Part shown: in pieces, positions 1 through 64,000 of the stretch
Position numbering within the stretch: the stretch's first letter is position 1
Layout of the letters: each line of letters opens with the position of its first letter
The notes under the pieces: generated by a model
Databases searched by the model: none
What the model saw: only the letters and a program-made list of their open reading frames with translations
Told to the model about the DNA's origin: nothing
Assembly: GCA_020057555.1 (NCBI GenBank)
Contig: JAGVFR010000026.1
Location: 22,631-86,630, forward strand
Length of the DNA stretch: 64,000 bases
From: a bacterium
GTDB taxonomy: Bacteria > Patescibacteriota > Patescibacteriia > UBA9934 > GWF2-40-263
Direction of reading: 5' to 3'
Position numbers and translations under genes: made by a program

Positions 1-54
1 CGAAAAATCGGCTTCAGCTTACCATGTATTCCGCCTTCGTGGAAGAGCAAAGCC

Positions 55-963
55 GTGATATACTTTGTTGGTATGGTGGATCAGAGTTTTTTGCATGAAG
101 AAGAAAAAGAATTCAAACGTTTTTACAGCCTTTCAGTTTTTTGGGTTGAGAATCAAGTCCTCTTACGAAAAATAGGCTTTGGAATTTTTATTGCGTTTGA
201 TGGCTTTTTGTTGTTGTTTGTTTTTTGGACAATGATCGATTCGTTTGCATTAAGTTACGATAACGAAAACAGGGAAGTGGCTCAAATGGTCGCATACGGT
301 CAACAAGATTTGCGTTCGTACACAATAGCAAATTCCGCAGACCCAATTCTTCAAGAAGATGTTCGAGTGTTTCCAATCGGGAATTCTCGTTATGATTTTT
401 ATTCCCAACTTTCAAATCCTAATCCTGATTGGTGGGTTGAGTTTAAATATCAATTTTTGTTTGACGCAGGAGAGACAACACCTGAAAATGGGTTTTTACT
501 TCCTGGTCAAGAAAAGCCCGTGATTTCTCTCGCCGTTACTTCACAAGTTCCAGTGCAAGTAGCCGAGTTGAAATTAGCAGATATTGTTTGGCATAGAATA
601 AATAAAAAAGTTATTTCTGATTACGCAACTTGGCAAGACGATCGCCTTCGAATAGAAGTTAGCAACGCCACTTTTTCAAAAGAATCTGGAACAACGTTTA
701 CTGTTTTTAATAACACTGCATTTAGCTATTTTGATCCAGTTTTTTACGTGTTACTAAAACGTGGGTCATCAGTTGTCGGTGTGAGTCGCGCAACAGTTGC
801 TTCACTTAAGGCTGGTGAAAATCAGGAGATCTCGCTTTATTGGTTTGGAACACTTCCGTCAGTTGGAGAAGTTGAAGTAATTCCAGACATCCAACTTTTT
901 AATCCAGACGTTTATCAACGAGTTGAAGGAGAGCCGAGTATCGACATCCGCACTCTATTCTAG
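55..963 (+). CDS. hypothetical membrane-anchored protein
   Basis: 302-codon ORF (GTG start). Hydrophobic helix GFGIFIAFDGFLLLFVFWTMI near the N-terminus. No family recognised. Confidence 0.5.
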   Translation: MIYFVGMVDQSFLHEEEKEFKRFYSLSVFWVENQVLLRKIGFGIFIAFDGFLLLFVFWTMIDSFALSYDNENREVAQMVAYGQQDLRSYTIANSADPILQEDVRVFPIGNSRYDFYSQLSNPNPDWWVEFKYQFLFDAGETTPENGFLLPGQEKPVISLAVTSQVPVQVAELKLADIVWHRINKKVISDYATWQDDRLRIEVSNATFSKESGTTFTVFNNTAFSYFDPVFYVLLKRGSSVVGVSRATVASLKAGENQEISLYWFGTLPSVGEVEVIPDIQLFNPDVYQRVEGEPSIDIRTLF

Positions 964-979
964 TTAAGATGGCCAAGTT

Positions 980-2098
980 ATGATGTCTCTTTTTCGGCTC
1001 GCAAACTTGCGCGTTACTAAATTACGAGGCGCTGATTGGTTTATTGTACTTGCGGCGTTTGTTCTTATTTTGTTTGGACTAGCGGCTATTTATTCAGTTG
1101 ATCTTTCGCGTGGAACAGAACTTTTTAACATTAAGAAACAACTTTTAGCCATTGTTATCGCTGGAATTTTTGCTTTTTTTCTCGCAACTTCAAACTATAA
1201 ACTTCTCCGCAATTACAGTTTGATTCTTTACATTTTTGGAATAATGATTCTTGTTGCGGTTTTGTTTTTTGGAACAACCGTTCGTGGAGCGCGAGGTTGG
1301 TTTGTTTTTGATCTTGTTAGTCTTCAACCTGTTGAATACATGAAGTTTGTTTTGATACTCGCTTTGGCTTCATATTTCAGCCAGAGAGCACGCCCACTGT
1401 TTGGAATACGAGAATGTCTAGAAAGCGCTTTGATTTCTTTTCTTCCAATTATTTTGACATTACTTCAACCAGACTTTGGTTCAGCTATTATTTTGGCAGG
1501 TATATGGTTTTGTTTCGCATTGTTTGCTGGAATGCGTTTTAGGTTTATTGTTTCGCTTGCAGGAATTTTTTCAGCTCTGTTTCTATTTTCTTGGGAGTTT
1601 CTTTTTGTCGCATATCAAAAAGCTCGCATTCTAACTTTTTTTGATCCAACATTTGATCCGCTTGGACAGGGATATAATGTGAGTCAGGCAATGATCGCGA
1701 TCGGAGCTGGTGGTTGGCTTGGCCGTGGGCTTGGATTTGGATCACAAAGTCAATTGAAATTTCTTCCTGAAAGTCAGACTGATTTTATTTTCGCAGTTAT
1801 TGCTGAAGAATTGGGTTTTCTTGGAGTGGTGTTGGTGTTAGGAGCGTTTGCTTTGCTTTTTTTGAGATTCGCTTTTATTGTTCGAGCATCAAGAGATAAT
1901 TTTTCCGCATTTTTAGTGATTGGAATTGCGTGTGCTTTTTTTCTTCAAATACTTGTGAACATTGGAATGAACCTCGGTCTTTTTCCAGTGACTGGAATTG
2001 GTTTACCACTTGTGAGCTATGGTGGAAGTTCAGTTGCGTTGTTTTTGGTTTTGCTTGGGGTCATTCAAAGTGTTGTTATTCATGAAAAGAGAAGCTGA
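980..2098 (+). CDS. SEDS-family peptidoglycan glycosyltransferase (FtsW/RodA)
   Basis: 372 aa polytopic membrane protein. Family-typical segments QPDFGSAIIL and LPESQTDFIFAVIAEELGFLG. TGA stop at 2096-2098. Confidence 0.85.
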   Translation: MMSLFRLANLRVTKLRGADWFIVLAAFVLILFGLAAIYSVDLSRGTELFNIKKQLLAIVIAGIFAFFLATSNYKLLRNYSLILYIFGIMILVAVLFFGTTVRGARGWFVFDLVSLQPVEYMKFVLILALASYFSQRARPLFGIRECLESALISFLPIILTLLQPDFGSAIILAGIWFCFALFAGMRFRFIVSLAGIFSALFLFSWEFLFVAYQKARILTFFDPTFDPLGQGYNVSQAMIAIGAGGWLGRGLGFGSQSQLKFLPESQTDFIFAVIAEELGFLGVVLVLGAFALLFLRFAFIVRASRDNFSAFLVIGIACAFFLQILVNIGMNLGLFPVTGIGLPLVSYGGSSVALFLVLLGVIQSVVIHEKRS

Positions 2099-2151
2099 AT
2101 AGGCTGAAGAAGCTGGAGAAGTTGAAGGGCGTGTGATAATGTAAAGCAACT

Positions 2152-2511
2152 ATGTCATCAACATCTTCTGAACAATGGAATGAAGGACTTCGTCTTGTTT
2201 CTTTTTGCCCGGTTTGTGAGACACGCTACAAGCCTTTGTCAGCAAAGACTCTTGATGAGGACAGTCAAACACGTTTGCTTCATGTTCAATGCGGTAAGTG
2301 CAGACATTCGGTTTTGGCTTTAGTTCTTGTAAATAAAGTTGGAGCAAGCTCGATTGGTCTTTTAACCGATCTTGTCTATGATGATGTGCTTAAATTCCGA
2401 GTAAATCAACATGTAACAGTGAATGATGTTATTGAAATATACACAGCACTCGAGACCGGAATAAGCGGGCTTGACCTTTTTTGCAAGGCAAGGCATAATG
2501 CGCGCGCATAA
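2152..2511 (+). CDS. hypothetical zinc-ribbon protein
   Basis: 119 aa with CPVC...CGKC cysteine pairs (zinc-ribbon-like). No family recognised. Confidence 0.45.
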   Translation: MSSTSSEQWNEGLRLVSFCPVCETRYKPLSAKTLDEDSQTRLLHVQCGKCRHSVLALVLVNKVGASSIGLLTDLVYDDVLKFRVNQHVTVNDVIEIYTALETGISGLDLFCKARHNARA

Positions 2512-2516
2512 CATTT

Positions 2517-3221
2517 ATGTCAGAACACATCTTACAAGCCCAACATAGAAACCTTGTTGGCAGAAAATCTCGGCAATTGCGCGCAACAGGAGAAATCCCA
2601 GCGGTCGTTTATGGTTCAGGAATTCAACCATCATCGATAACGATAAATCGCAATGCTTTTTTAAAGACTTATAAACAAGCTGGAGAAAGCTCGATAGTTG
2701 AGCTTTCTGTTGGTGAGAATAAACCTCTCCATGTTTTGATACAGGATACTCAAATCGATCCACTGCTCAATGAAGTTACACATGTTGATTTCCGTTCGAT
2801 TGATATGAATAAGGAAATTGAAGCGTCAGTTCAACTTGAAGTGACTGGGGAATCTCCTGCTGTTAAGGCTCTTGGTGGAACACTTGTGCTTTCACGTAAT
2901 TACGTAACTGTTCGTTGTTTACCTGCAAAACTTGTTCGAAGCCTTGCAGTTGATATTTCTCAACTTGCAACATTTGAAGATTCAATTCGTGTTAAGGATC
3001 TAGTTATTCCTGAAGGCATGACAATAACTGACCAACCAACACTTTCCATAGCAGCTGTTGAGGCTCCTCGTTCAGAGGAAGAAATGGCAGCACTTGATAA
3101 GGCAGTTGAAGTTGATATTAGCACCGTTGAGGTAGCCGGAAAGAAAGAGGAAGAAGAAGCTGCAGCAGTTGAGGAAGGTGCTGAAAAACCAGCTGATGAA
3201 AAAGCTCAAGCTAAAGTTTAA
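2517..3221 (+). CDS. rplY: 50S ribosomal protein L25/general stress protein Ctc
   Basis: 234 aa, two-domain Ctc-type L25 pattern (RKSRQLRATGEIPAVVYG...) with an acidic/Ala-rich C-terminal tail. Confidence 0.85.
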   Translation: MSEHILQAQHRNLVGRKSRQLRATGEIPAVVYGSGIQPSSITINRNAFLKTYKQAGESSIVELSVGENKPLHVLIQDTQIDPLLNEVTHVDFRSIDMNKEIEASVQLEVTGESPAVKALGGTLVLSRNYVTVRCLPAKLVRSLAVDISQLATFEDSIRVKDLVIPEGMTITDQPTLSIAAVEAPRSEEEMAALDKAVEVDISTVEVAGKKEEEEAAAVEEGAEKPADEKAQAKV

Positions 3222-4251
3222 TACAAGAACATATTACGCAATCGGGGCAATTGCCATCGCGATTGCGTTTTTGTTTGCGGCTTTGTTACCTGGGTTTTCA
3301 GGAAAAATTCGTCCTTTACTTACGTCTTCAGATGGCAGTTCTGACAAAGCGCCGGTTGGCCGTCATCCATTAACTGGTTTTCCTATTTATGAGCAAATGG
3401 AACTGCCACAGGTTTTTGGAGTCATGATAGATAATCATGTTGATGCTTGGCCACAAGCTGGAATTGATAGGGCATTTCTTGTGGTTGAGGCTCCTGTGGA
3501 AGCTGGAATTTCACGTTTTCTCGCGTTTTATTCAGATGATCAGGATGTGGATAAGATTGGTCCAGTTCGTTCAGCGCGTCCGTATTTTTTGGATTGGAAC
3601 AATGAACTGGATGGTTTATATGTTCATGTTGGAGGATCAGATTCAGTTCTTGATCAAATCTCCTCTGGCGGCACTTTTGATTTGAATCAGTATTGGTTTG
3701 ACTCCTATTTTTGGCGCGCGTTAAATCGTTATGCACCACATAACGTTTACACTTCTACAAAGTTGTTGAAGCGTTATGTTGGTTTTAAAGAACAAGCGGG
3801 AGTTGCGCTTAAACGATTGTATGATATCTGGAAATTTAAAGATGCTGATCTGTCTGGTGATGCAGAACTAAAAAATATTTCTGTTACGTTTGATGCGCCT
3901 TCTTATGTAACACAATGGATTTTTGATTTAGAAACACATCGGTATTTGCGTTCACAAAGCGGTTCTGTTCATTTGGTTGAAGACAAAACACAAATATCAT
4001 CTGACAACATTGTTGTAATTGTTACAGATGTTGAAATTTTGGATTCGGTTGGACGTCGGAGTATTCGAACAACAGGAGAAGGGAAGGTGTTCTTGTTTCG
4101 CGACGGAAAACAGTTTGAGGGGATTTGGAAAAAGGAATCGGAGAGTAACAGGCTTAAGTTTTACGATTCGAACGGTAATGAATTTGAATTGAATGCTGGA
4201 GTAACGTGGATTGAAGTGATTGCTGATGAATCGGATCTGGAAGTTGATTAA
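3169..4251 (+). CDS. DUF3048 domain-containing protein
   Basis: MIDNHVDAWPQAGIDRAFLVVEAPVEAGISRFLAFY block is typical of DUF3048, with an N-terminal TM helix. Start is uncertain: the ORF overlaps the rplY 3' end, and ATG 3196 is an alternative. Confidence 0.7.
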   Translation: MRKVLKNQLMKKLKLKFNTRTYYAIGAIAIAIAFLFAALLPGFSGKIRPLLTSSDGSSDKAPVGRHPLTGFPIYEQMELPQVFGVMIDNHVDAWPQAGIDRAFLVVEAPVEAGISRFLAFYSDDQDVDKIGPVRSARPYFLDWNNELDGLYVHVGGSDSVLDQISSGGTFDLNQYWFDSYFWRALNRYAPHNVYTSTKLLKRYVGFKEQAGVALKRLYDIWKFKDADLSGDAELKNISVTFDAPSYVTQWIFDLETHRYLRSQSGSVHLVEDKTQISSDNIVVIVTDVEILDSVGRRSIRTTGEGKVFLFRDGKQFEGIWKKESESNRLKFYDSNGNEFELNAGVTWIEVIADESDLEVD

Positions 4252-5159
4252 AGCTCACTGATTATTACCCGATCAAGACCTTGCAGGTCTTTTTTGATTT
4301 GGGTTTTTGCGCGTGGAAATTGGTGAGATATAAGTTCAACAGCACGAGTGGTTTGTGATGGGTCGATCTCTATGAGTGTGTAAATGTATCTAGGTAAAAT
4401 ATCCCGTTTTTTATTTATTTGCTTAAACAATCGCCAATACGCCTCAAGACCGTCAGGACCTGCTTGTAATGCGTCTTTTGGTTCGTAGCGAACATCTTTT
4501 TGAAGGGCATCCATCTGGTTGTTTGTGAGATATGGGAGATTGGCGCAAATTATTAGGTATTTGAACGGATAAATTGATGAAACTTGTTGTTTTGAAGACG
4601 CACGTATTGATTCGAATAAGTCAACGATTGGCATTAATAGGTCGCCTTCTCTGAAGTCAATAAGTTCTTCTACATTATGTTTGTGAGCGTTTGTTTTTGC
4701 TACTGAAAGTGCGCGAGGGTTTATATCTACAGCCACAACCGGAATTTTTGTTTCAGATGTAAGTGTGATCGCGATTGCTCCTGACCCAGTTCCTATATCA
4801 GTAAACAGTATGTGTTCTGGATCATTAATATTTGTTGATATATCTAATGCTTCTTGAACAAGCGTTTCAGTTGCTGGACGAGGAATAAGAACAAATGAGT
4901 TAACGAAGAAATTTCTATTGTAAAATTCTTTTTCTCCGATTATGTACGCAACAGGTTCAAATGAACAACGACGTTCGATGAGCGACAATAGTCGTTCCTG
5001 TTGATGTGGTTTTAGAATGTCATTTCCATGTGCAAACAGTCGAGCGCGTGATAAATCCAAAATATACGAAAGTATAACTTCCGCATCAAGCATTGACGAC
5101 TCAACGCCAGCTTTTTTGAGCTTGTTGTTTGCCCATTGAAGAGCTTCGAGGATGGACAT
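4248..5159 (-). CDS. prmC: peptide chain release factor N5-glutamine methyltransferase
   Basis: 303 aa HemK/PrmC architecture. SAM motif DIGTGSGAIAI. Substrate motif reads NLPY instead of canonical NPPY. Confidence 0.85.
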   Translation of the reverse strand: MSILEALQWANNKLKKAGVESSMLDAEVILSYILDLSRARLFAHGNDILKPHQQERLLSLIERRCSFEPVAYIIGEKEFYNRNFFVNSFVLIPRPATETLVQEALDISTNINDPEHILFTDIGTGSGAIAITLTSETKIPVVAVDINPRALSVAKTNAHKHNVEELIDFREGDLLMPIVDLFESIRASSKQQVSSIYPFKYLIICANLPYLTNNQMDALQKDVRYEPKDALQAGPDGLEAYWRLFKQINKKRDILPRYIYTLIEIDPSQTTRAVELISHQFPRAKTQIKKDLQGLDRVIISEL

Positions 5160-5267
5160 AGTAGGGAAGGTCGAAGAGGGCCAAGAAGACCAAAAGGTCC
5201 GAGAAGTTTCAAATGACCGAAAGGTCAGAAAGGTCGAGACAAGTATAGCAGAGTGAAAAATTTATCC

Positions 5268-5306
5268 ATAAAAAGAAAAGCGGCGCCGAACATAGTTCGA
5301 GCGCCG
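5268..5306 (-). terminator. intrinsic terminator of the candidate large ncRNA
   Basis: Minus strand: CGGCGCTCGAAC-TAT-GTTCGGCGCCG stem-loop (5306-5281) followed by CTTTTCTTTTT. Confidence 0.65.
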
Positions 5307-6348
5307 TAAGAAGAGAGAGGAGAGACCGAGTTCGGACTCTCAAGATGACGTGGTTTGCCCAGTGGTAGGGAGTGGGAACGACTCTTTGCGAAACGCTGTT
5401 CAGCATTCAGGATCTCCTTACGGAGCTCACTAAACACTTCACAATATCTCACTTTAAGTCAATTTCCACTCCCGAACCACTCCTTGTCGACATGCAACGC
5501 GCTTTCGTTTGTTGCTTCGTCTAGGGAACTGTTGCTTCCACAACTGGTTTTAAGGTGATGCCCCGAAGAGCTTCTCCAAAAAACTGGTTGTTTTAGCTTG
5601 AGTTTCAGGTTTTCACCTTGACTCCAGACCTTGTAACGGTTGTCGACTTGGCTCTGCAGAGCTATCAACGCCTTTGTCACTGCTCCCTGAAGCTTGCGCT
5701 TTTAGGTAGCGGTTTGGAAGGAGAAGAAAGTCTACAGATGGACTGATCAGTGGTGAGCTTAAGCTCGTGTTTTCACTCAGGTAGAGAGTTTATCCTTTTT
5801 ACAGGACTTATCTCTATTTATTCCTTCTCATTGGTTACCCTTTGAGAACACGATCATCGTTTCACTCAAACACAGAGGTAAACTGTGTCCAAGCTTGACA
5901 ACTTTCATGGACTGATATCCTCGAGGATTAATCGAGGACCACTGGTCTTTGCCGGTTTACACCGAGTCTCAAGTTTTTGAAGCCTGCTATGTGTTTTCGA
6001 TCAGCTATCACAGCTATTTGAACTCGAGTTACCCCAAGCTCACTTCGCTCTGGTGATAAACTAACCTTGCCAGCATTTTGGCTTCGCAACTTGTCCAGCT
6101 TTGTTTACTGATTCGTAGAGCACATTCTCTTGGGAGCCCTTTCGGGTTCTTCAGAAGACGTGTCTACGACACAGTTTCCGCTGGCATGATCCGGTTTTAG
6201 ACCGGCCGGCTTTTTTAAGCCGTTTGCTTGAAGGGTTTGACCAGTTTGCACCGGTACAGCCCTTTTCGCGACCCTCCCGAAGGAGAGTTCAGCCTTCCGA
6301 AGAAGGCCTTGTCTACCAGAGCAACTTACATTGCCTTGGCTGACGGTA
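5272..6348 (-). ncRNA. candidate large (~1.08 kb) structured non-coding RNA, class unknown
   Basis: Bounded by a sigma70-like promoter and an intrinsic terminator, with no credible ORF. Three C(UUCG)G hairpins (6292-6307, 6274-6285, 5560-5571). GAAA-capped hairpin 6134-6149. Further helices at 6191-6205 and 5918-5938. Confidence 0.55.
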
Positions 6349-6354
6349 ATGTTT

Positions 6355-6383
6355 AATTTACTCTTGAAAGAAACGTGTGTCAA
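6355..6383 (-). promoter_or_regulatory. sigma70-like promoter of the candidate ncRNA
   Basis: Minus strand TTGACA (6383-6378), 17-nt spacer, TAAATT (6360-6355). Confidence 0.5.
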
Positions 6384-6419
6384 GAGCTGTAAAATCGCTG
6401 GTTTTTGAAAAACTTGTCT

Positions 6420-6444
6420 ATTTATCCACAAAGTTGTGGATAAA
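6420..6444. promoter_or_regulatory. inverted pair of perfect DnaA-box nonamers (11-bp-arm palindrome)
   Basis: TTATCCACA at 6422-6430 and TGTGGATAA at 6435-6443. The whole TTTATCCACAA-AG-TTGTGGATAAA is palindromic. It lies about 40 bp upstream of the ncRNA -35 box. Confidence 0.45.
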
Positions 6445-6453
6445 TTTAAAAAA

Positions 6454-6524
6454 GAGCGGTTGTGCTATGTCTCCGTGCCAGCGGACTCCTCGCCGCTGTT
6501 CACTTCGACATAGCACAACCGCTC
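6454..6524 (-). repeat. conserved-core hairpin element, copy 1 (acts as prfA terminator)
   Basis: Outer stem GAGCGGTTGTGCTATGTC / GACATAGCACAACCGCTC. Core AACAGCGGCGAGGAGTCCGCTGGCACGGAGACAT on the minus strand. Followed on the minus strand by TTTTTT. Confidence 0.65.
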
Positions 6525-6537
6525 TAATTAACGATCT

Positions 6538-7605
6538 TTATTGATCTAATTGCTCCGCGATTTCAGCTTCTCTTAATGCGGAAAATAATTCATCGAGGCC
6601 GCCATTCATAAAAGTGGTGATATTGTGAAAGTTTTCATTTATACGATGGTCTGTGATTCGATCTTGCGGAAAATTGTATGTTCGAATCTTTTCTGATCTG
6701 TCTCCGGTTCCGATTTGTCCTTTTCGAGCATCACCACGTTCCTTGTGGGCTTTTTCTTGTTCAAAAGCAAACACACGCGCGCGAATAATCGAAAGAGCAC
6801 GTTCTTTGTTTTGTTTTTGTGAACGTTCTTCTTGGCAAGAAGCCATTATTCCAGTTGGAATGTGTGTGATGCGTATTGCCGAGTAGGTTGTGTTTACACT
6901 CTGTCCGCCATGGCCACCTGCTGTTGTTGCCTCGATGTTTAGATCTTCCGGTTTGATTTGCACATCAATTTCTTCAACTTCAGGCAAGATCGCGACTGTT
7001 ACAGTCGATGTATGCACACGACCTTGTTTTTCCGTTTCTGGCACGCGTTGAACTCTATGAACCCCGCTTTCGTATTTGAGTCGGCTATAAACATTATGGC
7101 CTTTGATTGTCAAAATAATTTCTTTGAATCCTCCGATTTCGTTTCTGTTGGATGAAATGAGTTCTGTTTTCCATGCATGTTGTTCTGCATAAAGCATGTA
7201 CATACGCATCAGTTCTGCGGCAAAAAGCGAGGCCTCGTCTCCTCCAGCGCCGGCTCGAATTTCAACGATTGTATTTTTTTTGTCCAGAGGATCAGATGGA
7301 ATAAGCGAATGCAAGAGTTCTTTTTCAAGTAACGGGAGCTTTGCTTCCAGAGTTTCAATTTCAGTTTGCGCAAGTTCATGCATTTGTTCGTCTGTTGATT
7401 CTTTGAGTGTTTCTTTTGCTCCGTTTAAATCTACCATGACTTTTTCATATCGTTTTGCAACGTCCATGACTTCTTTTAGATCTGAATATTCTTCACTTAC
7501 TTCACGCATTTTTTTTGGATTAGAAAGAACTTCGGGTGAAGATAACTTCAATTCGAGTTCTTGGAATCGGTTTTTTGTTGATTGTAGTTTATCGAGTAAA
7601 GACAT
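6538..7605 (-). CDS. prfA: peptide chain release factor 1
   Basis: 355 aa with GGQ motif (GGHGGQSVNT). Codon-recognition tripeptide region reads RVQRVPETEKQGRVHTS (P-x-T type, RF1-like). Confidence 0.9.
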   Translation of the reverse strand: MSLLDKLQSTKNRFQELELKLSSPEVLSNPKKMREVSEEYSDLKEVMDVAKRYEKVMVDLNGAKETLKESTDEQMHELAQTEIETLEAKLPLLEKELLHSLIPSDPLDKKNTIVEIRAGAGGDEASLFAAELMRMYMLYAEQHAWKTELISSNRNEIGGFKEIILTIKGHNVYSRLKYESGVHRVQRVPETEKQGRVHTSTVTVAILPEVEEIDVQIKPEDLNIEATTAGGHGGQSVNTTYSAIRITHIPTGIMASCQEERSQKQNKERALSIIRARVFAFEQEKAHKERGDARKGQIGTGDRSEKIRTYNFPQDRITDHRINENFHNITTFMNGGLDELFSALREAEIAEQLDQ

Positions 7606-7686
7606 AATTTTTTAAGACAGTGGGCGAGTTTTTTAATCATAACATAAAAGCGCCTTCCACAAAGTGAGAGACGCTTTTTGTTTTTG

Positions 7687-7968
7687 TTAAGCTTCTTTTG
7701 CGCGTTTTGCTGTTTTTTGAGTTGCTCGTTTTTCACGCTTCACTTTCTTTCCAGTAGTTTTTGTTGTTTTTAGCGCTGAACGTGCTTTGTATTTCTCAAC
7801 ACGTCGAGCTGTGTCAATAATCTTTTGTTCTCCAGTGTAGAATGGATGGCAAGCCGCGCACAACTCAACGTCGATCTTTTGCTCTGTTGAGCCGACCTCG
7901 TAAGTGGTTCCGCATGCGCAAGTTATCTTCGCATCATCGTAAAATTCTGGGTGGATGGCTTTTTTCAT
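7687..7968 (-). CDS. rpmE: 50S ribosomal protein L31
   Basis: MKKAIHPEFYDDAKITCACG...CAACHPFYTG pattern. Start refined to ATG 7968. Lys-rich C-terminal extension. Confidence 0.85.
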   Translation of the reverse strand: MKKAIHPEFYDDAKITCACGTTYEVGSTEQKIDVELCAACHPFYTGEQKIIDTARRVEKYKARSALKTTKTTGKKVKREKRATQKTAKRAKEA

Positions 7969-8089
7969 AGGTTTTTGACACGCTTTCATACGTGCCATGC
8001 GTGCGAAGATTAACAAGCTGGGTTAACATTGTCAAGAGTTTGAGAAAATAGTAGAAAAGTAGCAAAGTAGTAGAGTAGTAAAGGGAATT

Positions 8090-9181
8090 ATGACACAAAT
8101 TACAGAATTCAATTATCATCTTCCAAGAGAGTTAATCGCACAATGCTCTGTCCAGCCTCGCGACCAATCACGGCTCATGGTTTTGGATAAACAAACAGGG
8201 AAGTTGAACCACAAGAAATTTTTTGAGATTGTTGATGAGTTGAAAACAGGTGATGTACTTGTATTTAATGATACAAAAGTTTTTAGAGCCCGGCTCAAGA
8301 CGCAAAATGGAATTGAGATATTTTTGTTGCGTGCGCGGGAAGACGATATTTGGGAAGTTTTGGCGCGTCCGGGAAAGAAGTTGCAGGTTGGACAAACACT
8401 TTGTATTGAACATGAAACAGAAAAACTTTGTGGAGAAGTGATGTCAAAACAATCAGACGGAACTGTTTTGATAAAATTTGATCGCGTACCAAATGACGTA
8501 ATCGCGTTTGCAAATATATACGGAGAGATTCCTATTCCTCCTTATGTGAAAAATATACCGGAGCGATTGGAAGATTATCAAACGATCTATGCAAAAGAGA
8601 CAGGTTCTGTTGCGGCGCCAACAGCCGGTTTTCACTTCACAGAAGATCTTATGGAAGAATTAAAATCAAAAGGCGTGCAATTCGAATTTGTAACACTTCA
8701 CGTTGGAATTGGAACTTTTCGTCCAATGAAAACAGAAACGATCGAGGAACATGAAATGCACAGCGAGTTTGTTTCTGTCTCAAAAGAGACAGCAGATCGG
8801 ATCAATCAAGCAAAAAAAGATGAGCGACGCGTGATCGCTGTTGGAACGACAACAGTTCGTACACTTGAAGGAGTCGCAAATTATCCCCTGAGCGAAGGTC
8901 AATTAGGCCTTCGACAGGCTCAGGCAATAATTGACCGAAGTCGAATGGGTAATTTTTATCTTCCAGATGGTTTTACAGGCGACGTTAATCTATTTATCAA
9001 ACCAGGCTTTGATTTCAAAATAATTGATGGGCTTATAACGAATTTTCATTTACCAAAATCAACATTACTGGTTTTGGTTTCGGCTTTTGCTGGAAGAGAA
9101 AATGTTTTGCGCGCGTATGAAGAAGCAGTTGCGCAACAGTATCGTTTTTTTTCCTTTGGCGACGCGATGTTTATTGCTTGA
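8090..9181 (+). CDS. queA: S-adenosylmethionine:tRNA ribosyltransferase-isomerase
   Basis: 363 aa with QueA blocks TAGFHFT, TLHVGIGTFRP, AVGTTTVRTLE, ITNFHLPKSTLL and YRFFSFGDAMFI. Carries an in-frame repeat-element insertion at about 8885-8950. Confidence 0.9.
   Translation: MTQITEFNYHLPRELIAQCSVQPRDQSRLMVLDKQTGKLNHKKFFEIVDELKTGDVLVFNDTKVFRARLKTQNGIEIFLLRAREDDIWEVLARPGKKLQVGQTLCIEHETEKLCGEVMSKQSDGTVLIKFDRVPNDVIAFANIYGEIPIPPYVKNIPERLEDYQTIYAKETGSVAAPTAGFHFTEDLMEELKSKGVQFEFVTLHVGIGTFRPMKTETIEEHEMHSEFVSVSKETADRINQAKKDERRVIAVGTTTVRTLEGVANYPLSEGQLGLRQAQAIIDRSRMGNFYLPDGFTGDVNLFIKPGFDFKIIDGLITNFHLPKSTLLVLVSAFAGRENVLRAYEEAVAQQYRFFSFGDAMFIA
8885..8950 (+). repeat. MITE-like palindromic element inserted in-frame in queA (copy A)
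   Basis: Arms CCTGAGCGAAGG / CCTTCGACAGGCTCAGG. The 26-mer GCCTTCGACAGGCTCAGGCAATAATT (8907-8932) is identical to 57312-57337 and 25/26 identical to 34816-34841. Confidence 0.7.
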
Positions 9182-9938
9182 TCGCGTAGCTGATGCTCAC
9201 GTGTATTGTGACTTTCTCCTGTCCTTCTTCAATCGTTGGTGCTGAGTCAGGAACACTTACCGCCTTTTCCATTGCGTAAAAGCTTACGCCACTTTCTTCT
9301 TTCCATTCAGTGTAACTTATCGGTGATCGTAGCTTGACGCCCAATTGTTCAGCAATTGTTTGAGCGCGTGATTTTGCGTCATCAAGCGCTGCGAGTCGAG
9401 CTTCATCAAGTGCAGTTTGGTCGTTTTCAATGGAAAAATTTGGTCCTGAGATATTTGTTGCGCCATTTTGTCCGATAGTTTCTAGAATCGAAGAAATTTT
9501 TTCAAGATCACGAATTGTTAAATCAATACTTTGACTAACAACCCAGCCAATTGTGTTTCCATACGTTCCTGTTTCAGGATCGTATTTTTTTTCTTCGTAA
9601 GCGTTGTAGTTGCTTGTTTGAATGTCTTTTTCATCAATATTGAGTGATTTTACTTTTTCAATCAGAGCGTTCATTTTTTCTGAATTGTTGTTTTGCGTTA
9701 GATCAAGAGTTTTTGCGCGTGACTCAACAGAGAATGTCACTTTTGCCATGTCCGGTTTTATCTCAGCTCTTCCAACACCTTCAACGCTGATTGTAAATTC
9801 ATAAGGCGTTGGTTTGCCAACCTGCATTGCCTCGCGCAATGTTTGCCAAGTTTTGAAACCAAGGAATAAAGCGAGCATGAGCAAAACTATCAGGCTCAAA
9901 ACATGGAGCCATTTATTTTCATGTATGTTTGTGATCAT
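9171..9938 (-). CDS. SIMPL/DUF541 domain-containing protein
   Basis: 255 aa with an N-terminal TM helix and a typical DUF541 layout (...ISVEGVGRAEIKPDMAKVTFSV...ALDDAKSRAQTIAEQLG...). Confidence 0.7.
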   Translation of the reverse strand: MITNIHENKWLHVLSLIVLLMLALFLGFKTWQTLREAMQVGKPTPYEFTISVEGVGRAEIKPDMAKVTFSVESRAKTLDLTQNNNSEKMNALIEKVKSLNIDEKDIQTSNYNAYEEKKYDPETGTYGNTIGWVVSQSIDLTIRDLEKISSILETIGQNGATNISGPNFSIENDQTALDEARLAALDDAKSRAQTIAEQLGVKLRSPISYTEWKEESGVSFYAMEKAVSVPDSAPTIEEGQEKVTIHVSISYAIKQ

Positions 9939-9960
9939 ATGGTGAAATTATATCAAATTC

Positions 9961-9989
9961 TTGACATATTTTGAACAAACCAATACACT
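9961..9989 (+). promoter_or_regulatory. candidate sigma70-like promoter for rpsB-tsf
   Basis: TTGACA (9961-9966), 17 nt, TACACT (9984-9989). About 95-nt leader with a GGTGGA/TCCACC helix. AAGGAG SD lies before ATG 10089. Confidence 0.4.
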
Positions 9990-10088
9990 ATCGCCATTAT
10001 TAACCAAACAGGTGGAATAAATAGGCATGCCTCCTCCCGCAAACAACGGGCACATATCTATCCACCAGTGCTTAATAAGGAGATATTT

Positions 10089-10811
10089 ATGAACAAACCT
10101 TCCATAATCGACATGCTCAAAGCGGGCATGCACTTTGGTCACAGCACTTCACGTTGGCATCCGAAAATGAAACCGTTCATTTTTAGTGAACGCAGTGGTG
10201 TGCATATTATCAATCTTGAGGAAACACAGAAACTGCTCGATCAAGCGCTTAATCAGATTAAGCAAATTGTTTCCCGTGGTGGAATTCTTCTGTTTGTTGG
10301 AACAAAAACCCAAGCCGCTCCGATTGTTCGAAAATACGCCGAAGCTTGCGGTATGCCGTTTGTAACTGAACGATGGCTTGGCGGGACACTCACTAACTTT
10401 CGACAAATCAAGGAATCAATCAAGCGTTTTAAGATGCTCAAAGATCAACGCGACAAAGGTGAACTTAAAAAGTACACAAAGAAAGAACAACTCATGATTC
10501 AGTGGGAGATTCAAGATATGGAAAAGCGTCTTGGTGGAATTGAATCACTCACAAAAGTTCCTGAAGCATTATTTGTGATTGATATCCGTCATGAGCGTAC
10601 TTCGGTTCGAGAGGCAAATGATACAGGAGCAAGAGTGTTTGCTGTTTGCGATACAAATGTAAATCCAAAAGGCGTTGATTATATCATTCCAGCCAATGAT
10701 GATTCAGTGAAAGGAATTGAACTTTTGTGCAAAGCTGTGAGTGAGGCTGTAAAGGAAGGAAAAGCAACAACTACAGTCATAGCTCCAAAAGCACAACCAA
10801 CTGAAGTTTAA
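10089..10811 (+). CDS. rpsB: 30S ribosomal protein S2
   Basis: MNKPSIIDMLKAGMHFGH... S2 signature. Start refined to ATG 10089, preceded by TAAGGAG. Confidence 0.9.
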   Translation: MNKPSIIDMLKAGMHFGHSTSRWHPKMKPFIFSERSGVHIINLEETQKLLDQALNQIKQIVSRGGILLFVGTKTQAAPIVRKYAEACGMPFVTERWLGGTLTNFRQIKESIKRFKMLKDQRDKGELKKYTKKEQLMIQWEIQDMEKRLGGIESLTKVPEALFVIDIRHERTSVREANDTGARVFAVCDTNVNPKGVDYIIPANDDSVKGIELLCKAVSEAVKEGKATTTVIAPKAQPTEV

Positions 10812-10868
10812 TTTTTTATACTTCTGGGCCCTCTCGGCCCTCTTGGTCCTCTTAGACCTTTTCTTTTT

Positions 10869-11456
10869 ATGCAAATTGATGCCAAACTTGTTGCTCAACT
10901 TCGCGCGCAAACTGGTGCGGGTATGATGGATGCCAAGACTTCTCTTGAAGAGTCTGGTGGAGATTTAGAAAAAGCCGCGGAAATATTGCGCAAAAAAGGT
11001 GTTGTGAAAGCTGGGAAAAAATCTGATCGTGAAACTCACGAAGGACGTGTTCACGCTTACATTCATTCAAACGGGAAACTCGGCGCGCTTGTGGAAGTTT
11101 TGTGTGAAACGGATTTTGTTGCGCGTAATGAAGTGTTCGTTGATTTTTGCAATGATATTGCAATGCATGTTAGCGCTTGTGATCCATTGTATGTTTCGCG
11201 CGTTGATGTTCCAGTGGAAATGGTTGAAAAAGAAAAACAAATTTATCTTGAAGAAATGACAGGGCAGTCAAAGCCGGCTGATGTGATGGAAAAAATAATT
11301 GAAGGTAAATTGAACAAATGGTTTTCAGAAATTGTTCTTTTGGAACAGCAGTTTATAAAAGATGAGGACAAAACCATTGAAGAGTATTTGAAAGAAAAGA
11401 TTGTTTCGCTTGGGGAGAATATGCAGATAAAGCGGTTTTGCAGGTTAAGTATTTAA
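10869..11456 (+). CDS. tsf: translation elongation factor Ts (short form)
   Basis: 195 aa with N-terminal UBA-like LRAQTGAGMMDAKTSL and a conserved ETDFVARN block. Confidence 0.9.
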   Translation: MQIDAKLVAQLRAQTGAGMMDAKTSLEESGGDLEKAAEILRKKGVVKAGKKSDRETHEGRVHAYIHSNGKLGALVEVLCETDFVARNEVFVDFCNDIAMHVSACDPLYVSRVDVPVEMVEKEKQIYLEEMTGQSKPADVMEKIIEGKLNKWFSEIVLLEQQFIKDEDKTIEEYLKEKIVSLGENMQIKRFCRLSI

Positions 11457-11465
11457 GATATTGAA

Positions 11466-11498
11466 AGCCGGCTGTTGACAAAACAGTCGGCTTTTGTT
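11466..11498 (+). terminator. intrinsic terminator after tsf
   Basis: 10-bp stem AGCCGGCTGT / ACAGTCGGCT, loop TGACAAA, then TTTGTT. Confidence 0.7.
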
Positions 11499-11736
11499 AT
11501 TTATAATCGTCGTTTGGCTTGGGTAATGTGCTCAAGCGTGCGGCATGTTCTTTGGTTGCTGGGATGGAAAGACGGCTGTTCATTCAGTTGTTAATCCAAA
11601 AATGACCGGCAATACGGAGGGTCGAAAATGACAAAGTACAGTTTTCCTGCATGGTTCAAGGATTTGCAGGAACGTTAACATTGATAAGACTCCAGGTGAC
11701 AAGATATTCCTTGTGAAGCATTTCAATAGGGAGATC

Positions 11737-11994
11737 ATGTCCGAAGACGTAATAGTCGAGATGGACAAGTTCGGCTATCGTCCAGCAACTCACATCGAAG
11801 CATACGAGTTCCAGAAGAAGAATCCTGATCTTCAGCGTCAGTTTCTGCTCATCGCTCTTGGTTCGTTCGTGGTGATCGACTGCGGCCGGTGCTTCACTGT
11901 GTTGGGCGGTAATTCCGGCAGGCGCGTCTTCGACAGCCTCTGGTTCGACCGCAGGTGGCTTGCCGACTGCCGCTTTCTGTTTGTCCGCAAGTAA
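11737..11994 (+). CDS. hypothetical protein (orphan, composition-atypical)
   Basis: ORF 11713..11994. Start refined to ATG 11737 behind AGGGAGA. Visibly more G+C than neighbours, with its own terminator. No family named. Confidence 0.5.
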   Translation: MSEDVIVEMDKFGYRPATHIEAYEFQKKNPDLQRQFLLIALGSFVVIDCGRCFTVLGGNSGRRVFDSLWFDRRWLADCRFLFVRK

Positions 11995-12009
11995 GGCTCT
12001 TTGTTCTCT

Positions 12010-12031
12010 GACCCGATCTCGGGTCTTTTTT
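12010..12031 (+). terminator. intrinsic terminator
   Basis: GACCCGA-TC-TCGGGTC followed by TTTTTT. Confidence 0.7.
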
Positions 12032-12103
12032 AATTCCTTGTGTTAAAATGTTATCAATGAAGAACCACGGCTAAAACCGTGGGCTACAATAATTTATTTT
12101 TTT

Positions 12104-13111
12104 ATGCTCCGCATTGCAATCAATGGCTTTGGCCGAATTGGCCGCACAACACTTAAAGTCGGTTGGAAACGAAAAAATGTTGAGTTTGTCGCGATCAATG
12201 ATTTAACAGAACCGAAAATTCTCGCGCATTTACTCAAATACGATTCAGTGTTTCGAGCGTGGACTGTTCCAGTCAAAGCAGGAAAAGATTTTTTGTTGAT
12301 TGATAAGAAAAAAATTCCAGTGTTTACGCAAACTGATCCTGCTAAAATTCCATGGGGTGCTCACAAAGTTGATGTTGTGATTGAATCAACAGGAAGATTT
12401 ACAAAAACAGAAGACGCGAAAAAACATTTGCAAGCCGGCGCAAAGCGAGTTGTCATAAGTGCGCCATCAGATGACGCGCCGACTTTTCTAATGGGCGTGA
12501 ATCACAAAGATTGTCGAAAAGATCAAACAATCATCAACAATGCTTCATGCACAACAAATTCTGTCGGACCAGTTGCCCAGATTTTGGTTGAAGCGTTTGG
12601 TGTGAAAAAAGCAATGCTTTCAACAATTCATTCTGTTACAGCAGAACAAAACATTGTTGACAGTATTCCTCCAAAACTTCATCTTGATTTGCGTAGAGCT
12701 CGAAGCGCGCTTGTTAATCTTGTTCCGACAAGCACTGGCGCGGCAAAAGCAACAACTCAAGCAATACCATCACTTAAAAATAAATTTGATGGAATAGCTA
12801 TTCGCGTTCCAACGATTGATGTTTCGCTTACGGATTTTACTTTTCTTCTTTCAAAACAAACAACCGTTGAGGAAGTGAATCAAGTATTTCGCGATGCGGC
12901 GCGCGATCAACGTTGGAAAAATATCGTCGGAGTTACAGACGAGCCTCTTGTTTCAACTGATTTCATTGGTTCAACATTTGGAACTGTTGTTGATCTTGGA
13001 ATGACACGTTTAGTTGATGGCGATCTTTTGAAAGTTCTCGCGTGGTATGACAATGAGTGGGGATATTCGGAGAGGTTGATGGATATGGTGCAGTATGTTG
13101 GGAAGTTATAA
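12104..13111 (+). CDS. gap: glyceraldehyde-3-phosphate dehydrogenase
   Basis: 335 aa with INGFGRIGR NAD-binding start and the catalytic ASCTTNS motif. Confidence 0.9.
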   Translation: MLRIAINGFGRIGRTTLKVGWKRKNVEFVAINDLTEPKILAHLLKYDSVFRAWTVPVKAGKDFLLIDKKKIPVFTQTDPAKIPWGAHKVDVVIESTGRFTKTEDAKKHLQAGAKRVVISAPSDDAPTFLMGVNHKDCRKDQTIINNASCTTNSVGPVAQILVEAFGVKKAMLSTIHSVTAEQNIVDSIPPKLHLDLRRARSALVNLVPTSTGAAKATTQAIPSLKNKFDGIAIRVPTIDVSLTDFTFLLSKQTTVEEVNQVFRDAARDQRWKNIVGVTDEPLVSTDFIGSTFGTVVDLGMTRLVDGDLLKVLAWYDNEWGYSERLMDMVQYVGKL

Positions 13112-13114
13112 ATT

Positions 13115-13990
13115 ATGGAGCTTGCTTTTGATTTCATAATTTTTTTCTATCTTATTACTGTTGGGATTTTTTTGTTACATGAGAGGCGTCATCGCGTGAT
13201 TTTTGTTTTGTTTATTTTATCTTGGATCACGATTTTTTACGGAAGTTTCATTGAGCCTCGTCTGTTGATCGTTAAGCAAACTTCAGTTGAACTTGTAGAT
13301 TCGCCAACACAAACTATTCGCGCGGTAGTTTTTTCTGATATTCACGTTGGTCCTTTTAAAAAAGCAGATTGGGTTTCACATGTTGTAAAACGCGTGCAAG
13401 AACTTCAACCCGATATCGTTTTTATTTTAGGTGATTTTGTTGTCAAATCAGCGGCTGATGTTCAATATCTTTCACCACTTTCTAAACTTAAAGCGCCATA
13501 CGGAGTTTATGCTGTAACTGGAAATCACGAATATCACGCGAACGCGTCAGACGAGGTGGTCACTGCGCTTGAATCTTATGGAATCGAAGTTATCGAAAAC
13601 GAGACGCTTAATCTCGAGATTGGAGATAAAACATTGCGTTTCGCAGGAGTATCTGATATTTGGTTTGAAGGAGACATCGGAAAAACAATGCAAAGTGTTG
13701 TTGATGAAGATACGACGATTATGTTAGCGCACAATCCAGATGTTGTTTTATATGACGCGACACGTTTGGCTGATCTTGTGCTTGCCGCTCACACACATGG
13801 AGGCCAGATTCGTCTTCCTTGGATTGGTCCAGTGCCATCACTTCCAACAAAACTCGGTCGTGCGTTTGATAAAGGTTGGTTTGAATATAATGATAAACCG
13901 CTTTTTATCACAAGCGGTGTTGGAGAAACAGGAACTCGCGCGCGATTGTTCAACTTGCCAGAGATTGTTGAAATGGAAATTGGGTTTTAA
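13115..13990 (+). CDS. membrane-anchored metallophosphoesterase
   Basis: Two N-terminal TM helices. Calcineurin-like motifs DIHVG, GDFV, GNHE and AHTHGGQ. Confidence 0.75.
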   Translation: MELAFDFIIFFYLITVGIFLLHERRHRVIFVLFILSWITIFYGSFIEPRLLIVKQTSVELVDSPTQTIRAVVFSDIHVGPFKKADWVSHVVKRVQELQPDIVFILGDFVVKSAADVQYLSPLSKLKAPYGVYAVTGNHEYHANASDEVVTALESYGIEVIENETLNLEIGDKTLRFAGVSDIWFEGDIGKTMQSVVDEDTTIMLAHNPDVVLYDATRLADLVLAAHTHGGQIRLPWIGPVPSLPTKLGRAFDKGWFEYNDKPLFITSGVGETGTRARLFNLPEIVEMEIGF

Positions 13991-14025
13991 TGAGAATCCG
14001 TTTTTGTGCTACCATAAGGCCAACT

Positions 14026-15222
14026 ATGTCCATTCGGTTGCGCAAAATTCCTCAAGATTTACCGCTTAAAGGTAAGCGTGTACTTATTCGTATTGATGGA
14101 AACGTGCCAATTGAGAAAGGGCGCGCTGTTGATGGTCCACATGGAAGAATCGCTCGCGCCGCAGTTGATATTGATTGGCTTTCTCAACACGGAGCTCGTG
14201 TTGTTGTGCTTACACATCTTGGGCGTCCAAACGGAAGACGAAAGGCAGCTTATTCTGTGGCTCCGATTGCAAAACGATTAGGGAGTTTGCTTGGAACAAA
14301 AATTGCAGTCTCACGTGATCTTTTCGGACCGCGAGCTGAACGAGCAGTTGCAAATTTGAAAGATGGCCAAGTTTTACTTTTGGAAAACATGCGTTTTGAT
14401 CCACGAGAAACAGAAAATGATTCAACTTTTGCAAAATCACTCGCACAGCTTGGCGATCTATATGTAAATGATGCTTTTTCTGTTTCGCATCGAGCACATG
14501 CATCTTTAAGCGCTCTTGCTCACGAGTTACCAGCTTTTGCAGGTCCACTTCTTGCGAATGAAATTAATGTTCTATCTCAACTTGAAAAAAATACAAAACG
14601 TCCTTTTGTTTTGTTGATGGGTGGATTGAAGATTGAAACAAAACTTCCTGTCATTGAACATCTTTCAAGTCAAACGGATTTTGTATTGTTGGGTGGAGCG
14701 CTTGCAACGACTTTTTTTGTTGCGCAAGGAAAATCTGTTGGTCGTTCAGTTTTTGATCAAGAAGGCGTTAAACTTGTTAATGCTTTGCCAAAACAACTTT
14801 TGAAAAAAATTATACTTCCTGAAGATGTTGTTGTTGCTTCCAGTTTCCGCAAAGACGCAAAAACAAAAATTGTTTTAGTCGCTGATATTGGTTCAAAAGA
14901 TCGCATTGTTGATATTGGACCAAAAACGCGTGAGCAATTTATAAAAATAATTTCACAAGCTAAAACGATTGTTTGGAACGGGCCGTTTGGATATTGTGAG
15001 ATTGGAAGTTTTTGCAGTGGAACAAGGACTGTTGCACAAGCAATCGCCAATCGTACTGGAGCCGCGATAACAATTGTCGGAGGAGGAGACACAGGCCCTG
15101 TACTTGAAAAAATGAAACTTTCTGATCAGTTTTCATTACAGTCAACTGGTGGTGGTGCGCTTCTTGAATTTTTGGCTGGCAAGACATTACCTGGTTTAGA
15201 ATACATAAGATCTCGTGATTAA
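14026..15222 (+). CDS. pgk: phosphoglycerate kinase
   Basis: LKGKRVLIRIDGNVP N-terminal motif and full-length PGK pattern. The ORF opens at 13990 (ATGA overlap with the upstream gene). ATG 14026 fits family N-termini better. Confidence 0.9.
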   Translation: MSIRLRKIPQDLPLKGKRVLIRIDGNVPIEKGRAVDGPHGRIARAAVDIDWLSQHGARVVVLTHLGRPNGRRKAAYSVAPIAKRLGSLLGTKIAVSRDLFGPRAERAVANLKDGQVLLLENMRFDPRETENDSTFAKSLAQLGDLYVNDAFSVSHRAHASLSALAHELPAFAGPLLANEINVLSQLEKNTKRPFVLLMGGLKIETKLPVIEHLSSQTDFVLLGGALATTFFVAQGKSVGRSVFDQEGVKLVNALPKQLLKKIILPEDVVVASSFRKDAKTKIVLVADIGSKDRIVDIGPKTREQFIKIISQAKTIVWNGPFGYCEIGSFCSGTRTVAQAIANRTGAAITIVGGGDTGPVLEKMKLSDQFSLQSTGGGALLEFLAGKTLPGLEYIRSRD

Positions 15223-15271
15223 AGTTATTTCATTATGCTTCCGATCGGAAGTGTAGCGAAATATGATTTTT

Positions 15272-16534
15272 ATGAAAAATTCTATTGAATCTATTCACGC
15301 TGACGAGATATTAGATTCACGCGGAAATCCAACTGTTCAAGTTTCGGTTTTGTTAAAAGATGGAACTGTTGGTTTAGCATCTGTGCCAAGCGGTGCTTCA
15401 ACAGGGTCACACGAAGCGCTCGAACTGCGAGACAATGATAAAAAAAGATACAAAGGAAAAGGTGTGTTGAAAGCAGTTCACAATGTCAATACGACGATTG
15501 CAAAAGCTCTGTACGGAATTGATGTTTCAAAACAACGACAGATCGATCAGATCATGATTGATCTTGATGGTACAAAAAACAAAAGTCGTCTTGGTGCAAA
15601 CGCAATTTTAGGTGTGTCGCTCGCGTGCGCTCATGTTGCGGCAAAAGCAAAAAAGATGCCGCTCTATTCGTATCTGCGTTTTGTGTTTGATATTTCACAT
15701 AAAAAATATCGTTTACCGATTCCAACAATGAACGTGCTAAACGGCGGTGCGCATGCAGGATGGATTTTGGATTTTCAGGAATTTATGATTGTTCCGGTTC
15801 AACATTCGTTTAAAGAGCGAATGCGTTGTGGCGCGGAAGTTTTTTATTCACTTGGAGAACTTTTGAAAAAGAAAGGTTTTACTACATTGAAAGGAGATGA
15901 GGGTGGCTACGCGGTGAAGCTGAAAAAAAATGAAGAAGCTTTGAAATTTATAATGAAAGCGATCAAGCAAGCTGGATATCAAGCTGGAAAAAATGTTTTT
16001 CTTGCGATCGATCCGGCAGTTTCAGAACTTTATAATAAAAAAGACAATCGTTATCATCTAAAAGTTGACAATAAGACTTTGACACAAAAGCAAGTGATTG
16101 CTTTGTGGAAGAGTTGGATTAAAAAATATCCGATTATTTCTTTGGAAGATGGATTGGATCAAGATGATTGGAATGGTTGGGTTGAAATGACAAAACAGAT
16201 CGGAAAGAAAGTCGCGCTTGTTGGCGATGATTTTTTTGTGACAGATGTTGAACGATTGCAAAAAGGAATAAAACTTGGCGCAGGAAATGCAATTTTAATC
16301 AAAGTGAATCAGATTGGAACTTTATCTGAAGCAATGGATGCGATTTTGCTTGCCCAACAGTTCGGGTATAAGGTTTCTGTCTCTCATCGTTCTGGAGAAA
16401 CAGAAGACACGACAATCGCTGATTTGGCTGTTGCTGTGAATGCGGATTTTATCAAAACAGGTTCTTTGTCGCGTTCAGAACGGCTTGCGAAATATAATAG
16501 GTTGTTGGAAATAGAGGAGGAAGTAGCAAAGTAG
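15272..16534 (+). CDS. eno: enolase
   Basis: EILDSRGNPTVQV and SHRSGETED motifs. Alternative start at 15263. Confidence 0.9.
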   Translation: MKNSIESIHADEILDSRGNPTVQVSVLLKDGTVGLASVPSGASTGSHEALELRDNDKKRYKGKGVLKAVHNVNTTIAKALYGIDVSKQRQIDQIMIDLDGTKNKSRLGANAILGVSLACAHVAAKAKKMPLYSYLRFVFDISHKKYRLPIPTMNVLNGGAHAGWILDFQEFMIVPVQHSFKERMRCGAEVFYSLGELLKKKGFTTLKGDEGGYAVKLKKNEEALKFIMKAIKQAGYQAGKNVFLAIDPAVSELYNKKDNRYHLKVDNKTLTQKQVIALWKSWIKKYPIISLEDGLDQDDWNGWVEMTKQIGKKVALVGDDFFVTDVERLQKGIKLGAGNAILIKVNQIGTLSEAMDAILLAQQFGYKVSVSHRSGETEDTTIADLAVAVNADFIKTGSLSRSERLAKYNRLLEIEEEVAK

Positions 16535-16571
16535 AAAGGGGAAAGGGAGAAAAGGGGTGAGTGGTAATGAA

Positions 16572-18167
16572 ATGGAAAAGCAAAATATGAATGACAAAAT
16601 CAAAAAACCATACGTGTTAGTTGTCATTGATGGATTTGGAGTTGCTCCGGACAGTGAAGGAAATGCCATAACACGCGCGAACACTCCAAACTTTGATCGT
16701 TATATCCGAACATATCCAACAATGACTTTACGAGCTTCCGGAGAAGAGGTTGGTTTGTCTTGGGGTGAGATGGGAAATTCAGAAGTCGGTCATTTGGCAA
16801 TTGGGGCCGGTCGAGTATATTATCAAATGTTTCCTCGCATCAATCGCGCGATAGCGGACAAGTCTTTTTTTAAAAATGAGGCATTCCTTCATGCCATAGA
16901 TCATGTTAAAAAAAATAATAGTCGTTTGCATTTGATTGGAATGATTAGCGCCGGACGCGTTCATTCAATGGACGAACATTGTTTCGCTCTTCTTGAATTG
17001 GCAAAAAAGAACAGGATTAAAGAAGTATTTGTTCATGCTATTTTGGATGGTCGAGACACAATTTACAATTCAGGCATTGATTTTGTTTCAACACTCGAAA
17101 AGAAAATGAAAAAACTTGGTGTTGGAAAAATCGCATCTCTTTCCGGCCGGTATTACACAATGGATCGAGATAATCGGTGGGAACGAACAAAAAAAGCTTA
17201 TGATGCAATAGTTCGCGGCAAAGGTCCAACAACAAGTGATCCAATTGAAACATTGAAAGAGTCATACACAAAAGAAAAGTACGATGAAGAATTTATCCCT
17301 ACTGTTTTAGTTGACGATGGAAAACCTATTGGAACAGTTCAATCAAACGATGCGATAATTTTTTTCAACTTTCGTCCTGATCGCATGCGTCAAATCACAA
17401 AGTCTTTTGTTCTTCAGGATTTTGACAAGTTTGAACGCTCGAATCTCAATAATCTTTTTGTTACAACAATGGCTGAGTACGAAAAAGATTTACCTGTTGA
17501 GATTGCTTTTCCTCGCATGCAAGTTGAGCATTGTCTTGCGCAGGTAATTTCTGAAAATGGATTGCGGCAATTACATATTGCAGAAACAACAAAGTATGCG
17601 CACGTGACATTTTTCTTGAACGGCACAAAGGAAGAACCGTTTAAGGGCGAAGAGAGAATTATCGTTCCTTCGAAAAATGTTTCTTCGTATGATGAAGAGC
17701 CTGAAATGAGCGCTCGAGCAATCGCGGATAATGTTGTAAAAGAGATGCGAAAAAATGAGTACGATTTTATTGCTTTGAATTTCGCTAATCCGGACATGGT
17801 TGGACATACTGGAAATGTTGAAGCAACAATTAAAGCTGTTGAAGTTGTTGATGAATGTTTGGCAAAAATTGTTGATGAAACTCTCGCGCGTAATGGAGTT
17901 GTTTTTTTAACTGCAGATCATGGAAATGCGGAAGAACGAATCAATCTCCGAACAGGAGATTTGAATAAAGAACACGCAACAAATCCTGTTCCGTTTTGTA
18001 TTATTGGAAAAAAGTTTGAAGGTCAACCGTCAATTGCAGGTGAAGTTCCAGAAGGGGATTTGTCACTTATGTCACCAGTTGGAATGTTGGCGGATGTTGC
18101 GCCAACGATTTTGACTGTGATGGGAATTGAACAGCCAGTTGAAATGAATGGGCAGTCACTTATATAA
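16572..18167 (+). CDS. gpmI: 2,3-bisphosphoglycerate-independent phosphoglycerate mutase
   Basis: VIDGFG, GNSEVGH and TADHGNAE motifs. The ORF opens at GTG 16557 and the first ATG is at 16572. Confidence 0.9.
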   Translation: MEKQNMNDKIKKPYVLVVIDGFGVAPDSEGNAITRANTPNFDRYIRTYPTMTLRASGEEVGLSWGEMGNSEVGHLAIGAGRVYYQMFPRINRAIADKSFFKNEAFLHAIDHVKKNNSRLHLIGMISAGRVHSMDEHCFALLELAKKNRIKEVFVHAILDGRDTIYNSGIDFVSTLEKKMKKLGVGKIASLSGRYYTMDRDNRWERTKKAYDAIVRGKGPTTSDPIETLKESYTKEKYDEEFIPTVLVDDGKPIGTVQSNDAIIFFNFRPDRMRQITKSFVLQDFDKFERSNLNNLFVTTMAEYEKDLPVEIAFPRMQVEHCLAQVISENGLRQLHIAETTKYAHVTFFLNGTKEEPFKGEERIIVPSKNVSSYDEEPEMSARAIADNVVKEMRKNEYDFIALNFANPDMVGHTGNVEATIKAVEVVDECLAKIVDETLARNGVVFLTADHGNAEERINLRTGDLNKEHATNPVPFCIIGKKFEGQPSIAGEVPEGDLSLMSPVGMLADVAPTILTVMGIEQPVEMNGQSLI

Positions 18168-18275
18168 AAAAGGGGGTGAGGGGGATAGGTGGAAAGTGTG
18201 AAAGGGAAGCACCCTTACCACTCGCCCCTTTTCTCCCTTACTCCCTTTCCAGTTTCCACTCACCTCATTTAATTT

Positions 18276-18992
18276 ATGCAATCGTCAATTTCGACAGTTT
18301 TCACTATTCTCTCAAAAGAGTTTCCAAATTCTGGAGCAATGGAAATTGGAAATCCATATCAAAATCTTGTTGCTGTAATATTGTCGGCACGCACGCGAGA
18401 TGAACAAGTTTTAAGATTGTTTCCAAAATTTTTGAATGCGTTTCCAACAATAAACAAACTTGCGAAATCAACTCCAAAGCGAATTGAGGGATATATTCGT
18501 TCGATTGGCATGTATAGACAAAAAGCGAAAAATTTACATAAGATGGCAGTTGAGGTTGAAAAAAGGTTTAACGGGAAGATTCCAAGCACAATGGAGGAAT
18601 TGATTATACTTCCTGGTGTTGGTCGAAAAACGGCTTCGGTTATTCTTGTAACATCATTTTCAAAACCAGCAATCGCTGTTGATACACATGTACATCGAGT
18701 TACAAACCGTCTTGTATGGGTGAAAACAAACACGCCAGAAAAAACTGAAAAGGCATTGTTGAAAATCATTCCAATATCTTCGCAACTGACAGTGAATCGA
18801 GTGTTTGTGAAATTTGGAAGATACATTTGCATCCCGGGGAAACCACGATGTTGGGCATGTCCAATACAAAAATATTGCGAATACAAAAATAAAAATTTAA
18901 TCAAACCAAAAAATTCCGAAATGATTTTGGTTGATATTGAGCGGAGAGAAAATGAACTTGAACTTCTTAGAAAGTCTGCTTGCAAAGTATGA
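18276..18992 (+). CDS. nth: endonuclease III
   Basis: HhH-GPD motif LPGVGRKTA and a C-terminal 4Fe-4S cysteine cluster C-x6-C-x2-C-x5-C (CIPGKPRCWACPIQKYC). Confidence 0.85.
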   Translation: MQSSISTVFTILSKEFPNSGAMEIGNPYQNLVAVILSARTRDEQVLRLFPKFLNAFPTINKLAKSTPKRIEGYIRSIGMYRQKAKNLHKMAVEVEKRFNGKIPSTMEELIILPGVGRKTASVILVTSFSKPAIAVDTHVHRVTNRLVWVKTNTPEKTEKALLKIIPISSQLTVNRVFVKFGRYICIPGKPRCWACPIQKYCEYKNKNLIKPKNSEMILVDIERRENELELLRKSACKV

Positions 18993-19474
18993 ACAAAGAT
19001 GCAAAAATTTCTAGAGCACTGTTTAATACTACGCGCGTTTCTCAATTGAAAACGCAAATGGCAGTTTTTTGCGCATCGTATTTACTTTGGTTAATGGTCG
19101 GAGTTGCTTTTGGGCTTCTATTTCCAAATATTCAACCATTGATTCCAGTCTTGTTATTTCCACTCGGTGTTTCATTGTTGATCTCGGAGTTTGTGCGTCG
19201 CACACGTCCGTTTCACCCTGAAGGATATAAACCACTCATACATCTTCTTATTGAAACGCCGAGTTTTCCATCTTCACATAGTACAGTTGCGTTTGCTCTT
19301 GTTGCGGCATTTCTATACAACCCTGTGGTTTGGCCAATCATGTTGGTGTTTGCGATTTTAGTATCATTAGGTCGAGTCGCTGTTGGAGTTCATTATTTAA
19401 GTGATGTGATCGTTGGAGCGATTTTGGGTTTTGTTCTTGCGTACGCAATGAGCATTGCTATTTCACTATTTTGA
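18980..19474 (+). CDS. PAP2-family phosphatase
   Basis: Polytopic membrane protein with PAP2 motifs PSSHS and GRVAVGVHYLSDV. Confidence 0.7.
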   Translation: MQSMNKDAKISRALFNTTRVSQLKTQMAVFCASYLLWLMVGVAFGLLFPNIQPLIPVLLFPLGVSLLISEFVRRTRPFHPEGYKPLIHLLIETPSFPSSHSTVAFALVAAFLYNPVVWPIMLVFAILVSLGRVAVGVHYLSDVIVGAILGFVLAYAMSIAISLF

Positions 19475-19495
19475 CTCTATTGACTTTTGTTATTT

Positions 19496-20566
19496 ATGAA
19501 AGCAATCATTCTTGCAGGAGGAGTTGGCACAAGACTTTGGCCAATGTCTCGCCAGAAAAAACCAAAACAATTTTTTGAAATTGTAAATGATGTTCCTCTA
19601 ATAAAAGAAACTTACAATCGTCTTCTTAGATTGTTGCCGTCTGAAAAAATATTTTTTTCCATTTCTCCTTCGTTTGACAATCTTTTACACGAGATACTTC
19701 CAGAAATTTCAAACGATCATATTTTGATTGAACCTGAAAAACGAGACACCGGTCCTGCAATGGGTTACGTTGCCGCGTTAATGGAACTTTATGATTCTGA
19801 TGAACCGATAGTATTTATCCCATCCGATCATAATATTAAAGATGAAGAAATGTTTTTGCGTACACTTGAGGTAGGAGACATGCTTGTAAGAAAAACAGGA
19901 AAACTTCTTGACATAGCTGTGACTCCGACTTTTCCAAGCACTGTTCTTGGATACACTAGGATTGGTGAATTGTATGACACAATAAACGACGTCAAGGTTT
20001 ATCGTTTCGCTGGTCACACAGAAAAACCTCCATACGAAGTTGCAAAACAATATCTTGAAAAAGGATCATATTTGTGGCATGCAAATTATTACATGTGGAC
20101 ACCGCGCAAGTTTATGGAAGCGTTTGAAACATACGCGCCAGAGATTGGAAAAGTGTTGAGAGAAATTCAACATACAACCCTTCGACAGGCTCAGGGTATA
20201 GATGTTTTCTTCAGATCGCTTCCCAAAATATCTTTTGATTATTCTGTTACAGAAAAAATGGATCCACAAGAAGTTCTAATAATGAAAGGAAATTTTGGTT
20301 GGAGCGATATTGGTGCATGGGATACTTTGTGCGATCATCTTTCAGATAAAGGACAAAATGTTACAAAAGGAAAGTGTTTAATGATAGATACAAAAGGATC
20401 TTTGGTGTATGCGCCTGAAAATAAACTTGTTGCAGTATTAGGCATGGAAGATGTTATCATTGTTGATACTGGTGACGCCTTGCTTGTGTGTCCAAAATCA
20501 CGCGCACAAGAAGTTAAAAAAATTGTAGAAAAACTTCTGGAAAGTGGAGACGATAAACTAATATAA
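19496..20566 (+). CDS. mannose-1-phosphate guanylyltransferase-like sugar nucleotidyltransferase
   Basis: ILAGGVGTRLWPMSR nucleotidyltransferase motif. Contains a 19-nt partial copy of the CTTCGACAGGCTCAGG repeat at 20178-20196. Confidence 0.75.
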   Translation: MKAIILAGGVGTRLWPMSRQKKPKQFFEIVNDVPLIKETYNRLLRLLPSEKIFFSISPSFDNLLHEILPEISNDHILIEPEKRDTGPAMGYVAALMELYDSDEPIVFIPSDHNIKDEEMFLRTLEVGDMLVRKTGKLLDIAVTPTFPSTVLGYTRIGELYDTINDVKVYRFAGHTEKPPYEVAKQYLEKGSYLWHANYYMWTPRKFMEAFETYAPEIGKVLREIQHTTLRQAQGIDVFFRSLPKISFDYSVTEKMDPQEVLIMKGNFGWSDIGAWDTLCDHLSDKGQNVTKGKCLMIDTKGSLVYAPENKLVAVLGMEDVIIVDTGDALLVCPKSRAQEVKKIVEKLLESGDDKLI

Positions 20567-20568
20567 TT

Positions 20569-21594
20569 ATGCTTCGAATAATTGGGATAGTTATAGGAAT
20601 CGGAATTTTGGTCGGCATTGTGCTTTCTGGTTCTTATGTTTGGGATTCATACTTTCTATCTCCTGATCGCAACGCAAGTGAAGTGAGGATTGAAATTCCA
20701 GATGGTTCATCTTTAGATTCAATTTCTAAACTTTTGAAAGAGCAAGACGTTATTTCAAGTCGTTTCTTTTTTAAGATTTACAGCAAGTTTACGAACGCCC
20801 AATCTTCACTTCAAGCAGGAGTATTTGTGTTAAAGCCAAAAATGTCGTTTAGAACTATTGTGGCCGCACTCACCAATGCTCAAGCGCAAGAAATTCAAAT
20901 TACGATTCCAGAAGGATTTACACTTCAACAAACAGGCCAAGAGATTGCGAAAAATTTTTTACAAATTTCAGTAGCGGATTGGGATTCAGTTAATGGTTCT
21001 CCAAGTGATTTTACTGAACAGCAAGATATTCTTTCTGGAATTCCATCAGGTCAAGGTCTTGAAGGATATCTTTTTCCAGACACATATCGTTTTCGAAAAG
21101 ATGCTGATGCAAAAACAATTGCCGAAACAATGATCATAACTCTAAAGCGACGGTTGGCTGAAAATAATATCATTGTTCCAGATCATCTGATGATGCAAAA
21201 TGGGATGACATTTCATCAAGTGTTAACGCTAGCTTCGATTGTTGAGCGAGAAGTTAGATCAAAAGAAGACATGGCGCATGTTGCGGGAATTTTTCTAACT
21301 AGACTTAAGATTGGCATGGCACTTCAAGCAGACTCAACAGTAAATTTTGTAACTGGAAAACAAGAAGCCTCTGTTTCAATTACTGACAGTAAAGTTGATT
21401 CACCATATAACACGTACAAGTTTCTCGGCCTTCCGCCAGGACCAATCAGTAATCCTGGTATGAACGCGATTCAGGCAGTGCTCAATCCTGTTGCATCAAA
21501 TGACTTGTATTTTTTAACAACTCCAGCAGGACAGGTTATTTACTCAAAAACGTTTGATGATCATGTTGCAAATAAATATAAATATTTGAAATAA
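20569..21594 (+). CDS. mltG: endolytic murein transglycosylase MltG (YceG-like)
   Basis: N-terminal TM and YceG blocks LEGYLFPDTY, LASIVEREV and SPYNTYKFLGLPPGPISNPG. Confidence 0.85.
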   Translation: MLRIIGIVIGIGILVGIVLSGSYVWDSYFLSPDRNASEVRIEIPDGSSLDSISKLLKEQDVISSRFFFKIYSKFTNAQSSLQAGVFVLKPKMSFRTIVAALTNAQAQEIQITIPEGFTLQQTGQEIAKNFLQISVADWDSVNGSPSDFTEQQDILSGIPSGQGLEGYLFPDTYRFRKDADAKTIAETMIITLKRRLAENNIIVPDHLMMQNGMTFHQVLTLASIVEREVRSKEDMAHVAGIFLTRLKIGMALQADSTVNFVTGKQEASVSITDSKVDSPYNTYKFLGLPPGPISNPGMNAIQAVLNPVASNDLYFLTTPAGQVIYSKTFDDHVANKYKYLK

Positions 21595-21674
21595 TAAATT
21601 GACTCCATTGACTTTTTTGACTCCTTTGACTATGGTACTTTTACCGATCAATTTGGGATTCGTGTGAGGGAAAG

Positions 21675-22946
21675 ATGGATTATTTTGAAACAGGAGTTGC
21701 TTGGCCGGATGTGAAATGTCCGGTCATAGCAGAACGGCCGTTAAGAGTCGCAAACGGACGTTCAGATGGACACACAGTGATCTCATCTCTCAAAGTTGTC
21801 GTACTTGTTAATGGTTGTTTGTATGCCGTTCTTGAGGATGGTCATGGATTGCGAGCAGGTGACATACTTTCTCGCAACTTTGATCTAACTCGAAAAAAAG
21901 GATGTGATACAACAGAACCAACTGAGCAAGTTTTCGTTCGTTACAAGAGTATATTTGACGCACGTCGTGGAATAGGGCGCGTTTATGGCCGATATCGGGA
22001 AATCGAAATTCCTGAATTGGCTCGCTGGAAAATGGATACAGATTGGTTGTTTCGAACTTCGTGGACGCTACATCGCGCAACAAAGGAGCAAGAAGAGCAA
22101 TTCGTCTGGCAAGCCGAGCGTTGTATCAAGAAGCACGAGAAAGACACATCCGAAATCAAACTTGACGCGCTCCGTCGGTTATTAAAGATTCAGACAATGA
22201 CGGACTCACTCGGCCGACGAAACACAACTATGATTCCTATGTTGTGCTGTGCTATTGACCGATCACTTGAAGCTCGCACACAGCAAGTTCGCGGAATTGG
22301 AAGACGAATGGATTGGCGTGCAATGGTGCTTGAGCACGTCATTGATCAGATACAAGCCGAATGTCGGGCTATCCGTCGAGCCGCGTTGGACGTTCTTCAA
22401 GCAAATGATATCTTCGGAGAAGCGCGTACGCCAAGAACATTGCGCGGTCGCGCGAATCGAATAAGCGACTACGCGGAATTCCTCAAAATAGTTCAAGTTC
22501 GGACCTTCACACGCGTGTTTGCGCACGTTGTTAGTGAACTCAAAGAGGTCGCTGAACTTTTTCATGACGCGGCTAGTAAGCGTGACAGTGGACATCTTGA
22601 ACGTGCTCGTCTGCTTCTTGGCAAGATATATCGTTCAATGATTTTACTTGAACAGCACTGGCGGCTTGAAGAGGTTTTGGTAGTTGTCAGTTCACACGTT
22701 CACAACGGTGAAGTCCTATCTGCTTATCAGATTCGTCTTTTCACAGACGAACTTGATGAAGTGCATCGCACATTGACCAATCCAGACCCTGTTACTGGAG
22801 TCCACATTGATACGGACTTTGAGACAGATGTGTTGCCAATCGTTGTTGGCAATGTGCTTTCTTGTCTGACTAATCTTCGAGGTGAAGACGACGTATTTCT
22901 TCCGTCGTTGTATGACGACTTGAAGATCGCGTGCAAACCTCTCTGA
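21675..22946 (+). CDS. hypothetical protein (orphan, composition-atypical, Arg-rich helical)
   Basis: 423-codon ORF behind GAGGGAAAG. No family recognised. Own terminator. Confidence 0.55.
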   Translation: MDYFETGVAWPDVKCPVIAERPLRVANGRSDGHTVISSLKVVVLVNGCLYAVLEDGHGLRAGDILSRNFDLTRKKGCDTTEPTEQVFVRYKSIFDARRGIGRVYGRYREIEIPELARWKMDTDWLFRTSWTLHRATKEQEEQFVWQAERCIKKHEKDTSEIKLDALRRLLKIQTMTDSLGRRNTTMIPMLCCAIDRSLEARTQQVRGIGRRMDWRAMVLEHVIDQIQAECRAIRRAALDVLQANDIFGEARTPRTLRGRANRISDYAEFLKIVQVRTFTRVFAHVVSELKEVAELFHDAASKRDSGHLERARLLLGKIYRSMILLEQHWRLEEVLVVVSSHVHNGEVLSAYQIRLFTDELDEVHRTLTNPDPVTGVHIDTDFETDVLPIVVGNVLSCLTNLRGEDDVFLPSLYDDLKIACKPL

Positions 22947-22969
22947 CCCCAAAAACGGGGTCTTTTTTT
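22945..22969 (+). terminator. intrinsic terminator
   Basis: GACCCC-AAAAA-CGGGGTC followed by TTTTTTT. Shares the TCTCTGACCC...GGGTCTTTTT design with 12004-12031. Confidence 0.7.
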
Positions 22970-22993
22970 GATGTGATACAATGGCATTGCTTT

Positions 22994-24994
22994 ATGTCCG
23001 CGCTTATTGATTACGAAAAGGATTTAAATAAACATCAACTCGAGGTTGTACTTCATGGAGATGGGCCTGTTTTGGTTTTGGCAGGCGCTGGTTCTGGAAA
23101 AACTCGCACAATTACATATCGGGTTGCGTATTTACTTGAACAAGGAGTTTTGCCACAACAGATTTTGCTTTTAACTTTTACAAATAAGGCGGCACGCGAG
23201 ATGTTGTCTCGAGTTGCAAAATTGGCTGGGAAAGATTTGAGAGGTTTGTGGGGCGGAACTTTTCACTCGATCGCAAATCGGATGTTACGTTTATATGCGC
23301 ATAAAATTGGTTATACACAGAATTTTACGATTCTTGATCAAGAGGATACTAACTCGTTAATTAAAACGTGTTTGAAAGAAATGAATGTTGATACAAAGGA
23401 ACGACGTTTTCCATCACCCGCAAACATTGCGTCGATTTTAAGCTATGCGCGTAATGCGTCTGTTCCTGTGAGATCTGTTCTAGAAGATCGAAATTCCAAT
23501 TTTTTTTCTCTGTATTCTATTTTTGATCGGCTTGTTGAAGTTTACGCGCAACACAAACGCAATGCAGACGCAATGGATTTTGATGACTTGTTATTAAATC
23601 TCCAGAGACTACTTGTTGAAAACCCTGACATCTGTGAACAATTTTCTAATCAATTCAGATATGTGCTTGTTGATGAATATCAAGACACAAATGTAATTCA
23701 GGCTAATCTTGTGAGATTGTTAAGCGCGACACATAAAAATATTCTTGTTGTTGGAGATGACGCCCAATCAATATATTCTTTTCGCGCAGCATGTATTCGG
23801 AACATTTTGGATTTTTCAAAAATGTATCCCAGCGCGAAAACATTTCGTTTGACAACGAATTATCGTTCAACGCCTGAAATTTTGGATATCGCAAATTGTT
23901 CAATCGGAAATAATTACGATCAATTCAAAAAAGACCTCAAGTCATTTTGTCCATCACTTGAAAAACCTCGAGTTGCTGGGCTTGCAAATGGAACAAAAGA
24001 AGCTCAATACATAACAAAAGAAATTAGTAAGTTGATAAAAGACGGGATACCTTTAAGAGAGATTGCTGTGCTGTTTCGTGCCGCGTTTCACTCCCAGGCG
24101 CTTGAGTTTGAATTAATGAAGCGCTGTATTTCGTATGAGTATAGAGGAGGTCTAAGATTTTTTGCACGCGCTCATGTGAAAGATGTGCTCGCATATTTAC
24201 GTTTGAAAGCAAATCCAAAAGACGAGGCGGCATGGCTGCGTGTTCTTGGGCACCAACCAGGAATTGGGATCGTGACTGCGCAAAAGATAATTTTCAATAT
24301 TCAATCAGTTGGAGATCTTTCGCAGGTTTGTTCAATGGATATTTCACTTCCAAAAAGAGCTTTTTCAGCTTGGTCATCTTTGATTGGTATTTTGCGGAAA
24401 TTGATTTCACAATCACTTCCTTCAGATCTGATTCGTGTTGTTATGGAGGGCGATTATCGTTCTTACATAGAAACAGAATATCCTGATTTCAAAGAACGTT
24501 TAGATGATTTGGAACAGTTTGCATTGTTTGCTGAAGAGTCGTCCGAGTTAACAAAGTTTTTATCTGAATTATCATTGACTGATGAGTATGGAGTTTCAAA
24601 AAATGATTCCGGTAATACGAATCAAGAGCAGATTGTATTATCAACGATTCATCAAGCTAAAGGATTGGAGTGGGATGCCGTATTTGTAATTCATGTTGTT
24701 GATGGAAAATTTCCTAGTCCGCGTTCTATGAATGAGGACGGCGGCATTGAAGAAGAACGTCGTTTGTTTTATGTTGCGACAACGCGCGCGCGAAAAAAAC
24801 TTTATTATACTTATCCGATGACAAGTGGAGGTGAATCGTATTTTATTCAGCAACCATCGTTGTTTTTGCAAGAGTTACCCAAGAAATTGTTTGAGCAAGC
24901 AAACCAAATTCAGACTGAACCAGAAGAGGCGACAATCGTGTATGATGAAATTGGTGAGCGGAAAAGTTTTTTAAGAAGTGTTGATGAATTATGA
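22994..24994 (+). CDS. ATP-dependent DNA helicase PcrA/UvrD family
   Basis: Walker A AGAGSGKT, DEYQDTN, and SF1 helicase motifs through TIHQAKGLEW and YVATTRAR. Start refined to ATG 22994. Confidence 0.9.
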   Translation: MSALIDYEKDLNKHQLEVVLHGDGPVLVLAGAGSGKTRTITYRVAYLLEQGVLPQQILLLTFTNKAAREMLSRVAKLAGKDLRGLWGGTFHSIANRMLRLYAHKIGYTQNFTILDQEDTNSLIKTCLKEMNVDTKERRFPSPANIASILSYARNASVPVRSVLEDRNSNFFSLYSIFDRLVEVYAQHKRNADAMDFDDLLLNLQRLLVENPDICEQFSNQFRYVLVDEYQDTNVIQANLVRLLSATHKNILVVGDDAQSIYSFRAACIRNILDFSKMYPSAKTFRLTTNYRSTPEILDIANCSIGNNYDQFKKDLKSFCPSLEKPRVAGLANGTKEAQYITKEISKLIKDGIPLREIAVLFRAAFHSQALEFELMKRCISYEYRGGLRFFARAHVKDVLAYLRLKANPKDEAAWLRVLGHQPGIGIVTAQKIIFNIQSVGDLSQVCSMDISLPKRAFSAWSSLIGILRKLISQSLPSDLIRVVMEGDYRSYIETEYPDFKERLDDLEQFALFAEESSELTKFLSELSLTDEYGVSKNDSGNTNQEQIVLSTIHQAKGLEWDAVFVIHVVDGKFPSPRSMNEDGGIEEERRLFYVATTRARKKLYYTYPMTSGGESYFIQQPSLFLQELPKKLFEQANQIQTEPEEATIVYDEIGERKSFLRSVDEL

Positions 24995-25500
24995 AAACAG
25001 GAATTATAATTATTGCACTTGTAATTTTGTTTGTTGTTTCGGTTGTTTGGTTTAGACAGCCAAAAGAAACAGTCGAAAATCGGATAGATTCGATCGCTGA
25101 TGTATTAATACCCGATCCAATTTCTCAAGCTGTTATTAGCGGGGCCATTGATACGGAGTCCAAAACAGGACAACTATTTCTGGTTTCGACATCGGAGGAT
25201 GTTGGACAGGCACTAAGGGGTTTGAAGGATGATCGTTATTTTTTTGAAATAAAATCTCGGCTTCCGGAGATTGATCGTGAGGTATTTTATTATAATGTTT
25301 GGCTTGTACGGCAAATTCCATATGGTTATTTTTCTTTAGGTGAGATGATTACAAATGATGATGGTGATTTTGTTTTGGTTTGGGAGTCACAAGATAACAA
25401 TAATTATTTTGGTTATACAGAAATTGTAATTACGCGTCAGGAGTTTAGTGGGAGTAAAGATCCATCAATTCACATTGTTGAAGGGGAATTCGGAGAATGA
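24991..25500 (+). CDS. hypothetical membrane-anchored protein
   Basis: 169 aa with an N-terminal TM helix. ATGA overlap with the helicase gene. No family recognised. Confidence 0.5.
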   Translation: MKTGIIIIALVILFVVSVVWFRQPKETVENRIDSIADVLIPDPISQAVISGAIDTESKTGQLFLVSTSEDVGQALRGLKDDRYFFEIKSRLPEIDREVFYYNVWLVRQIPYGYFSLGEMITNDDGDFVLVWESQDNNNYFGYTEIVITRQEFSGSKDPSIHIVEGEFGE

Positions 25501-26687
25501 AATCCGCTTGATCTTTCTTTGAAATGGACATCAATTAATGATGCGCGAGTCCAAGCATTTGACCCGTATCGATTTTGAATTTCATCAAGTGTTTTTTGAA
25601 GTGAATGTACCTTACGTTCTTTTTTGAATAGTGATTGATGCTCATTTCCTCTTGAAAGGGTTGTAGCAGAAATACCTAACAAGCGTACTGGTTTTGATTC
25701 GTCCAACCATTGATCAATCATTTGCCACGCAATTTTAAAAAGCGTTAAGCCATTTGAAGTTGGTTCTGTAAATTTTTGCTGTTGCGTCATTTCATTGAAA
25801 TCTGCATATCGAACAACTACATGTACACATCTTGCGACAAGACATTCTTTTCGAAGACGCCCTGCAACACGGTCAGAAAGTCCGAGCAAACAATATTTCA
25901 TTTCTTTTTTATTATCTGTATTTTCCGAAAGCGTATATGAGTGACCAATTGATTTTGGTTCTTCATATGTATTTATCACTGGAGAATCATCGCGCCCATG
26001 AGCGGCTTCATACAACCAGTATCCGTACGATTTGAATTCATTTACAAGTTTTTCCAATGAAAATTTTCTTAATTGTTCAAATGTGTTTATTCCAAGAGCG
26101 TTGAGTCGGTTTTCTATCTTTGTTCCAATTCCACACAAGTCTTTTAATTTACAAGTATCAAGGAATTTTAATATATTTTGTTGATTGACTGTTGTGATAC
26201 CGTTTGGCTTTACTTGTTCTGAACACAACTTTGCCATTAGTTTATTTGGAGCGATTCCAATTGAACATGTAATTTGTTCCCCGCATGTTTCCTTGATGCG
26301 TTCTCTTATTATTTGCGCAAGAACAATTGCTTCGAGATAATCAGTAGCAGTTTTACTTACATCCAAAAAACATTCATCAATGCTAAATTGTTCAACACAA
26401 TCTGTATATTCATTAAATATAGAATTAAATTGACATGTAATGTAAGAATATTTTTCCGGGTCACCTGGATATAGAATCATTGACGGACAGATACGCTTTG
26501 CTTCCCATGTTGACATTGCTGTTTTTACACCGAGTTTTTTTGCCTCAATCGATGCTGTTGCAATAACTGAACGTTCTTGGTGTTTTCCGGTTATGCCAAT
26601 TGGTTTACCGCGCAAAAACGGGTTAGCTTGTTGTTCGACTGAAGCGAAATACGAATTCATGTCAATGTGAATAATAATTCTGGACAT
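25470..26687 (-). CDS. dinB: DNA polymerase IV (Y-family)
   Basis: IIHIDMNSYFASVEQ start motif and full Y-family layout. Confidence 0.9.
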   Translation of the reverse strand: MSRIIIHIDMNSYFASVEQQANPFLRGKPIGITGKHQERSVIATASIEAKKLGVKTAMSTWEAKRICPSMILYPGDPEKYSYITCQFNSIFNEYTDCVEQFSIDECFLDVSKTATDYLEAIVLAQIIRERIKETCGEQITCSIGIAPNKLMAKLCSEQVKPNGITTVNQQNILKFLDTCKLKDLCGIGTKIENRLNALGINTFEQLRKFSLEKLVNEFKSYGYWLYEAAHGRDDSPVINTYEEPKSIGHSYTLSENTDNKKEMKYCLLGLSDRVAGRLRKECLVARCVHVVVRYADFNEMTQQQKFTEPTSNGLTLFKIAWQMIDQWLDESKPVRLLGISATTLSRGNEHQSLFKKERKVHSLQKTLDEIQNRYGSNAWTRASLIDVHFKERSSGFHSPNSPSTM

Positions 26688-26700
26688 GCGTGTTTAAGTT

Positions 26701-26943
26701 TTAGTTATATAGCTCTACTAAATGCCACTCAAGGTATTCAGGATCGAGTTTTAGTTTGAAGTAATTTGTATTATCAGAAACAGAGAAATAGAAAATTCGT
26801 TTTTGACCTTCTCTTGCAGTATGTACGAGATTTACATTTGAAATATCATAGTCACGTTCATTCCAACGGATTCGTTTTGGTATAACGCGGTTTTGGCAGA
26901 ATGAAGCGATTACATCAATTTGATCGTTTAGAAATTCATGCAT
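26701..26943 (-). CDS. hypothetical protein co-transcribed with dinB
   Basis: 80-codon ORF ending 13 nt before the dinB start, on the same strand downstream of lexA. No family recognised. Confidence 0.45.
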   Translation of the reverse strand: MHEFLNDQIDVIASFCQNRVIPKRIRWNERDYDISNVNLVHTAREGQKRIFYFSVSDNTNYFKLKLDPEYLEWHLVELYN

Positions 26944-27062
26944 AGGAGAGAAGTTGGAGAAGTTAGAGAAGCTGGAGAGGCTGAAGTACGTGATGTCTTT
27001 AAGTTGAGATATAGTGACGTAATATCTGTTTCAAACGTCTTCGACTTGTTAGAATACGTATT

Positions 27063-27077
27063 GTTCTGACACAGTTC
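27063..27077. promoter_or_regulatory. candidate LexA operator (GTTC-N7-GTTC)
   Basis: GTTCTGACACAGTTC, upstream of the orf80-dinB pair. Confidence 0.3.
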
Positions 27078-27246
27078 AGAACTTTTCTGTCTCTACGTGT
27101 TGGAAGAAAAGACAGTGTTAGGTTATGGTACCGAAGAGTTGTGGCAGACATAGAGGTATGGTTTTTTATAAATTGATTAGCAATTCTAAAACTGTCACAC
27201 GTGAGGTAATTTTCCTGTTACGTGCCGAAAATGTTTATAGTGATTT

Positions 27247-27861
27247 TTATACTGGTCTAAATTGTCGGATAACTGCGCGAACTACGCCCTGAATAATACA
27301 ATCTTTTACGTATATAGGATTCATTGTGCTGTTTGCAGGTTGAAGACGTATACGCCTTTGCTCTCGATAAAATCGTTTCAATGTTGCATAAGCATTATCA
27401 AGCAAAGCAACAACCACTTCGCCGTTTTTTGGTGATGGATTGCGTTCAATGACAACATAATCACCATCTAGAATTCCGTCTTCAATCATTGAACGTCCTT
27501 TTACACGAAGAACAAATGAATTTGCTCCATCAAGCACGAAAGTTGCTGGCACAGCCATTGTTTCTCGATCTTCAACAGCCTCGATTGGCTCTCCTGCCGT
27601 GATCAAACCAAGCATTGGCAGAAGAACTGAAGGTTCATCCTGTTCCGACGATACAAGTTCGATTGATCTTGCTTCTCCTTCATCACCGACTGTTATTTCT
27701 CCTTTTTCAACAAGAGTTTGAATATGAGTATAAACAGTGGCAGGGGATGAAAGTCCAAAGTGTTCACCGATCTCTCTGTATGATGGTGCGTAACCTCGAT
27801 TTTTTATGTGTGTACGAATGTGGGCGAGAATTTCTGCTTGTTTTTTTGTAAGAGGAGGCAT
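27247..27861 (-). CDS. lexA: LexA repressor
   Basis: N-terminal wHTH (YREIGEHFGLSSPATVYTHIQTL). S24 peptidase domain with VKGRSMIEDGI and downstream Lys (LKR). Confidence 0.9.
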   Translation of the reverse strand: MPPLTKKQAEILAHIRTHIKNRGYAPSYREIGEHFGLSSPATVYTHIQTLVEKGEITVGDEGEARSIELVSSEQDEPSVLLPMLGLITAGEPIEAVEDRETMAVPATFVLDGANSFVLRVKGRSMIEDGILDGDYVVIERNPSPKNGEVVVALLDNAYATLKRFYREQRRIRLQPANSTMNPIYVKDCIIQGVVRAVIRQFRPV

Positions 27862-27879
27862 ATTTTGAAAGTTTTAGTT

Positions 27880-27921
27880 GTTCGTCTTATGTTCGTATGA
27901 TATATCGAACAAAAAACGAAC
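27880..27921. promoter_or_regulatory. candidate LexA operators: two GTTC-N7-GTTC units in inverted orientation
   Basis: GTTCGTCTTATGTTC (27880-27894) and GAACAAAAAACGAAC (27907-27921), 19-60 bp upstream of the lexA start. Confidence 0.4.
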
Positions 27922-28067
27922 GCAAGAGGCAGATTGTGGATAAGTATGGGAGAGTAGATAAGTAGTAGAGTAGCAAAGTAGAAAAGGGAATTGATTGGTG
28001 ATTTTACTGCAAATTTTTCAACCCTCTGCTACTATGCTACTCTTCTACTCTGCTACTTTTTTATCCT

Positions 28068-29117
28068 ATGTTCAAAACAGTTGAATCAGTAACAATGGGC
28101 CAACCTGACAAAGTCTGCGATCAAATCGCTGAAGCTATTGTTGATGAGTATTTACGTCGTGATACACATGCAAATGTTGATATTCATGTTTTTGGAGCAC
28201 ACGGAATGTTAATGGTCGGTGGCGAGGTAAATTCAAGCGCTGATTTTGATATTGGAGCGCTTGCCAAAAAAGTCTATCAGGAAATTGGTTATCCAGATGA
28301 CATTGAAGTTTTTGTGAATATAGAAACACCATCTGAAGAAATGAAGCATGTTAAAAACGGTGTGCGCGATACAATTGTAATAAACGGATACGCAACAAAT
28401 GAAACACGCGAACGTTTACCAAGAGCTGTTGTTTTCGCACATACGCTAGCGCGAAGACTTGATGATTTGCGCAAAACCGATCCTAAGTTTTCATGGATGA
28501 AACCAGATGGAAAAGTTCAAATTTCAATGCAAGGCGATCGTGTGCAAGCCGTAACAGTTTTAGCCTCGCATCACGTCAGCATTGAAGCGAGAGATGTAAA
28601 AACAGCATTGCTTGAACGTCTTGTCATGCCAGCGATTGGCGAAGACGCTGTGCAGATTTTTATCAATCCTATTGGGGAATTTACTGTTGCAGGATTTCGA
28701 GGTGATTCAGGCGCGAGCGGTAGGAAAATTTGTGTTGATACATACGGCGGTCTTATTCCTCATGGCGACAAGTCGTTTGTTGGAAAAGATCCATTGCGCG
28801 CAGAACGAGCCGGCTCATTCATGGCAAGATATGTTGCTCGTGATCTTGTTGAGCAAGGATTGGCCGCTTCAGTTTTGGTGAACGTTGTTTATACGATCGG
28901 AAAAGCAGAGCCGATTTATATCAACGCAACAGGTGTGTGTGGAAAATCTCAAGGCGGAAAAATTGATTTGACTGATGTTGTAAAACAGAAATTCGATTTT
29001 CGTCCTGAAGCAATTGTTGAACGTTTGCAACTTTGTCAGCCAATATATCAGAGAATGGCAGTGTATGGATATTTTGGTCGAGAAGGTGCACCTTGGGAAT
29101 TAAAAGTGATACAATAG
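28068..29117 (+). CDS. metK: S-adenosylmethionine synthetase
   Basis: ESVTMGQPDKVCDQIAEAIVDEY (variant of the GHPDK motif), DSGASGRK and DTYGG blocks. Shorter than typical MetK. Confidence 0.85.
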   Translation: MFKTVESVTMGQPDKVCDQIAEAIVDEYLRRDTHANVDIHVFGAHGMLMVGGEVNSSADFDIGALAKKVYQEIGYPDDIEVFVNIETPSEEMKHVKNGVRDTIVINGYATNETRERLPRAVVFAHTLARRLDDLRKTDPKFSWMKPDGKVQISMQGDRVQAVTVLASHHVSIEARDVKTALLERLVMPAIGEDAVQIFINPIGEFTVAGFRGDSGASGRKICVDTYGGLIPHGDKSFVGKDPLRAERAGSFMARYVARDLVEQGLAASVLVNVVYTIGKAEPIYINATGVCGKSQGGKIDLTDVVKQKFDFRPEAIVERLQLCQPIYQRMAVYGYFGREGAPWELKVIQ

Positions 29118-29123
29118 ACAAAT

Positions 29124-29555
29124 ATGCTTCGTGTACTTGTTATCATTCTTGTTTTTGTTGGCGCGTTTTTTGTTTTTGTTTCAAGACAACCAGAGCAAGT
29201 TTTCACAAAATCATCAGACGGAGTTGTTGAGGTGAAAGGTCTTTCACGCAGTGTTCGTTCTGTAACAATAGAGCCAACAAAAGAATTTGGTTCGATTTTA
29301 GAAAAACGCGTGAGTTCTTATTATTTGTTGGTTCCAAATCCAGCCGGAGTTCCGTTTTCTGCTGACGTGAGTATCAAAGTGTTAGAACAATGGAAACAAA
29401 TTCAGCCAGATTTGACTGAACTGGCAATTTATAAATGGAATGAGTTCAATTCAAAGTGGGAAGTTCTTCCAACAGTAATAGACTTATCAAATGAAACTCT
29501 TGAAGTTAGAACTGAATTGCAGGAGCCGACTTGGATAGCTGTTGGTGTGTTATAA
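29124..29555 (+). CDS. hypothetical membrane-anchored protein
   Basis: 143 aa with an N-terminal TM helix. No family recognised. Confidence 0.5.
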   Translation: MLRVLVIILVFVGAFFVFVSRQPEQVFTKSSDGVVEVKGLSRSVRSVTIEPTKEFGSILEKRVSSYYLLVPNPAGVPFSADVSIKVLEQWKQIQPDLTELAIYKWNEFNSKWEVLPTVIDLSNETLEVRTELQEPTWIAVGVL

Positions 29556-29584
29556 TAGTTTCAATAATTTTTAAGTTCTTATGT

Positions 29585-30178
29585 ATGCGAAAGTATTTCT
29601 TTGTCATTGCTGGATTATTGATTCTACTTGGCGCCGGATGCGCGTCTAAACCATCTGAAGAAAATTTAAATATAACTTTTGACGAACCTGTGACAGACAC
29701 AAAAACACAAATATGGGAATTTCCCGGCGTGCTTTCTTCAGAAGAAATTTCAAATAAATTAATTCGCATTAAGACCGCAAAGGGCGATATTGTGTTTGAA
29801 TTGTTTGCCGATACCGCGCCAAAGACTGTTTCGAATTTTGTGTATTTAACAAAAGGTGGATATTTCAATGGACTTACATTTCATCGTCGTGAAGAAGGGT
29901 TTGTCATTCAGGGTGGCGACCCAAGTGGAAACGGAACAGGCGGCCCTGGTTATGAATTTGAAGATGAAGTTACTGACTCGTATCAGTACGAACGCGGAAT
30001 TGTTGCAATGGCAAATCGCGGTCCAAACACAAACGGTTCACAGTTTTTTGTAATGTTGGGTGATGTTCCACTTCCAAAAGCTTATTCAATTTTTGGACGC
30101 GTGATCGAAGGAATGGAAGTTGTGGATCAAATCCAAGTTGGAGATGTGATGGAATCAGTCGCGGTTGAAGCAAAATAA
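29585..30178 (+). CDS. cyclophilin-type peptidyl-prolyl cis-trans isomerase, lipoprotein
   Basis: Lipobox LLGAGC. FHRREEGFVIQGGDPSGNGTGGPGY and GSQFFV motifs. Start refined to ATG 29585. Confidence 0.85.
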   Translation: MRKYFFVIAGLLILLGAGCASKPSEENLNITFDEPVTDTKTQIWEFPGVLSSEEISNKLIRIKTAKGDIVFELFADTAPKTVSNFVYLTKGGYFNGLTFHRREEGFVIQGGDPSGNGTGGPGYEFEDEVTDSYQYERGIVAMANRGPNTNGSQFFVMLGDVPLPKAYSIFGRVIEGMEVVDQIQVGDVMESVAVEAK

Positions 30179-30179
30179 T

Positions 30180-31334
30180 ATGTCAAAGAAACACTGGCTG
30201 ATTATTTTATCGCTCGTGTTTTTGATTGGAATCATTATCATTCTGAAGCCGTCCTTTTGGACGGATGAAGAATCTCGCGGGATCCTTCGTTTAACTCAAG
30301 ATGACAAAGGAGGACAGAGGACGACAGAGAATGAGGTGGTCGCACACATTCCTCTTCCAGACGAAGTTCGTGGATTATATTGGACAGCTTCAACTGCCGG
30401 TTCTGAACGATCTGACGAGTTGCTTTCATATATGAATGATCATGGACTCAATGCAGTTGTGATTGATCTTAAGATGGATAATGGTCAAATTGCGTTTATT
30501 ACAAAAGATGAAGCATTGAGTGTTTATCAACAAACAGAATCAGCGATTGGTGATTTAGATGGTCTTCTCACGAAACTTTATGATAGTGGAATTTATAGGA
30601 TTGCTCGTATTGCTATTATGCGCGACAAAAAGTTTGGAGAAATACATCCTGAATTTGCGATGAAACAATCAAATGGCAATTTTTGGACAGATAAAATTGG
30701 TTCAGTTTGGGTTGATCCTGCCGCCCCAGAAGTCGCGCAATATGCGATTGCGCTTGCGCGTGAAGCTTATGCACGTGGGTTTGATGAAGTTCAATTTGAT
30801 TATGTTCGTTTTGCTTCAGATGGATCAATAAACTCGATCGTCTATCCTGTTTATAGTGGAGAAAAAAGTAAGGTTGAAGTAATGCAGAGTTTTTTCAAAA
30901 CAGTTGGAGAAACAATGCAGAAAGAAAAAATTCCTGTTTCGTTTGACGTTTTTGGTATGACTTTTTGGTCGTTTGATGATTTCAACATTGGCCAGCGACT
31001 TATTGATGTGTTGCCTTATGCTGACTTTGTTTCACCAATGGTTTATCCGTCTCATTATGTTGACGGGTTTGAAGGTTTTGCGAACCCGGCTGAATTTCCG
31101 TATGAGATAGTTAAGCGTTCGCTTAATGAAGGAACGAGAATAATTCACGGTTTTTACGCTGATTCAGATGTTGAACTTCGCGCGCATTGGAGGCCGTGGC
31201 TTCAGGATTTTGATATTGGCGCAGTGTATACATCTGATTTGGTTGAAGCGCAGATAAAAGCGACTCGCGATGCTGGCGCTTCTGGTTGGATACTTTGGAA
31301 CGCTCGCAATGTGTACGAACCCGCGGATTATTAA
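30180..31334 (+). CDS. putative glycoside hydrolase (DUF4015-like)
   Basis: N-terminal TM. TIM-barrel-like blocks NAVVIDLK and GFDEVQFDYVRF. Start refined to ATG 30180. Confidence 0.6.
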   Translation: MSKKHWLIILSLVFLIGIIIILKPSFWTDEESRGILRLTQDDKGGQRTTENEVVAHIPLPDEVRGLYWTASTAGSERSDELLSYMNDHGLNAVVIDLKMDNGQIAFITKDEALSVYQQTESAIGDLDGLLTKLYDSGIYRIARIAIMRDKKFGEIHPEFAMKQSNGNFWTDKIGSVWVDPAAPEVAQYAIALAREAYARGFDEVQFDYVRFASDGSINSIVYPVYSGEKSKVEVMQSFFKTVGETMQKEKIPVSFDVFGMTFWSFDDFNIGQRLIDVLPYADFVSPMVYPSHYVDGFEGFANPAEFPYEIVKRSLNEGTRIIHGFYADSDVELRAHWRPWLQDFDIGAVYTSDLVEAQIKATRDAGASGWILWNARNVYEPADY

Positions 31335-31336
31335 AG

Positions 31337-31405
31337 GAGCGTGGAGCTGTGTCGCAGGGAACAGCGGCGAAGAGTCCGCTGGCCCGGAGACATAGCTCCA
31401 CGCTC
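31337..31405 (+). repeat. conserved-core hairpin element, copy 2 (between convergent genes)
   Basis: Outer stem GAGCGTGGAGCTGTGTC / GACATAGCTCCACGCTC. Core AACAGCGGCGAAGAGTCCGCTGGCCCGGAGACAT. T-rich tract follows. Confidence 0.65.
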
Positions 31406-31423
31406 ATTTAATTTATTTTTTGT

Positions 31424-32359
31424 CTACTCTCCAACCTCTTCCACTTCTTCAGCCTCTTCAGTTTCACCTGCTTCTTCAGCCGCCGCTCTTCGTCGTTTTT
31501 CAAGTTCAATCTTATCTTCCAATTCTTTTTGCATCATTTCTCTTCGTCTTTTAATCAACTCTTTTGCTTCCTCAACTTTTTGCTTAACCATTTCGCGTCG
31601 TCTTTCTTCAAGCTGTTTTAATTCCTCTTCTGCTTTTTCTTCTCCTTGCGCAACACGCTCGCGAAGAGCTTTAGCCGCTTCAATGTGTTCACGGATCTCC
31701 AGCGCATGAGCTTCGATTCTGTCTTTTACGTCTTGAAGATGGTCTCGGATTTCTTCTGGAATTTTTTCATTATTGATTGCGTTTTCAAGTCTTCTGGCTC
31801 GGAGTGCCATTTCTTCTCTTAACTCGAGAATCTCATTTTTTGTTTCGTCTGTTGCTTTTTCTTCCAACCGATCCATAATGCGGCGATGTCGTTCTAATTG
31901 TTTTGCGCGATTTCTCAACAAGCGTTCTGTTTCTTCATTTGGGTTTTCAAGCGCGGCATCTTCTTTGTTTTCAGATTCGTCCATCATGTTATTTGCAATC
32001 TCGAGCATTCGTCTGGCTCGTAGTCGCAATTTTTCTCCATCACTTTTTTCGTACATTTTTTCTGCAATAAGCATTCGTTCTTCCGCGTATTTTATTGCGC
32101 GTTCTGCTTTGAGATTATTATTAAATGTCAAAGCAAGTGCCAAGCGTTCTCGAATGGATCTTATAAAAAGTCCAAACTCTGAAGGAAGTTCAGTCTGTTC
32201 ATCAACAACAATTCCCTCATATTCTGTGTCTTCTGTGGCGATTGATGTATCATTTACACTGGTCGTGTTGCTTATACTATCTGTTTGAGCCAAGGCTGGC
32301 GTTACGAAAAGAAAGAGCGATGTGACTAAAATTGGAAACATGTAATGTTTATTGCGCAT
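31424..32359 (-). CDS. secreted coiled-coil protein, Glu/Arg-rich
   Basis: Signal-peptide-like N-terminus (LFLFVTPALAQ), long E/R/K heptad-like region and an acidic tail. Possibly DUF5667-like (weak recollection). Confidence 0.55.
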   Translation of the reverse strand: MRNKHYMFPILVTSLFLFVTPALAQTDSISNTTSVNDTSIATEDTEYEGIVVDEQTELPSEFGLFIRSIRERLALALTFNNNLKAERAIKYAEERMLIAEKMYEKSDGEKLRLRARRMLEIANNMMDESENKEDAALENPNEETERLLRNRAKQLERHRRIMDRLEEKATDETKNEILELREEMALRARRLENAINNEKIPEEIRDHLQDVKDRIEAHALEIREHIEAAKALRERVAQGEEKAEEELKQLEERRREMVKQKVEEAKELIKRRREMMQKELEDKIELEKRRRAAAEEAGETEEAEEVEEVGE

Positions 32360-32378
32360 ATACTATAATAGTATCACT

Positions 32379-33056
32379 ATGTGGAAAATTCCGAAACTCG
32401 TGCTTTTGGATTTTGACGGAGTTGTTGTAAAAGGTTCAAATGAAGCCTATTTTGATTGTTATCATAAAGCGCTTGAGTCTGTTGATGCAAAGCTTGCACC
32501 AGAGATCGAACACGAACGTATTTTGGAAGGATGGGGAAGCGGGCATGTTGAACAGTTGACAATTTTATTACGTGAACGTCAAGAGCTTGTTAATCAAGCT
32601 GGAAAAACTTGGGTTGCGTGTGTTGACGAACCAAAGTTTTGGGAAAATATTGAACTTGTCCCAAATGCGGACAAGGCGATCCATCTGATAGAACAAAAGA
32701 TGAGCGTCGCGATTGTGAGTGGTTCACGAAAAGATCACATCGAAAAATTGTTAAGTCGTTTTGGAATTGATGGCGAGCGGATGATTTTTTCATCATACGA
32801 TGTTGCTGATCCGTCTTTGCGAAAACCAAATCCATACACACTTCGACTTGCGCTTGAACGCTTTAATTGTTCTTCAAGTGAAGCAATTTATGTTGGTGAC
32901 ATGCCAAACGATATTGTGATGGCGCGAGCGGCAGGAATCGAACCAGTTGTTGTGCTTACAGGCGAACTTGATGAAAAGCGCGCGAAAGAATTTGGGGTTT
33001 CGCGGATTGAACAAGATCTGTATTCACTTGCCAAAAAATATGTTAAATCAACTTAA
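32379..33056 (+). CDS. HAD-superfamily hydrolase
   Basis: LLDFDGVV motif I, SGS motif II and GDMPNDI motif IV. Start refined to ATG 32379. TATAAT at 32364-32369. Confidence 0.75.
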   Translation: MWKIPKLVLLDFDGVVVKGSNEAYFDCYHKALESVDAKLAPEIEHERILEGWGSGHVEQLTILLRERQELVNQAGKTWVACVDEPKFWENIELVPNADKAIHLIEQKMSVAIVSGSRKDHIEKLLSRFGIDGERMIFSSYDVADPSLRKPNPYTLRLALERFNCSSSEAIYVGDMPNDIVMARAAGIEPVVVLTGELDEKRAKEFGVSRIEQDLYSLAKKYVKST

Positions 33057-33618
33057 ATATCTCAACAACGTTTCTTGGCAAGAAGTTTTTGATGTTTGGA
33101 AAGAAAATGAAGGCTCTGATCCTGTTTGGCAGACGTTTGCGAAAACCGAAAAAGGTTGGGATACATGGGAACAGTGGCGCGGATATCAATCTTCGATTTT
33201 GGGAGCGGATGAACGAGAGTGGAAATTGTATGAGATACCTGATCCAAACCAAACAGTGCCCAAGTTTTTGATTGGTCCGTTTCCTGGTTGGCAAAAACTT
33301 TTTGAAGAAAAGAACGTGCACACGTTTGAAGATATAGTTCGCGATAAAACAGAATGGGTAAAAGAAAACATTGGAATCAAAACAAGACGCGAGAATTTTC
33401 CACAATCAACGCAATTCATTGGTTTGTATCTTGAAGATAAACAAAAGATTGTTATGTATGAAGGGCATCATCGCTCGGCCGCGATTTCACTGGCTGTTTT
33501 TGAAAACTATCCGATTGTTTTTACATCAAGCCCGACGATTGCTCTTACAACTATTACTGGTGATTCGTCTAAACTTTTAGATCATTTGCTTGCAACAAAA
33601 GCAAACAAACCCGTTTAA
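33040..33618 (+). CDS. hypothetical protein (possible ParB/Srx-fold, weak)
   Basis: ORF 32947.. overlaps the HAD gene, so the start is refined to ATG 33040. The EGHHRSAAISLA segment resembles the ParB-like GxxR/HHR region. Low confidence. Confidence 0.45.
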   Translation: MLNQLKYLNNVSWQEVFDVWKENEGSDPVWQTFAKTEKGWDTWEQWRGYQSSILGADEREWKLYEIPDPNQTVPKFLIGPFPGWQKLFEEKNVHTFEDIVRDKTEWVKENIGIKTRRENFPQSTQFIGLYLEDKQKIVMYEGHHRSAAISLAVFENYPIVFTSSPTIALTTITGDSSKLLDHLLATKANKPV

Positions 33619-34118
33619 CTTATTTTTGAAATAGTATAGATCACATCTCCTTGGAGTGTTTTTACAGTAACAGCGTCGCCGACAGTTTTGTTCATAAGTG
33701 CTGATCCGAGTGGTGAAACATTTGAGATTCTTCCGTGTACAGGATTTGCTTCATGCTGACCAACGATTTCGAATGTCTTTTTATTTTTTTCAACTTCAAC
33801 AACAACTGTTGAACCAAGCTGAACTGTTTGTACTTGGCTTTTTTCAATGAGTACAGAGCGTTTGATTTGTTCTTCAAGTTTCATTACACGATTGTGTAAT
33901 CGTCGCATTCGTCCTTTTGCTTCTTGATATTCTGCATTTTCTGAAAAATCTCCAAACTCGGCTGTACGTTTAACATCCTCAATTGCTTGGGGGAGTTGAC
34001 GCGATTTTATATCGGCAAGTTCGTCTTTGATTTTTTGAAGGCCGACCGGTGTTATGTGCAAAGGCCCCTCATCTTGGTGGATTTTTAGTCGTTCTGATTT
34101 TCGAATAGGTAGACGCAT
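33615..34118 (-). CDS. greA: transcription elongation factor GreA
   Basis: EFGDFSENAEYQEAK coiled-coil motif and a C-terminal FKBP-like domain. Confidence 0.85.
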   Translation of the reverse strand: MRLPIRKSERLKIHQDEGPLHITPVGLQKIKDELADIKSRQLPQAIEDVKRTAEFGDFSENAEYQEAKGRMRRLHNRVMKLEEQIKRSVLIEKSQVQTVQLGSTVVVEVEKNKKTFEIVGQHEANPVHGRISNVSPLGSALMNKTVGDAVTVKTLQGDVIYTISKIS

Positions 34119-34172
34119 AGGTGGAGATAGTAGTTAGTAGCAGAGTAGCATAGTAGCGGAAGGTTGAAAAAT

Positions 34173-34208
34173 TAAACAAAAAACCACCCAGCTTTACGAG
34201 GAGGGTGG
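34173..34208 (-). terminator. intrinsic terminator after the 186-aa orphan
   Basis: Minus strand CCACCC-N13-GGGTGG followed by TTTTTGTTT. Confidence 0.55.
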
Positions 34209-34219
34209 CAGATGAGAGA

Positions 34220-34780
34220 TCAAGCAATGCCTGGCAAAGGATCGCGTTTTTCAACTCCAGAGCATGCGACCAGAAGATCCCAGGAAGGACAGTCGCGCGT
34301 TGTGCACCAATCTCGGTCTGATGAAATTCTTTCTCCACATTCTGGACATTGCCAGCATGAGGAAGTCTTTTTAGTGCTTTGCTTTTTTCGAGCGCGAGCA
34401 ACAGTGAGAATGTACAAGTACTCGATCCACCAGAGCGTTAGTTCAAGACTCTCTTGGTGCGCGATTGAGTTTCGCGTTCGAAACACATGTAGACTCTCTT
34501 TTGGTTGCACGACTTTCAGTTCGTGCGGGTCCATTAGATCGAAGAGCGCTCGTGGAATATTGCATTTGCGCAATACTCCAACAAGTGGCGATAAGCGACG
34601 GCGTAGTGGTTGTGGAAGATCTTGCAGAGTGAAGGTAGCACGAATCGTGTGCAGATGTGCCCATGACACATTGACCCGATCAGGAACGATGATCAACCGT
34701 TGTGGAGGTTTTTGGTGGTCCTCCTCAATATCAGGTCCAACGGCTGACTGTTGCGAAGCACCATGAAAAAAGTCTTCCAT
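34220..34780 (-). CDS. hypothetical protein with C-terminal zinc ribbon (orphan, composition-atypical)
   Basis: ORF 34220..34807. Start refined to ATG 34780 behind GGAGGG. C-terminal CWQCPECG...CTTRDC. Confidence 0.5.
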   Translation of the reverse strand: MEDFFHGASQQSAVGPDIEEDHQKPPQRLIIVPDRVNVSWAHLHTIRATFTLQDLPQPLRRRLSPLVGVLRKCNIPRALFDLMDPHELKVVQPKESLHVFRTRNSIAHQESLELTLWWIEYLYILTVARARKKQSTKKTSSCWQCPECGERISSDRDWCTTRDCPSWDLLVACSGVEKRDPLPGIA

Positions 34781-34815
34781 GTTTCCCTCCGAAGATAAAC
34801 ATATCATTGTAGTTT

Positions 34816-34841
34816 GCCTTCGACAAGCTCAGGCAATAATT
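34816..34841 (+). repeat. MITE-like element right arm (copy C)
   Basis: GCCTTCGACAAGCTCAGGCAATAATT, 25/26 identical to copies at 8907-8932 and 57312-57337. Lies in the 74-bp divergent region. Confidence 0.6.
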
Positions 34842-34854
34842 CTATAATGTCTTC

Positions 34855-36252
34855 ATGCTTTCTCGAATTACTGAAAAAACTTTCTATCAATACATCAAAT
34901 GCCCGAATTGGGTTTACTTTGATGTGCATGCATTTGAAAAACGAGTTCGTGATCCTCTTATGGATCGCTTGATTGATGATGGGCTTCTTGATGAAAAACA
35001 GCGTGAGATCATTTCTGATCGCACTGACATGGTAGAAGTTACATCTGAAGATCCTGATGAAGCGTTTCGACAAACACTTGAGTTTATGCGCGAAGGTCGT
35101 CAAACGATTTTTCACTCTGTACTCATTGATAAAAATTTTGTTGGACATCCTGATGTGCTTGAAAAAGTTGAAGGGCGTTCGAAGCTTGGTGATTTTTATT
35201 ATGTTGCGGTTGATCTTAAACGTTCACGTTTTTTACGCGACGATCATAAATTTCAAGGATGTTTTTATGCTGAACTTCTTGAACGAATTCAAGATGTGAA
35301 GCCTGTTCAAGGTTACATCATCACACCTGACAAAATTGTTTTGCCATATTTGATTAGTGAGTTTGAAGGAGAATTCACTCTTACACTTTCAGAGATTGAA
35401 AAGATTATTGTTGGCACACAGCCAGTTCATTTTGTAACTTCAGGATGTAAACAATCACCATGGTTCAAAGAATGTCGTGGTGAATCCGAAACGTGCGATG
35501 ATTTGTCGTTATTGAATCGAGTTTGGCGTCAAGAAGTTGCTCGTTTGTTAAAAGCAGGAGTCAACACAATATCGGAACTTTCGCTAAAATCTTTGGTTGA
35601 TCTTGAGCGTTTGGCTCCTGATGTTAGTTCATCTCGGCTTGAGATTATGCGCGATCAAGCAATTGCGATAAAGGAGCATCGGCATATTTTTCGTGGAACG
35701 GTTGAACTTCCTGTTGCAAAGATCGAAGTTTTTTTTGATATTGAAAGTGATCCGCTTCGAGATTTTGATTATCTTTTTGGAGTGCTTGTAGTTGAAAATC
35801 GCAGTGAATCGTATCAATCGTTTTTTGCGGTAACTCCAGCGCAAGAAAAAGACGCGTGGGATGAGTTTGTCGCTTTTGTTGAAGGACATTTGGACGCGCC
35901 GATTTATCACTTTGGTCAGTTTGAAGTTGAAGTTGTTAATCGTTTTAGCGCGCGATATGGGATTTCTGCGATTGCGCGAGAAGCGCTTGAACGTAACATG
36001 ATTGATTTGCTTGAAGTGATTCGTCCTGCTGTAATTTTTCCTTTGTCATTTTATTCGCTCAAAGATATTGCCGCTTATTTGGGTTTTGAGTGGCGTGCTT
36101 CTGACGCATCTGGTGCGAATTCTGTTTTGTGGTTTGAAGAATGGTTGAAGAAAAAAAATCAAAAGTTGTTGCAAAAAATTCTTGAGTATAATGAAGATGA
36201 CGTGCGCGCAACTGCTCATGTAAAAAAATGGTTATGTGAAAATGCAATATGA
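34855..36252 (+). CDS. TM0106-family RecB-like nuclease
   Basis: N-terminal ITEKTFYQYIKCPNWVYF (PD-(D/E)xK/Cas4-like region), DIESDP exonuclease-like block and C-terminal YNEDDVRAT, typical of the family. Confidence 0.7.
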   Translation: MLSRITEKTFYQYIKCPNWVYFDVHAFEKRVRDPLMDRLIDDGLLDEKQREIISDRTDMVEVTSEDPDEAFRQTLEFMREGRQTIFHSVLIDKNFVGHPDVLEKVEGRSKLGDFYYVAVDLKRSRFLRDDHKFQGCFYAELLERIQDVKPVQGYIITPDKIVLPYLISEFEGEFTLTLSEIEKIIVGTQPVHFVTSGCKQSPWFKECRGESETCDDLSLLNRVWRQEVARLLKAGVNTISELSLKSLVDLERLAPDVSSSRLEIMRDQAIAIKEHRHIFRGTVELPVAKIEVFFDIESDPLRDFDYLFGVLVVENRSESYQSFFAVTPAQEKDAWDEFVAFVEGHLDAPIYHFGQFEVEVVNRFSARYGISAIAREALERNMIDLLEVIRPAVIFPLSFYSLKDIAAYLGFEWRASDASGANSVLWFEEWLKKKNQKLLQKILEYNEDDVRATAHVKKWLCENAI

Positions 36253-37139
36253 AAACAAGTTGGTTTCGAAATTGTGCGGAGTTAATTATCTTGATCGCTA
36301 TCATTGCCACGGTTTACACACAACGCGTGGGGATTTCGCAGTGGTTTCGAGAAATGATGGAGCCGTCTGTGCCAGAGGCAGTGGAGTTTGAAAAAATAAC
36401 AGAGGAAAAGGAAGAAGGTAGTCGCGGGCTTCAGCCCGCGCAAGCGCCAGTCATCCCGAGTGCCGTCGATGGATCTGAAGAAAAAATATTGCCTGAACCT
36501 GTTGAAGGCAGTATAGATGATGTAGTTGTCACTTCGACAAGCTCAGTGGATAAAATTTTGCCTGTTGAAATCAATCTCGCTGTTCCTTTTACATCTCAAG
36601 CTCCGCACGCGAATTGGGATTTACCATATAAAGAAACATGCGAAGAAGCATCGCTCTATATGGTTGATGTTTATTATAAAGGAGTAAAAGCGGGGAAGAT
36701 TGCGGCTGATACTGCGGACGAGGAGATTAAAAAAATTATAGAATTTGAAAAAGAAATTTTTGGATATTATGAAGACACAACCGCAGAACAAGTTGGAATT
36801 CTTGCGGAAATGATGTATGGTCACGAAAAAATTGAACTGATCGAAAATCCAACTGTTGAACAAATTAAAAAACATGTTGCTGAAGGACATCCGGTTATTG
36901 TTCCTGCGGCAGGACGAGAACTTGGTAATCCGAATTTCACAGCGCCTGGTCCGATATATCACATGTTAGTGATTCGCGGATACACAAAAGATGGTAAATT
37001 CATCACAAATGATCCGGGCACAAAAAACGGCGAAGCATATGTTTACGATTTTGACACAGTTATGAACGCGATGCATGATTGGAACAATGGTGACGAGATC
37101 ACGGAAGGAAAAAAGGTAGTACTAATTGTTTATCCATAA
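36249..37139 (+). CDS. C39-like peptidase domain protein, membrane-anchored
   Basis: N-terminal TM and a low-complexity linker. VPFTSQAPHANWDLPYKETCEEASLYM matches the Peptidase_C39_2-type N-terminus. Confidence 0.6.
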   Translation: MKTSWFRNCAELIILIAIIATVYTQRVGISQWFREMMEPSVPEAVEFEKITEEKEEGSRGLQPAQAPVIPSAVDGSEEKILPEPVEGSIDDVVVTSTSSVDKILPVEINLAVPFTSQAPHANWDLPYKETCEEASLYMVDVYYKGVKAGKIAADTADEEIKKIIEFEKEIFGYYEDTTAEQVGILAEMMYGHEKIELIENPTVEQIKKHVAEGHPVIVPAAGRELGNPNFTAPGPIYHMLVIRGYTKDGKFITNDPGTKNGEAYVYDFDTVMNAMHDWNNGDEITEGKKVVLIVYP

Positions 37140-37189
37140 TTCCAATCTTCCTTTCCCTTACCACTCGCCCCTTATCCCCCTTTCTCTAT

Positions 37190-37663
37190 ATGGACTACAT
37201 TCTTGGTGGATCACTTGGTGCAATTGTCGCTTTCATTTTCGCAATTCCCGCGATCGTTCTTGAGATCAAGCAAAAAGGTGAAGCGACTGATGCTCCGCTA
37301 ATTGTTGATGCGCGAAAAATTTTCGGTCGTCGTCTAAAAAAGCAAGAAGCATTTTTGGTTGGCTTGCTCATCCATATTATTTTTGGATTCTTGTTTGGAT
37401 TGATTTACGTTTTATTTGTTTTGCAAGGATGGCTGTTTGTCACGCACGCGCCATACACATTTTTGTCTTTAATTGTTTATGCGTTATTAAGTTGGATTGT
37501 CGCAGGAGTTGTTATTTATCCCGCGCTTGGTATGGGATTGTTTGCACGTCGTGAAGGAAAACACGTTTGGATTGAAACTCTCACGTCGCATTTGATTCTT
37601 GGAATTTGTTTGTGGCTTCTTGTTCAATATTATCAGCCACAGTTTTTTATTATTCCAATTTAA
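37190..37663 (+). CDS. hypothetical polytopic membrane protein
   Basis: 157 aa with about 4 hydrophobic helices. No family recognised. Confidence 0.5.
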   Translation: MDYILGGSLGAIVAFIFAIPAIVLEIKQKGEATDAPLIVDARKIFGRRLKKQEAFLVGLLIHIIFGFLFGLIYVLFVLQGWLFVTHAPYTFLSLIVYALLSWIVAGVVIYPALGMGLFARREGKHVWIETLTSHLILGICLWLLVQYYQPQFFIIPI

Positions 37664-37668
37664 ACTAG

Positions 37669-37841
37669 TCGTTGCGAAGCCGAACCATGTCTCCGGGCCA
37701 ACGGACTTTTCGCCGTTTGTGTTGTCCGGTCTGGCTTTCAGACAGACATCGGCCAACCCGTTTCGGAGGTACGAAGCCAAGCAGTTGGCTTCTTTACTCC
37801 TCCTCTACTCCCTTCGACATGGTTCGAGCTTCGCAACGACA
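37669..37841 (-). repeat. conserved-core hairpin element, copy 4 (expanded, 173 nt)
   Basis: 24-25-nt outer stem GTCGTTGCGAAGCCGAACCATGTC / GACATGGTTCGAGCTTCGCAACGAC. Core on the minus strand AAACGGCGAAAAGTCCGTTGGCCCGGAGACATG. Inner hairpin GAAGCCAA-GCAG-TTGGCTTC. Confidence 0.6.
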
Positions 37842-37846
37842 GAAAT

Positions 37847-39040
37847 GTGAATACTCTCCGCACAATTTCAGTTGCAGAATTTATCAAGCTTGTAAACGAA
37901 ACTCTGCGACTTATTCCGTCGCAGGAGTTTGTTGTTGAAGGTGAAATTTCCGATTTTCGAATTGCGCAAGATAAGTGGATCAGCTTTGATTTGAAAGATG
38001 AAAATGGAGAAGCAGTGCTTAAGTGTTTCATGACAACTTGGCAATTGCGTGTACAGATAGAAGATGGAATGCGTGTGCAAGTCCGTGGAACTCCAAAAGT
38101 TTATGAGCGATACGGGCAGTTCAAAATGAATGTTCAGGAAGTCGAGCCTGTTGGAGAAGGAGCTCTTAAACGCGCGTACGAACTTTTGAAAAAGAAACTT
38201 GAGCAAGAAGGTTTGTTTGATGTTTCGCGCAAACGTTCTTTGCCGCGTTTTCCAAAACGAATCGGTCTTATCACTTCTCGCGATGCGGCCGCGTACGGCG
38301 ACTTTCTTCAAATTCTAAACAACCGTTGGGGAGGCGTTTCAGTTTTTCATTTGAATGTTCATGTTCAAGGCAGGGAAGCAGTATCAGATTTACTCGGAGC
38401 GTTTGAGTATTTCAATGAGTTGTCTGATACAGAGCGTCCCGATGTCTTGGTTCTTACTCGTGGTGGTGGAGGGTTGGAAGATTTACACGCATTTAACGAC
38501 GAGAGTGTTGCGCGCGCAGTATTCGGTTCAAAAATTCCAGTTGTGTGTGGAGTCGGACATGAACGTGACGAATCGCTTTGTGATTTTGTTGCTGATGTTC
38601 GCGCGTCAACTCCATCAAACGCGGCAGAAAGAGTTGTTCCAAACAGAGAAGAAGTTCGTTATGAAATTGAGATGATGTGTCAACATTCTGAAGAGCGTTT
38701 GCTTAACCAGTTGAGTCAGAAATCATTGATTGTTGAACGCGCAACAAATGTGATAGGGCGAATCATTAGTCAACAAAATGAACGGCTGAAGCATTTGCGT
38801 CAGAGATTTTTTGACGTGACTCATGTTTGGGCGCCAGCGCTTTTTGATCAAATAGATGGATTTGAAAAGATTTTGCGACAACTTGATCCAAAACGTGTGC
38901 TTGCTCGCGGCTACGGAATTGTTACGATAAACGGCCAAGTCTTAAAGGATGTTTCATCACTTGAAATCGGAGCTTCTGTTGGAGTACAATTGGCAAAAGG
39001 CTCATTTGAATCTTATGTCACAAAAAAAGAAAACAATTGA
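37847..39040 (+). CDS. xseA: exodeoxyribonuclease VII large subunit
   Basis: 397 aa (GTG start). OB-fold N-terminus and a conserved GLITSRDAAAYGDF...RGGGGLEDL block. Confidence 0.9.
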   Translation: MNTLRTISVAEFIKLVNETLRLIPSQEFVVEGEISDFRIAQDKWISFDLKDENGEAVLKCFMTTWQLRVQIEDGMRVQVRGTPKVYERYGQFKMNVQEVEPVGEGALKRAYELLKKKLEQEGLFDVSRKRSLPRFPKRIGLITSRDAAAYGDFLQILNNRWGGVSVFHLNVHVQGREAVSDLLGAFEYFNELSDTERPDVLVLTRGGGGLEDLHAFNDESVARAVFGSKIPVVCGVGHERDESLCDFVADVRASTPSNAAERVVPNREEVRYEIEMMCQHSEERLLNQLSQKSLIVERATNVIGRIISQQNERLKHLRQRFFDVTHVWAPALFDQIDGFEKILRQLDPKRVLARGYGIVTINGQVLKDVSSLEIGASVGVQLAKGSFESYVTKKENN

Positions 39041-39221
39041 TTTTGCGTCATCTTTTGAAGAGTTGGAAAAGATTACACAATGGTTTGATTCTGAAGAGAA
39101 TGTTGATGTTGAAGTTGGTTTGAAAAAGTTTGAGCGCGGGCTTGAACTCGCGAGCGAGCTCAAAAAGAAATTGTCTGAAGTTGAAAATAAAGTCGAAGAG
39201 ATAAAGAAAAAATTTACTTAA
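39015..39221 (+). CDS. xseB: exodeoxyribonuclease VII small subunit
   Basis: FEELEKITQWFDSEENVDVEVGLKKFERGLELA pattern. Start refined to ATG 39015. Confidence 0.8.
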   Translation: MSQKKKTIDFASSFEELEKITQWFDSEENVDVEVGLKKFERGLELASELKKKLSEVENKVEEIKKKFT

Positions 39222-39222
39222 T

Positions 39223-39576
39223 ATGTCTTATCTAATTTTTCGCTGGATTATCAATGCGATCGCGCTTTTGCTTGTTGCGTATTTGGTTCCGGGTTTTGTT
39301 GTTGTTAGTTTGTACAACGCGCTGATAGCCGCATTAGTGCTTGGACTTGTGAACGCGCTCATTCGTCCTCTGTTGTTCATCTTGACGCTTCCGATAACGA
39401 TTCTTACACTTGGACTTTTCACTTTTGTCATCAACGCGCTCATGATTTGGTTTGTCTCAACAGTTGTTGATGGATTTGATGTCGCAGGTTTCACTCCGGC
39501 TTTGCTCGCGGCAATTATTTTGTGGGTGATAAGTATGGTGACGAATTGGATGATAGATCAAGCAAAGGAAACGTAA
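39223..39576 (+). CDS. phage-holin-family (superfamily IV, PF04020-like) membrane protein
   Basis: 117 aa with 4 TM. N-terminus FRWIINAIALLLVAYLVPGF is typical of the family. Confidence 0.6.
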   Translation: MSYLIFRWIINAIALLLVAYLVPGFVVVSLYNALIAALVLGLVNALIRPLLFILTLPITILTLGLFTFVINALMIWFVSTVVDGFDVAGFTPALLAAIILWVISMVTNWMIDQAKET

Positions 39577-39711
39577 CCGCTCCAAAACTCGCGATCTTTA
39601 GTTTTACGGGCACCCAGGCGTCTCTTCGACGTACGTTTCAGTACGTCTTCAGAGTCGCCAGCCCGTTCAACTAAATCTCATCGAGTTTTGAAACGGTTTG
39701 CCAACTATTTT

Positions 39712-40431
39712 ATGCTACACAAAAATTCTCTCGAACCTTCAACGCTCGTCATTTCAGTTGGCGGATCACTTGTTGTTCCAAACGGCGGAATCGACACAGT
39801 GTTTCTCAAAGATTTCAAAAAATTAATTTCCAATCACATCAAAAGTGGTTGGCGTTTTGTAATTGTTGTTGGTGGGGGTGGAACCGCTCGGCAGTATCAA
39901 TCCGCGGCTCGCGCGATTGGAAAGATCACACCGGAAGATATTGATTGGATCGGTATTCATTCAACAAGATTGAACGGCCATCTAATGCGTACAATTTTTC
40001 GAGACATCGCGCATCCTGTTATGATCAAAGACCCAACTCGTCCTTTATCAAAATGGACCGGACCTGTTTTAATAGCGGCCGGATGGAAACCCGGATGGTC
40101 AACCGATTATGTTGCAACGCGTTTGGCAAAACGTTTCAAAGCAAAAGTCGTTGTGAATTTGTCCAACGTTGATTATGTGTATGACAAAGATCCAAACAAA
40201 CATTCTGATGCAACAGCGATTTGTGAAATGAGTTGGAAGGATTTTCGAAAAATAGTCGGCAACAAATGGGATCCCGGAATGAATGTTCCGTTTGATCCAA
40301 TCGCGTCACGCTTAGCGCATCAATCCGGAATTTCTGTGGCGCTTCTTAATGGAAAAAACATCAAAAATTTGAATGACTTTTTGTCTGGCCGAAAGTTTAT
40401 TGGAAGTGTAATCGGCGGTCACAGCGCTTGA
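39712..40431 (+). CDS. pyrH: UMP kinase, archaeal-type
   Basis: VISVGGSLV and VIVVGGGGTARQY amino-acid-kinase motifs. The ORF opens at 39688 and ATG is at 39712. Confidence 0.7.
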   Translation: MLHKNSLEPSTLVISVGGSLVVPNGGIDTVFLKDFKKLISNHIKSGWRFVIVVGGGGTARQYQSAARAIGKITPEDIDWIGIHSTRLNGHLMRTIFRDIAHPVMIKDPTRPLSKWTGPVLIAAGWKPGWSTDYVATRLAKRFKAKVVVNLSNVDYVYDKDPNKHSDATAICEMSWKDFRKIVGNKWDPGMNVPFDPIASRLAHQSGISVALLNGKNIKNLNDFLSGRKFIGSVIGGHSA

Positions 40432-40496
40432 CTTTTTGTTGTTAAAATGATGAAATAGGTCGTCCATGCATGAAATGCATAGGAAAGGAGAAAGGG

Positions 40497-41057
40497 ATGA
40501 GGTTTTTCGTTGTAGTTCTGTTCGTTCTCACAGGGTTCGTTCCGATGGCCTATGCGCAAGAGGAATGTCCTGAAAGTCAGATCATTTCTGATAGTGTCGA
40601 AGCCGAGGTCTGCAAGCTCGATCCAAAAGACAGAGCAGTCGTTGACAAGATCAAGGACGTTCTCTCGCGAGCGAACGAGAAGGAACTCGACAGACTTCGA
40701 ACAAAGATCAAGAACGATCCTGCGTGGAAGATCGCGAACGAAACGCAGAGAGCGTTTTGGCAAGAAGTTATCAACATCGCTTTCATCCATCTCTGGCAAG
40801 ACGACTGTCTTACTCTCTATCTCATGCTCGGTTATTACAGTCGCGCGAATCATACGAAGGTGGATGAGGAATGTGCACGGAACATAGAAAGGCTTGTGTC
40901 AACACTTATAGACACGAAGTCGCCGTTTCCTTCTCCGCACGAAGATTGCCGCAAGGATGATCCAGTGGCTGTTGCGCGGTTCGATCAAGCGCTGGCTTAT
41001 TTTTACATAGTGTATCGCGTGAAGTACAAGTGTCATTGCGATACGGAAGGATACTGA
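40497..41057 (+). CDS. secreted cysteine-rich hypothetical protein (orphan, composition-atypical)
   Basis: Start refined to ATG 40497 behind AGGAGA. Signal peptide MRFFVVVLFVLTGFVPMAYA with 8 Cys in the mature part. Own terminator. Confidence 0.5.
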   Translation: MRFFVVVLFVLTGFVPMAYAQEECPESQIISDSVEAEVCKLDPKDRAVVDKIKDVLSRANEKELDRLRTKIKNDPAWKIANETQRAFWQEVINIAFIHLWQDDCLTLYLMLGYYSRANHTKVDEECARNIERLVSTLIDTKSPFPSPHEDCRKDDPVAVARFDQALAYFYIVYRVKYKCHCDTEGY

Positions 41058-41141
41058 CGTGGTTTACATTTTCATTTCTTTGTTCGTCGTGTTCATCGCG
41101 TCAATGGTGATGAAAATGGCAATACTCTGATCATGTCTATG

Positions 41142-41171
41142 CCTGTTCGCAACTCGCGAGCAGGTTTTTTT
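41142..41171 (+). terminator. intrinsic terminator
   Basis: CCTGTTCGC-AACTC-GCGAGCAGG followed by TTTTTTT. Confidence 0.65.
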
Positions 41172-41182
41172 GTACCGTTACC

Positions 41183-41211
41183 TTGACACTTGTTTCCAGA
41201 TTTATTAGTAT
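41183..41211 (+). promoter_or_regulatory. candidate promoter of rplJL
   Basis: TTGACA (41183-41188), 17 nt, TAGTAT (41206-41211). Confidence 0.4.
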
Positions 41212-41217
41212 ATCTTC

Positions 41218-41428
41218 GAACTAGAGATTCGCCGTAGAAAACGGGTTCCGAAAGGATAAATCCCGTCGAGGTGAAAGAAAAACGTTTGGCGTTTTTCGAT
41301 CAACTTGCGGTGTGAATCGCAGGTTCTTTTATTAAAGGTCGAAAAATAAATAGCCATTAGCCGTTAGCCACTAGCCTTTAGGAAGGCAGTTAATCGAGCT
41401 AATAGCTAAAGGCTAACAGCTTTCCCTT
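41218..41428 (+). promoter_or_regulatory. structured rplJ leader (possible L10-type autoregulatory leader)
   Basis: About 210-nt leader. 9-bp hairpin CGAAAAACG/CGTTTTTCG. Terminator-like CTTGCG-N8-CGCAGG + TTCTTTTA. TAGCC/GGCTA word hairpin before the ATG. Confidence 0.3.
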
Positions 41429-41956
41429 ATGCCAAAAACACGTTCACAAAAAGAAACAATAGTCGCGGAGCTTGCAGATAAACTCTCGCGCATCAAATCA
41501 GCAGTTTTTACATCCATTTCAGGATACACAATGGATGATGCAAACGCTTTGCGCTCGAAAGGTCGTGCACAAGGTGTTGAAGCAGTAGTTGCAAAAAAAA
41601 CTTTGCTTGTCAAAGCGCTTGAGAAAAGTAATTTATCAGTTATTGCTGATGAACTTCAAGGAAGCATTTTGACAACAATGGGATATAACGACGAAGTCTC
41701 GGCCGTCAAACTCATCGCTGGTCTTATCAAAGATCGCGAAGGCATCAAGATTATTGGCGGGATTCTAGAAGGACGTTATGTAAACGCTGATGCAATCAAA
41801 CAACTTGCCACTTTGCCAAGCAAAGAAGAGTTGTACGCGAAAGTTGTTGGATCGATCAACGCGCCAATTTCTGGATTCGTCAATGCACTTGCAGGCAATT
41901 TGCGAAATCTCGTTTACGTTTTGAATGCAGTTAAAGATTCAAAACCTAACTCATAA
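41429..41956 (+). CDS. rplJ: 50S ribosomal protein L10
   Basis: 175 aa with the L10 pattern ([12 protein letters not shown]...), immediately upstream of rplL. Confidence 0.9.
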
Positions 41957-41997
41957 TTCATTCAGATGGAACGCTAAAGCGTTCCGCTACAATTACT

Positions 41998-42402
41998 ATG
42001 TCAGATGAAACAACAGTGGTCGAGGTTCCTGCAAAGTTTCAGGATCTCGTTACAAAGATCGAGCAAATGTCCGTTTTAGACCTTGCAGAACTTGTAAAAA
42101 TTCTTGAAAAGAAATTCGGCGTGAGTGCCGCGGCTCCAGCAATGATGATGGCAGGAGGCGCAGGAGCAGGTGCGGCAGTAGTTGAAGAGAAAACATCATT
42201 CGATGTTGAATTCACAGCCGCCGGCGAAAACAAGATCGGTTCGATCAAAGTTGTCCGCGCGATCACAGGCCTTGGACTTAAAGAGGCAAAGGATCTCGTT
42301 GACGGAGCTCCAAAGATGGTGAAGGAAGGAGTCACAAAAGAGCAAGCAGAAGATATGAAGAAACAGCTCGAGGAAGCTGGAGCAAAAGTCACAATCAAGT
42401 AA
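41998..42402 (+). CDS. rplL: 50S ribosomal protein L7/L12
   Basis: 134 aa. Ala/Gly hinge and C-terminal domain [27 protein letters not shown]. Confidence 0.9.
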
Positions 42403-42405
42403 TTC

Positions 42406-42430
42406 AAAAACAGGCGCAAGCCTGTTTTTT
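42406..42430 (+). terminator. intrinsic terminator after rplL
   Basis: AAAAA-CAGGC-GCAA-GCCTG-TTTTTT. Confidence 0.7.
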
Positions 42431-42730
42431 CTTACTCTTTTTTCTAGTTTGTTGTGCAAGTATTTAGATCGTCCGTATCCTCTGTTCTTGATCGTTGTCG
42501 TGAGTCGAAGAGGATAACCAACGTAAGTGGCGGTGGCTTATTTCTCGACGGCGTGGATCGACGTAGATGACCAAACGATTTTACTTTTAGTCTCAATACA
42601 TTCAATAAACTACACAAGAGACAGTTACGGGACATTTTTTCTGCCGTTGGTTCTGTATGAAGGCCAAGAAAAAGGAGTTCCGTCTGTCTCCACTGGAACA
42701 AACGATGGTTGAAGGTGGATAAAAAACAGA

Positions 42731-44881
42731 CTATCTCGCAACATGACTCGGGGCGATGGAGTAAAGTTTTGAGCCGGAGAGAAGATAGATTGTGTATCCC
42801 GATTCATCAACAATTACATCTGTCATGTTTTGGAATGCGTCGGAATGATACTGCACAACAAACGCTCCTGTCTCTTTGTTGAAAACAACCAAACGTTTTG
42901 TGTCCGGTTCAAGTACATACAAATACGCGCTGTCAGTGTCAGTCCAGATGTCGGTTGCGTTTGTGATCGGTGGATCAACAACTCCTGTTTCCCATCCGAC
43001 TTCGCTTCCACTTACAAATCGCGTGATTTTTCCATTTTTCATTAAGACAAAAACCGTTCCATCAATAGTGAATGAACGTGCGTCTTTAAGCGCTGTTGTT
43101 TTTGAAGCAATCCATTTTGCAGGCGCGCCAAATCCATCTCCACTTCTACCATAGCGATAAACTTGTCCGTCAGTTTCTGTTTGCGTCAAAATGTATAGTC
43201 GGTTTGCATACGCAAGCAGATCAATCCATTTTCCTTCTATCTGTTCTAGGCTGATTGGTTTTTGTGCTGACTCATCTTTTATGAATTGAGAAACAACGTT
43301 GTTGTCGGTTAATGAGTAGACCTTATCTTTGTCAGCGCTTGCTGAAAGTGAAACTCGCGCGTTTGTTTCTTGAACACTTGCTGGTTTGAATACTTTTTGT
43401 GTTCGATCAAGTTGGTATACACGACCGTCTGTTGCAAAGACATAAATATCAGAACCGACTTTCACAAATGATTGTCCAAACACTCCATCAGTCACAGATG
43501 CCAGATCTCCGAGCAATGCTGGATTTGGAACGTTCACCAAATGTCGAATATCATCCATTGATTTTTGCATTTCAAGTCTTAGATCTTCTGTCTTTTGAAT
43601 TCGCTCCTCTGTATTTGTCGGAAGTTGATCGATAAGGTTTGCAGCATTCACAAATAAACTTCGAGCTTGATTTTCGTCCTTGTAAATAATTGCTCCTGTT
43701 GCGCGCTCCATTAGATCTGTGATCGCATCGATTTTTTGTTGATAGGCTTGTTCATCTTGTGATCGCGCTCGGCTTGATGAGAAAAGTGAAATGCTTACAA
43801 TCAAAACTACAACAACAGCGGCAATGCCACCTAAAAGATATTTCTTGGATCGATCCATGTGTGTGAACGATCTAACAAGCCTTTGGAAGTTTCCTTGAAA
43901 TTCCAGTCGTCCCTCTTTTGTCATTAAGTGTTGTGTAGTTTTAACGGATTTTCTGGTTGCACGTCGAATCCAACGCCAAATAAGCTTCCAAATCTCCTTT
44001 TCAACAAATTTTTTAGTGCGAACTTTAAGTGTTTCAATTAAGGTATTAAGCTTCGGTGTTTGATCAGCAAGTAATTCTTGTGTTTCATCTTCTTGGTTTT
44101 TGAAATGCTGAACCGAGACATTTGTTTTAAGAGTTGCGTGTTGTTCACCCTTATTTTGAGCTGATATGTCTTGAGCTTTAATGACCACCAACAACAGAGC
44201 GGTTTTAAGTGGAAAATATTGTCGAATTTTTTCCGTGGCTCCAGAAGGCGGAAGTGTTGTGAGAACAGTGTTGAGTTCATCAGCAGCCAAAGCTCTTTGT
44301 AAGTCAACGTTTGAAATTGTAAAAACATCACCCTCGTGCAAGTCACCATCAAGAACAACAGCAAATGCTTTTTCCCAAGTTGGAAATGATTGTTCTGATT
44401 GAATGCTGTGAAACAGATTGAAGACTTGATAGCGCTGTGAAGGTCTGCGGTGAAGAAACAGTGCAGTTAAATCTCCAGTTCCTGACAAAAACATTTGATG
44501 TTCACATGCAATACCAAGCACTGCGTCAAATTGTTCAATTGGAACATTCCATCGCCCGTCTCTAACATTTTGCGCGAGTGTTTCGTTTAGTGCACCAAGA
44601 AATTGTTCAAAGCGATGCTGTGCGTTTGCTTCAGAGCCGAAAGAGTCTGCAAGCCTGTGGATTTGATCTGACAAAAGTTGGGAAAGCATTTCAGCATCCT
44701 GGGTTTGTTTCTGGCATCGAGCAACCAAAAATACCCAACCACTTCTTTCTTGTAGCGGTAAAAGCACGCAAATGCCTTCAATTCGTTCTTCTGGGGATCG
44801 TGGGCAGTATTCAGCTGCCTTAAGGTTTAGAGTCATACTTTTGATGTTTCCATTTGCCCTCCTGTTACCATTTGTGTACAT
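42731..44881 (-). CDS. large hypothetical membrane protein
   Basis: 716-codon ORF with a central TM helix (LLGGIAAVVVVLIVSISLF) and a beta-rich C-terminal half. No family recognised. Start uncertain (44881 or 44836). Confidence 0.55.
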   Translation of the reverse strand: MYTNGNRRANGNIKSMTLNLKAAEYCPRSPEERIEGICVLLPLQERSGWVFLVARCQKQTQDAEMLSQLLSDQIHRLADSFGSEANAQHRFEQFLGALNETLAQNVRDGRWNVPIEQFDAVLGIACEHQMFLSGTGDLTALFLHRRPSQRYQVFNLFHSIQSEQSFPTWEKAFAVVLDGDLHEGDVFTISNVDLQRALAADELNTVLTTLPPSGATEKIRQYFPLKTALLLVVIKAQDISAQNKGEQHATLKTNVSVQHFKNQEDETQELLADQTPKLNTLIETLKVRTKKFVEKEIWKLIWRWIRRATRKSVKTTQHLMTKEGRLEFQGNFQRLVRSFTHMDRSKKYLLGGIAAVVVVLIVSISLFSSSRARSQDEQAYQQKIDAITDLMERATGAIIYKDENQARSLFVNAANLIDQLPTNTEERIQKTEDLRLEMQKSMDDIRHLVNVPNPALLGDLASVTDGVFGQSFVKVGSDIYVFATDGRVYQLDRTQKVFKPASVQETNARVSLSASADKDKVYSLTDNNVVSQFIKDESAQKPISLEQIEGKWIDLLAYANRLYILTQTETDGQVYRYGRSGDGFGAPAKWIASKTTALKDARSFTIDGTVFVLMKNGKITRFVSGSEVGWETGVVDPPITNATDIWTDTDSAYLYVLEPDTKRLVVFNKETGAFVVQYHSDAFQNMTDVIVDESGYTIYLLSGSKLYSIAPSHVAR

Positions 44882-44915
44882 TATACCTGTACAGATTCTT
44901 GACGCAAACGTCAGT

Positions 44916-45524
44916 ATGATGACAAAAGGTTTTCAGCTTGAACAGATGTTTGGTTCAAAGACACGAGCAAGGCTCATGGCTCTTTTTTTACAATATCCAA
45001 AGGAAGCTTTTTTTGTCCGTGAGCTTACGAGAAGAATCGATGCGCAACTAAATTCCGTGCGTCGTGAACTCAAAAATCTCATTGAACTTGGTCTTATTGT
45101 TGAGAAGCAAGCAGAAAATAGAAAGAAAGGGAAGTCTCTTGCGGAAAAGAAAAAGTATTATATTGCGAACTCAAATTTTATTTTATTTGATGATCTTCGA
45201 GGTGTTTTTCAAAAAGTTCAGATTCTCTTGAAACAAAATTTTGTGCAAGAGATGGATGCGAACGGTGAAATTTTATATCTTGCGTTCACAGGGCGATTTG
45301 TTGACGCAAAAGATATTCCAACTGATTTGTTTATTGTTGGATCAATTAAACAAGCGGCTTTAGAAAAATTGATTGCAAAGTTTGAGCATGAATTGTCCTA
45401 TGAGGTGAATTACACTCTAATGCCAAAGGATGAATTTTTGGATCGCAAGCAAATCGCGGATCGTTTTCTTCTTACAATTTTGAATGGAGATAAGATTGTG
45501 ATGATAAACCGACTTTCAGTATGA
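44916..45524 (+). CDS. winged-helix transcriptional regulator-like protein
   Basis: Start refined to ATG 44916. N-terminal wHTH-like FGSKTRARLMALFLQYPKEAFFVRELTRRIDAQLNSVRRELKNLIELGLI. Confidence 0.5.
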   Translation: MMTKGFQLEQMFGSKTRARLMALFLQYPKEAFFVRELTRRIDAQLNSVRRELKNLIELGLIVEKQAENRKKGKSLAEKKKYYIANSNFILFDDLRGVFQKVQILLKQNFVQEMDANGEILYLAFTGRFVDAKDIPTDLFIVGSIKQAALEKLIAKFEHELSYEVNYTLMPKDEFLDRKQIADRFLLTILNGDKIVMINRLSV

Positions 45525-45910
45525 TTGTGTTTATATGCGCTCAAGACCTTGGTTTTTTTTGGCTGGGTTTGATTCAAGACCAATCGTTTATTACATTGGA
45601 AAAAATTGATGGTTCGCCAGAAGATATTCTAAAAGAGCTTGATGACTTTATAATCACTAACAAAATTGACTGCAATAAACTTGACGGAATCTCAATTGTC
45701 AGTGGACCAGGGTCGTTTACAGCCAGCCGTTTGAGTCTGATGATCGCAAATGGGCTTTATTTCACAAAATCAATCCCAATTTTTGTACTGGAAAATCCAT
45801 CCAAACTCGAGCCGGAAGTGCTTATCAAAGAAAATGGCATAGGAAAATTAGCGCTCGGTTATGTTGTTCCAGCTTATGATCGACCTCCGCACATAACAGC
45901 CAAACATTGA
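45521..45910 (+). CDS. TsaB (YeaZ)-like protein, short form
   Basis: 129 aa. The SGPGSFTASRLSLMIANGL block matches the TsaB GPGSFTGLRIG region. Only about half the usual length. Confidence 0.5.
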   Translation: MIVFICAQDLGFFWLGLIQDQSFITLEKIDGSPEDILKELDDFIITNKIDCNKLDGISIVSGPGSFTASRLSLMIANGLYFTKSIPIFVLENPSKLEPEVLIKENGIGKLALGYVVPAYDRPPHITAKH

Positions 45911-45982
45911 ATAGTTTTGATAAAAATGTTAAGTTTTAATTAAGTTCATCTAACTACTAATCTAATTATTTAATTATTCCTT

Positions 45983-46660
45983 ATGGATTTTACCAATGTT
46001 CTTCAAGGACCAGTCCTTGAAATGTGGGACATTGTTTTGGCTTATTTGCCAAATCTATTGGGTGCAGTCATCGTGTTTTTGATTGGCGTTATCGTGGCTC
46101 TTGTTCTAAGAAGCGTTGTCGAGCAAGTGATCAAGCTTTTGCGCATTGATGATCTTGCGCAGAAACTTGAGATCCGATCGCAGTTTGAGCGTTTCGGAGT
46201 AAGTCTTCACATTGGTCACCTTTTGGGTTGGATTGTGAAGTGGTTCTTCGTTATCGTTGCTTTGATCGCGGCAACAGACATCTTGGGCTGGGAACAGTTG
46301 ACATCCTATCTTCAAGAGATCGTTCTATTTATTCCAAACGTAGTAATTGCTGTTATCATTTTGCTTGCAGGAATTTTGCTTGCTAACTTTGTACAGCGCG
46401 TTGTGAAGTCTGCAGTTGAAGCCGCGAAACTTACGTCAGCAAGTTTTCTATCAGGAGTTGCAAAATGGGCAATCTTGATTTTCAGCTTTATGGCAGCGTT
46501 AGTGCAGTTGGAAATCGCACCAGATTTGATCCGTGTTCTGTTTACAGGTCTTGTATTTATGATTGCACTTGCAGGCGGACTTGCATTTGGTCTTGGTGGA
46601 CGCGAACAAGCAGGGAAACTTCTTGAACGTCTTCGCAAAGATATTTCTTCAGACAGATAA
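45983..46660 (+). CDS. hypothetical polytopic membrane protein
   Basis: 225 aa with repeated TM helices, possibly a conserved-TM-helix repeat type. No firm family call. Confidence 0.5.
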   Translation: MDFTNVLQGPVLEMWDIVLAYLPNLLGAVIVFLIGVIVALVLRSVVEQVIKLLRIDDLAQKLEIRSQFERFGVSLHIGHLLGWIVKWFFVIVALIAATDILGWEQLTSYLQEIVLFIPNVVIAVIILLAGILLANFVQRVVKSAVEAAKLTSASFLSGVAKWAILIFSFMAALVQLEIAPDLIRVLFTGLVFMIALAGGLAFGLGGREQAGKLLERLRKDISSDR

Positions 46661-48144
46661 TGGTTACTTATAAGTACGGTAAAATGAGATTTTGGGAAAT
46701 GTTCCCCGGCCTTCTGGTTTGGGGAACTTTTTCACTTGCAATTGTTTTTTCATTTTTTCAACCGCTTTGGGTTATCATCGTAATTATTGTTTTTGATCTT
46801 TTGTGGTTGTTTAGGGTTATATATTTCAACATTTTCATTATTGCCGCATGGGTAAAATATCGTCGCACAAAAAAAATTGATTGGGCTAAACAGTTAGAGA
46901 CGCTTCCGTGCCCAAACGAAACATATCATTTGATTTTTCTTCCAACATATCAGGAAGAATATGACATTATTCATGGTACGCTTCGATCTTTGGGTGAAAA
47001 TACGTACGACAATAAGCGAATGATTATTGTGCTTTGTGGTGAAGAGGCTGATCGTGTTCGGTTTGAAAATGTGAGTGCACAAGCTTTGACAGAGTTTGGT
47101 TCAGTGTTTAAAAAACTCTATACAACAATTCATCCACGCGGTTTATTTGATGAAATTCCTGGTAAAGGTTCAAATTTACATTTTGCTGGAAACGAGATTG
47201 CTAAACGTTTAGCAATAGATTTTTCTGAAATTAAAGACGAGCATATTGTTGTCTCCGCGTTTGACATTGATACGATCGCTCATCCTCAATATTTTTCATT
47301 ACTCACATATCTTTATTGTACTATTGAAAATCCTACACATTCGTCATATCAACCAGTAACGCTTTTTTCAAATAACATTTGGACAGCTTCAGCTCCTGTT
47401 CGAATTGGTGCTTTTGGAACAACGTTTTGGTTGTTTGCAGAATTGGCTCGTCCAGAGCGACTTTGGACTTTCTCGTCTCATTCAATGCCGTGGAAGATGC
47501 TGAAAGATGTTGGATTTTGGCAAAAAGATATTGTTAGTGAAGATTCACGAATTTTTATGCAAGCATTCATGCATTACCACGGCGACTATCGTGTGACACC
47601 AGTTTTTTTACCGGTTTCAATGGATGCGGTTTTTGGAAAAACTTATTTTGAATCATTAAAAGCTCTTTACGTTCAAATGCGGAGATGGGCTTGGGGGATT
47701 GAGCATCTTCCGTATCTCATAGATGGTTTTCGAAATGATCCGCTCATTCCACTTCGCACAAAAATAAAATATGTGTTCAACCATATAGAAGGGATGTTCA
47801 CATGGGCGACAGCACCTCTTATCATGTTTGTTTTGGGATGGCTTCCGCTTTGGCTTGCAAAAGGAGAGTCAAATGCAATTGTCCAAGCGGCTCCGTTTAC
47901 ACTTGAACAGCTTATGCAATCTGCAATGATTGGAGTGCTTGTTTCTGCGGCCCTTGCTTTAACATTGTTGCCACGCCGTCCAGATAGTGTTCATAAACAC
48001 ACATGGATCGTAATGATATTACAGTGGATTCTTCTCCCGATCACTTTTATTTTATTTGGATCAATTCCAGCGATCGACGCACAAACGCGGTTGATGTTGG
48101 GAAAGTATTTAGGGTTTAAGGTTACGAAAAAAGTTCGCGCATAA
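46660..48144 (+). CDS. membrane glycosyltransferase, GT2-like (processive-synthase-like)
   Basis: N- and C-terminal TM clusters around a cytosolic domain with acidic motifs (AFDIDT, SEDSRIF) and QMRRWAWG (QxxRW-like). Confidence 0.5.
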   Translation: MVTYKYGKMRFWEMFPGLLVWGTFSLAIVFSFFQPLWVIIVIIVFDLLWLFRVIYFNIFIIAAWVKYRRTKKIDWAKQLETLPCPNETYHLIFLPTYQEEYDIIHGTLRSLGENTYDNKRMIIVLCGEEADRVRFENVSAQALTEFGSVFKKLYTTIHPRGLFDEIPGKGSNLHFAGNEIAKRLAIDFSEIKDEHIVVSAFDIDTIAHPQYFSLLTYLYCTIENPTHSSYQPVTLFSNNIWTASAPVRIGAFGTTFWLFAELARPERLWTFSSHSMPWKMLKDVGFWQKDIVSEDSRIFMQAFMHYHGDYRVTPVFLPVSMDAVFGKTYFESLKALYVQMRRWAWGIEHLPYLIDGFRNDPLIPLRTKIKYVFNHIEGMFTWATAPLIMFVLGWLPLWLAKGESNAIVQAAPFTLEQLMQSAMIGVLVSAALALTLLPRRPDSVHKHTWIVMILQWILLPITFILFGSIPAIDAQTRLMLGKYLGFKVTKKVRA

Positions 48145-48234
48145 AATCACTTTCATAGGATGGTTGTTTTCTTGTGGCGTATTGCTTAACATACTCGATA
48201 GCGTGATCTATCCGCACTAACATAGTTAACCGAG

Positions 48235-48307
48235 GATCAGTTTGCATCATGTCGTAAGGAACAACGGCGAAGAGTCCGTTGGCCCGGAGATATGGTGCAA
48301 ACTGATC
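48235..48307 (+). repeat. conserved-core hairpin element, copy 3
   Basis: Outer stem GATCAGTTTGCATCATGTC / GATATGGTGCAAACTGATC. Core AACAACGGCGAAGAGTCCGTTGGCCCGGAGATATG with compensatory CAACGG/CCGTTG. Confidence 0.65.
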
Positions 48308-48314
48308 CTAGATT

Positions 48315-49364
48315 ATGTACCCACCTCTTTCAATTCACATAGTTGCATGGAACTCCATGCGTTTTCTGCCTGATTTATTTAAAAGTTTGTCTAATCAGAC
48401 ATACCGAGATTTCAATATTCTTGTAATTGATAATGGTTCAACCGATGGCGTGGAAGCTTACATACGTGAACATTATCCGGAAATTACAATTTTACGCAAT
48501 GCCCGCAATCTAGGTTTTTCAGGTGCACACAATCAGGGAATTCGTTACGCACTCGAACATTGGGAACCGTCTAGCTATAAAGATAATTTTGTTTTGGTTA
48601 CAAATCCGGATTTGATTTTACCACCTAATTTTGTTGAAACGCTCATGCGTGATGTTTCATCTCATCCAACAGTTGGAGCATTTGGTGGAAAATTGCGCCG
48701 CGCGTTTGGTGAGAATCTTACTGACGAAGCGCTTCAGGAAACAATTCAATCTGATCTAATTGATTCAACAGGTTTGCATGCTCACAAAAATAGATCATTT
48801 ACGGATCGTGGAGCAGGTGAAATGGACAAAGGTCAATACGACGAGTCGCGTGATGTGTTTGGAATTTCAGGAGCGCTTGTTTTGTATCGTGCCGCGGCAC
48901 TTGACGATATTCGTTTCGAAGATGAATTTTTTGATGAAGATTTTTTTGCGTACAAAGAAGATGTTGATCTTGCTTGGCGGCTTCAGCGATTTGGATGGGA
49001 TGCACGTTTTGTGTCAGAAGCGGTTGCATTTCATTATCGCGGAATGTACGCGCCTGAAAAAATTGGCATTGTTGCGCGAATCAAAAATCGTCGAAACAAG
49101 TCAAAGCTACGCAGTTATTATTCAAACCGAAATCAATGGTTGCTTCTCGCGAAAGATCTTCCATTTATTGATTTTCTGTTCGCTTGCGTTTGGATAGTTC
49201 CATCGGAAATTGGAAGATTCATTTTTACTTTATTGTTTGAGACGAGGAATACACTAGCTTTCATTGATGCTGTCAAACTTTTTCCGCGTATGTTTAGGAA
49301 ACGTTTATGGATTAAGAAACATCAAAAGCGATCTTCAAAAGAACTTCGTCGATGGTTCAAATAG
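48315..49364 (+). CDS. glycosyltransferase family 2
   Basis: VAWNS...LVIDNGSTDG N-terminal GT2 pattern and a DVDLAWR block. Confidence 0.8.
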   Translation: MYPPLSIHIVAWNSMRFLPDLFKSLSNQTYRDFNILVIDNGSTDGVEAYIREHYPEITILRNARNLGFSGAHNQGIRYALEHWEPSSYKDNFVLVTNPDLILPPNFVETLMRDVSSHPTVGAFGGKLRRAFGENLTDEALQETIQSDLIDSTGLHAHKNRSFTDRGAGEMDKGQYDESRDVFGISGALVLYRAAALDDIRFEDEFFDEDFFAYKEDVDLAWRLQRFGWDARFVSEAVAFHYRGMYAPEKIGIVARIKNRRNKSKLRSYYSNRNQWLLLAKDLPFIDFLFACVWIVPSEIGRFIFTLLFETRNTLAFIDAVKLFPRMFRKRLWIKKHQKRSSKELRRWFK

Positions 49365-49369
49365 AATAT

Positions 49370-50209
49370 ATGAAAAAAGATTTGTCAATTTTGATCGTGC
49401 ATTACAATACTCCTGGACTTTTGCGTCAAACGCTCAAGGGAATTTTTACTTCAAAAATAAATATCAGCTTTGAAGTTATTGTTGTTGATAATAATCCAAA
49501 AATTCGTGTGCGCGACTGGGTGCAAAAAGAATTTCCATTTGTGAATGTTGTGATGAGTGATAAAAACATCGGCTTTGGAAATGGAATGAATTTAGCAATG
49601 CAACATACTAATGCGCGATACTATCTTGTGTTTAATCCTGACATTGCGGTTTTTGATGGAGTGTTTGATTCAATGGTTGCATACATGGACGCGCATCCTG
49701 ATATTGGAATGTTAGGACCAAAACTTTTGAACCCGGATCGTACACTACAATACAGTTGTTACAGATTTATGGGACCGTCGATTATTTTATATAGAAGAAT
49801 TCCGATTTTGCGTTCGCTCGGTTTTGCAAAACGCGCTGACAGTGAATATCAAATGAAGGATTGGGATCATAACCAAGTTCAAGACGTTGATTATCTTCTT
49901 GGCGCGGCAATGCTTGTTAGAAAAGAAGCGGTTGATAAAGTTGGAGGATTTGATCCTGAATATTTTATTTATTTTGAAGATCAAGATTGGTGTCGCAGAT
50001 TTTGGCTTGCTGAATGGCGAGTTGTTTATAATCCAAACATTCAATTTGTGCACTATCATCGTCGCGAAACAGCTGAAGGATCGTTCTTGGAGCAAATTCG
50101 AAATCCACTTACACGCCTTCAAGCAAAAAGTGCGATATACTATTATCAGAAATATAAAGGTTCGATAAATCCAAGACATGCATACTCCGTCAGCAATTCA
50201 TCAAAGTGA
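49370..50209 (+). CDS. glycosyltransferase family 2
   Basis: LSILIVHYNT...VVDNNP GT2 pattern and an EDQDWCRR block. Alternative start at 49352. Confidence 0.8.
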   Translation: MKKDLSILIVHYNTPGLLRQTLKGIFTSKINISFEVIVVDNNPKIRVRDWVQKEFPFVNVVMSDKNIGFGNGMNLAMQHTNARYYLVFNPDIAVFDGVFDSMVAYMDAHPDIGMLGPKLLNPDRTLQYSCYRFMGPSIILYRRIPILRSLGFAKRADSEYQMKDWDHNQVQDVDYLLGAAMLVRKEAVDKVGGFDPEYFIYFEDQDWCRRFWLAEWRVVYNPNIQFVHYHRRETAEGSFLEQIRNPLTRLQAKSAIYYYQKYKGSINPRHAYSVSNSSK

Positions 50210-52091
50210 ACCTTCGATCATTCACCGTCGCCATCGTCGTCGGCAATTTTTTCGTGCATTCATTGTTGTACTTGTGGTTTTGTTGGCAGGTTGGTTTATT
50301 ATGCTTCTTCTTGTACTGGGTCAAGCCGCGGCGGCAACTCTTGATACTCGCGATGCGATTTCTGATACTGCAAAAAACGTTAAGTCACTTCATTTTTCAG
50401 AAGCACAAAAAAATCTTGCACGAGCGGCTCAATCAATCAAAGAAGCAGAACAAAGTGTATTTTTGCTTGAGCGTGTTTGGTTTCTTCCAGGTCTCAAAGA
50501 TGAGTTTTCAAATTTGAAAGGAACTTTTATTTCAAGCGGGCAATTGGTTGACTCATTATCAAATGTTATTTCGTTAGGACAAGATGTAACTCAATTAGCA
50601 GGACTTGGAAACACATCAGTAACTTTTGATGCCCTTTCTCCATCTACAAAACTTGTTATTCTTGAAAGATTAAGCACAGCATCAAATGACTTTGATCTTC
50701 TATCATCAAGACTTCAAATTACAAAAGAAGAATTGACTTTACTAAAAGACAGTCGTTTTGCTTCTCCATTTCTTGGAGTTCTAAATCCAGTTGTTGATCA
50801 GATGGATCAAGTTGAAGATCAACTTAAAGTTGCGTCTGTTCTGGCGCATTTGTTGCCTGAATTTTCTGGTTTTGGAAAACAAAAAAATCATTTGTTGTTG
50901 TTTTTGAATAATGATGAGCTCCGTCCGGGTGGTGGATTTATTGGAACGTATGGTGTGATGAATGTTTCAAACGGAGAAGTTTTGCAAACAAAAACAGCAG
51001 ATGTTTACGCGCTTGATGATTCGTCTAAAAATTTTGTAACTGCTGTTCCGCCAGTTCCTTTGCAAAAATATAACGCAACTTCAAAATGGTATTTTAGAGA
51101 TTCAAATTGGAGTCCTGATTTTGCTGTTAGCTCAAAAGAATCAATCAAGGCTTTTGAATATGAATCAAACATCAACATTGATTCCGTAATTGGATTTACT
51201 CCAACGTTTGCTTCAGCGCTTTTAGGCGAGCTTGGACCAATTGAAGTTGATGGTCAAACTTTTACATCAAAAAATGTTCCTGATTTGATTGAGTTTCAAG
51301 TTGAGAAAGGTTTTTGGGAAAGCGGTATTCCAGTTGATCAACGAAAGGAAGTATTGGCTGATTTAGTTAAGGAAGTTCAGTCGCGTTTAATAGCTTTGCC
51401 GTTTTCTAAATGGGGCAATATTTTCACAATTGTTGATGAAGAATTGAAATCAAAACAGCTTGCAGTATTCAGCGAAAACGAGCAGGTTCAACAAACGCTT
51501 GTTAATGTTGGTTGGGCTGGAGTTTCCTCATTTTCAACACCAGATGTTCAATGGTTTGTTGATGCGAATCTTGCGAGTTTGAAATCAGATCCAGTTGTAA
51601 ATCGTTCGATTCGATATTCGTTTTTTAGAAATGAAAGTGGTTCATGGATTGGTCGAACATCAGTAACATATGACCATGTTGGACAATTTGATTGGCGAAC
51701 AACCCGCTATCGAAGTTACACACGGCTTTTTGTGCCACTTGGAACAACTTTTATTCGTGCGCAAGGTCTAAATGAAGGTCCGGAAGTTTTTGAAGAACTT
51801 GGAATGAGTGTGTTTGGTGGTTTTGTTTCAGTTGAACCTGGAGAAGAGAAAACGATTACATACGAATATGAACTTTCTGATACAGTTGTAAAAGCAATCG
51901 CGCAACAGACGTACAGCCTAACCGTTTTAAAACAGATGGGCGCTCGTGACTATGCATTGACGCTTGATCTAGATTTTGATAAGAATATCTTGCACGCGGT
52001 TCCAGCAGAGAATCGAAACGAGTGGGGGGATGATCGCTATCGTTTGAATACAAAATTGAGTCAGGATGTTGATATAGCCGTCAGCCTCTAG
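50178..52091 (+). CDS. DUF4012 domain-containing protein
   Basis: N-terminal TM. Hallmark LLLFLNNDELRPGGGFIGTYG block. Confidence 0.7.
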   Translation: MHTPSAIHQSEPSIIHRRHRRRQFFRAFIVVLVVLLAGWFIMLLLVLGQAAAATLDTRDAISDTAKNVKSLHFSEAQKNLARAAQSIKEAEQSVFLLERVWFLPGLKDEFSNLKGTFISSGQLVDSLSNVISLGQDVTQLAGLGNTSVTFDALSPSTKLVILERLSTASNDFDLLSSRLQITKEELTLLKDSRFASPFLGVLNPVVDQMDQVEDQLKVASVLAHLLPEFSGFGKQKNHLLLFLNNDELRPGGGFIGTYGVMNVSNGEVLQTKTADVYALDDSSKNFVTAVPPVPLQKYNATSKWYFRDSNWSPDFAVSSKESIKAFEYESNINIDSVIGFTPTFASALLGELGPIEVDGQTFTSKNVPDLIEFQVEKGFWESGIPVDQRKEVLADLVKEVQSRLIALPFSKWGNIFTIVDEELKSKQLAVFSENEQVQQTLVNVGWAGVSSFSTPDVQWFVDANLASLKSDPVVNRSIRYSFFRNESGSWIGRTSVTYDHVGQFDWRTTRYRSYTRLFVPLGTTFIRAQGLNEGPEVFEELGMSVFGGFVSVEPGEEKTITYEYELSDTVVKAIAQQTYSLTVLKQMGARDYALTLDLDFDKNILHAVPAENRNEWGDDRYRLNTKLSQDVDIAVSL

Positions 52092-52165
52092 CTATTAGCC
52101 GTTAGTATAAATAAGTGAAGCCAAAGCCTAAAGGCTAATGGCTAACAGCTAATGGCCACGCTCCT

Positions 52166-53170
52166 ATGTTTCAAAAAAAAATTGGAATTGATCTTGGAAC
52201 AACCACTGTCCTCGTTTATGTTCCTAAACGAGGCATTATTATAAATGAGCCATCTGTTGTTGCTGTTTCATATATTGATAAAAAAGTTTTGGCTGTTGGA
52301 AAAGAAGCAAAGGACATGCTTGGACGAACACCAGATACGATTGTCGCGCGACGTCCACTTAAAGATGGAGTGATTGCCGACTATCGAACAACCGAAGCAA
52401 TGCTTCGATATTTTATAAACAAAGCTCTTGGTGGTTTTCGTTTATTTCGTCCAGAAGTTATGGTTGCTGTTCCAGGAGGAATTACTTCAACAGAACGTCG
52501 TGCTGTTATTGACGCGACTCTCGCGGCAGGAGCAAAAGCGGCATACATCATCAAAGAACCGATCGTTGCCGCGATTGGCGCAAACATTCCAATTGGTTCT
52601 CCATCTGGTCATATGATAATTGATATTGGAGGAGGAACTTCGGAAATGGCCGTGATTTCACTTGGAGGAATTGTTGCTTCAGAGTCAGTTCGAATTGGTG
52701 GAGTGAAGTTTGACCTTGCGATTTCGGAATATATTCGCCGAAAGTATGGTCTTGCAATTGGTGAACGAACTTCCGAAGACATCAAGATTCAGATTGGCGC
52801 GGCAATGTATCTTCCTGATAAATTATCAATGGAAGTAAAAGGACGCGACATGATCACAGGACTTCCTAAAATAATTGAAGTTACTTCTGATGATGTTACA
52901 GTTGCTATTCAAAGTGAGCTTGAAGGAATCATCTCGACAGTTAAAGAAGTTTTACACAAAACACCTCCTGAACTTTCAGCTGATGTGATGGACAAAGGGA
53001 TTATGCTTTCTGGCGGATCCGCGCAACTTCGCAGTTTAGACACTCTTATCGCTGAAGCAACCGGTGTTCCAACTTTTGTGGCAGAAGATCCACAGCAATG
53101 TGTTGCCAAAGGAACAGGAATCGCGCTTGAAAATCTTGATGCTTATAAGCGAAGTATTTTTACGAGTTAA
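52166..53170 (+). CDS. mreB: rod shape-determining protein MreB
   Basis: IGIDLGTTTVLVY actin-fold phosphate-1 motif and DIGGGTSE. Full-length MreB pattern. Confidence 0.9.
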   Translation: MFQKKIGIDLGTTTVLVYVPKRGIIINEPSVVAVSYIDKKVLAVGKEAKDMLGRTPDTIVARRPLKDGVIADYRTTEAMLRYFINKALGGFRLFRPEVMVAVPGGITSTERRAVIDATLAAGAKAAYIIKEPIVAAIGANIPIGSPSGHMIIDIGGGTSEMAVISLGGIVASESVRIGGVKFDLAISEYIRRKYGLAIGERTSEDIKIQIGAAMYLPDKLSMEVKGRDMITGLPKIIEVTSDDVTVAIQSELEGIISTVKEVLHKTPPELSADVMDKGIMLSGGSAQLRSLDTLIAEATGVPTFVAEDPQQCVAKGTGIALENLDAYKRSIFTS

Positions 53171-53174
53171 AATT

Positions 53175-54341
53175 ATGGAAAAGGAGGTTAACTTTTTACA
53201 CGATTCTCATTCAGCAATTTTTGCGATTGATGCTTCTTCGGCTAATAAAGATAAACGAACAGGAGTTGAGAATTACGCGTTTCATTTGATTGAAGCAATG
53301 AAAAAAGAACCGCTCAAGGTGGGAGAGCGTGTTGTTTTATTTTCACCAACTCCTTTGCAAGGAACACTTGCACAAATGCCAAGCAGTTGGGAATCACGTG
53401 TTCTTGGTTGGAAATTGAAGCGCGGATGGATGCAATTGCGTGTGAGCTGGGAATTGCTACGACGTCGGTCGTCAGTTTTTTTTGTACCGGCGCAAGGAAT
53501 TCCAAATTTTTCATTTCGTGTTTTAATTGTCACAACGATTCATGACATTGCTTTTCGTCGTATTGGAAATTTATATAGTTCGTCAGTTCGAAAACGTGTC
53601 GCGTCTGCAACATCACGCGCAATAAAAAAAGCAGAGCATCTTATTAGTGTTTCTCAATTTACAAAAGAAGAATTGAAAACCGTTTACAATGTTTCTGAAA
53701 CAAAAATTACAGTCACTCCACTTTCTGCGGCAACAGAAATATACAAACGTTTAGACGCGAAAGCGATCGAATTGGTTTTACAAAAATACCGTTTGGGTCA
53801 TAATTTTTTCTTGTTTGTCGGACGATTGGAAAAAAAGAAAAGCGTTTCAACAATTATTCGAGCGTTTGAGTTGTTCAAACAGAATCGCGGAATGGGAGAT
53901 CCCTTTGAGCTTGTGCTTGTTGGTGAGCAAGGATTTGGGTATGAGGAAATTAGAACGTGCGTTGAACGTTCACCACAACGAACACTGATTCGCGAAGTCG
54001 GTTATCTTTCTGATCAAGAAGTTTCTGCACTGATGAATGTCTCGACCGCATTATTGTTTCCATCATTATATGAAGGATTTGGAATTCCAAACCTTGAAGC
54101 AATGGCTTGCGGAACAGTTTTGTTAACATCGGATATTCCAGTTCATCACGAAGTCGCAGGCCCTGCCGCGATTTATATTTCACCCAAAGACCCAGAGTTG
54201 TGGGCAAAGCAAATGACTCGACTGGTAGCTGATCCACTGCTCCGCGAACGATTGATTGAAAATGGAAGTATTCGTGTTGCAGAATTTTCTTGGGAGAAAA
54301 CCGCAAAACAGACATGGGAAGTTCTGCGTAGTTTGGTATAA
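53175..54341 (+). CDS. glycosyltransferase family 4 (GT-B)
   Basis: Start refined to ATG 53175. C-terminal EGFGIPNLEAMACG motif. Confidence 0.8.
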   Translation: MEKEVNFLHDSHSAIFAIDASSANKDKRTGVENYAFHLIEAMKKEPLKVGERVVLFSPTPLQGTLAQMPSSWESRVLGWKLKRGWMQLRVSWELLRRRSSVFFVPAQGIPNFSFRVLIVTTIHDIAFRRIGNLYSSSVRKRVASATSRAIKKAEHLISVSQFTKEELKTVYNVSETKITVTPLSAATEIYKRLDAKAIELVLQKYRLGHNFFLFVGRLEKKKSVSTIIRAFELFKQNRGMGDPFELVLVGEQGFGYEEIRTCVERSPQRTLIREVGYLSDQEVSALMNVSTALLFPSLYEGFGIPNLEAMACGTVLLTSDIPVHHEVAGPAAIYISPKDPELWAKQMTRLVADPLLRERLIENGSIRVAEFSWEKTAKQTWEVLRSLV

Positions 54342-54371
54342 TCACTCCATTACTCCATCACTTTTTAATCT

Positions 54372-55148
54372 ATGGACGAATTAATGAACGAACTCAAGCA
54401 TTTAGGTTTATCTGACAAAGAGGCGTCTGTTTATCTTGCATCGCTTGAACTTGGCCCAGCTTCTGTGCAAGACATATCGCACAAAGCAAAAATAAATCGC
54501 GCGACAACATACGTGATGATAGAGGTATTGTCAGGACGTGGACTTCTTTCAACTTTTGTAAAAGGGAAGAAACGTTTTTACGCGCCAGAAAGTCCTGATC
54601 GATTGATTTCCATTTTACGCGTGCAACAGAAAGAACTTGAAGAAAAAGAAAAAGAGTTTGCAAAGTCGCTTCCATTGTTGCTCGCGCTTTATAATGCTGA
54701 AGGAGCAAAGCCGCAGATTCGATATTTGGAAGGGCCAGAAGGATTGCGATCTTTGCGTCAGACTTTTGAAAAATTGAATGGGGAATTTGTTCAGATTCTT
54801 TCGATTGACGATGCGTTGGCAACAAGAGAACTAATGGAAGAAAGTCCGAAACATGTTTCCGCTCTTCGACAAGCAAGCACTTCTTATAGAATTTTGGCAG
54901 TTTTAGATAAGAAGGAACCAAAAGATATTCCGGAGATGGGAACAGGCGAAATTAGAATGGTTCCGTTTTTGGAGTTTCCAATGCACGGTGAGATTACCGT
55001 GCGAGGAAATCATGTGTTTTTGTTTTCATATCGTTCAGCAGTTTTGGCTGTTGTGATTGTAAGTAAAGAGGTCGCTGATGCGGCTCGGGCATTGTTTGAG
55101 CTTGCTTGGAAAGGAGCAAAAGATTTTCAATCAAGAATGGATAAATAA
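54372..55148 (+). CDS. TrmB-family transcriptional regulator
   Basis: N-terminal LGLSDKEASVYLASLELGPASVQDISHKAKINRATTYVMIEVL wHTH, typical of TrmB. Confidence 0.7.
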   Translation: MDELMNELKHLGLSDKEASVYLASLELGPASVQDISHKAKINRATTYVMIEVLSGRGLLSTFVKGKKRFYAPESPDRLISILRVQQKELEEKEKEFAKSLPLLLALYNAEGAKPQIRYLEGPEGLRSLRQTFEKLNGEFVQILSIDDALATRELMEESPKHVSALRQASTSYRILAVLDKKEPKDIPEMGTGEIRMVPFLEFPMHGEITVRGNHVFLFSYRSAVLAVVIVSKEVADAARALFELAWKGAKDFQSRMDK

Positions 55149-55526
55149 CAAAATAGGACCGAGTGTGGTCCGTTGTTGAGAGAGATAAGATATGAGAGAA
55201 GCGCAACAATGTGCGCGAGAGCTTTTTTATGTGAAGCTAGAAAAGGAGCTACGATCCGAGAGCACAATGCATGTGCGGTTGGAGAAACGCCGGATTGAAC
55301 CGACGCGGGTTGAGTTCGTTTGCGTACGTTTTGAGAACCATTCCTGCTTCCATTTTATTACCTCGGACTTTGCCGGCTTGGCCTGCCGGCCAGGCATCTC
55401 ATCCAAAACTTTTAGGATGAGAATATACTCTAGCAATTTTTGTTGATTTTGTCAAGCCAATTGGACTGACTAAGAAGAATTTGGAGAATTTGTTGATATT
55501 TATTAACATATTTTGTCCTGTGACCA

Positions 55527-55555
55527 TTGACAAGCAAAAGATTATTTGATAGTTT
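55527..55555 (+). promoter_or_regulatory. candidate promoter of a small RNA
   Basis: TTGACA (55527-55532), 17 nt, TAGTTT (55550-55555). Confidence 0.35.
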
Positions 55556-55561
55556 GGTCGG

Positions 55562-55707
55562 TTCACTCAAGAAGTGGGCAATGAGGAAGAGAGGACATAA
55601 AACCGACCAACTCCCAATGGCCGGTTTTATCTTAGTCGAAACATGGTACATGGGTTCATGTGTGTGATAAACAAAAAGACGTCCTGTAAACAGGGCGTCT
55701 TTTTTTT
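55562..55707 (+). ncRNA. candidate ~145-nt small RNA, class unknown
   Basis: Lies between the candidate promoter and the terminator at 55678-55707. 5' helix GGTCGGTT / AACCGACC. No ORF. Confidence 0.3.
55673..55707. terminator. bidirectional intrinsic terminator
   Basis: AAAAA-GACGTCCTG-TAAA-CAGGGCGTC-TTTTTTTT (9-bp stem with one G-U). Confidence 0.65.
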
Positions 55708-55717
55708 GGGAAAGAGC

Positions 55718-55837
55718 TATAGCCATCACATTATAAAATGGGACTTTAGACGACTTACCTGTGGATGGGATGCGAAGGACAAGCAGACCGCCACAGGAAA
55801 GGATGGATAAATCCTATTTCATAATGTGATGGCTATA
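55718..55837. repeat. 120-nt hairpin/MITE-like element with 17-bp perfect terminal inverted repeat
   Basis: TATAGCCATCACATTAT (55718-55734) / ATAATGTGATGGCTATA (55821-55837). Inner helices CCTGTGG/CCACAGG (55758-55764/55791-55797) and AGGAT/ATCCT. Confidence 0.6.
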
Positions 55838-55861
55838 CAGTCTTGCGACCGCGCGGTCGTT

Positions 55862-55957
55862 GGACATTACATTATGATTCCGTACTTATAAAGATGAAAA
55901 ACAAGCAGGTTGCCATTTTTAATTTTTTATGGAGTATGGAACCATAATGTAATGTCC
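55862..55957. repeat. 96-nt hairpin/MITE-like element with 20-bp terminal inverted repeat (1 mismatch)
   Basis: GGACATTACATTATGATTCC (55862-55881) / GGAACCATAATGTAATGTCC (55938-55957). Shares CAT(C/T)ACATTAT with the neighbouring element. Confidence 0.6.
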
Positions 55958-56186
55958 ACATTCCTCTCACAGGTCTTCATTGCAAGCATGGAGCAATGGA
56001 AAACTGTGATTGGAGGGCGACGTTGGAAAGATATCCTTCGTCGCCCAAGAGTTTGCCTTCTCGGCTGGAGGCTCTGCTTCCTCTTGGCTCACCGTTTTAG
56101 GAAGGTGACTCCTTTTTGTCGCGTGTTTCAGATTGTAGTGGAATGTGTTAACTCACTTTGCCCTCCTAAATGTTTGGTTTTTTTGG

Positions 56187-57176
56187 CTACGAGAGCATGG
56201 CCTGGAGCTTGAGCTCGGCCATACGGATCACGCCAGGAACCGTCCAGTTCTTGATCGCACGGACGTCCGCGGCGGTCAGACCAGAGTTGCGAATTTTGAT
56301 AGCCGCGCGACCGAGTTGACGGTACTCGTCCTTGCTCACGCCCGGGACGATCTTGCCCTGAACGCGGCGTGGCGGACGAACCAGACCTAGACCGCATGCG
56401 AGCAAACTTCCGTCGCGCAGGGTTTCGACGTGCGAGCGAGTTTCGGCGATTCTTGCGTCAACGCGTTCTTCGGCCTCGCGCTGAAGCCGTGCTTCCTCGG
56501 TCGCTCTCTCGTCCGCGAACATATTCTCGATTGCCGCCATTGCCTCGGGCACGGTCTGCGATCCGAGCGGCAGAACGGTCTGTGCGCACTTGGGGCAGAA
56601 CGACTTCTGAAGGAGACCATGAACGGTCACCTCCTCGAGCCTCTTGACCCCGATAGCGCGCATGATTGTGCTGAACACGACCGCGACCCTTGCCTCGTTC
56701 ATCGGAACGAGTCGCAGACACTGTCCGAACTTTCCCTGACAGACCACGTGGTCCACGCCGTCCTTCGCAATGACGAGTCCCGGGGTGAACCTGACCTCGG
56801 GCTCGAGAACGGGCTCGGGCGCTGGAGCGGGTGCGGCGGGAGCCTTCTTGGTCTCGGCCTTGTGGACCTTGACCTTCGCCGGCTTCGGTGTCTCGACCTT
56901 CGGAGCCGGGGACGGGTTGGCCTCGGTCTTGGGCGAGACGATCTCCTTGGCCATGATTTCGACAGCCTCGATCGAGGAGCAATCCCTCCAGTTCTGGCCC
57001 GTGACCTCGATGATGTGCATGGCGCGACCGAGCTCGACGTGGGATGCGAGGAAGTTGATCGAGCCCTCGAAGTGACGCTCAACCACACGGCCGAGCTCTT
57101 CGAGTTCGCCAGGGAGACCGGGGCGGGAGTCGTCCTGCGGGATGATCTGAAGTCCGGGAGCCATCTGCGCGACCAT
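56187..57176 (-). CDS. hypothetical protein, very GC-rich orphan (Pro/Ala-rich linker)
   Basis: ORF 56187..57197. Start refined to ATG 57176 behind GGAGG. Strong G/C preference at third codon positions. Linker PSPAPKVETPKPAKVKVHKAETKKAPAAPAPAPEP. No family recognised. Confidence 0.6.
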   Translation of the reverse strand: MVAQMAPGLQIIPQDDSRPGLPGELEELGRVVERHFEGSINFLASHVELGRAMHIIEVTGQNWRDCSSIEAVEIMAKEIVSPKTEANPSPAPKVETPKPAKVKVHKAETKKAPAAPAPAPEPVLEPEVRFTPGLVIAKDGVDHVVCQGKFGQCLRLVPMNEARVAVVFSTIMRAIGVKRLEEVTVHGLLQKSFCPKCAQTVLPLGSQTVPEAMAAIENMFADERATEEARLQREAEERVDARIAETRSHVETLRDGSLLACGLGLVRPPRRVQGKIVPGVSKDEYRQLGRAAIKIRNSGLTAADVRAIKNWTVPGVIRMAELKLQAMLS

Positions 57177-57289
57177 GCGTAACCTCCAAAAAAGCATGTG
57201 TCCTGGGTCCCGAACCTACACCACGTAGGAACGGATCAATTTATAGAACCTATCGGTCCTACGACCTTAGCAGTTTGGAAATTGTTATA

Positions 57290-57338
57290 CCTTGAGCGAA
57301 GGAAAATTACTGCCTTCGACAGGCTCAGGCAATAATTT
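57290..57338 (+). repeat. MITE-like palindromic element (copy E) between the two GC-rich genes
   Basis: CCTTGAGCGAAGG...GCCTTCGACAGGCTCAGGCAATAATT. The 26-mer is identical to the copy inside queA. Confidence 0.7.
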
Positions 57339-57463
57339 GCCGGAGTCGGAGGGTTAGATTCAATTTCTAAACTATTAAGATCGTTCCGGGTGGCGTGTTC
57401 AGGGAAAGAAATCCCTTTACACACCACCCGGAAGATATAGAGCGGAGAGAGCGGAAAGAACTA

Positions 57464-58003
57464 CTAGCCGTTGGCGACCTTGCGGGCCTTGCCCTTGACG
57501 GTCACGATCGGCGTCTCGACGGCGGCGGGAGCCTCGGCGGGCGTGGAGACCGGAGCCGGTGTCACGGCGACCGCGGCCTTGAGCTCGGCCACAACCTGCG
57601 GGCCGACCTGCTCACCGATCGGGGTCGAGGCGAGAGCAGGCTTGGCGGGTGCGGAAGCGGCGGGCTTGGGCGTGAGCTTCGGCGCGGGCTTCTCGGACTT
57701 GGACTTCGGGAAGTAGGACATCGTGTTGACCATGTCCTTGAAGTCCAGGAGCGGTGCGAGGGCCGAGTTCTGCCCCATGCCGTGCTCGATGTTGTCGATG
57801 GCCTTCGTGAGAAGGGCCTTTCCGACGTCTTCGATGCAGCGCATGGTGTAGTACTCGGTGCCGACGTAGTCGTCGCGCTTCTCCGGGTCGAGGCCGAGCA
57901 CCTCGCACGCCTTCGCGAAGATCTTGTCGCGCAACTCCCTTTCGAAGATGCGTCCGTAGAGCGGGGAGGGATCGGTCGAGGGGGCCTGGAAGCTGGTCTT
58001 CAT
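57464..58003 (-). CDS. hypothetical protein, very GC-rich orphan (Pro/Ala-rich C-terminal half)
   Basis: 179-codon ORF behind AAGGAGA. Codon third positions are almost all G/C near the 3' end. 45/60 G+C hand-counted at 57481-57540. No family recognised. Confidence 0.6.
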   Translation of the reverse strand: MKTSFQAPSTDPSPLYGRIFERELRDKIFAKACEVLGLDPEKRDDYVGTEYYTMRCIEDVGKALLTKAIDNIEHGMGQNSALAPLLDFKDMVNTMSYFPKSKSEKPAPKLTPKPAASAPAKPALASTPIGEQVGPQVVAELKAAVAVTPAPVSTPAEAPAAVETPIVTVKGKARKVANG

Positions 58004-58464
58004 TGAAATTCTCCTTTTCGATGGCCTGCCTCCAGCCGAACCTGACCCCTGTGGTCAAATCCGCTTTCAGCTCGATGACGGCAAATGTTGTCACCATTGA
58101 GCTGAATCGGATTTTCCCAGAAATACGGAGGTAAAGTGTGACCCATTGACCTGCCCGAAGGCTGGTGTAGATCGTGAGTCTCTTGCGTATGAATTCAGTC
58201 AGCCTAGGCCGAATGAACACATTTGAGACTCTCTGCCAATGTCGTCTTGTAAGACTCGATTGGACAGCTTTACTCTCTCCTCCGTGTTTCTGGGTCGGTT
58301 TTTAACAAAAAACCGGTTGTCGTATATATCTGATCTTTTTGGCAAGAGTCAGACGTACACAACAACCGGTTCTTTTATTCAAAGAATGGCTATTGACTAC
58401 CTTTATACCGTGGGTAGTGCACGGACTCTCTCCCAAAAGTCCTATTTGTAAGAATCATCTTAAC
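58004..58464 (-). promoter_or_regulatory. ~460-nt structured 5' leader of the GC-rich gene pair
   Basis: 16-bp helix 58279-58294 / 58116-58131 (one mismatch) encloses 147 nt. Adjacent hairpin 58057-58114. Internal C(UUCG)G-type loop. Upstream terminator-like hairpin 58311-58371. Confidence 0.4.
58304..58371 (-). terminator. terminator/attenuator-like long hairpin inside the leader
   Basis: AACCGGTTGT (58362-58371, read on the minus strand) pairs with ACAACCGGTT (58311-58320), followed on the minus strand by TTTTTGTT. Confidence 0.45.
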
Positions 58465-58470
58465 GGTCAT

Positions 58471-58499
58471 ACTATATCATATTCTGTCAAAACTGTCAA
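58471..58499 (-). promoter_or_regulatory. sigma70-like promoter for the island transcript
   Basis: Minus strand TTGACA (58499-58494), 17 nt, TATAGT (58476-58471). Confidence 0.5.
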
Positions 58500-58573
58500 G
58501 ACCCGTATGTCGGTGAGGTTAGAATTTTAGCTAAAATTAGACAAAAGCTACTGTCAGGATTTTTTAGACTTAT

Positions 58574-58618
58574 CACTCCGTCACTTCTTCACTCCGTCAC
58601 TTCTTCACTCCGTCACTT
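58574..58618 (+). repeat. 16-bp tandem repeat, 2.8 copies
   Basis: CACTCCGTCACTTCTT x2 plus CACTCCGTCACTT, ending 21 nt before the holB start. Confidence 0.85.
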
Positions 58619-58639
58619 TGTGTTACACTAAAATCTGTT

Positions 58640-59563
58640 ATGGAACCTTTTTCTAAGACGATCGGCCACAAAACGGCACGACAAGTGTTTTTGCGCATGA
58701 TAGAAAACAACCAGCTTCCGCATGCGATTCTTTTTGTTGGTCCAAAACATGTTGGGAAAACTCATCTTGTCACAGAATTGATCCAGCATCTTTTTCATAC
58801 AATACGTCATCCATCGCTCATTTCCGATGTTAGTCTTTTAGCAAGAGAAGTTGATCCAAAAACAGGCAAGAAAAAATTCGCTATTTCTGTTAAACAAGTT
58901 CGTGCTCTTGTTGAACGTCTTTCAATGACTCCAATGGAAGGAAATTGGAAAATCGCGTTCATTCAAGAAGCTGATCGGCTTTCGATCGGAGCCGCGAATG
59001 CGCTTCTCAAAACACTTGAAGAACCAAAAGGAAACGCTCTTATAATTTTACGCGCGCCAAGTGTTGAATCTGTTTTGCAAACAATCGCGTCTCGTTGTCA
59101 GATTTTTCGACTGTCGCCTGTTGCCAAATCAGAAATTATTCCAGCGCTTCAAAAACGTGGGCTTTCAAAAACAGAAGCAGATGAAATTTCAGAGCGATCT
59201 TTTGGTTGTCCGGGAATTGCGATTCGATATATTCAAGATAGTGAAATGCGCGCGCGCAAAGAAACAGCGATCGCGCAAGTCGAAACTTTAATGAACGCGT
59301 CGCTTCCAGAGCAATTTAGATTAGTTTTTGATCTCATTCCAAAAACAGAAATTGACAAGTCTATTGCACTTTCTCATTTGCTCGATGATTGGTCAGAAGT
59401 GTTGCGCGCGAATTTATTAAAAACAGTCGCTGAAAAGCAAACAGCAACCGTGAATAAAACCGCTCGCGTTCTAAATTGTATTCAAACTGTTCGTAGCGCG
59501 ATTTCTCACAACATAAATCCTCATTTATCTTTAGAACATATTTTTTTATCAACACATGTATGA
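58640..59563 (+). CDS. holB: DNA polymerase III subunit delta prime
   Basis: HAILFVGPKHVGKT P-loop-like region and AANALLKTLEEP motif. Confidence 0.8.
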   Translation: MEPFSKTIGHKTARQVFLRMIENNQLPHAILFVGPKHVGKTHLVTELIQHLFHTIRHPSLISDVSLLAREVDPKTGKKKFAISVKQVRALVERLSMTPMEGNWKIAFIQEADRLSIGAANALLKTLEEPKGNALIILRAPSVESVLQTIASRCQIFRLSPVAKSEIIPALQKRGLSKTEADEISERSFGCPGIAIRYIQDSEMRARKETAIAQVETLMNASLPEQFRLVFDLIPKTEIDKSIALSHLLDDWSEVLRANLLKTVAEKQTATVNKTARVLNCIQTVRSAISHNINPHLSLEHIFLSTHV

Positions 59564-60627
59564 AAAAATCTTTTTACCCAATTCTTTCAGTTGTACTTTT
59601 ACTTATTCTTCTTGGCGCTGGTTGTTCTGGGATTGGCGGAAAAGGAAGTAAAGCTCCAGACGGCGGTGTGTTCAAAACATCAGACGCTGGAAAAACTTGG
59701 GTTACAGCAAACATTGTTCCGACTGCTCAAGGAATTGGAACACTTGCCACAACAAATGTTATTAGCATGGAAGTAGACCCACAAGATAACGGTGTATTTT
59801 TTCTTGGTTCTCGCGAAAGCGGAGTGTTGTACAGTGATGATGCAACAGCTTCATGGAAACTTCCTCGTCAAGCAGTTTTGAAAGAAGGCTCTGTTTACGC
59901 GGTTGAAGTTGATCCATTTGACCGTTGCACTGTTTACATTGCTAAAGGTTCGCGACTTTATAAATCAACGGATTGTTTGCGAACGATTGATGATGAAACT
60001 TATGTTGAAACACGTTCTGGAGTTTCAGTTGTCAGACTTGCGCTTGATTGGTACACACAAGGAACGATTTGGATTGGTTTGAACAATGGTGATGTGCTTA
60101 AAAGCACTGATGCTGGAAAAACTTGGAAATCTGTGTTGAAGCTTGGAAAGGAAGTTTCTCAAATCATCATTAGCAACAAAGACAGTCGACAAATAATTAT
60201 TACGTCGTACGCACTTGGATTTCAACGCACATCAGATGGTGGAGACAACTGGGAAAAAGTCGGTGGCGATGCAATAAAATTGAATGGCGCACAGCAAGTT
60301 TATTCACTTATACAAAATTCGGATGCATCTGTTGTGTTGGCCGCGACAAAGTATGGAATTTTGCGCAGTAAGGATTTTGGTTTGAATTGGGAAGCGCTTA
60401 AACTTCTGACATCGCCAGGACAAGTTGTAATTCGCGCTTTAGGAATTTCACCAAAAGATGCAAACACAATTTATTACGCTGTTAATTCAACATTCTTTCA
60501 TTCAACAGATGGAGGGCAAACATGGCAAACACAAAAATTTCCGAGTTTGCGTGTGCCGCGAACTCTGATAATTGATCCTAAAGATTCTGCGGTGGTATAT
60601 GTGGGAGTCGCGGAGGCAACCGAATAA
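59560..60627 (+). CDS. BNR/Asp-box repeat beta-propeller lipoprotein
   Basis: Lipobox LLGAGCSG. Five S/TxDxGxxW boxes (TSDAGKTW, STDAGKTW, TSDGGDNW, SKDFGLNW, STDGGQTW). Confidence 0.65.
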   Translation: MKKSFYPILSVVLLLILLGAGCSGIGGKGSKAPDGGVFKTSDAGKTWVTANIVPTAQGIGTLATTNVISMEVDPQDNGVFFLGSRESGVLYSDDATASWKLPRQAVLKEGSVYAVEVDPFDRCTVYIAKGSRLYKSTDCLRTIDDETYVETRSGVSVVRLALDWYTQGTIWIGLNNGDVLKSTDAGKTWKSVLKLGKEVSQIIISNKDSRQIIITSYALGFQRTSDGGDNWEKVGGDAIKLNGAQQVYSLIQNSDASVVLAATKYGILRSKDFGLNWEALKLLTSPGQVVIRALGISPKDANTIYYAVNSTFFHSTDGGQTWQTQKFPSLRVPRTLIIDPKDSAVVYVGVAEATE

Positions 60628-60628
60628 T

Positions 60629-61183
60629 ATGCATGCGTATCTAAATTCAAAAAAACCAGAGTTTCAAATCACGATCGAACATTTGCAAAAGGAGCTAGGG
60701 TCTTTGCGCACTGGTCGCGCAACTCCTGCGCTTGTTGAAGATATAAAAGTGAGCGCTTATGGATCGATTATGGAAATTCGCGGTCTCGCCTCACTTAATG
60801 TTCCAGATTCAAAAACAGTTGTGATTGATCCGTGGGACAAAAGCTTAATTCAAAACATTGAAAAAGGAATTCGAGACGCCGGTGTTGGTTTGAGTCCGGT
60901 CGTTGATGGAAATGTTTTGCGCATCATGGTTCCACAAATGACTGAAGAAAATCGAAAGCAAATTGTAAAAATCATGAAAGAAAAACTCGAAGAGTCACGA
61001 ATTCGCACGCGTGGAATTCGCGAGGAAATTCGTGAAGAAATAATGAAGAAGGAAAAAGAAAAAGAATTTTCTGAAGATGAAAAGTTCAAGCTGTTTGATG
61101 AATTGGAAAAGCTAACAAAAGATTATAACGAGCAGGTCACACAAATGGGAGAAAATAAAGAGGAAGAAATAATGACTGTATGA
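60629..61183 (+). CDS. frr: ribosome recycling factor
   Basis: LQKELGSLRTGRATPALVEDIKV and LNVPDSKTVVIDPWD pattern. Start refined to ATG 60629. Confidence 0.9.
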   Translation: MHAYLNSKKPEFQITIEHLQKELGSLRTGRATPALVEDIKVSAYGSIMEIRGLASLNVPDSKTVVIDPWDKSLIQNIEKGIRDAGVGLSPVVDGNVLRIMVPQMTEENRKQIVKIMKEKLEESRIRTRGIREEIREEIMKKEKEKEFSEDEKFKLFDELEKLTKDYNEQVTQMGENKEEEIMTV

Positions 61184-62505
61184 GCAATAACGTGACAATG
61201 GAAAAATTAACTGCGCTTGCGAAGTCGCGAGGGTTTGTGTATCCGGGTTCGGAAATCTATGGAGGACTTGCGAATTCTTGGGATTATGGTCCGCTTGGAG
61301 TTGAGTTAAAACGAAATATCGTTGAAGCATGGTGGAAAAGATTTGTAACATCGCGCAAAGACATGGTTGGAATTGATGCGGCGATTATCATGAATCCAAA
61401 AGTTTGGGATGCGTCAGGTCACACATCTGAATTCACAGATCCACTTGTTGAGTGCAAAAAATGTCACACGCGTTTTCGTGCTGATCAAATTGATATTGCT
61501 TCAACATGTACGAATTGTGGCGCAAAGGATGAATTTACTCAATCCAAAAATTTTAATCTGATGTTCAAAACATTCTTGGGTTCAACAGAAGACGATTCAT
61601 CTGTTGCGTATTTGCGCGGTGAGCTCGCTCAAGGAATGTTTGTTGATTTTCCACTTGTTGTTCAAACTTCTCGCAAACGTGTTCCATTTGGAATCGCGCA
61701 AATTGGAAAATGTTTTCGAAACGAGATCACGCCTGGAAATTTTATTTTTCGCACGCGCGAATTTAATTTGATGGAGTTTGAATATTTTGTGAATCCATCA
61801 GAATGGGAAAAATGGTTTGAGTATTGGCTTAATGAAATGAAATCATGGCTTTTATTTTTAGGTGTGAAGGAAGATCAATTTGTTCTGACTGAAATTCCAG
61901 ATGGTGAACGCGCGCATTATTCAAAACGAACTGTTGATATCGAATATCATTATCCATTTGGACAAAAAGAATTATACGGAATCGCTTATCGAACAGATTT
62001 TGATTTGAAAAATCACATGGAAAAATCCGGAAAAGACATGCGATATATGGATCCGATGAATAACGAAAAATATATTCCGCATGTGATTGAACCAACATTT
62101 GGAATTGATCGATCAGTGCTTGTCACGCTTTTGTCAGCTTACACCGAAGAGGAAGCTCCGACTGCGGAAGAAGGTGAAACTGATAGCCGAATAGTTTTGA
62201 AACTTCCAAAAGCGCTTGCGCCGTTCAAGATCGCGATTCTTCCTCTTTCCAAAAAACCAGAATTGAATGCTGTTGCGGAGCCGATCGCTGAAAAGTTGCG
62301 TGCAAGATGGTCGGTTGATTATGACGAAACACAGTCGATCGGGAAACGATATCGTCGACAAGATGAAATCGGGACGCCGTATTGTGTGACAGTTGATTTT
62401 GATTCGCTTAACGATCACGCTGTCACGATTCGCGATCGTGATTCAATGAAACAAGTTCGGATAAAAATTGACGAGTTGGAACAGTGGTTTGGAGCGAATT
62501 TATAA
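61180..62505 (+). CDS. glyQS: glycine--tRNA ligase (dimeric class II type)
   Basis: FVYPGSEIYGGLANSWDYGPLG N-terminus. FRNEITPGNFIFRTREFNLMEFEYF motif 2 region. Confidence 0.9.
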   Translation: MSNNVTMEKLTALAKSRGFVYPGSEIYGGLANSWDYGPLGVELKRNIVEAWWKRFVTSRKDMVGIDAAIIMNPKVWDASGHTSEFTDPLVECKKCHTRFRADQIDIASTCTNCGAKDEFTQSKNFNLMFKTFLGSTEDDSSVAYLRGELAQGMFVDFPLVVQTSRKRVPFGIAQIGKCFRNEITPGNFIFRTREFNLMEFEYFVNPSEWEKWFEYWLNEMKSWLLFLGVKEDQFVLTEIPDGERAHYSKRTVDIEYHYPFGQKELYGIAYRTDFDLKNHMEKSGKDMRYMDPMNNEKYIPHVIEPTFGIDRSVLVTLLSAYTEEEAPTAEEGETDSRIVLKLPKALAPFKIAILPLSKKPELNAVAEPIAEKLRARWSVDYDETQSIGKRYRRQDEIGTPYCVTVDFDSLNDHAVTIRDRDSMKQVRIKIDELEQWFGANL

Positions 62506-62508
62506 ATT

Positions 62509-63783
62509 ATGAGATCCATCATTCTTAAAAATGGTTTACGTGTTTTGTTGAACCCGATCAAAGGCACAGACACCGTGACTGCTCTTATTTTTGTTCGCAT
62601 CGGATCGCGTTATGAGCCGCCTTCAATGAATGGTGTTTCGCATTTTGTAGAGCACCTCATGTTCAAAGGAACACAACGTCGTCCGAACACACAAAAAATT
62701 ACACGCGCTCTTGATGCGATTGGCGCAGAGTTCAACGCGTTCACTTCAAAATGCGTTACTGGTTATTACGTAAAATCCGATCGCAAAGCCCTTCCACTTT
62801 CACTTGATATTTTGTCAGACATGCTTTTTAATTCGAAATTTGATGAAAAAGAAATCAATCGTGAGCGAGGAGTTGTGAGTGAGGAGATTAACTTGTATCG
62901 AGAGAATCCAATACATCATGTTGAGGATTTGATTGAGGAGGCGCTTTTTGACGGTCATGTTCTTGGAAGAAATGTTGTTGGAACGCACAAAACAATTACA
63001 GAAATGTCACGTGAAGAAATTTATAAATACTATAAAACAAATTATTCTCCTTCAAACATGATTTTGGTTGTGTCAGGAAATATAGATTCTCACGCGCGAG
63101 CATTGATTGACAAATGTTTTGGGAGAAAAAAGTCAGAGAAAGATCGTCAAGCAAAGTTTGAGCCGTTTGTTGATCGCAAAGATTCAAAATTAGCTCCACA
63201 CGTTAGCTTGCAAAACAAAAAAACAAAACAGATTCAAATTACAATTGGTTTTTCGTCGTATGGAATTGATGATGATCGCAACACTGCATTAAGCTTGCTT
63301 TCGATTGTTCTTGGTGGAAATATGAGTTCGAGATTATTCATTCAAGTTCGCGAACGAAGAGGGTTGGCGTATCGAGTTGGAACAGATATGGAAGCTTATG
63401 AAGATGTTGGGTATTTTATTGTGCGAGCCGGACTTGATCAAAAACGTCTTCCACTTGCAATGAAAACAATCATGAACGAATTGCGTTCAGTCGCACGATT
63501 GGGAATTACAAACGAAGAATTGAAAGATGCAAAAACATTTTTGCACGGGCAAGTCGCGATTCAGATGGAGGATTCATTTCATCAAGCTGAATGGTATGCA
63601 AAACAACAGATGTTTCATCGTCGCATGAAATCTCCACACGCGTTTTTGAAACAGATCGATTCGCAAACAGCTTCGGATATAAAACGTGTTGCAAAAGAAG
63701 TGATAAATTTTTCGAGAATGGGAATTGGTGTTGTAGGTCCGTATAAAAATCGAGAGGATTTTTTGAAACAAGCAGGAATATGA
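62509..63783 (+). CDS. M16-family (pitrilysin-like) zinc peptidase
   Basis: HFVEHLMFKGT inverted zinc-binding motif (HxxEH). Confidence 0.8.
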   Translation: MRSIILKNGLRVLLNPIKGTDTVTALIFVRIGSRYEPPSMNGVSHFVEHLMFKGTQRRPNTQKITRALDAIGAEFNAFTSKCVTGYYVKSDRKALPLSLDILSDMLFNSKFDEKEINRERGVVSEEINLYRENPIHHVEDLIEEALFDGHVLGRNVVGTHKTITEMSREEIYKYYKTNYSPSNMILVVSGNIDSHARALIDKCFGRKKSEKDRQAKFEPFVDRKDSKLAPHVSLQNKKTKQIQITIGFSSYGIDDDRNTALSLLSIVLGGNMSSRLFIQVRERRGLAYRVGTDMEAYEDVGYFIVRAGLDQKRLPLAMKTIMNELRSVARLGITNEELKDAKTFLHGQVAIQMEDSFHQAEWYAKQQMFHRRMKSPHAFLKQIDSQTASDIKRVAKEVINFSRMGIGVVGPYKNREDFLKQAGI

Positions 63784-64000
63784 AAACCATCATCGCAAAT
63801 TGGAAAATGAATGTTGGAGTTCGAGAAAGTGTTGCGCTCGCGCGCGGCACGCTTTTGGCTTTGCGTGGACGCAGGATATTGCCTGAAGTTGTAATTTGTC
63901 CTCCGTTTATCGCTTTGTCAGAAGTTCACAAAGTTGTCGCGCGAAGCGTTGTTTTTTTAGGTGCGCAAAATTTGTTTTGGGAAGATCATGGAGCATACAC
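63780..64000 (+). CDS. tpiA: triosephosphate isomerase, 5' part (runs off the window)
   Basis: ATGA overlap with the peptidase stop. Translates MKTIIANWKMNVG... (ANWKMN hallmark). Not in the ORF track because it is open-ended. Confidence 0.8.
   Translation, partial: MKTIIANWKMNVGVRESVALARGTLLALRGRRILPEVVICPPFIALSEVHKVVARSVVFLGAQNLFWEDHGAY

Follow-up and report, generated by a model that had tools for sequence, protein, structure and literature searches.

Among described systems the locus discussed here can be set beside the orphan riboswitch candidates and the transcription-attenuator leaders, for which tandem-aptamer arrangements exist, as in the glycine riboswitch. The locus lies between holB and trmB in the window, the whole 64-kb stretch of DNA that was analysed. 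Like those systems it has in its 5' untranslated region, on the gene strand, a conserved RNA of several covarying helices whose junction nucleotides do not vary, often as two copies that directly abut, and a conserved intrinsic terminator in the same leader. It differs from them in that the motif has no match in Rfam, the terminator comes before the large motif, the motif is 17-900 nt from the start codon, and there is one locus per genome. The downstream genes are orphans, and thus no ligand can be guessed for the motif. The reading that we favour, with moderate confidence, is that this is an ancestral Uhrbacteria operon gated by its leader RNA, which encodes fast-evolving and probably nucleic-acid-binding orphan proteins and has a GC-favouring force on its synonymous sites. 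The Uhrbacteria are very small bacteria that have not been cultured. The features of the locus, in the order of falling coordinates, are:

58471-58499, minus strand: promoter P1, sigma-70-type consensus, TTGACA-17-TATAGT with TG extension, 11 of 12 positions in agreement
58300-58465, minus strand: leader element 1, attenuator-like, with a purine tract, small hairpins and a long-stem intrinsic terminator
58108-58298, minus strand: new four-helix RNA motif of about 185 nt (covariance model R1, 154 bits, E = 9e-37)
58004-58065, minus strand: proximal 5' UTR of orfA, with SD AAGGAGA at 58016-58010
57464-58003, minus strand: orfA, 179 aa, pI 8.5
57384-57433, minus strand: hairpin just past the orfA stop codon, 22-nt arms and 6-nt loop
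57285-57345 (approximate), unstranded: MITE-like host repeat between orfA and orfB, with copies in queA and in the leader of relative L001
56187-57176, minus strand: orfB, 329 aa, pI 8.5, with SD GGAGG at 57187-57183
55950-56120, minus strand: conserved 3' element after orfB, a GGGCGACG...CGUCGCCC hairpin and then a nested CACAG/CAUUGC hairpin
55718-55837 and 55861-55958, unstranded: two long palindromic hairpins (inverted repeats)
55597-55707, minus strand: operon-closing terminators, one bidirectional (55670-55707), the second a hairpin with U-run (55597-55630)
55150-55455, minus strand: candidate small RNA RNA-2, with promoter TTGACA-17-TAGAGT (55455-55427)

The consensus promoter and the structured leader of about 460 nt that were proposed in the initial annotation are both borne out. 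The -35 region of P1, TCTTGACA, shows no variation across 15 loci of different Uhrbacteria, and the leader (58470-58004) is more stably folded than its dinucleotide shuffles (z = -9.0). In leader element 1 the purine tract GGGAGAGAG is invariant, and the terminator (arms 58375-58349 and 58333-58307, U-run 58306-58300) has compensatory changes at 9 pairs of its hairpin. The element retains 93-99% identity among close relatives despite a flank dS of 0.3-0.7, and is directly 5' of the first copy of the four-helix motif in at least 15 loci. The proximal 5' UTR of orfA is invariant in W, L001 and L002 and is conserved in the close clade only. The earlier reading of the leader had overlooked both the conserved terminator and a discrete, widely conserved new RNA motif.

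That motif is a previously undescribed structured RNA, linked exclusively to this locus. It has a long closing helix with the invariant GGAGGAGAGAG within its 5' side and CCUCC within its 3' side, an optional P2 hairpin, a P3 of the form CAAAUG...ACUNGG-loop-CUNACU...CAUAC and a P4 of the form ACACC...GGUCACUG. RNAalifold gives compensatory changes at 36 of 46 pairs, and by direct count 39 of the 46 change on both sides, which is reached in none of 500 shuffles; 92.5% of the cells are paired, against 30-42% with slid partners. A search with R1, filters off, finds only this one copy in the window, and there are 92 sense-strand matches elsewhere (45 + 47), which are on the strand of the genes at this type of locus, with frequent tandem copies. 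Wherever the context of a match is visible, holB and trmB flank it and a GC-rich ORF follows on the same strand after 17-900 nt, and the motif was not found in the viral, phage and plasmid collections searched. Sense-strand scores are 76-174 bits and reverse-strand scores 23-33 bits, with one sense-strand sequence, present in two assemblies, outside the range at 52 bits. In 45 of 51 sequences one of the pairs is G-U, which shows that the sense RNA is the functional strand.

We suggest that P1 would start a compound leader in which an element of about 165 nt, with its invariant purine tract and a conserved intrinsic terminator at its end, comes first, to be followed by one to three copies of the RNA of about 185 nt, often in tandem. 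A polymerase that reads through the terminator would then transcribe one to three orphan ORFs (orfA and orfB in this genome), the products of which would be small, basic, partly disordered and probably nucleic-acid-binding, with a zinc ribbon in at least the orfB family. The leader may act in cis, either as an attenuator or as a switch that responds to a ligand or protein. However two points go against this reading: the conserved terminator is 5' of the motif and not 3', and the distance from motif to ORF varies, so that the motif is without a classical riboswitch expression platform.

A 12-bp-stem hairpin had been described after orfA, and there is a hairpin, but it is longer, with arms of 22 nt, 86% complementary, and it has no U-run. 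The host repeat has a copy within queA (8090-9181), as had been recognised earlier; the match, to 8881-8951, is 83% over 72 nt, with an identical core of 25 nt, and since the position of the repeat differs among relatives it is a secondary insertion. In the 3' element a run of about 60 nt of invariant columns is common to four loci, and nhmmer finds the element directly after the corresponding ORF in L015, L040, L104 and L117. The hairpins reported beyond orfB are present where described, the second palindrome being an insert peculiar to this genome, which the alignment lacks in L001, L002 and L003, and the bidirectional terminator, first placed at 55673-55707, begins three nucleotides lower. 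Both closing terminators are conserved in relatives. The candidate RNA-2 transcript is of about 270 nt, with terminator GGACCACACUCGGUCC and U-run at 55171-55156, and has a fold z of -4.2; it is conserved in the close clade only and covariation is weak (8 of 61 pairs, 5 sequences). It had been seen as a convergent sRNA, and while the candidate stands the orientation does not, as its promoter is on the minus strand, which makes it co-directional with the island genes and convergent with trmB only.

The island ORFs are protein-coding. Translation is indicated by the periodicity, with GC1 > GC2 << GC3, by the SD sites, noted in the initial annotation and properly spaced from each ATG, by the invariance of the cysteines, by dN/dS values below 1 and by a helical domain that is predicted with confidence. 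It could be argued that the GC-rich stretches are non-coding structured RNA, with ORFs as a by-product of a low frequency of stop codons, as there are several long overlapping "shadow" ORFs on both strands and the orfA RNA is somewhat more stably folded than its shuffles (z = -3.0), or that the assembly is chimeric. However the three-base periodicity is strong, differences in orfB are in excess at third positions, and orfB RNA folds no better than shuffles (z = -0.15), while the same island junctions are present in at least 5 independent assemblies (NCBI, ENA, JGI, Logan), in agreement with the earlier view that this is not a chimera. We regard both suggestions as highly improbable.

The orfA protein is predicted to have an N-terminal four-helix bundle (residues about 22-95; AlphaFold pLDDT 86-94 for residues 21-90) and a disordered Pro/Ala-rich tail (pLDDT below 50) that terminates in KGKARKVANG; its dN/dS is 0.47-0.83 among close relatives. 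In the orfB protein the N-terminal domain (DDSRPGLPG...) and the helical C-terminal domain are conserved, and between them come a variable Pro/Ala/Lys linker, a putative zinc ribbon of four cysteines (C146, C153, C194 and C197, all among the invariant columns) and a coiled segment. Its AlphaFold model is poor outside residues 250-329, and its dN/dS is 0.21-0.32. Neither has a match in Pfam, PHROGs, NCBIfam, PADLOC, PDB sequences or Foldseek, and they are thus orphans, as first thought. Searches for homologues gave 5 and 6 matches among 5.8 billion proteins; among 1.84 billion representatives there were 14, which make up the whole of the orfB family there; the homologues of orfA number 6, every one of the Uhrbacteria type, and BLAST ties orfB to ORFs in 12 other holB-trmB gaps. 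All are confined to this same locus in Uhrbacteria and Parcubacteria, with none in the phage, plasmid and viral collections searched.

High GC3 is restricted to the ORFs of the locus. The GC content is 0.663 for orfA (0.61, 0.47 and 0.91 at the three codon positions) and 0.628 for orfB (0.68, 0.44 and 0.77), with 0.40-0.41, and GC3 of 0.28-0.33, for the neighbouring trmB, holB, BNR and glycosyltransferase genes, and all 1-kb windows in the 64 kb with GC above 0.48 start within 55501-57751. The full-CDS values support the initial annotation, in which the ORFs were said to be far from the host in composition, and its hand counts of G+C (45/60 at 57481-57540 and 25/60 at 59581-59640) are the same on recount. 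However the non-coding DNA, which is more than half of the segment and strongly organised, is not AT-rich as claimed there, being host-like or slightly higher at 0.43-0.46.

In 23 loci the island ORFs have GC3 of 0.72-0.99, with TrmB GC3 there of 0.26-0.80 (r = 0.29), whereas non-ORF gap DNA follows host GC (r = 0.84, offset +0.03, against +0.17 for the ORFs). Codon use is a wholesale reversal of that of the host, across synonymous families, and resembles that of a high-GC organism. For polarised third-position changes, GC-to-AT per GC site is 0.198 in the island and 0.341 in host genes (p = 3e-4), and AT-to-GC is 0.290 and 0.163 (p = 0.017), which implies an equilibrium GC3 of 0.59 for the island and 0.32 for the host. 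In a clade with TrmB dS of 1.1-1.7 island GC3 is still 0.77-0.89. In the window's own low-GC clade maintenance is incomplete, GC3 being off equilibrium with 76 GC-to-AT and 20 AT-to-GC changes (p = 7e-9). A GC3 of about 85% that is independent of the host and confined to ORFs is a good indication of a force on coding mRNA or codon choice, and not of foreign origin or regional mutation bias. Some force that favours GC and works on the coding sequence seems to govern the synonymous sites. The z value for orfB mRNA gives no support for selection on RNA folding beyond composition. The Pro/Ala-rich linkers are a product of GC pressure in weakly constrained segments and not a taxonomic signature. 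A simple tRNA-adaptation explanation was also considered and does not fit, as the G/C-ending codons of the island are common in high-GC hosts and rare in low-GC hosts.

A recombination hot spot, with frequent exchange of alleles under diversifying selection and GC-biased gene conversion, would raise both GC and amino-acid divergence, and the very high dN, the dN/dS of 0.2-1.1 and the lowered GC-to-AT and raised AT-to-GC change relative to host genes are as it would predict. However the GC rise ends at ORF boundaries, with unconstrained spacers a few nucleotides away tracking the host, and conversion tracts would ignore reading frames. Biased conversion is credited with a GC3 excess of a few percent in bacteria, and that seen here, +0.4 to +0.6, is well beyond this. 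We consider the explanation distinctly unlikely, and suggest that GC3 would be maintained by selection.

The locus is vertically inherited and conserved clade-wide. Independent assemblies of close relatives have it at the same place, between holB and trmB, with identical synteny in L001, L002, L003 and L105. Among close relatives the flanking genes have 91-98% amino-acid identity, dS of 0.31-0.70 and dN of 0.01-0.05, and the island has dS of 0.31-0.98 and dN of 0.15-0.35; amino-acid change is 6-10 times faster than in the neighbours and synonymous divergence matches the flanks, which indicates vertical co-divergence. In a second clade island dN again scales with flank dN. Of 80 TrmB loci, most of those in Uhrbacteria have a gap of 2-7 kb with a GC peak of 0.65-0.80, and the inserts carry same-strand ORFs with GC3 of 0.72-0.99 at host GC3 of 0.26 or 0.80 alike; in distant Patescibacteria the gap is 0.5-0.9 kb and lacks the motif. 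The locus is old and fast-evolving, and not a recent import. The initial annotation was right to see a self-contained module of two proteins plus RNA, but its proposal that the island was acquired, perhaps from a Gram-positive host or partner of high GC, is not supported. If the genes had come, recently or as an "established" acquisition, from an actinobacterial host or partner or another high-GC organism, this would explain the codon use and a GC3 that is now decaying, but not the restriction of homologues to this one locus in either protein collection, the clade-wide synteny, the island dS or the host-like non-coding DNA. There is no tRNA in the window, no integrase or transposase (Pfam) among the neighbours of a syntenic relative, much as first reported for the flanks, and no target duplication. 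We give acquisition very little credence.

A further possibility is a cassette hot spot, in which a stable scaffold of promoter, leader RNAs and 3' element has its ORFs periodically swapped from a GC-rich mobile pool, for example an undescribed Uhrbacteria element, with the motif and 3' element as cassette boundaries or homology arms and the ORFs drifting to host composition after each swap. Only the ORFs are GC-rich, in a scaffold of host composition, GC3 erodes in the window's clade, the ORF families and number of motif-plus-ORF units differ among loci, and even L017, a fairly close relative, lacks orfB, all of which would be expected. However the locus has no recombinase or integrase, and neither ORFs nor motif turned up in the mobile-element collections; island dS is comparable to that of the flanks, with dN following flank dN smoothly and not bimodally; and the equilibrium GC3 implied for the island is well above that of the host, with GC3 persisting at saturating divergence. 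The strand-specific motif with its G-U pairs also fits an RNA better than a recombination site. We think a hot spot unlikely, and prefer the ancestral operon.

With regard to other known systems, the locus is like a horizontally acquired genomic island in being a compositionally deviant block of orphans between conserved housekeeping genes, with content that varies by lineage. It is unlike one in having no integrase, tRNA, direct repeats or donor homologues, in occupying one and the same site throughout a class-level clade and co-diverging with its flanks, and in that only the ORFs are deviant. With the RNA-guided mobile-element systems that have an IscB/TnpB omega RNA or an IS110 bridge RNA next to the protein gene, it shares a structured RNA of about 180-200 nt immediately 5' of a protein of 300-550 aa with a zinc-binding motif. 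However Pfam gives no RuvC, HNH, DEDD or transposase domain here and Rfam neither HEARO nor any other match, element ends are absent, and the locus is single and fixed. Diversity-generating retroelements share the rapidly diverging proteins, the CPR (candidate phyla radiation) genome and, in relatives, an Avd-like gene nearby; however this locus lacks both a reverse transcriptase and a pair of template and variable repeats, and divergence is over the whole of its proteins. Integron cassette arrays bounded by attC likewise have a repeated structured element plus ORF, in variable number, with ORF composition unlike that of the host. In contrast this locus lacks intI, and its element is 5' of each ORF, about 185 nt long, of four helices and strongly conserved in sequence; being strand-specific, with G-U pairs, it looks less like a folded site in single-stranded DNA than like an RNA.

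With regard to composition, the two genes of the island between holB and trmB stand far from the genes around them:

57464-58003, minus strand: orfA, GC 0.663, with 0.61/0.47/0.91 at first, second and third codon positions (GC1/GC2/GC3).
56187-57176, minus strand: orfB, GC 0.628, with GC1/GC2/GC3 of 0.68/0.44/0.77.
trmB, holB, the BNR gene and the glycosyltransferase gene: GC 0.40-0.41, GC3 0.28-0.33.

The mean GC of the 64-kb window is 41%, and 1-kb windows above 48% GC start only between 55501 and 57751. The hand counts of G+C in the initial annotation (45/60 and 25/60) proved exact on recount, and third codon positions in the island genes are rich in G/C, with GC3 of 0.91 (orfA) and 0.77 (orfB) against 0.28-0.33 in host genes. 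Codon usage in the island genes fully reverses the host preference: the island and host counts are 1:35 and 90:24 for AAA:AAG, 0:12 and 67:10 for TTT:TTC, and 2:23 and 77:16 for ATT:ATC. The non-coding DNA of the island, described initially as AT-rich, instead has a host-like GC of 0.43-0.46.

We take orfA and orfB to be translated because of the periodicity GC1 > GC2 << GC3, the Shine-Dalgarno sites already reported for both genes and indeed present, the excess of orfB substitutions at third positions, four invariant cysteines in orfB (C146, C153, C194 and C197), and the N-terminal four-helix bundle that AlphaFold confidently predicts for orfA (pLDDT 86-94); the orfB model is poor. The orfB cysteines suggest a putative zinc ribbon. 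Both proteins are mildly basic (pI 8.5), and distant relatives of orfB have strongly basic Gly/Lys/Arg C-terminal tails, one of them with a duplicated cysteine module; from the basic pI, the tails and the cysteine module we infer that the island proteins may bind nucleic acid. The Pro/Ala/Lys linker varies in length and is entirely lacking in one relative, and such linkers are a product of GC pressure under weak constraint. The first reading recognised no family for either protein and none has emerged: Pfam, PHROGs, NCBIfam and PADLOC gave only noise-level matches for orfA, orfB and up to 10 ORFs from the corresponding gaps of other loci, PDB sequence-profile searches no match for the island proteins, and Foldseek against PDB no significant match for either model; Pfam gave no domain in the ORFs of the other gaps. 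Two antisense ORFs lie on the plus strand, 56430-57182 (250 aa, over orfB) and 57395-58006 (203 aa, over orfA), and their GC1 < GC2 and incomplete conservation in relatives indicate that they are more probably by-products of high GC than genes.

Several independent assemblies have these two genes, in unchanged order, in the gap from holB to trmB, which upholds the earlier view that the segment is not an assembly chimera. Exact-match and homology look-ups located one such copy in the Candidatus Uhrbacteria MAG GCA_016188475.1, and further copies in a number of independent assemblies from ENA, JGI and Logan. The proposal that the GC-rich stretches are non-coding RNA, or that the segment is a chimera, is thus contradicted by the independent assemblies as well as by the periodicity and the conservation pattern. 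A TrmB protein scan with one genome per species gave 80 loci; synteny marks every one as Patescibacteria, and most carry the label Uhrbacteria. All close relatives and most Uhrbacteria have the island at this site. For loci with both genes visible, the trmB-holB gap of most Uhrbacteria measures 2-7 kb and its GC peaks at 0.65-0.80; in distant Patescibacteria, and in a small number of nearer relatives (e.g. locus L034), the gap is 0.07-0.9 kb and has no insert. The gaps contain from one to three ORFs, which lie on the island strand and have GC3 of 0.7-1.0; orfB is linked by BLAST to ORFs in 12 other gaps, and further small families occur in others. Many records named 'uncultured Gammaproteobacteria bacterium' (L008, L010, L014, L015, L016 and others) have trmB-island-holB synteny and the RNA motif discussed below, and the Gammaproteobacteria labels of these Uhrbacteria-type records appear to be wrong. 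On the other side of trmB, the close relatives L001 (11751-12107) and L002 (11262-11618) have a gene for a 118-aa 23S_rRNA_IVP/bAvd-like protein before the GT4 glycosyltransferase gene; the window is without it, and there trmB and the glycosyltransferase gene are 30 nt apart (54341-54372).

Atypical GC content is routinely taken as a sign of horizontal transfer, and the initial annotation had proposed an acquisition. The proposal does not stand, as the deviant composition is confined to the ORFs and there are no homologues away from this type of locus. Homologues are very rare (5 and 6 clusters in 5.8 billion proteins; 14 representatives in 1.84 billion), every one with visible context is the same holB-trmB locus in Uhrbacteria or Parcubacteria, and viral contigs, phage records and plasmid records gave no relatives of orfA or orfB. 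It had been correctly observed that no tRNA, integrase or transposase flanks the island: ARAGORN finds no tRNA or tmRNA in the 64-kb window, and neither enzyme is among the Pfam domains of the neighbours in syntenic loci. Every test is against recent transfer from a high-GC organism, which is thereby contradicted. Flanking proteins are 91-98% identical to those of close relatives, and orfA and orfB only about 70%. Nei-Gojobori estimates are as follows:

Flanks: dS 0.31-0.70; dN 0.01-0.05; dN/dS 0.02-0.11.
Island: dS 0.31-0.98; dN 0.15-0.35; dN/dS 0.21-0.84.

On these estimates the island has co-diverged with its flanks, its proteins changing 6-10 times faster. Island dN rises in step with flank dN in both clades, and this grading favours steady, fast, vertical divergence over episodic replacement.

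Across 23 loci island GC3 is 0.72-0.99 while TrmB GC3 is 0.26-0.80 (r = 0.29; mean excess +0.39). The non-ORF DNA in holB-trmB gaps follows host GC (r = 0.84, offset +0.03) and the ORFs in those gaps are offset from the host by +0.17, so the target of whatever raises GC is the reading frames, not the region as a whole. A rise in GC that stops at ORF boundaries is not accounted for by biased gene conversion. Selection for mRNA folding was also considered and rejected (orfB z = -0.15).

Third-position singleton changes were polarised among four close genomes. In host genes there were 0.341 GC-to-AT changes per GC site and 0.163 AT-to-GC changes per AT site, and in island ORFs 0.198 (p = 3e-4) and 0.290 (p = 0.017) respectively. 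The implied equilibrium GC3 is 0.32 for the host and 0.59 for island ORFs; the host value agrees with the observed level of about 0.3, which validates the method. In the very low-GC clade to which the window belongs island GC3 is off equilibrium, with 76 GC-to-AT against 20 AT-to-GC changes (p = 7e-9), and is therefore eroding, toward a level well above that of the host. This erosion and the host-like scaffold could both be accounted for if the ORFs were replaced as cassettes from a GC-rich pool, but such replacement has neither a recombinase nor a donor to call on and does not fit the similar dS of island and flanks or the graded dN. In another clade (L011-L014 and L048) TrmB dS is 1.1-1.7 and saturated, and the island ORFs retain GC3 of 0.77-0.89 at dN of 0.35-1.27, so that composition has been kept better than protein sequence. 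The best explanation for a high GC3 restricted to the ORFs is a force that favours GC in the coding message, and we consider the chances evenly balanced that this force is selection, over conversion or import.

Upstream of orfA the promoter P1 (58499-58471) matches 11/12 positions and the leader is structured (fold z = -9.0), both as first described. The -35 region of P1 does not vary across 15 diverse loci. In the leader, close relatives are 93-99% identical, more so than at synonymous sites of the neighbouring genes, and variable inserts break it up. The leader contains two elements:

58465-58300, minus strand: element 1, attenuator-like, after the promoter, with an invariant GGGGAGAGAG tract and ending in a long hairpin and U-run.
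58298-58108, minus strand: element 2, a four-helix RNA of about 185 nt.

The terminator hairpin of element 1, which sits upstream of the four-helix motif, is conserved and has compensatory changes in 9 pairs. In the case of element 2, nhmmer gave about 37 copies in the fetched loci, and an alignment of 36 has 46 consensus pairs, 36/46 with compensatory changes. A covariance model of the motif (R1) gave 45 sense-strand matches in TrmB loci and 47 in metagenome contigs retrieved by degenerate pattern, many of them redundant between assemblies. Of the cells in the model alignment 92.5% are paired (30-42% with the partners slid), 39 of the 46 pairs change on both sides, and 0/500 shuffles reach the observed values. 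The reverse strand scores 23-33 bits and the sense strand 76-174 bits, save for one sense sequence (52 bits, in two assemblies), and one pair is G-U in 45/51 sequences, so that the functional form is the sense RNA. All 92 sense-strand matches are on the strand of the ORFs and follow the conserved promoter; those with visible context invariably fall within the holB-trmB gap, and for most the start of a GC-rich ORF lies 17-900 nt further on. A locus has from one to three copies, the window exactly one, and at 11 or more loci a long copy abuts a downstream short one that lacks the optional hairpin P2. The closing helix pairs GGAGG with CCUCC, this GGAGG not being the gene's own Shine-Dalgarno site.

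Rfam 15 at gathering thresholds gave no match in the window or in 10 related loci, and permissive scans only chance-level miRNA or sRNA matches; literature searches on Uhrbacteria, Patescibacteria or CPR gave nothing relevant on GC-rich genes, RNA motifs or structured RNAs. As an identity for the leader blocks, a divergent RNase P RNA, tmRNA, SRP RNA or 6S RNA was rejected in view of the up to three copies per locus, the lack of Rfam similarity and the lack of a tRNA-like end. A small ORF from the invariant CAAAUG of the motif was also rejected, as it can be as short as 2 codons or exceed 30, and its AUG is engaged in base pairs. The covariance model did not bear out the single viral pattern match (L086). 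We have very high confidence in the vertical ancestry of the locus and in the reality of the leader RNA.

We suggest that the leader gates transcription from P1. By default the conserved terminator would give a short RNA. An invariant purine tract upstream could pair with the pyrimidine-rich ascending arm of the terminator, a pairing that we infer, as both tracts are invariant and so beyond the reach of covariation; read-through would then yield the four-helix RNA and the ORFs. The invariant junction nucleotides and tandem occurrence suggest that the four-helix RNA may form a pocket that binds a ligand or a protein, perhaps the very proteins encoded downstream. Cis-regulation by the leader is, in our judgement, rather probable. 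It is a much more tentative proposal, and one we think unlikely as a whole, that the locus is an unrecognised RNA-protein system universal to Uhrbacteria, in which a structured RNA and attenuator control arms-race proteins whose mRNAs are selected for synonymous G/C. Possible reasons for such selection would be escape from an AU-directed ribonuclease or toxin, long-lived messages, or reading only in a special translational state. If the proposal is true, then the most conserved property of these genes is their composition and not their protein sequence.

The remaining non-coding parts are largely as first described. The hairpin after the first gene (57384-57433) and the bidirectional terminator (55670-55707) are present, and the operon ends in two terminators. 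The match of the intergenic host repeat to a copy inside queA is borne out. The candidate sRNA, which had been called convergent, is also present; it is on the strand of the island genes and convergent with trmB.

55950-56120, minus strand: hairpin-rich 3' element of about 170 nt, directly after orfB, nearly invariant in the close clade.
55150-55455, minus strand: candidate sRNA, about 270 nt, that has a promoter (55455-55427) and a terminator of its own.
8881-8951, in queA (8090-9181): MITE-like repeat of about 70 nt, core ATTATTGCCTGAGCCTGTCGAAGGC.
About 57285-57345: island copy of the MITE-like repeat.
20713-20735, 34815-34841 and 36483-36513: partial copies of the MITE-like repeat.

The 3' element recurs after the corresponding ORF in four more distant loci (L015 2620-2705, L040 5885-6007, L104 3643-3704 and L117 6377-6493), and may be a stabiliser or a further RNA family. 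The candidate sRNA has no Rfam match, is conserved in the closest relatives only, and its covariation support is weak. The other variable pieces, whose positions differ between relatives, comprise the MITE-like host repeat and small palindromic inserts. One such insert, a 98-nt near-perfect palindrome at 55861-55958, is absent from the same position in the close relatives L001, L002 and L003 and resembles a small hairpin element that was inserted recently. The MITE-like repeat leaves the queA reading frame unbroken, queA being about 40 aa longer than the Pfam profile, and in L001 it has a different insertion point, in the leader.

Here then are syntenic genes at about 85% GC3 in hosts with GC3 of 0.26-0.80, with amino acids evolving almost freely and the DNA between following the host. 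They offer a clear natural example of composition controlled gene by gene over the long term, which to our knowledge current amelioration models do not predict. The candidate phyla radiation, in which few regulatory RNAs are known, also gains a well-supported new class of structured RNA together with an attenuator-like element linked to it. The locus, a single conserved one, probably encodes something central to Uhrbacteria biology.

No component belongs to a described family. Genomic islands have atypical composition over the whole block, an integrase or transposase, tRNA and direct repeats, patchy presence and donor homologues. In this case only the ORFs deviate (GC3 about 0.85), the only repeats are hairpins and the MITE-like host element, there is no integrase, transposase or tRNA, and neither patchy presence nor donor homologues are seen. 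Integron arrays have intI and an attC 3' of each cassette, whereas here there is no integrase and the element, 5' of the ORFs, behaves as a strand-specific RNA. A diversity-generating retroelement was rejected, as the window has no second copy of any GC-rich segment and no template repeat, and no reverse-transcriptase domain occurs among the neighbours. TnpB/IscB omega-RNA and IS110 bridge-RNA systems have a RuvC/HNH or DEDD domain, and orfA, orfB and 10 ORFs from other loci have no Pfam match; a Foldseek match to IS621 is insignificant (E = 9.2). Element 2 does resemble a riboswitch or attenuator leader, in its covariation-supported structure and in its 5' UTR position on the gene strand. The architecture of promoter, leader RNA, ORFs and terminator is ordinary, but the compound leader and the long-term host-independent gene composition are not.

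Follow-up and report, generated by a model that had tools for sequence, protein, structure and literature searches.

Transcription attenuators of the T-box, pyr and trp kind, together with riboswitch expression platforms, have in common with the RNA described here a promoter-proximal intrinsic terminator in a long 5′ leader; further resemblances are a predicted pairing with the terminator 5′ arm that would exclude terminator formation, and a 5′ arm more constrained than the 3′ arm. Ribosomal-protein leaders (L10, S15 and L20) resemble its central domain, module B, which is a covarying 5′-UTR domain tied to one gene in a narrow lineage and contains an SD-like/anti-SD-like helix (GGAGG:CCUCC). 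As in raiA, OLE and GOLLD/ROOL-type RNAs, module B has a multi-helix junction, strong covariation, many invariant nucleotides and no homology to a known class. Limited searches of the literature and Rfam on structured RNAs of CPR bacteria and Uhrbacteria found no lineage-specific regulatory RNA for CPR bacteria. The leader occupies positions 58464-58004 of the minus strand (~460 nt) in the window, the whole 64,000-nt stretch of DNA that was analysed, and lies 5′ of two genes without assigned function, ORF1 and ORF2. We favour the reading, at a probability of roughly 0.55, that the ORF1(-ORF2) operon of a Ca. Uhrbacteria/Parcubacteria clade carries a cis-acting 5′ leader which has not been described before and was inherited vertically; its three separable RNA modules would supply an attenuator and a factor-binding domain. 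Most likely, the leader controls ORF1/ORF2 or acts as their partner.

The same locus was found in ~10 independent assemblies of Ca. Uhrbacteria/Parcubacteria, and this shared arrangement rules out an assembly chimera. The comparative sample amounts to ~8-9 distinct sequences from one clade; the genome and metagenome DNA scans were queried with a module C pattern, which may miss relatives bearing module B alone. In the relatives holB lies on one side and a TrmB-like gene on the other, an ORF1 homologue is always downstream of the leader, and synteny is kept in every locus long enough to show it (L002, L008, L010, L013, L019 and L020). The sequence-only reading had called the operon foreign-looking, which holds for its composition and fails for its history: synonymous divergence is the same as in the flanks, and the position does not change from genome to genome. 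A recent foreign insertion was ruled out on the same grounds, the position being identical in all related loci whose contigs reach the flanking genes. A phage or plasmid origin was likewise rejected (tblastn and blastn searches against phage and plasmid collections gave no match, and none came from viral contigs), as was a defence origin (no PADLOC match; only insignificant PHROGs matches, with E of at least 0.09). Hairpins of at least 20 bp are abundant across the whole island around the leader. REP-like hairpins are spread in the source genome, and some lie inside the leader in relatives; repeats inserted in the leader occur solely between modules or in hairpin tips, and inter-module insertions of ~20-200 nt are tolerated. 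Self-BLAST of the island against the window returned a repeat at 57285-57354 only, and none for the leader. A tRNA-like T-arm near 55300 is not kept in relatives.

Every element that the sequence-only reading had described was found on the minus strand where it had been placed (Table 1). The whole leader folds with an MFE of -179.5 kcal/mol, compared with -120.8 ± 6.5 kcal/mol for shuffled sequences (z = -9.0; none of 100 shuffles was as good). Within 55000-58800 no other site looks as much like a promoter as the proposed one, which nearly matches the consensus; its -35 hexamer is unchanged in all loci aligned or read across it and belongs to a direct repeat, TTGACAG-N3-TTGACAG (58499-58484). 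Judged from promoter spacing only, transcription would start near 58464, giving a predicted ~460-nt transcript ahead of ORF1 from a conserved strong promoter. A small hairpin at the very 5′ end may protect it. The leader comprises three modules, A, B and C, of which A and C are kept more patchily than B; in L014 the order is promoter, ~20 nt, module B and ORF1.

Table 1. Features of the leader and of the two genes downstream (positions in the window)
Feature	Position	Strand	Sequence and remarks
Sigma-70-type promoter	58471-58499	-	TTGACA-17-TATAGT with TG extension; 11/12 consensus match
-35 hexamer	58499-58494	-	TTGACA
-10 hexamer	58476-58471	-	TATAGT
5′-terminal small hairpin	58449-58462	-	UAAGA-UGAU-UCUUA, from folding; UUAC/GUAA hairpin at the same place in L013
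Module A	58464-58300	-	Purine box, small hairpin, 27-bp terminator hairpin and U-run
Pyrimidine tract	58442-58435	-	GGACUUUU; can pair with purine box
Purine box	58436-58424	-	UUGGGAGAGAGUC; pairs with pyrimidine tract or terminator apex
Possible 10-codon uORF	58390-58422	-	GUG..UAG (MHYPRYKGSQ); overlaps hairpin Pa
Hairpin Pa	58418-58413 with 58401-58396	-	ACUACC with GGUAGU
Alternative partner of terminator 5′ arm	58395-58388	-	CAAUAGCC
Intrinsic-terminator-like hairpin, whole	58304-58376	-	
Stem of this hairpin	58371-58311	-	~27 bp
U-run	58312-58307	-	U6
Module B	58116-58294	-	Four-way junction: P1, P1b and three arms, including invariant arm CACGAUCUACACCAGCCUUCGGGCAGGUCAAUGGGUCA
P1 of module B	58294-58279 with 58131-58116	-	16 bp; single mismatch C.A
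Module C	58114-58004	-	Hairpin, then unstructured SD region
Module C hairpin	58057-58114	-	Base AAAUCCG-A-UUCAGC with GCUGAA-AG-CGGAUUU
Small hairpin	58056-58044	-	GACC-ACAGG-GGUC; covaries, GAUC/GAUC in L007
Conserved motif	58035-58027	-	CUGGAGGCA
SD	58014-58011	-	GGAG
Start codon of ORF1	58003	-	AUG
ORF1	57464-58003	-	179 aa; N-terminal four-helix domain; disordered Pro/Ala-rich tail ending RKVANG; GC3 0.91
ORF2	56187-57173	-	~328 aa; four conserved Cys; Lys/Pro/Ala-rich linker; GC3 0.77

Module A contains the early long hairpin, which together with its U6 run was recovered at -40 kcal/mol (z = -9.7). It is a stable stem-loop followed by a U-tract between promoter and ORF, the arrangement of an intrinsic terminator; a simple terminator scanner missed it, its pattern allowing only a continuous stem with a 3-8-nt loop. 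In the alignment 96% of the cells of this hairpin are paired, with two compensatory pairs and eight pairs showing one-side, wobble-compatible changes; the distant L020 retains it, followed by a U5 tract, with changes that are compensatory at two pairs and of the wobble type at several. None of the 29 columns of its 5′ arm varies, against ~12 of 36 in the 3′ arm. The 5′ arm holds GGUUGUUGUGU, for which CAAUAGCC is an alternative partner, and an antiterminator-type fold that competes with the terminator is the nascent-RNA MFE in three diverged sequences (the window, L008 and L020). The architecture of this fold is the same in all three despite differing partner sequences, which come from two independent lineages only: the purine box, invariant in the subclade and in L020, pairs with the apex, at 58350-58344, as GAGAGUC:GACUCUU in the window and as GGGAGAGAG:CUCUUUCCC in L020, and the second helix is CAAUAGCC:GGUUGUUG in the window and ACACAAC:GUUGUGU in L020. 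At full length the terminator fold is ~11 kcal/mol more stable than the antiterminator. Changes from AGGAC to AAGAC or GAAAC within the subclade weaken the hairpin that sequesters the box. Hairpin Pa is kept in L020 as GCUACC/GGUAGC and the uORF peptide is not; the hairpin seems supported and the uORF doubtful. An attenuator role for the early hairpin and U-run, as had been proposed, is plausible given the conservation in L020 and the recurrence of the competing fold. Module A is dispensable: L013 has an unrelated hairpin in its place, and L014 lacks it.

Module B is the sole module present in every locus spanning its stretch. The 16-bp helix predicted to close it exists, its mismatch persists across relatives, and the 179-nt domain has a z of -8.5. 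The nested helices proposed inside it are real, the GAGUCUC/GAGACUC helix and the GCC-UUCG-GGC hairpin both falling within the consensus fold, whereas a purely nested view gave way to a four-way junction with three arms. Compensatory changes were counted at 18 of 64 pairs, against 6.1 ± 1.8 in shuffled alignments (0 of 500 shuffles reached 18); since the shuffle control ignores phylogeny, these significance values are approximate. Slid controls gave at most three compensatory pairs, an independent MAFFT alignment gave 13 of 64 (0 of 500 shuffles), and 97.4% of cells in the consensus are paired. At five G.U pairs the opposite strand would have A.C, which assigns the RNA to the minus strand. A covariance-model (CM) search detected one copy per locus, always between the promoter and the ORF1 homologue, and module B accompanies ORF1 even where ORF2, A or C is missing. 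Thus the two expectations set beforehand, conservation of the leader with the gene for the 179-aa protein and covariation of its helices, were borne out. In seven loci identity to the window is 98, 96, 94, 94, 92, 81 and 80% for module B and 90, 90, n.a., 93, 86, 70 and 72%, respectively, for the first 300 nt of holB, while ORF1 is at 65-82%; module B is better conserved than the adjacent essential gene holB. In L020 it is 80% identical (154 bits, E 1e-35), the HolB and ORF1 proteins being 55% and 26% identical. Across nine sequences 93 of 179 columns are invariant, and one whole arm is invariant, stems included. These patterns point to strong purifying selection on both sequence and base pairing. 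A coding role, suggested by a 69-aa ORF called over module B in L014, was ruled out by indels of 1 and 8 nt and by the compensatory pair changes. No terminator was found 3′ of module B.

The hairpin said to abut module B is present as well (z = -4.5) and forms part of module C. Its base is conserved and its tip is hypervariable in sequence and length, for a total of 58-140 nt; L002 has a REP-like element inserted in the tip. The 53 nt immediately 5′ of the start codon (58004-58056) are unstructured overall (z +0.16), so the SD is not visibly sequestered. Owing to inserted hairpins, the spacing from module B to the SD ranges from ~75 to 320 nt across relatives. Downstream, ORF1 and ORF2 belong to a tiny family, and neither has a meaningful match in Pfam, NCBIfam, PHROGs, PADLOC or PDB; for ORF1, there was no match in Pfam, PADLOC or PDB sequences, none of significance in PHROGs, and a single negligible one in NCBIfam (pneumo_PspA, 14.9 bits against a cutoff of 850). 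No enzyme, metabolic or transport signature was found in either protein. Confidence in the AF2 models is low to moderate, and fold searches returned only uninformative helical-bundle and coiled-coil matches. Comparison ruled out that the two are paralogues, and plus-strand shadow ORFs over these GC-rich genes were ruled out by the GC1/2/3 pattern, the SD and the conserved protein ends. ORF2 is missing in L008 and L013. Both proteins evolve fast (dN/dS 0.4-0.9). Their genes hold a GC3 of 0.77-0.96, far above the genome values (0.30 in the window, 0.66-0.69 in L020), and this excess persists over a divergence at which neutral sites are saturated.

These features are compatible with a regulatory scheme in which module A attenuates transcription. 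In the default state, the upstream pyrimidine tract would hold the purine box, and the 27-bp hairpin with its U-run would terminate transcription near 58305. Once freed, the box would pair with the pyrimidine apex of the terminator 5′ arm and CAAUAGCC with GGUUGUUG; together these helices would form a multi-branch antiterminator, and RNA polymerase would read on. Being downstream of the terminator, module B cannot control it. Module B would most likely be a binding platform for a trans-acting factor that sets mRNA stability, processing or translation; this could be a protein, perhaps ORF1, or else the 30S subunit, contacted through the GGAGG:CCUCC helix. Stabilisation would be the role of module C and the 5′ hairpin.

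The earlier description of a riboswitch/attenuator-like element stood in so far as the 5′ leader is structured, conserved and linked to genes for homologues of the 179-aa protein. Its riboswitch part is unproven, as the genes downstream are ORFans and module B lacks an expression platform; insertions between the modules disfavour one integrated switch: module B, downstream of the terminator, has neither a terminator of its own nor an SD-masking helix. A metabolite or ion riboswitch, with module B or the module A junction as a small-ligand aptamer controlling ORF1/ORF2, is accordingly improbable in our estimate. Module B does offer a conserved, aptamer-like junction fold in a 5′ UTR, with strong covariation and many invariant unpaired or junction nucleotides, module A has the terminator/antiterminator layout typical of expression platforms, and orphan riboswitch candidates without an Rfam match exist. 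Yet the helical or disordered ORFans lack the enzyme or transporter signature of riboswitch-regulated genes, the SD is free, the spacer to it varies and carries insertions, and the known distribution is a single locus in a single narrow clade. The extreme sequence conservation of module B, including the stems of its invariant arm, also fits an RNA with a function of its own, and not a regulator of fast-evolving ORFans. Module B, the ~160-nt module A transcript or both might be stable ncRNAs that act in trans or as an RNP with ORF1/ORF2, a possibility we take seriously while judging it unlikely. It would account for an RNA conserved beyond its essential neighbour gene and far beyond the proteins it would regulate, and always found with ORF1; P1, a long near-perfect duplex, could perhaps allow excision by RNase III, module A forms its own promoter-to-terminator unit, and the disordered Lys/Arg/Pro/Ala-rich tails and Cys4 motif of ORF1/ORF2 look nucleic-acid-binding. 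Against this, module B lacks both a promoter and a terminator of its own, and RNA binding by these proteins is a guess, with models of limited confidence and no fold match. More speculatively, and with decidedly long odds, module B might be the RNA subunit of a lineage-specific ribonucleoprotein with ORF1 (and ORF2), the whole transcript being under RNA-level selection; if true, this would account together for the RNA being more conserved than anything else at the locus, for the rapid evolution of the proteins and for the retention of high GC3.

Two further readings were weighed. Translation of the uORF, with the purine box as its SD, might decide whether the terminator forms. The GUG is preceded by GGGAG at a distance of 7 nt, the three subclade substitutions are all third-position and synonymous (including UAG to UAA), and in the window the SD and start codon fall within the antiterminator helix. 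However, in the RNA folds the three sites also fall on loops or wobble positions, and the chance of three of three falling so is ~0.04-0.1; L020 keeps the box but has no start codon at the right distance, its only nearby ORF being unrelated. The conserved short ORF with an SD that marks a leader-peptide attenuator is thus confined to the subclade, and we regard ribosome-mediated attenuation as very doubtful. Scarcely credible is the idea that a long intergenic spacer passively gathered hairpins of the REP/MITE-like or generic mRNA-stabilising type, even with REP-like hairpins elsewhere in the genome and in relatives' leaders and an island rich in long hairpins: module B is single-copy and strand-specific, not dispersed like a REP or MITE, and is constrained above its coding flanks, with many invariant unpaired nucleotides and compensatory pairs.

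The favoured reading, a modular cis-acting leader, makes this RNA a well-supported candidate for a CPR regulatory RNA, with a 180-nt four-way junction, 18 covarying pairs, a testable attenuator and a defined gene partner. Conservation at the locus is inverted, the RNA ranking above an essential replication gene and the proteins downstream among the fastest-evolving, which suggests that the RNA, rather than the proteins, may be the main object of selection. The GC3 excess of ORF1/ORF2 could serve to test how codon composition is kept up against mutational bias, whether by mRNA selection, biased gene conversion or otherwise, and the module B covariance model and alignments are usable for a family description and for surveys of Parcubacteria metagenomes.

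The sequence-only reading could assign no known riboswitch class, and none fits: cmscan against Rfam gave no credible match, only far sub-threshold ones. With membership defined as a CM score at or above the family gathering threshold (riboswitches, leaders, ribozymes, sRNAs, RNase P, SRP, tmRNA, 6S and Y RNA), an Rfam 15 scan of the whole window gave no matches, and a scan of the leader at E <= 10 with lax filters returned only chance matches to miRNA, snoRNA and GibS sRNA families, of at most 21 bits. A likeness of the motifs GAGAGUCCGUGC and CCAGAAAC to RNase P, SRP or tmRNA was ruled out, with no CM support and no ARAGORN match. Module B P1 (CCCAGAAACACGG...CCGUAUUUCUGGG) resembles a stretch of the sTRSV hairpin ribozyme (CCAGAGAAACACACG...GUAUAUUACCUGG), and both RNAs have a four-way junction; in P1, however, the two strands simply pair as a regular helix, the strand corresponding to loop B is shorter by three nucleotides, neither a loop A nor a cleavage site can be recognised, and with no ribozyme family in Rfam at E <= 10 we treat the resemblance as coincidence. 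Unlike T-box, pyr and trp attenuators, the leader matches neither the T-box nor any other Rfam family and lacks a conserved leader peptide, and its module B follows the terminator. Module B differs from raiA, OLE and GOLLD/ROOL-type RNAs in forming part of a 5′ UTR and not a gene by itself, in being so far recovered only from, and thus apparently confined to one Parcubacteria clade (~10 assemblies) and in lacking sequence or CM similarity to them. Ribosomal-protein leaders precede genes for conserved RNA-binding proteins, whereas the proteins here are fast-evolving ORFans, and module B is much larger (180 nt, four-way junction) with no overlap with the real SD. Like them, the leader may possibly mediate autoregulation, by binding ORF1, with which module B co-occurs in all loci.

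ORF1, the gene for a 179-aa protein (58003-57464, minus strand), is preceded by the highest-ranking promoter-like site within 55000-58800, about 460 nt before its AUG. The intervening leader has a minimum free energy (MFE) of -179.5 kcal/mol, compared with -120.8 +/- 6.5 in dinucleotide shuffles (z = -9.0). All leader elements picked out by the sequence-only reading proved real and non-random, as judged from their coordinates and their fold z-scores against shuffles. Its statement that no known class could be assigned also held: Rfam gave no family in the whole window at gathering thresholds and no credible match to the leader at E <= 10, and a limited literature search found no description of the leader. 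The -35 region (58499-58484) consists of TTGACAG-N3-TTGACAG, a direct repeat of 10-bp period that is conserved in the distant loci L013, L014 and L020 and may serve a regulator as operator.

Features of the leader and of its transcription unit, with copies of a repeated hairpin
Feature	Position	Strand	Details
Promoter TTGACA-17-TATAGT, TG extension	58499-58494 + 58476-58471	minus	11/12 consensus positions
Module A	58464-58300	minus	5' hairpin, pyrimidine tract, purine box UUGGGAGAGAGUC, small hairpin ACUACC/GGUAGU, long terminator hairpin + U-run
Terminator-like hairpin + U6	58371-58311	minus	fold z -9.7
Module B, closed by 16-bp helix P1	58294-58116	minus	four-way junction: P1, P1b, three arms; fold z -8.5
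Module C	58114-58004	minus	hairpin, small covarying hairpin, CUGGAGGCA motif, Shine-Dalgarno (SD)
Hairpin of module C	58114-58057	minus	fold z -4.5
Last 53 nt, including SD	3' end of leader	minus	z +0.16, unstructured
Hairpin, 22-nt arms	57384-57433		directly after ORF1 stop
Hairpin	57261-57284 paired with 57361-57384
Hairpin, 26-nt arms	55861-55958
Hairpin, 29-nt arms	55718-55837		96-97% identical in L002 and L010
Bidirectional terminator	55670-55707
REP-like hairpin, window	57285-57354; 8881-8950; 34815-34841; 36483-36513
REP-like hairpin, L002	5844-5908; 1254-1331; 6630-6710

Related loci came from two Ca. Uhrbacteria MAGs (L002, L008), three JGI contigs (L010-L012), ENA and Logan contigs (L003-L007, L013, L014, L019) and, via an ORF2 relative, a more distant Ca. 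Parcubacteria MAG of ~55-58% background GC (L020). Their alignments defined the three modules. Insertions in relatives, REP-like or other hairpins, lie only between modules or in hairpin tips; L002 has a REP-like copy at the tip of the hairpin of module C. This hairpin, 58-140 nt in all, has a conserved base (GCUGAAAGCGGAU strand) and a different tip in each lineage; L014 lacks it. Module A occurs in the window's subclade and in L020; in L013 an unrelated hairpin stands in its place, and L014 lacks the module. Module B is the core of the leader: each locus that spans the stretch has a single copy, invariably with the conserved promoter on one side and an ORF1 homologue on the other, so that the leader is indeed conserved with homologues of the 179-aa gene.

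Nucleotide identity of module B to the window over local alignments is 98% in L002, 96% in L010, 94% in L011 and L019, 92% in L008, 81% in L013 and 80% in L014. The corresponding values for the first 300 nt of holB are 90% (L002, L010), 93% (L019), 86% (L008), 70% (L013) and 72% (L014), with none available for L011; those for ORF1 over the same seven loci are 65-82%. In L020, module B is 80% identical while HolB and ORF1 are 55% and 26% identical as proteins. Among nine sequences, 93 of 179 columns are invariant, among them those of the entire arm CACGAUCUACACCAGCCYUCGGGCAGGUCA and of the strands GGAGGAGAGAGUAAAGC / CUUUACCUCCGUAU. Covariation bore out the helices proposed from the sequence. 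RNAalifold on the MAFFT alignment of the nine predicted 64 pairs, 13 with compensatory changes; an explicit count likewise gave 13, versus 4.7 +/- 1.6 in shuffles (0/500 equal) and 0-3 in slid controls. Adding L020 through a covariance model gave 18/64 against 6.1 +/- 1.8 shuffled (0/500) and 97.4% of module B cells paired in an alignment that is fitted to, and hence biased towards, the model, though the independent MAFFT count agrees. The 7-bp helix GAGUCUC/GAGACUC varies compensatorily at 5/7 pairs, P1 has one mismatch in each lineage at a varying position (C.A in the window, G.G in L013 and L014, A.C in L020), and five G.U pairs assign the RNA to the minus strand. The leader is very probably a functional structured RNA.

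In the terminator hairpin of module A, 96% of alignment cells are paired; two changes are compensatory and eight are wobble changes on one side. Folded only as far as the terminator loop, the nascent RNA has a multi-branch MFE structure. In it, the terminator 5' arm contributes its pyrimidine apex to a helix with the purine box (GAGAGUC:GACUCUU in the window, GGGAGAGAG:CUCUUUCCC in L020), and the segment immediately preceding the terminator is paired to GGUUGUUGUGU (CAAUAGCC:GGUUGUUG and ACACAAC:GUUGUGU, respectively). The window, L008 and L020 arrive at this MFE architecture by way of different sequences. Within the subclade, 0/29 columns of the 5' arm and loop are variable versus about 12/36 in the 3' arm, a pattern that would be expected of a segment with two alternative partners. 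Because the box has a further possible partner in the pyrimidine tract that precedes it (GGACUUUU:GAGAGUCC in the window, AUGAUUCUU:GAGAGUCAU in L020), the modeled folds make a three-element attenuator plausible, in which sequestration of the box by the tract would be the alternative to apex pairing. The full-length terminator fold is more stable by about 11 kcal/mol, and some subclade changes weaken the sequestor pairing. A 10-codon uORF (58422-58390) at first seemed attractive, its substitutions being all synonymous (3/3), but is doubtful: it is not conserved in L020, where the overlying RNA hairpin is.

Being downstream of the terminator, module B cannot be what controls it. With no terminator behind it and a free SD, module B shows no recognisable expression platform; among loci, about 75 to 320 nt separate it from the SD. 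Gene content and leader architecture speak against a small-molecule riboswitch, which keeps a low probability. What holds of the riboswitch/attenuator-like element suggested by the sequence-only reading is a genuine structured leader that is conserved and has a plausible attenuator; the riboswitch is unproven, and the main domain is unlike a classical one. A stand-alone RNA or RNP component is a serious rival, favoured by an RNA much better conserved than the proteins; lacking both a promoter and a terminator of its own, module B is nonetheless not an independent gene. Most economically, it is read as a cis-acting platform that would bind a trans-acting factor. The inner part of P1 is an SD:anti-SD-like duplex (GGAGG:CCUCC) and the GGAGAGAGU motif recurs in module A, which hints at ribosome or protein recognition. 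We put a cis-acting leader with an attenuator at about 0.55, and each mechanistic detail lower.

The leader sits in a 3.5-kb island (55150-58640) bounded by a TrmB-like gene and holB, in a window of ~40% GC, together with two GC-rich ORFs, ORF1 and ORF2 (about 328 aa), which between them occupy 56187-58003 of the minus strand. On contigs long enough, gene order is constant (M16 peptidase, GlyRS, RRF, BNR protein, holB, leader, ORF1, (ORF2), TrmB), which rules out a recent insertion or assembly chimera and indicates that the element is vertically inherited. GC3 is 0.91 in ORF1 and 0.77 in ORF2 versus 0.30 +/- 0.04 in the 46 other window ORFs (z-scores 15 and 12). It stays high in all lineages (L002, L008, L013, L014, L020; ORF1+ORF2 0.77-0.96, ORF1 0.88-0.96), and the ORF1 excess persists in L020 although background GC3 there is 0.66-0.69. 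Synonymous divergence resembles that of the flanks (dS 0.46 vs 0.42-0.70, L002). A fading trace of transfer is thereby ruled out, and the GC-rich composition is actively maintained. dN/dS is 0.4-0.9 in ORF1 versus 0.06-0.18 in holB and trmB.

Neither protein has a meaningful match in Pfam, PHROGs, NCBIfam, PADLOC or PDB sequences. AlphaFold2 predicts a four-helix N-terminal domain and a disordered Pro/Ala-rich tail for ORF1 and gives a low-confidence model for ORF2; fold searches were uninformative. ORF1 has 8 homologues among 5.8 billion clusters, and an ORF2 profile found 15 among 1.84 billion representatives. The ORF1 C-terminus (57464-57490) carries an R-x-(V)-A-N-G motif conserved even at 26% identity (L020), and distant ORF2 relatives (P0015, P0017, P0023) have R-R-A-(A/N)-N-G-G-(A/S)-(F/S)-G near their C-termini; the two motifs may represent a common signal for processing or recognition.

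Further long hairpins of the transcription unit (55640-55960 and 57261-57433) differ in presence among relatives. The REP-like hairpin (CCTGAGCCTGTCGAAGGC...CCTTCGCTCAAGG) is scattered in the genome, with one copy between ORF1 and ORF2 and those at 8881-8950 and 36483-36513 within long ORFs. A second conserved promoter-like site (TTGACA-17-TAGAGT, 55455-55427, minus) has a terminator-like hairpin (55171-55156) about 270 nt downstream. The stretch (55150-55455, minus) may form a small RNA unit. No Rfam family matches it, indels of 1 nt between relatives speak against a coding sequence, and its T-arm-like GGUUCAAUCC is not conserved among them. ARAGORN found no tRNA or tmRNA in the 64-kb window, which lacks long ORFs at 5159-6538 and 11456-12104. 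A 16-nt unit (TCACTCCGTCACTTCT) occurs three times in tandem at 58573-58620, ~20 nt ahead of the start codon of holB, where relatives have other short repeats; no plus-strand promoter for holB was detected.

The leader belongs to none of the Rfam families tested. The nearest analogues of module A are terminator/antiterminator attenuators, and those of module B are autoregulatory protein-binding leaders or large orphan structured RNAs. We rate the leader as of the structured cis-acting leader/attenuator type; its fold is new and its pattern of conservation unusual.
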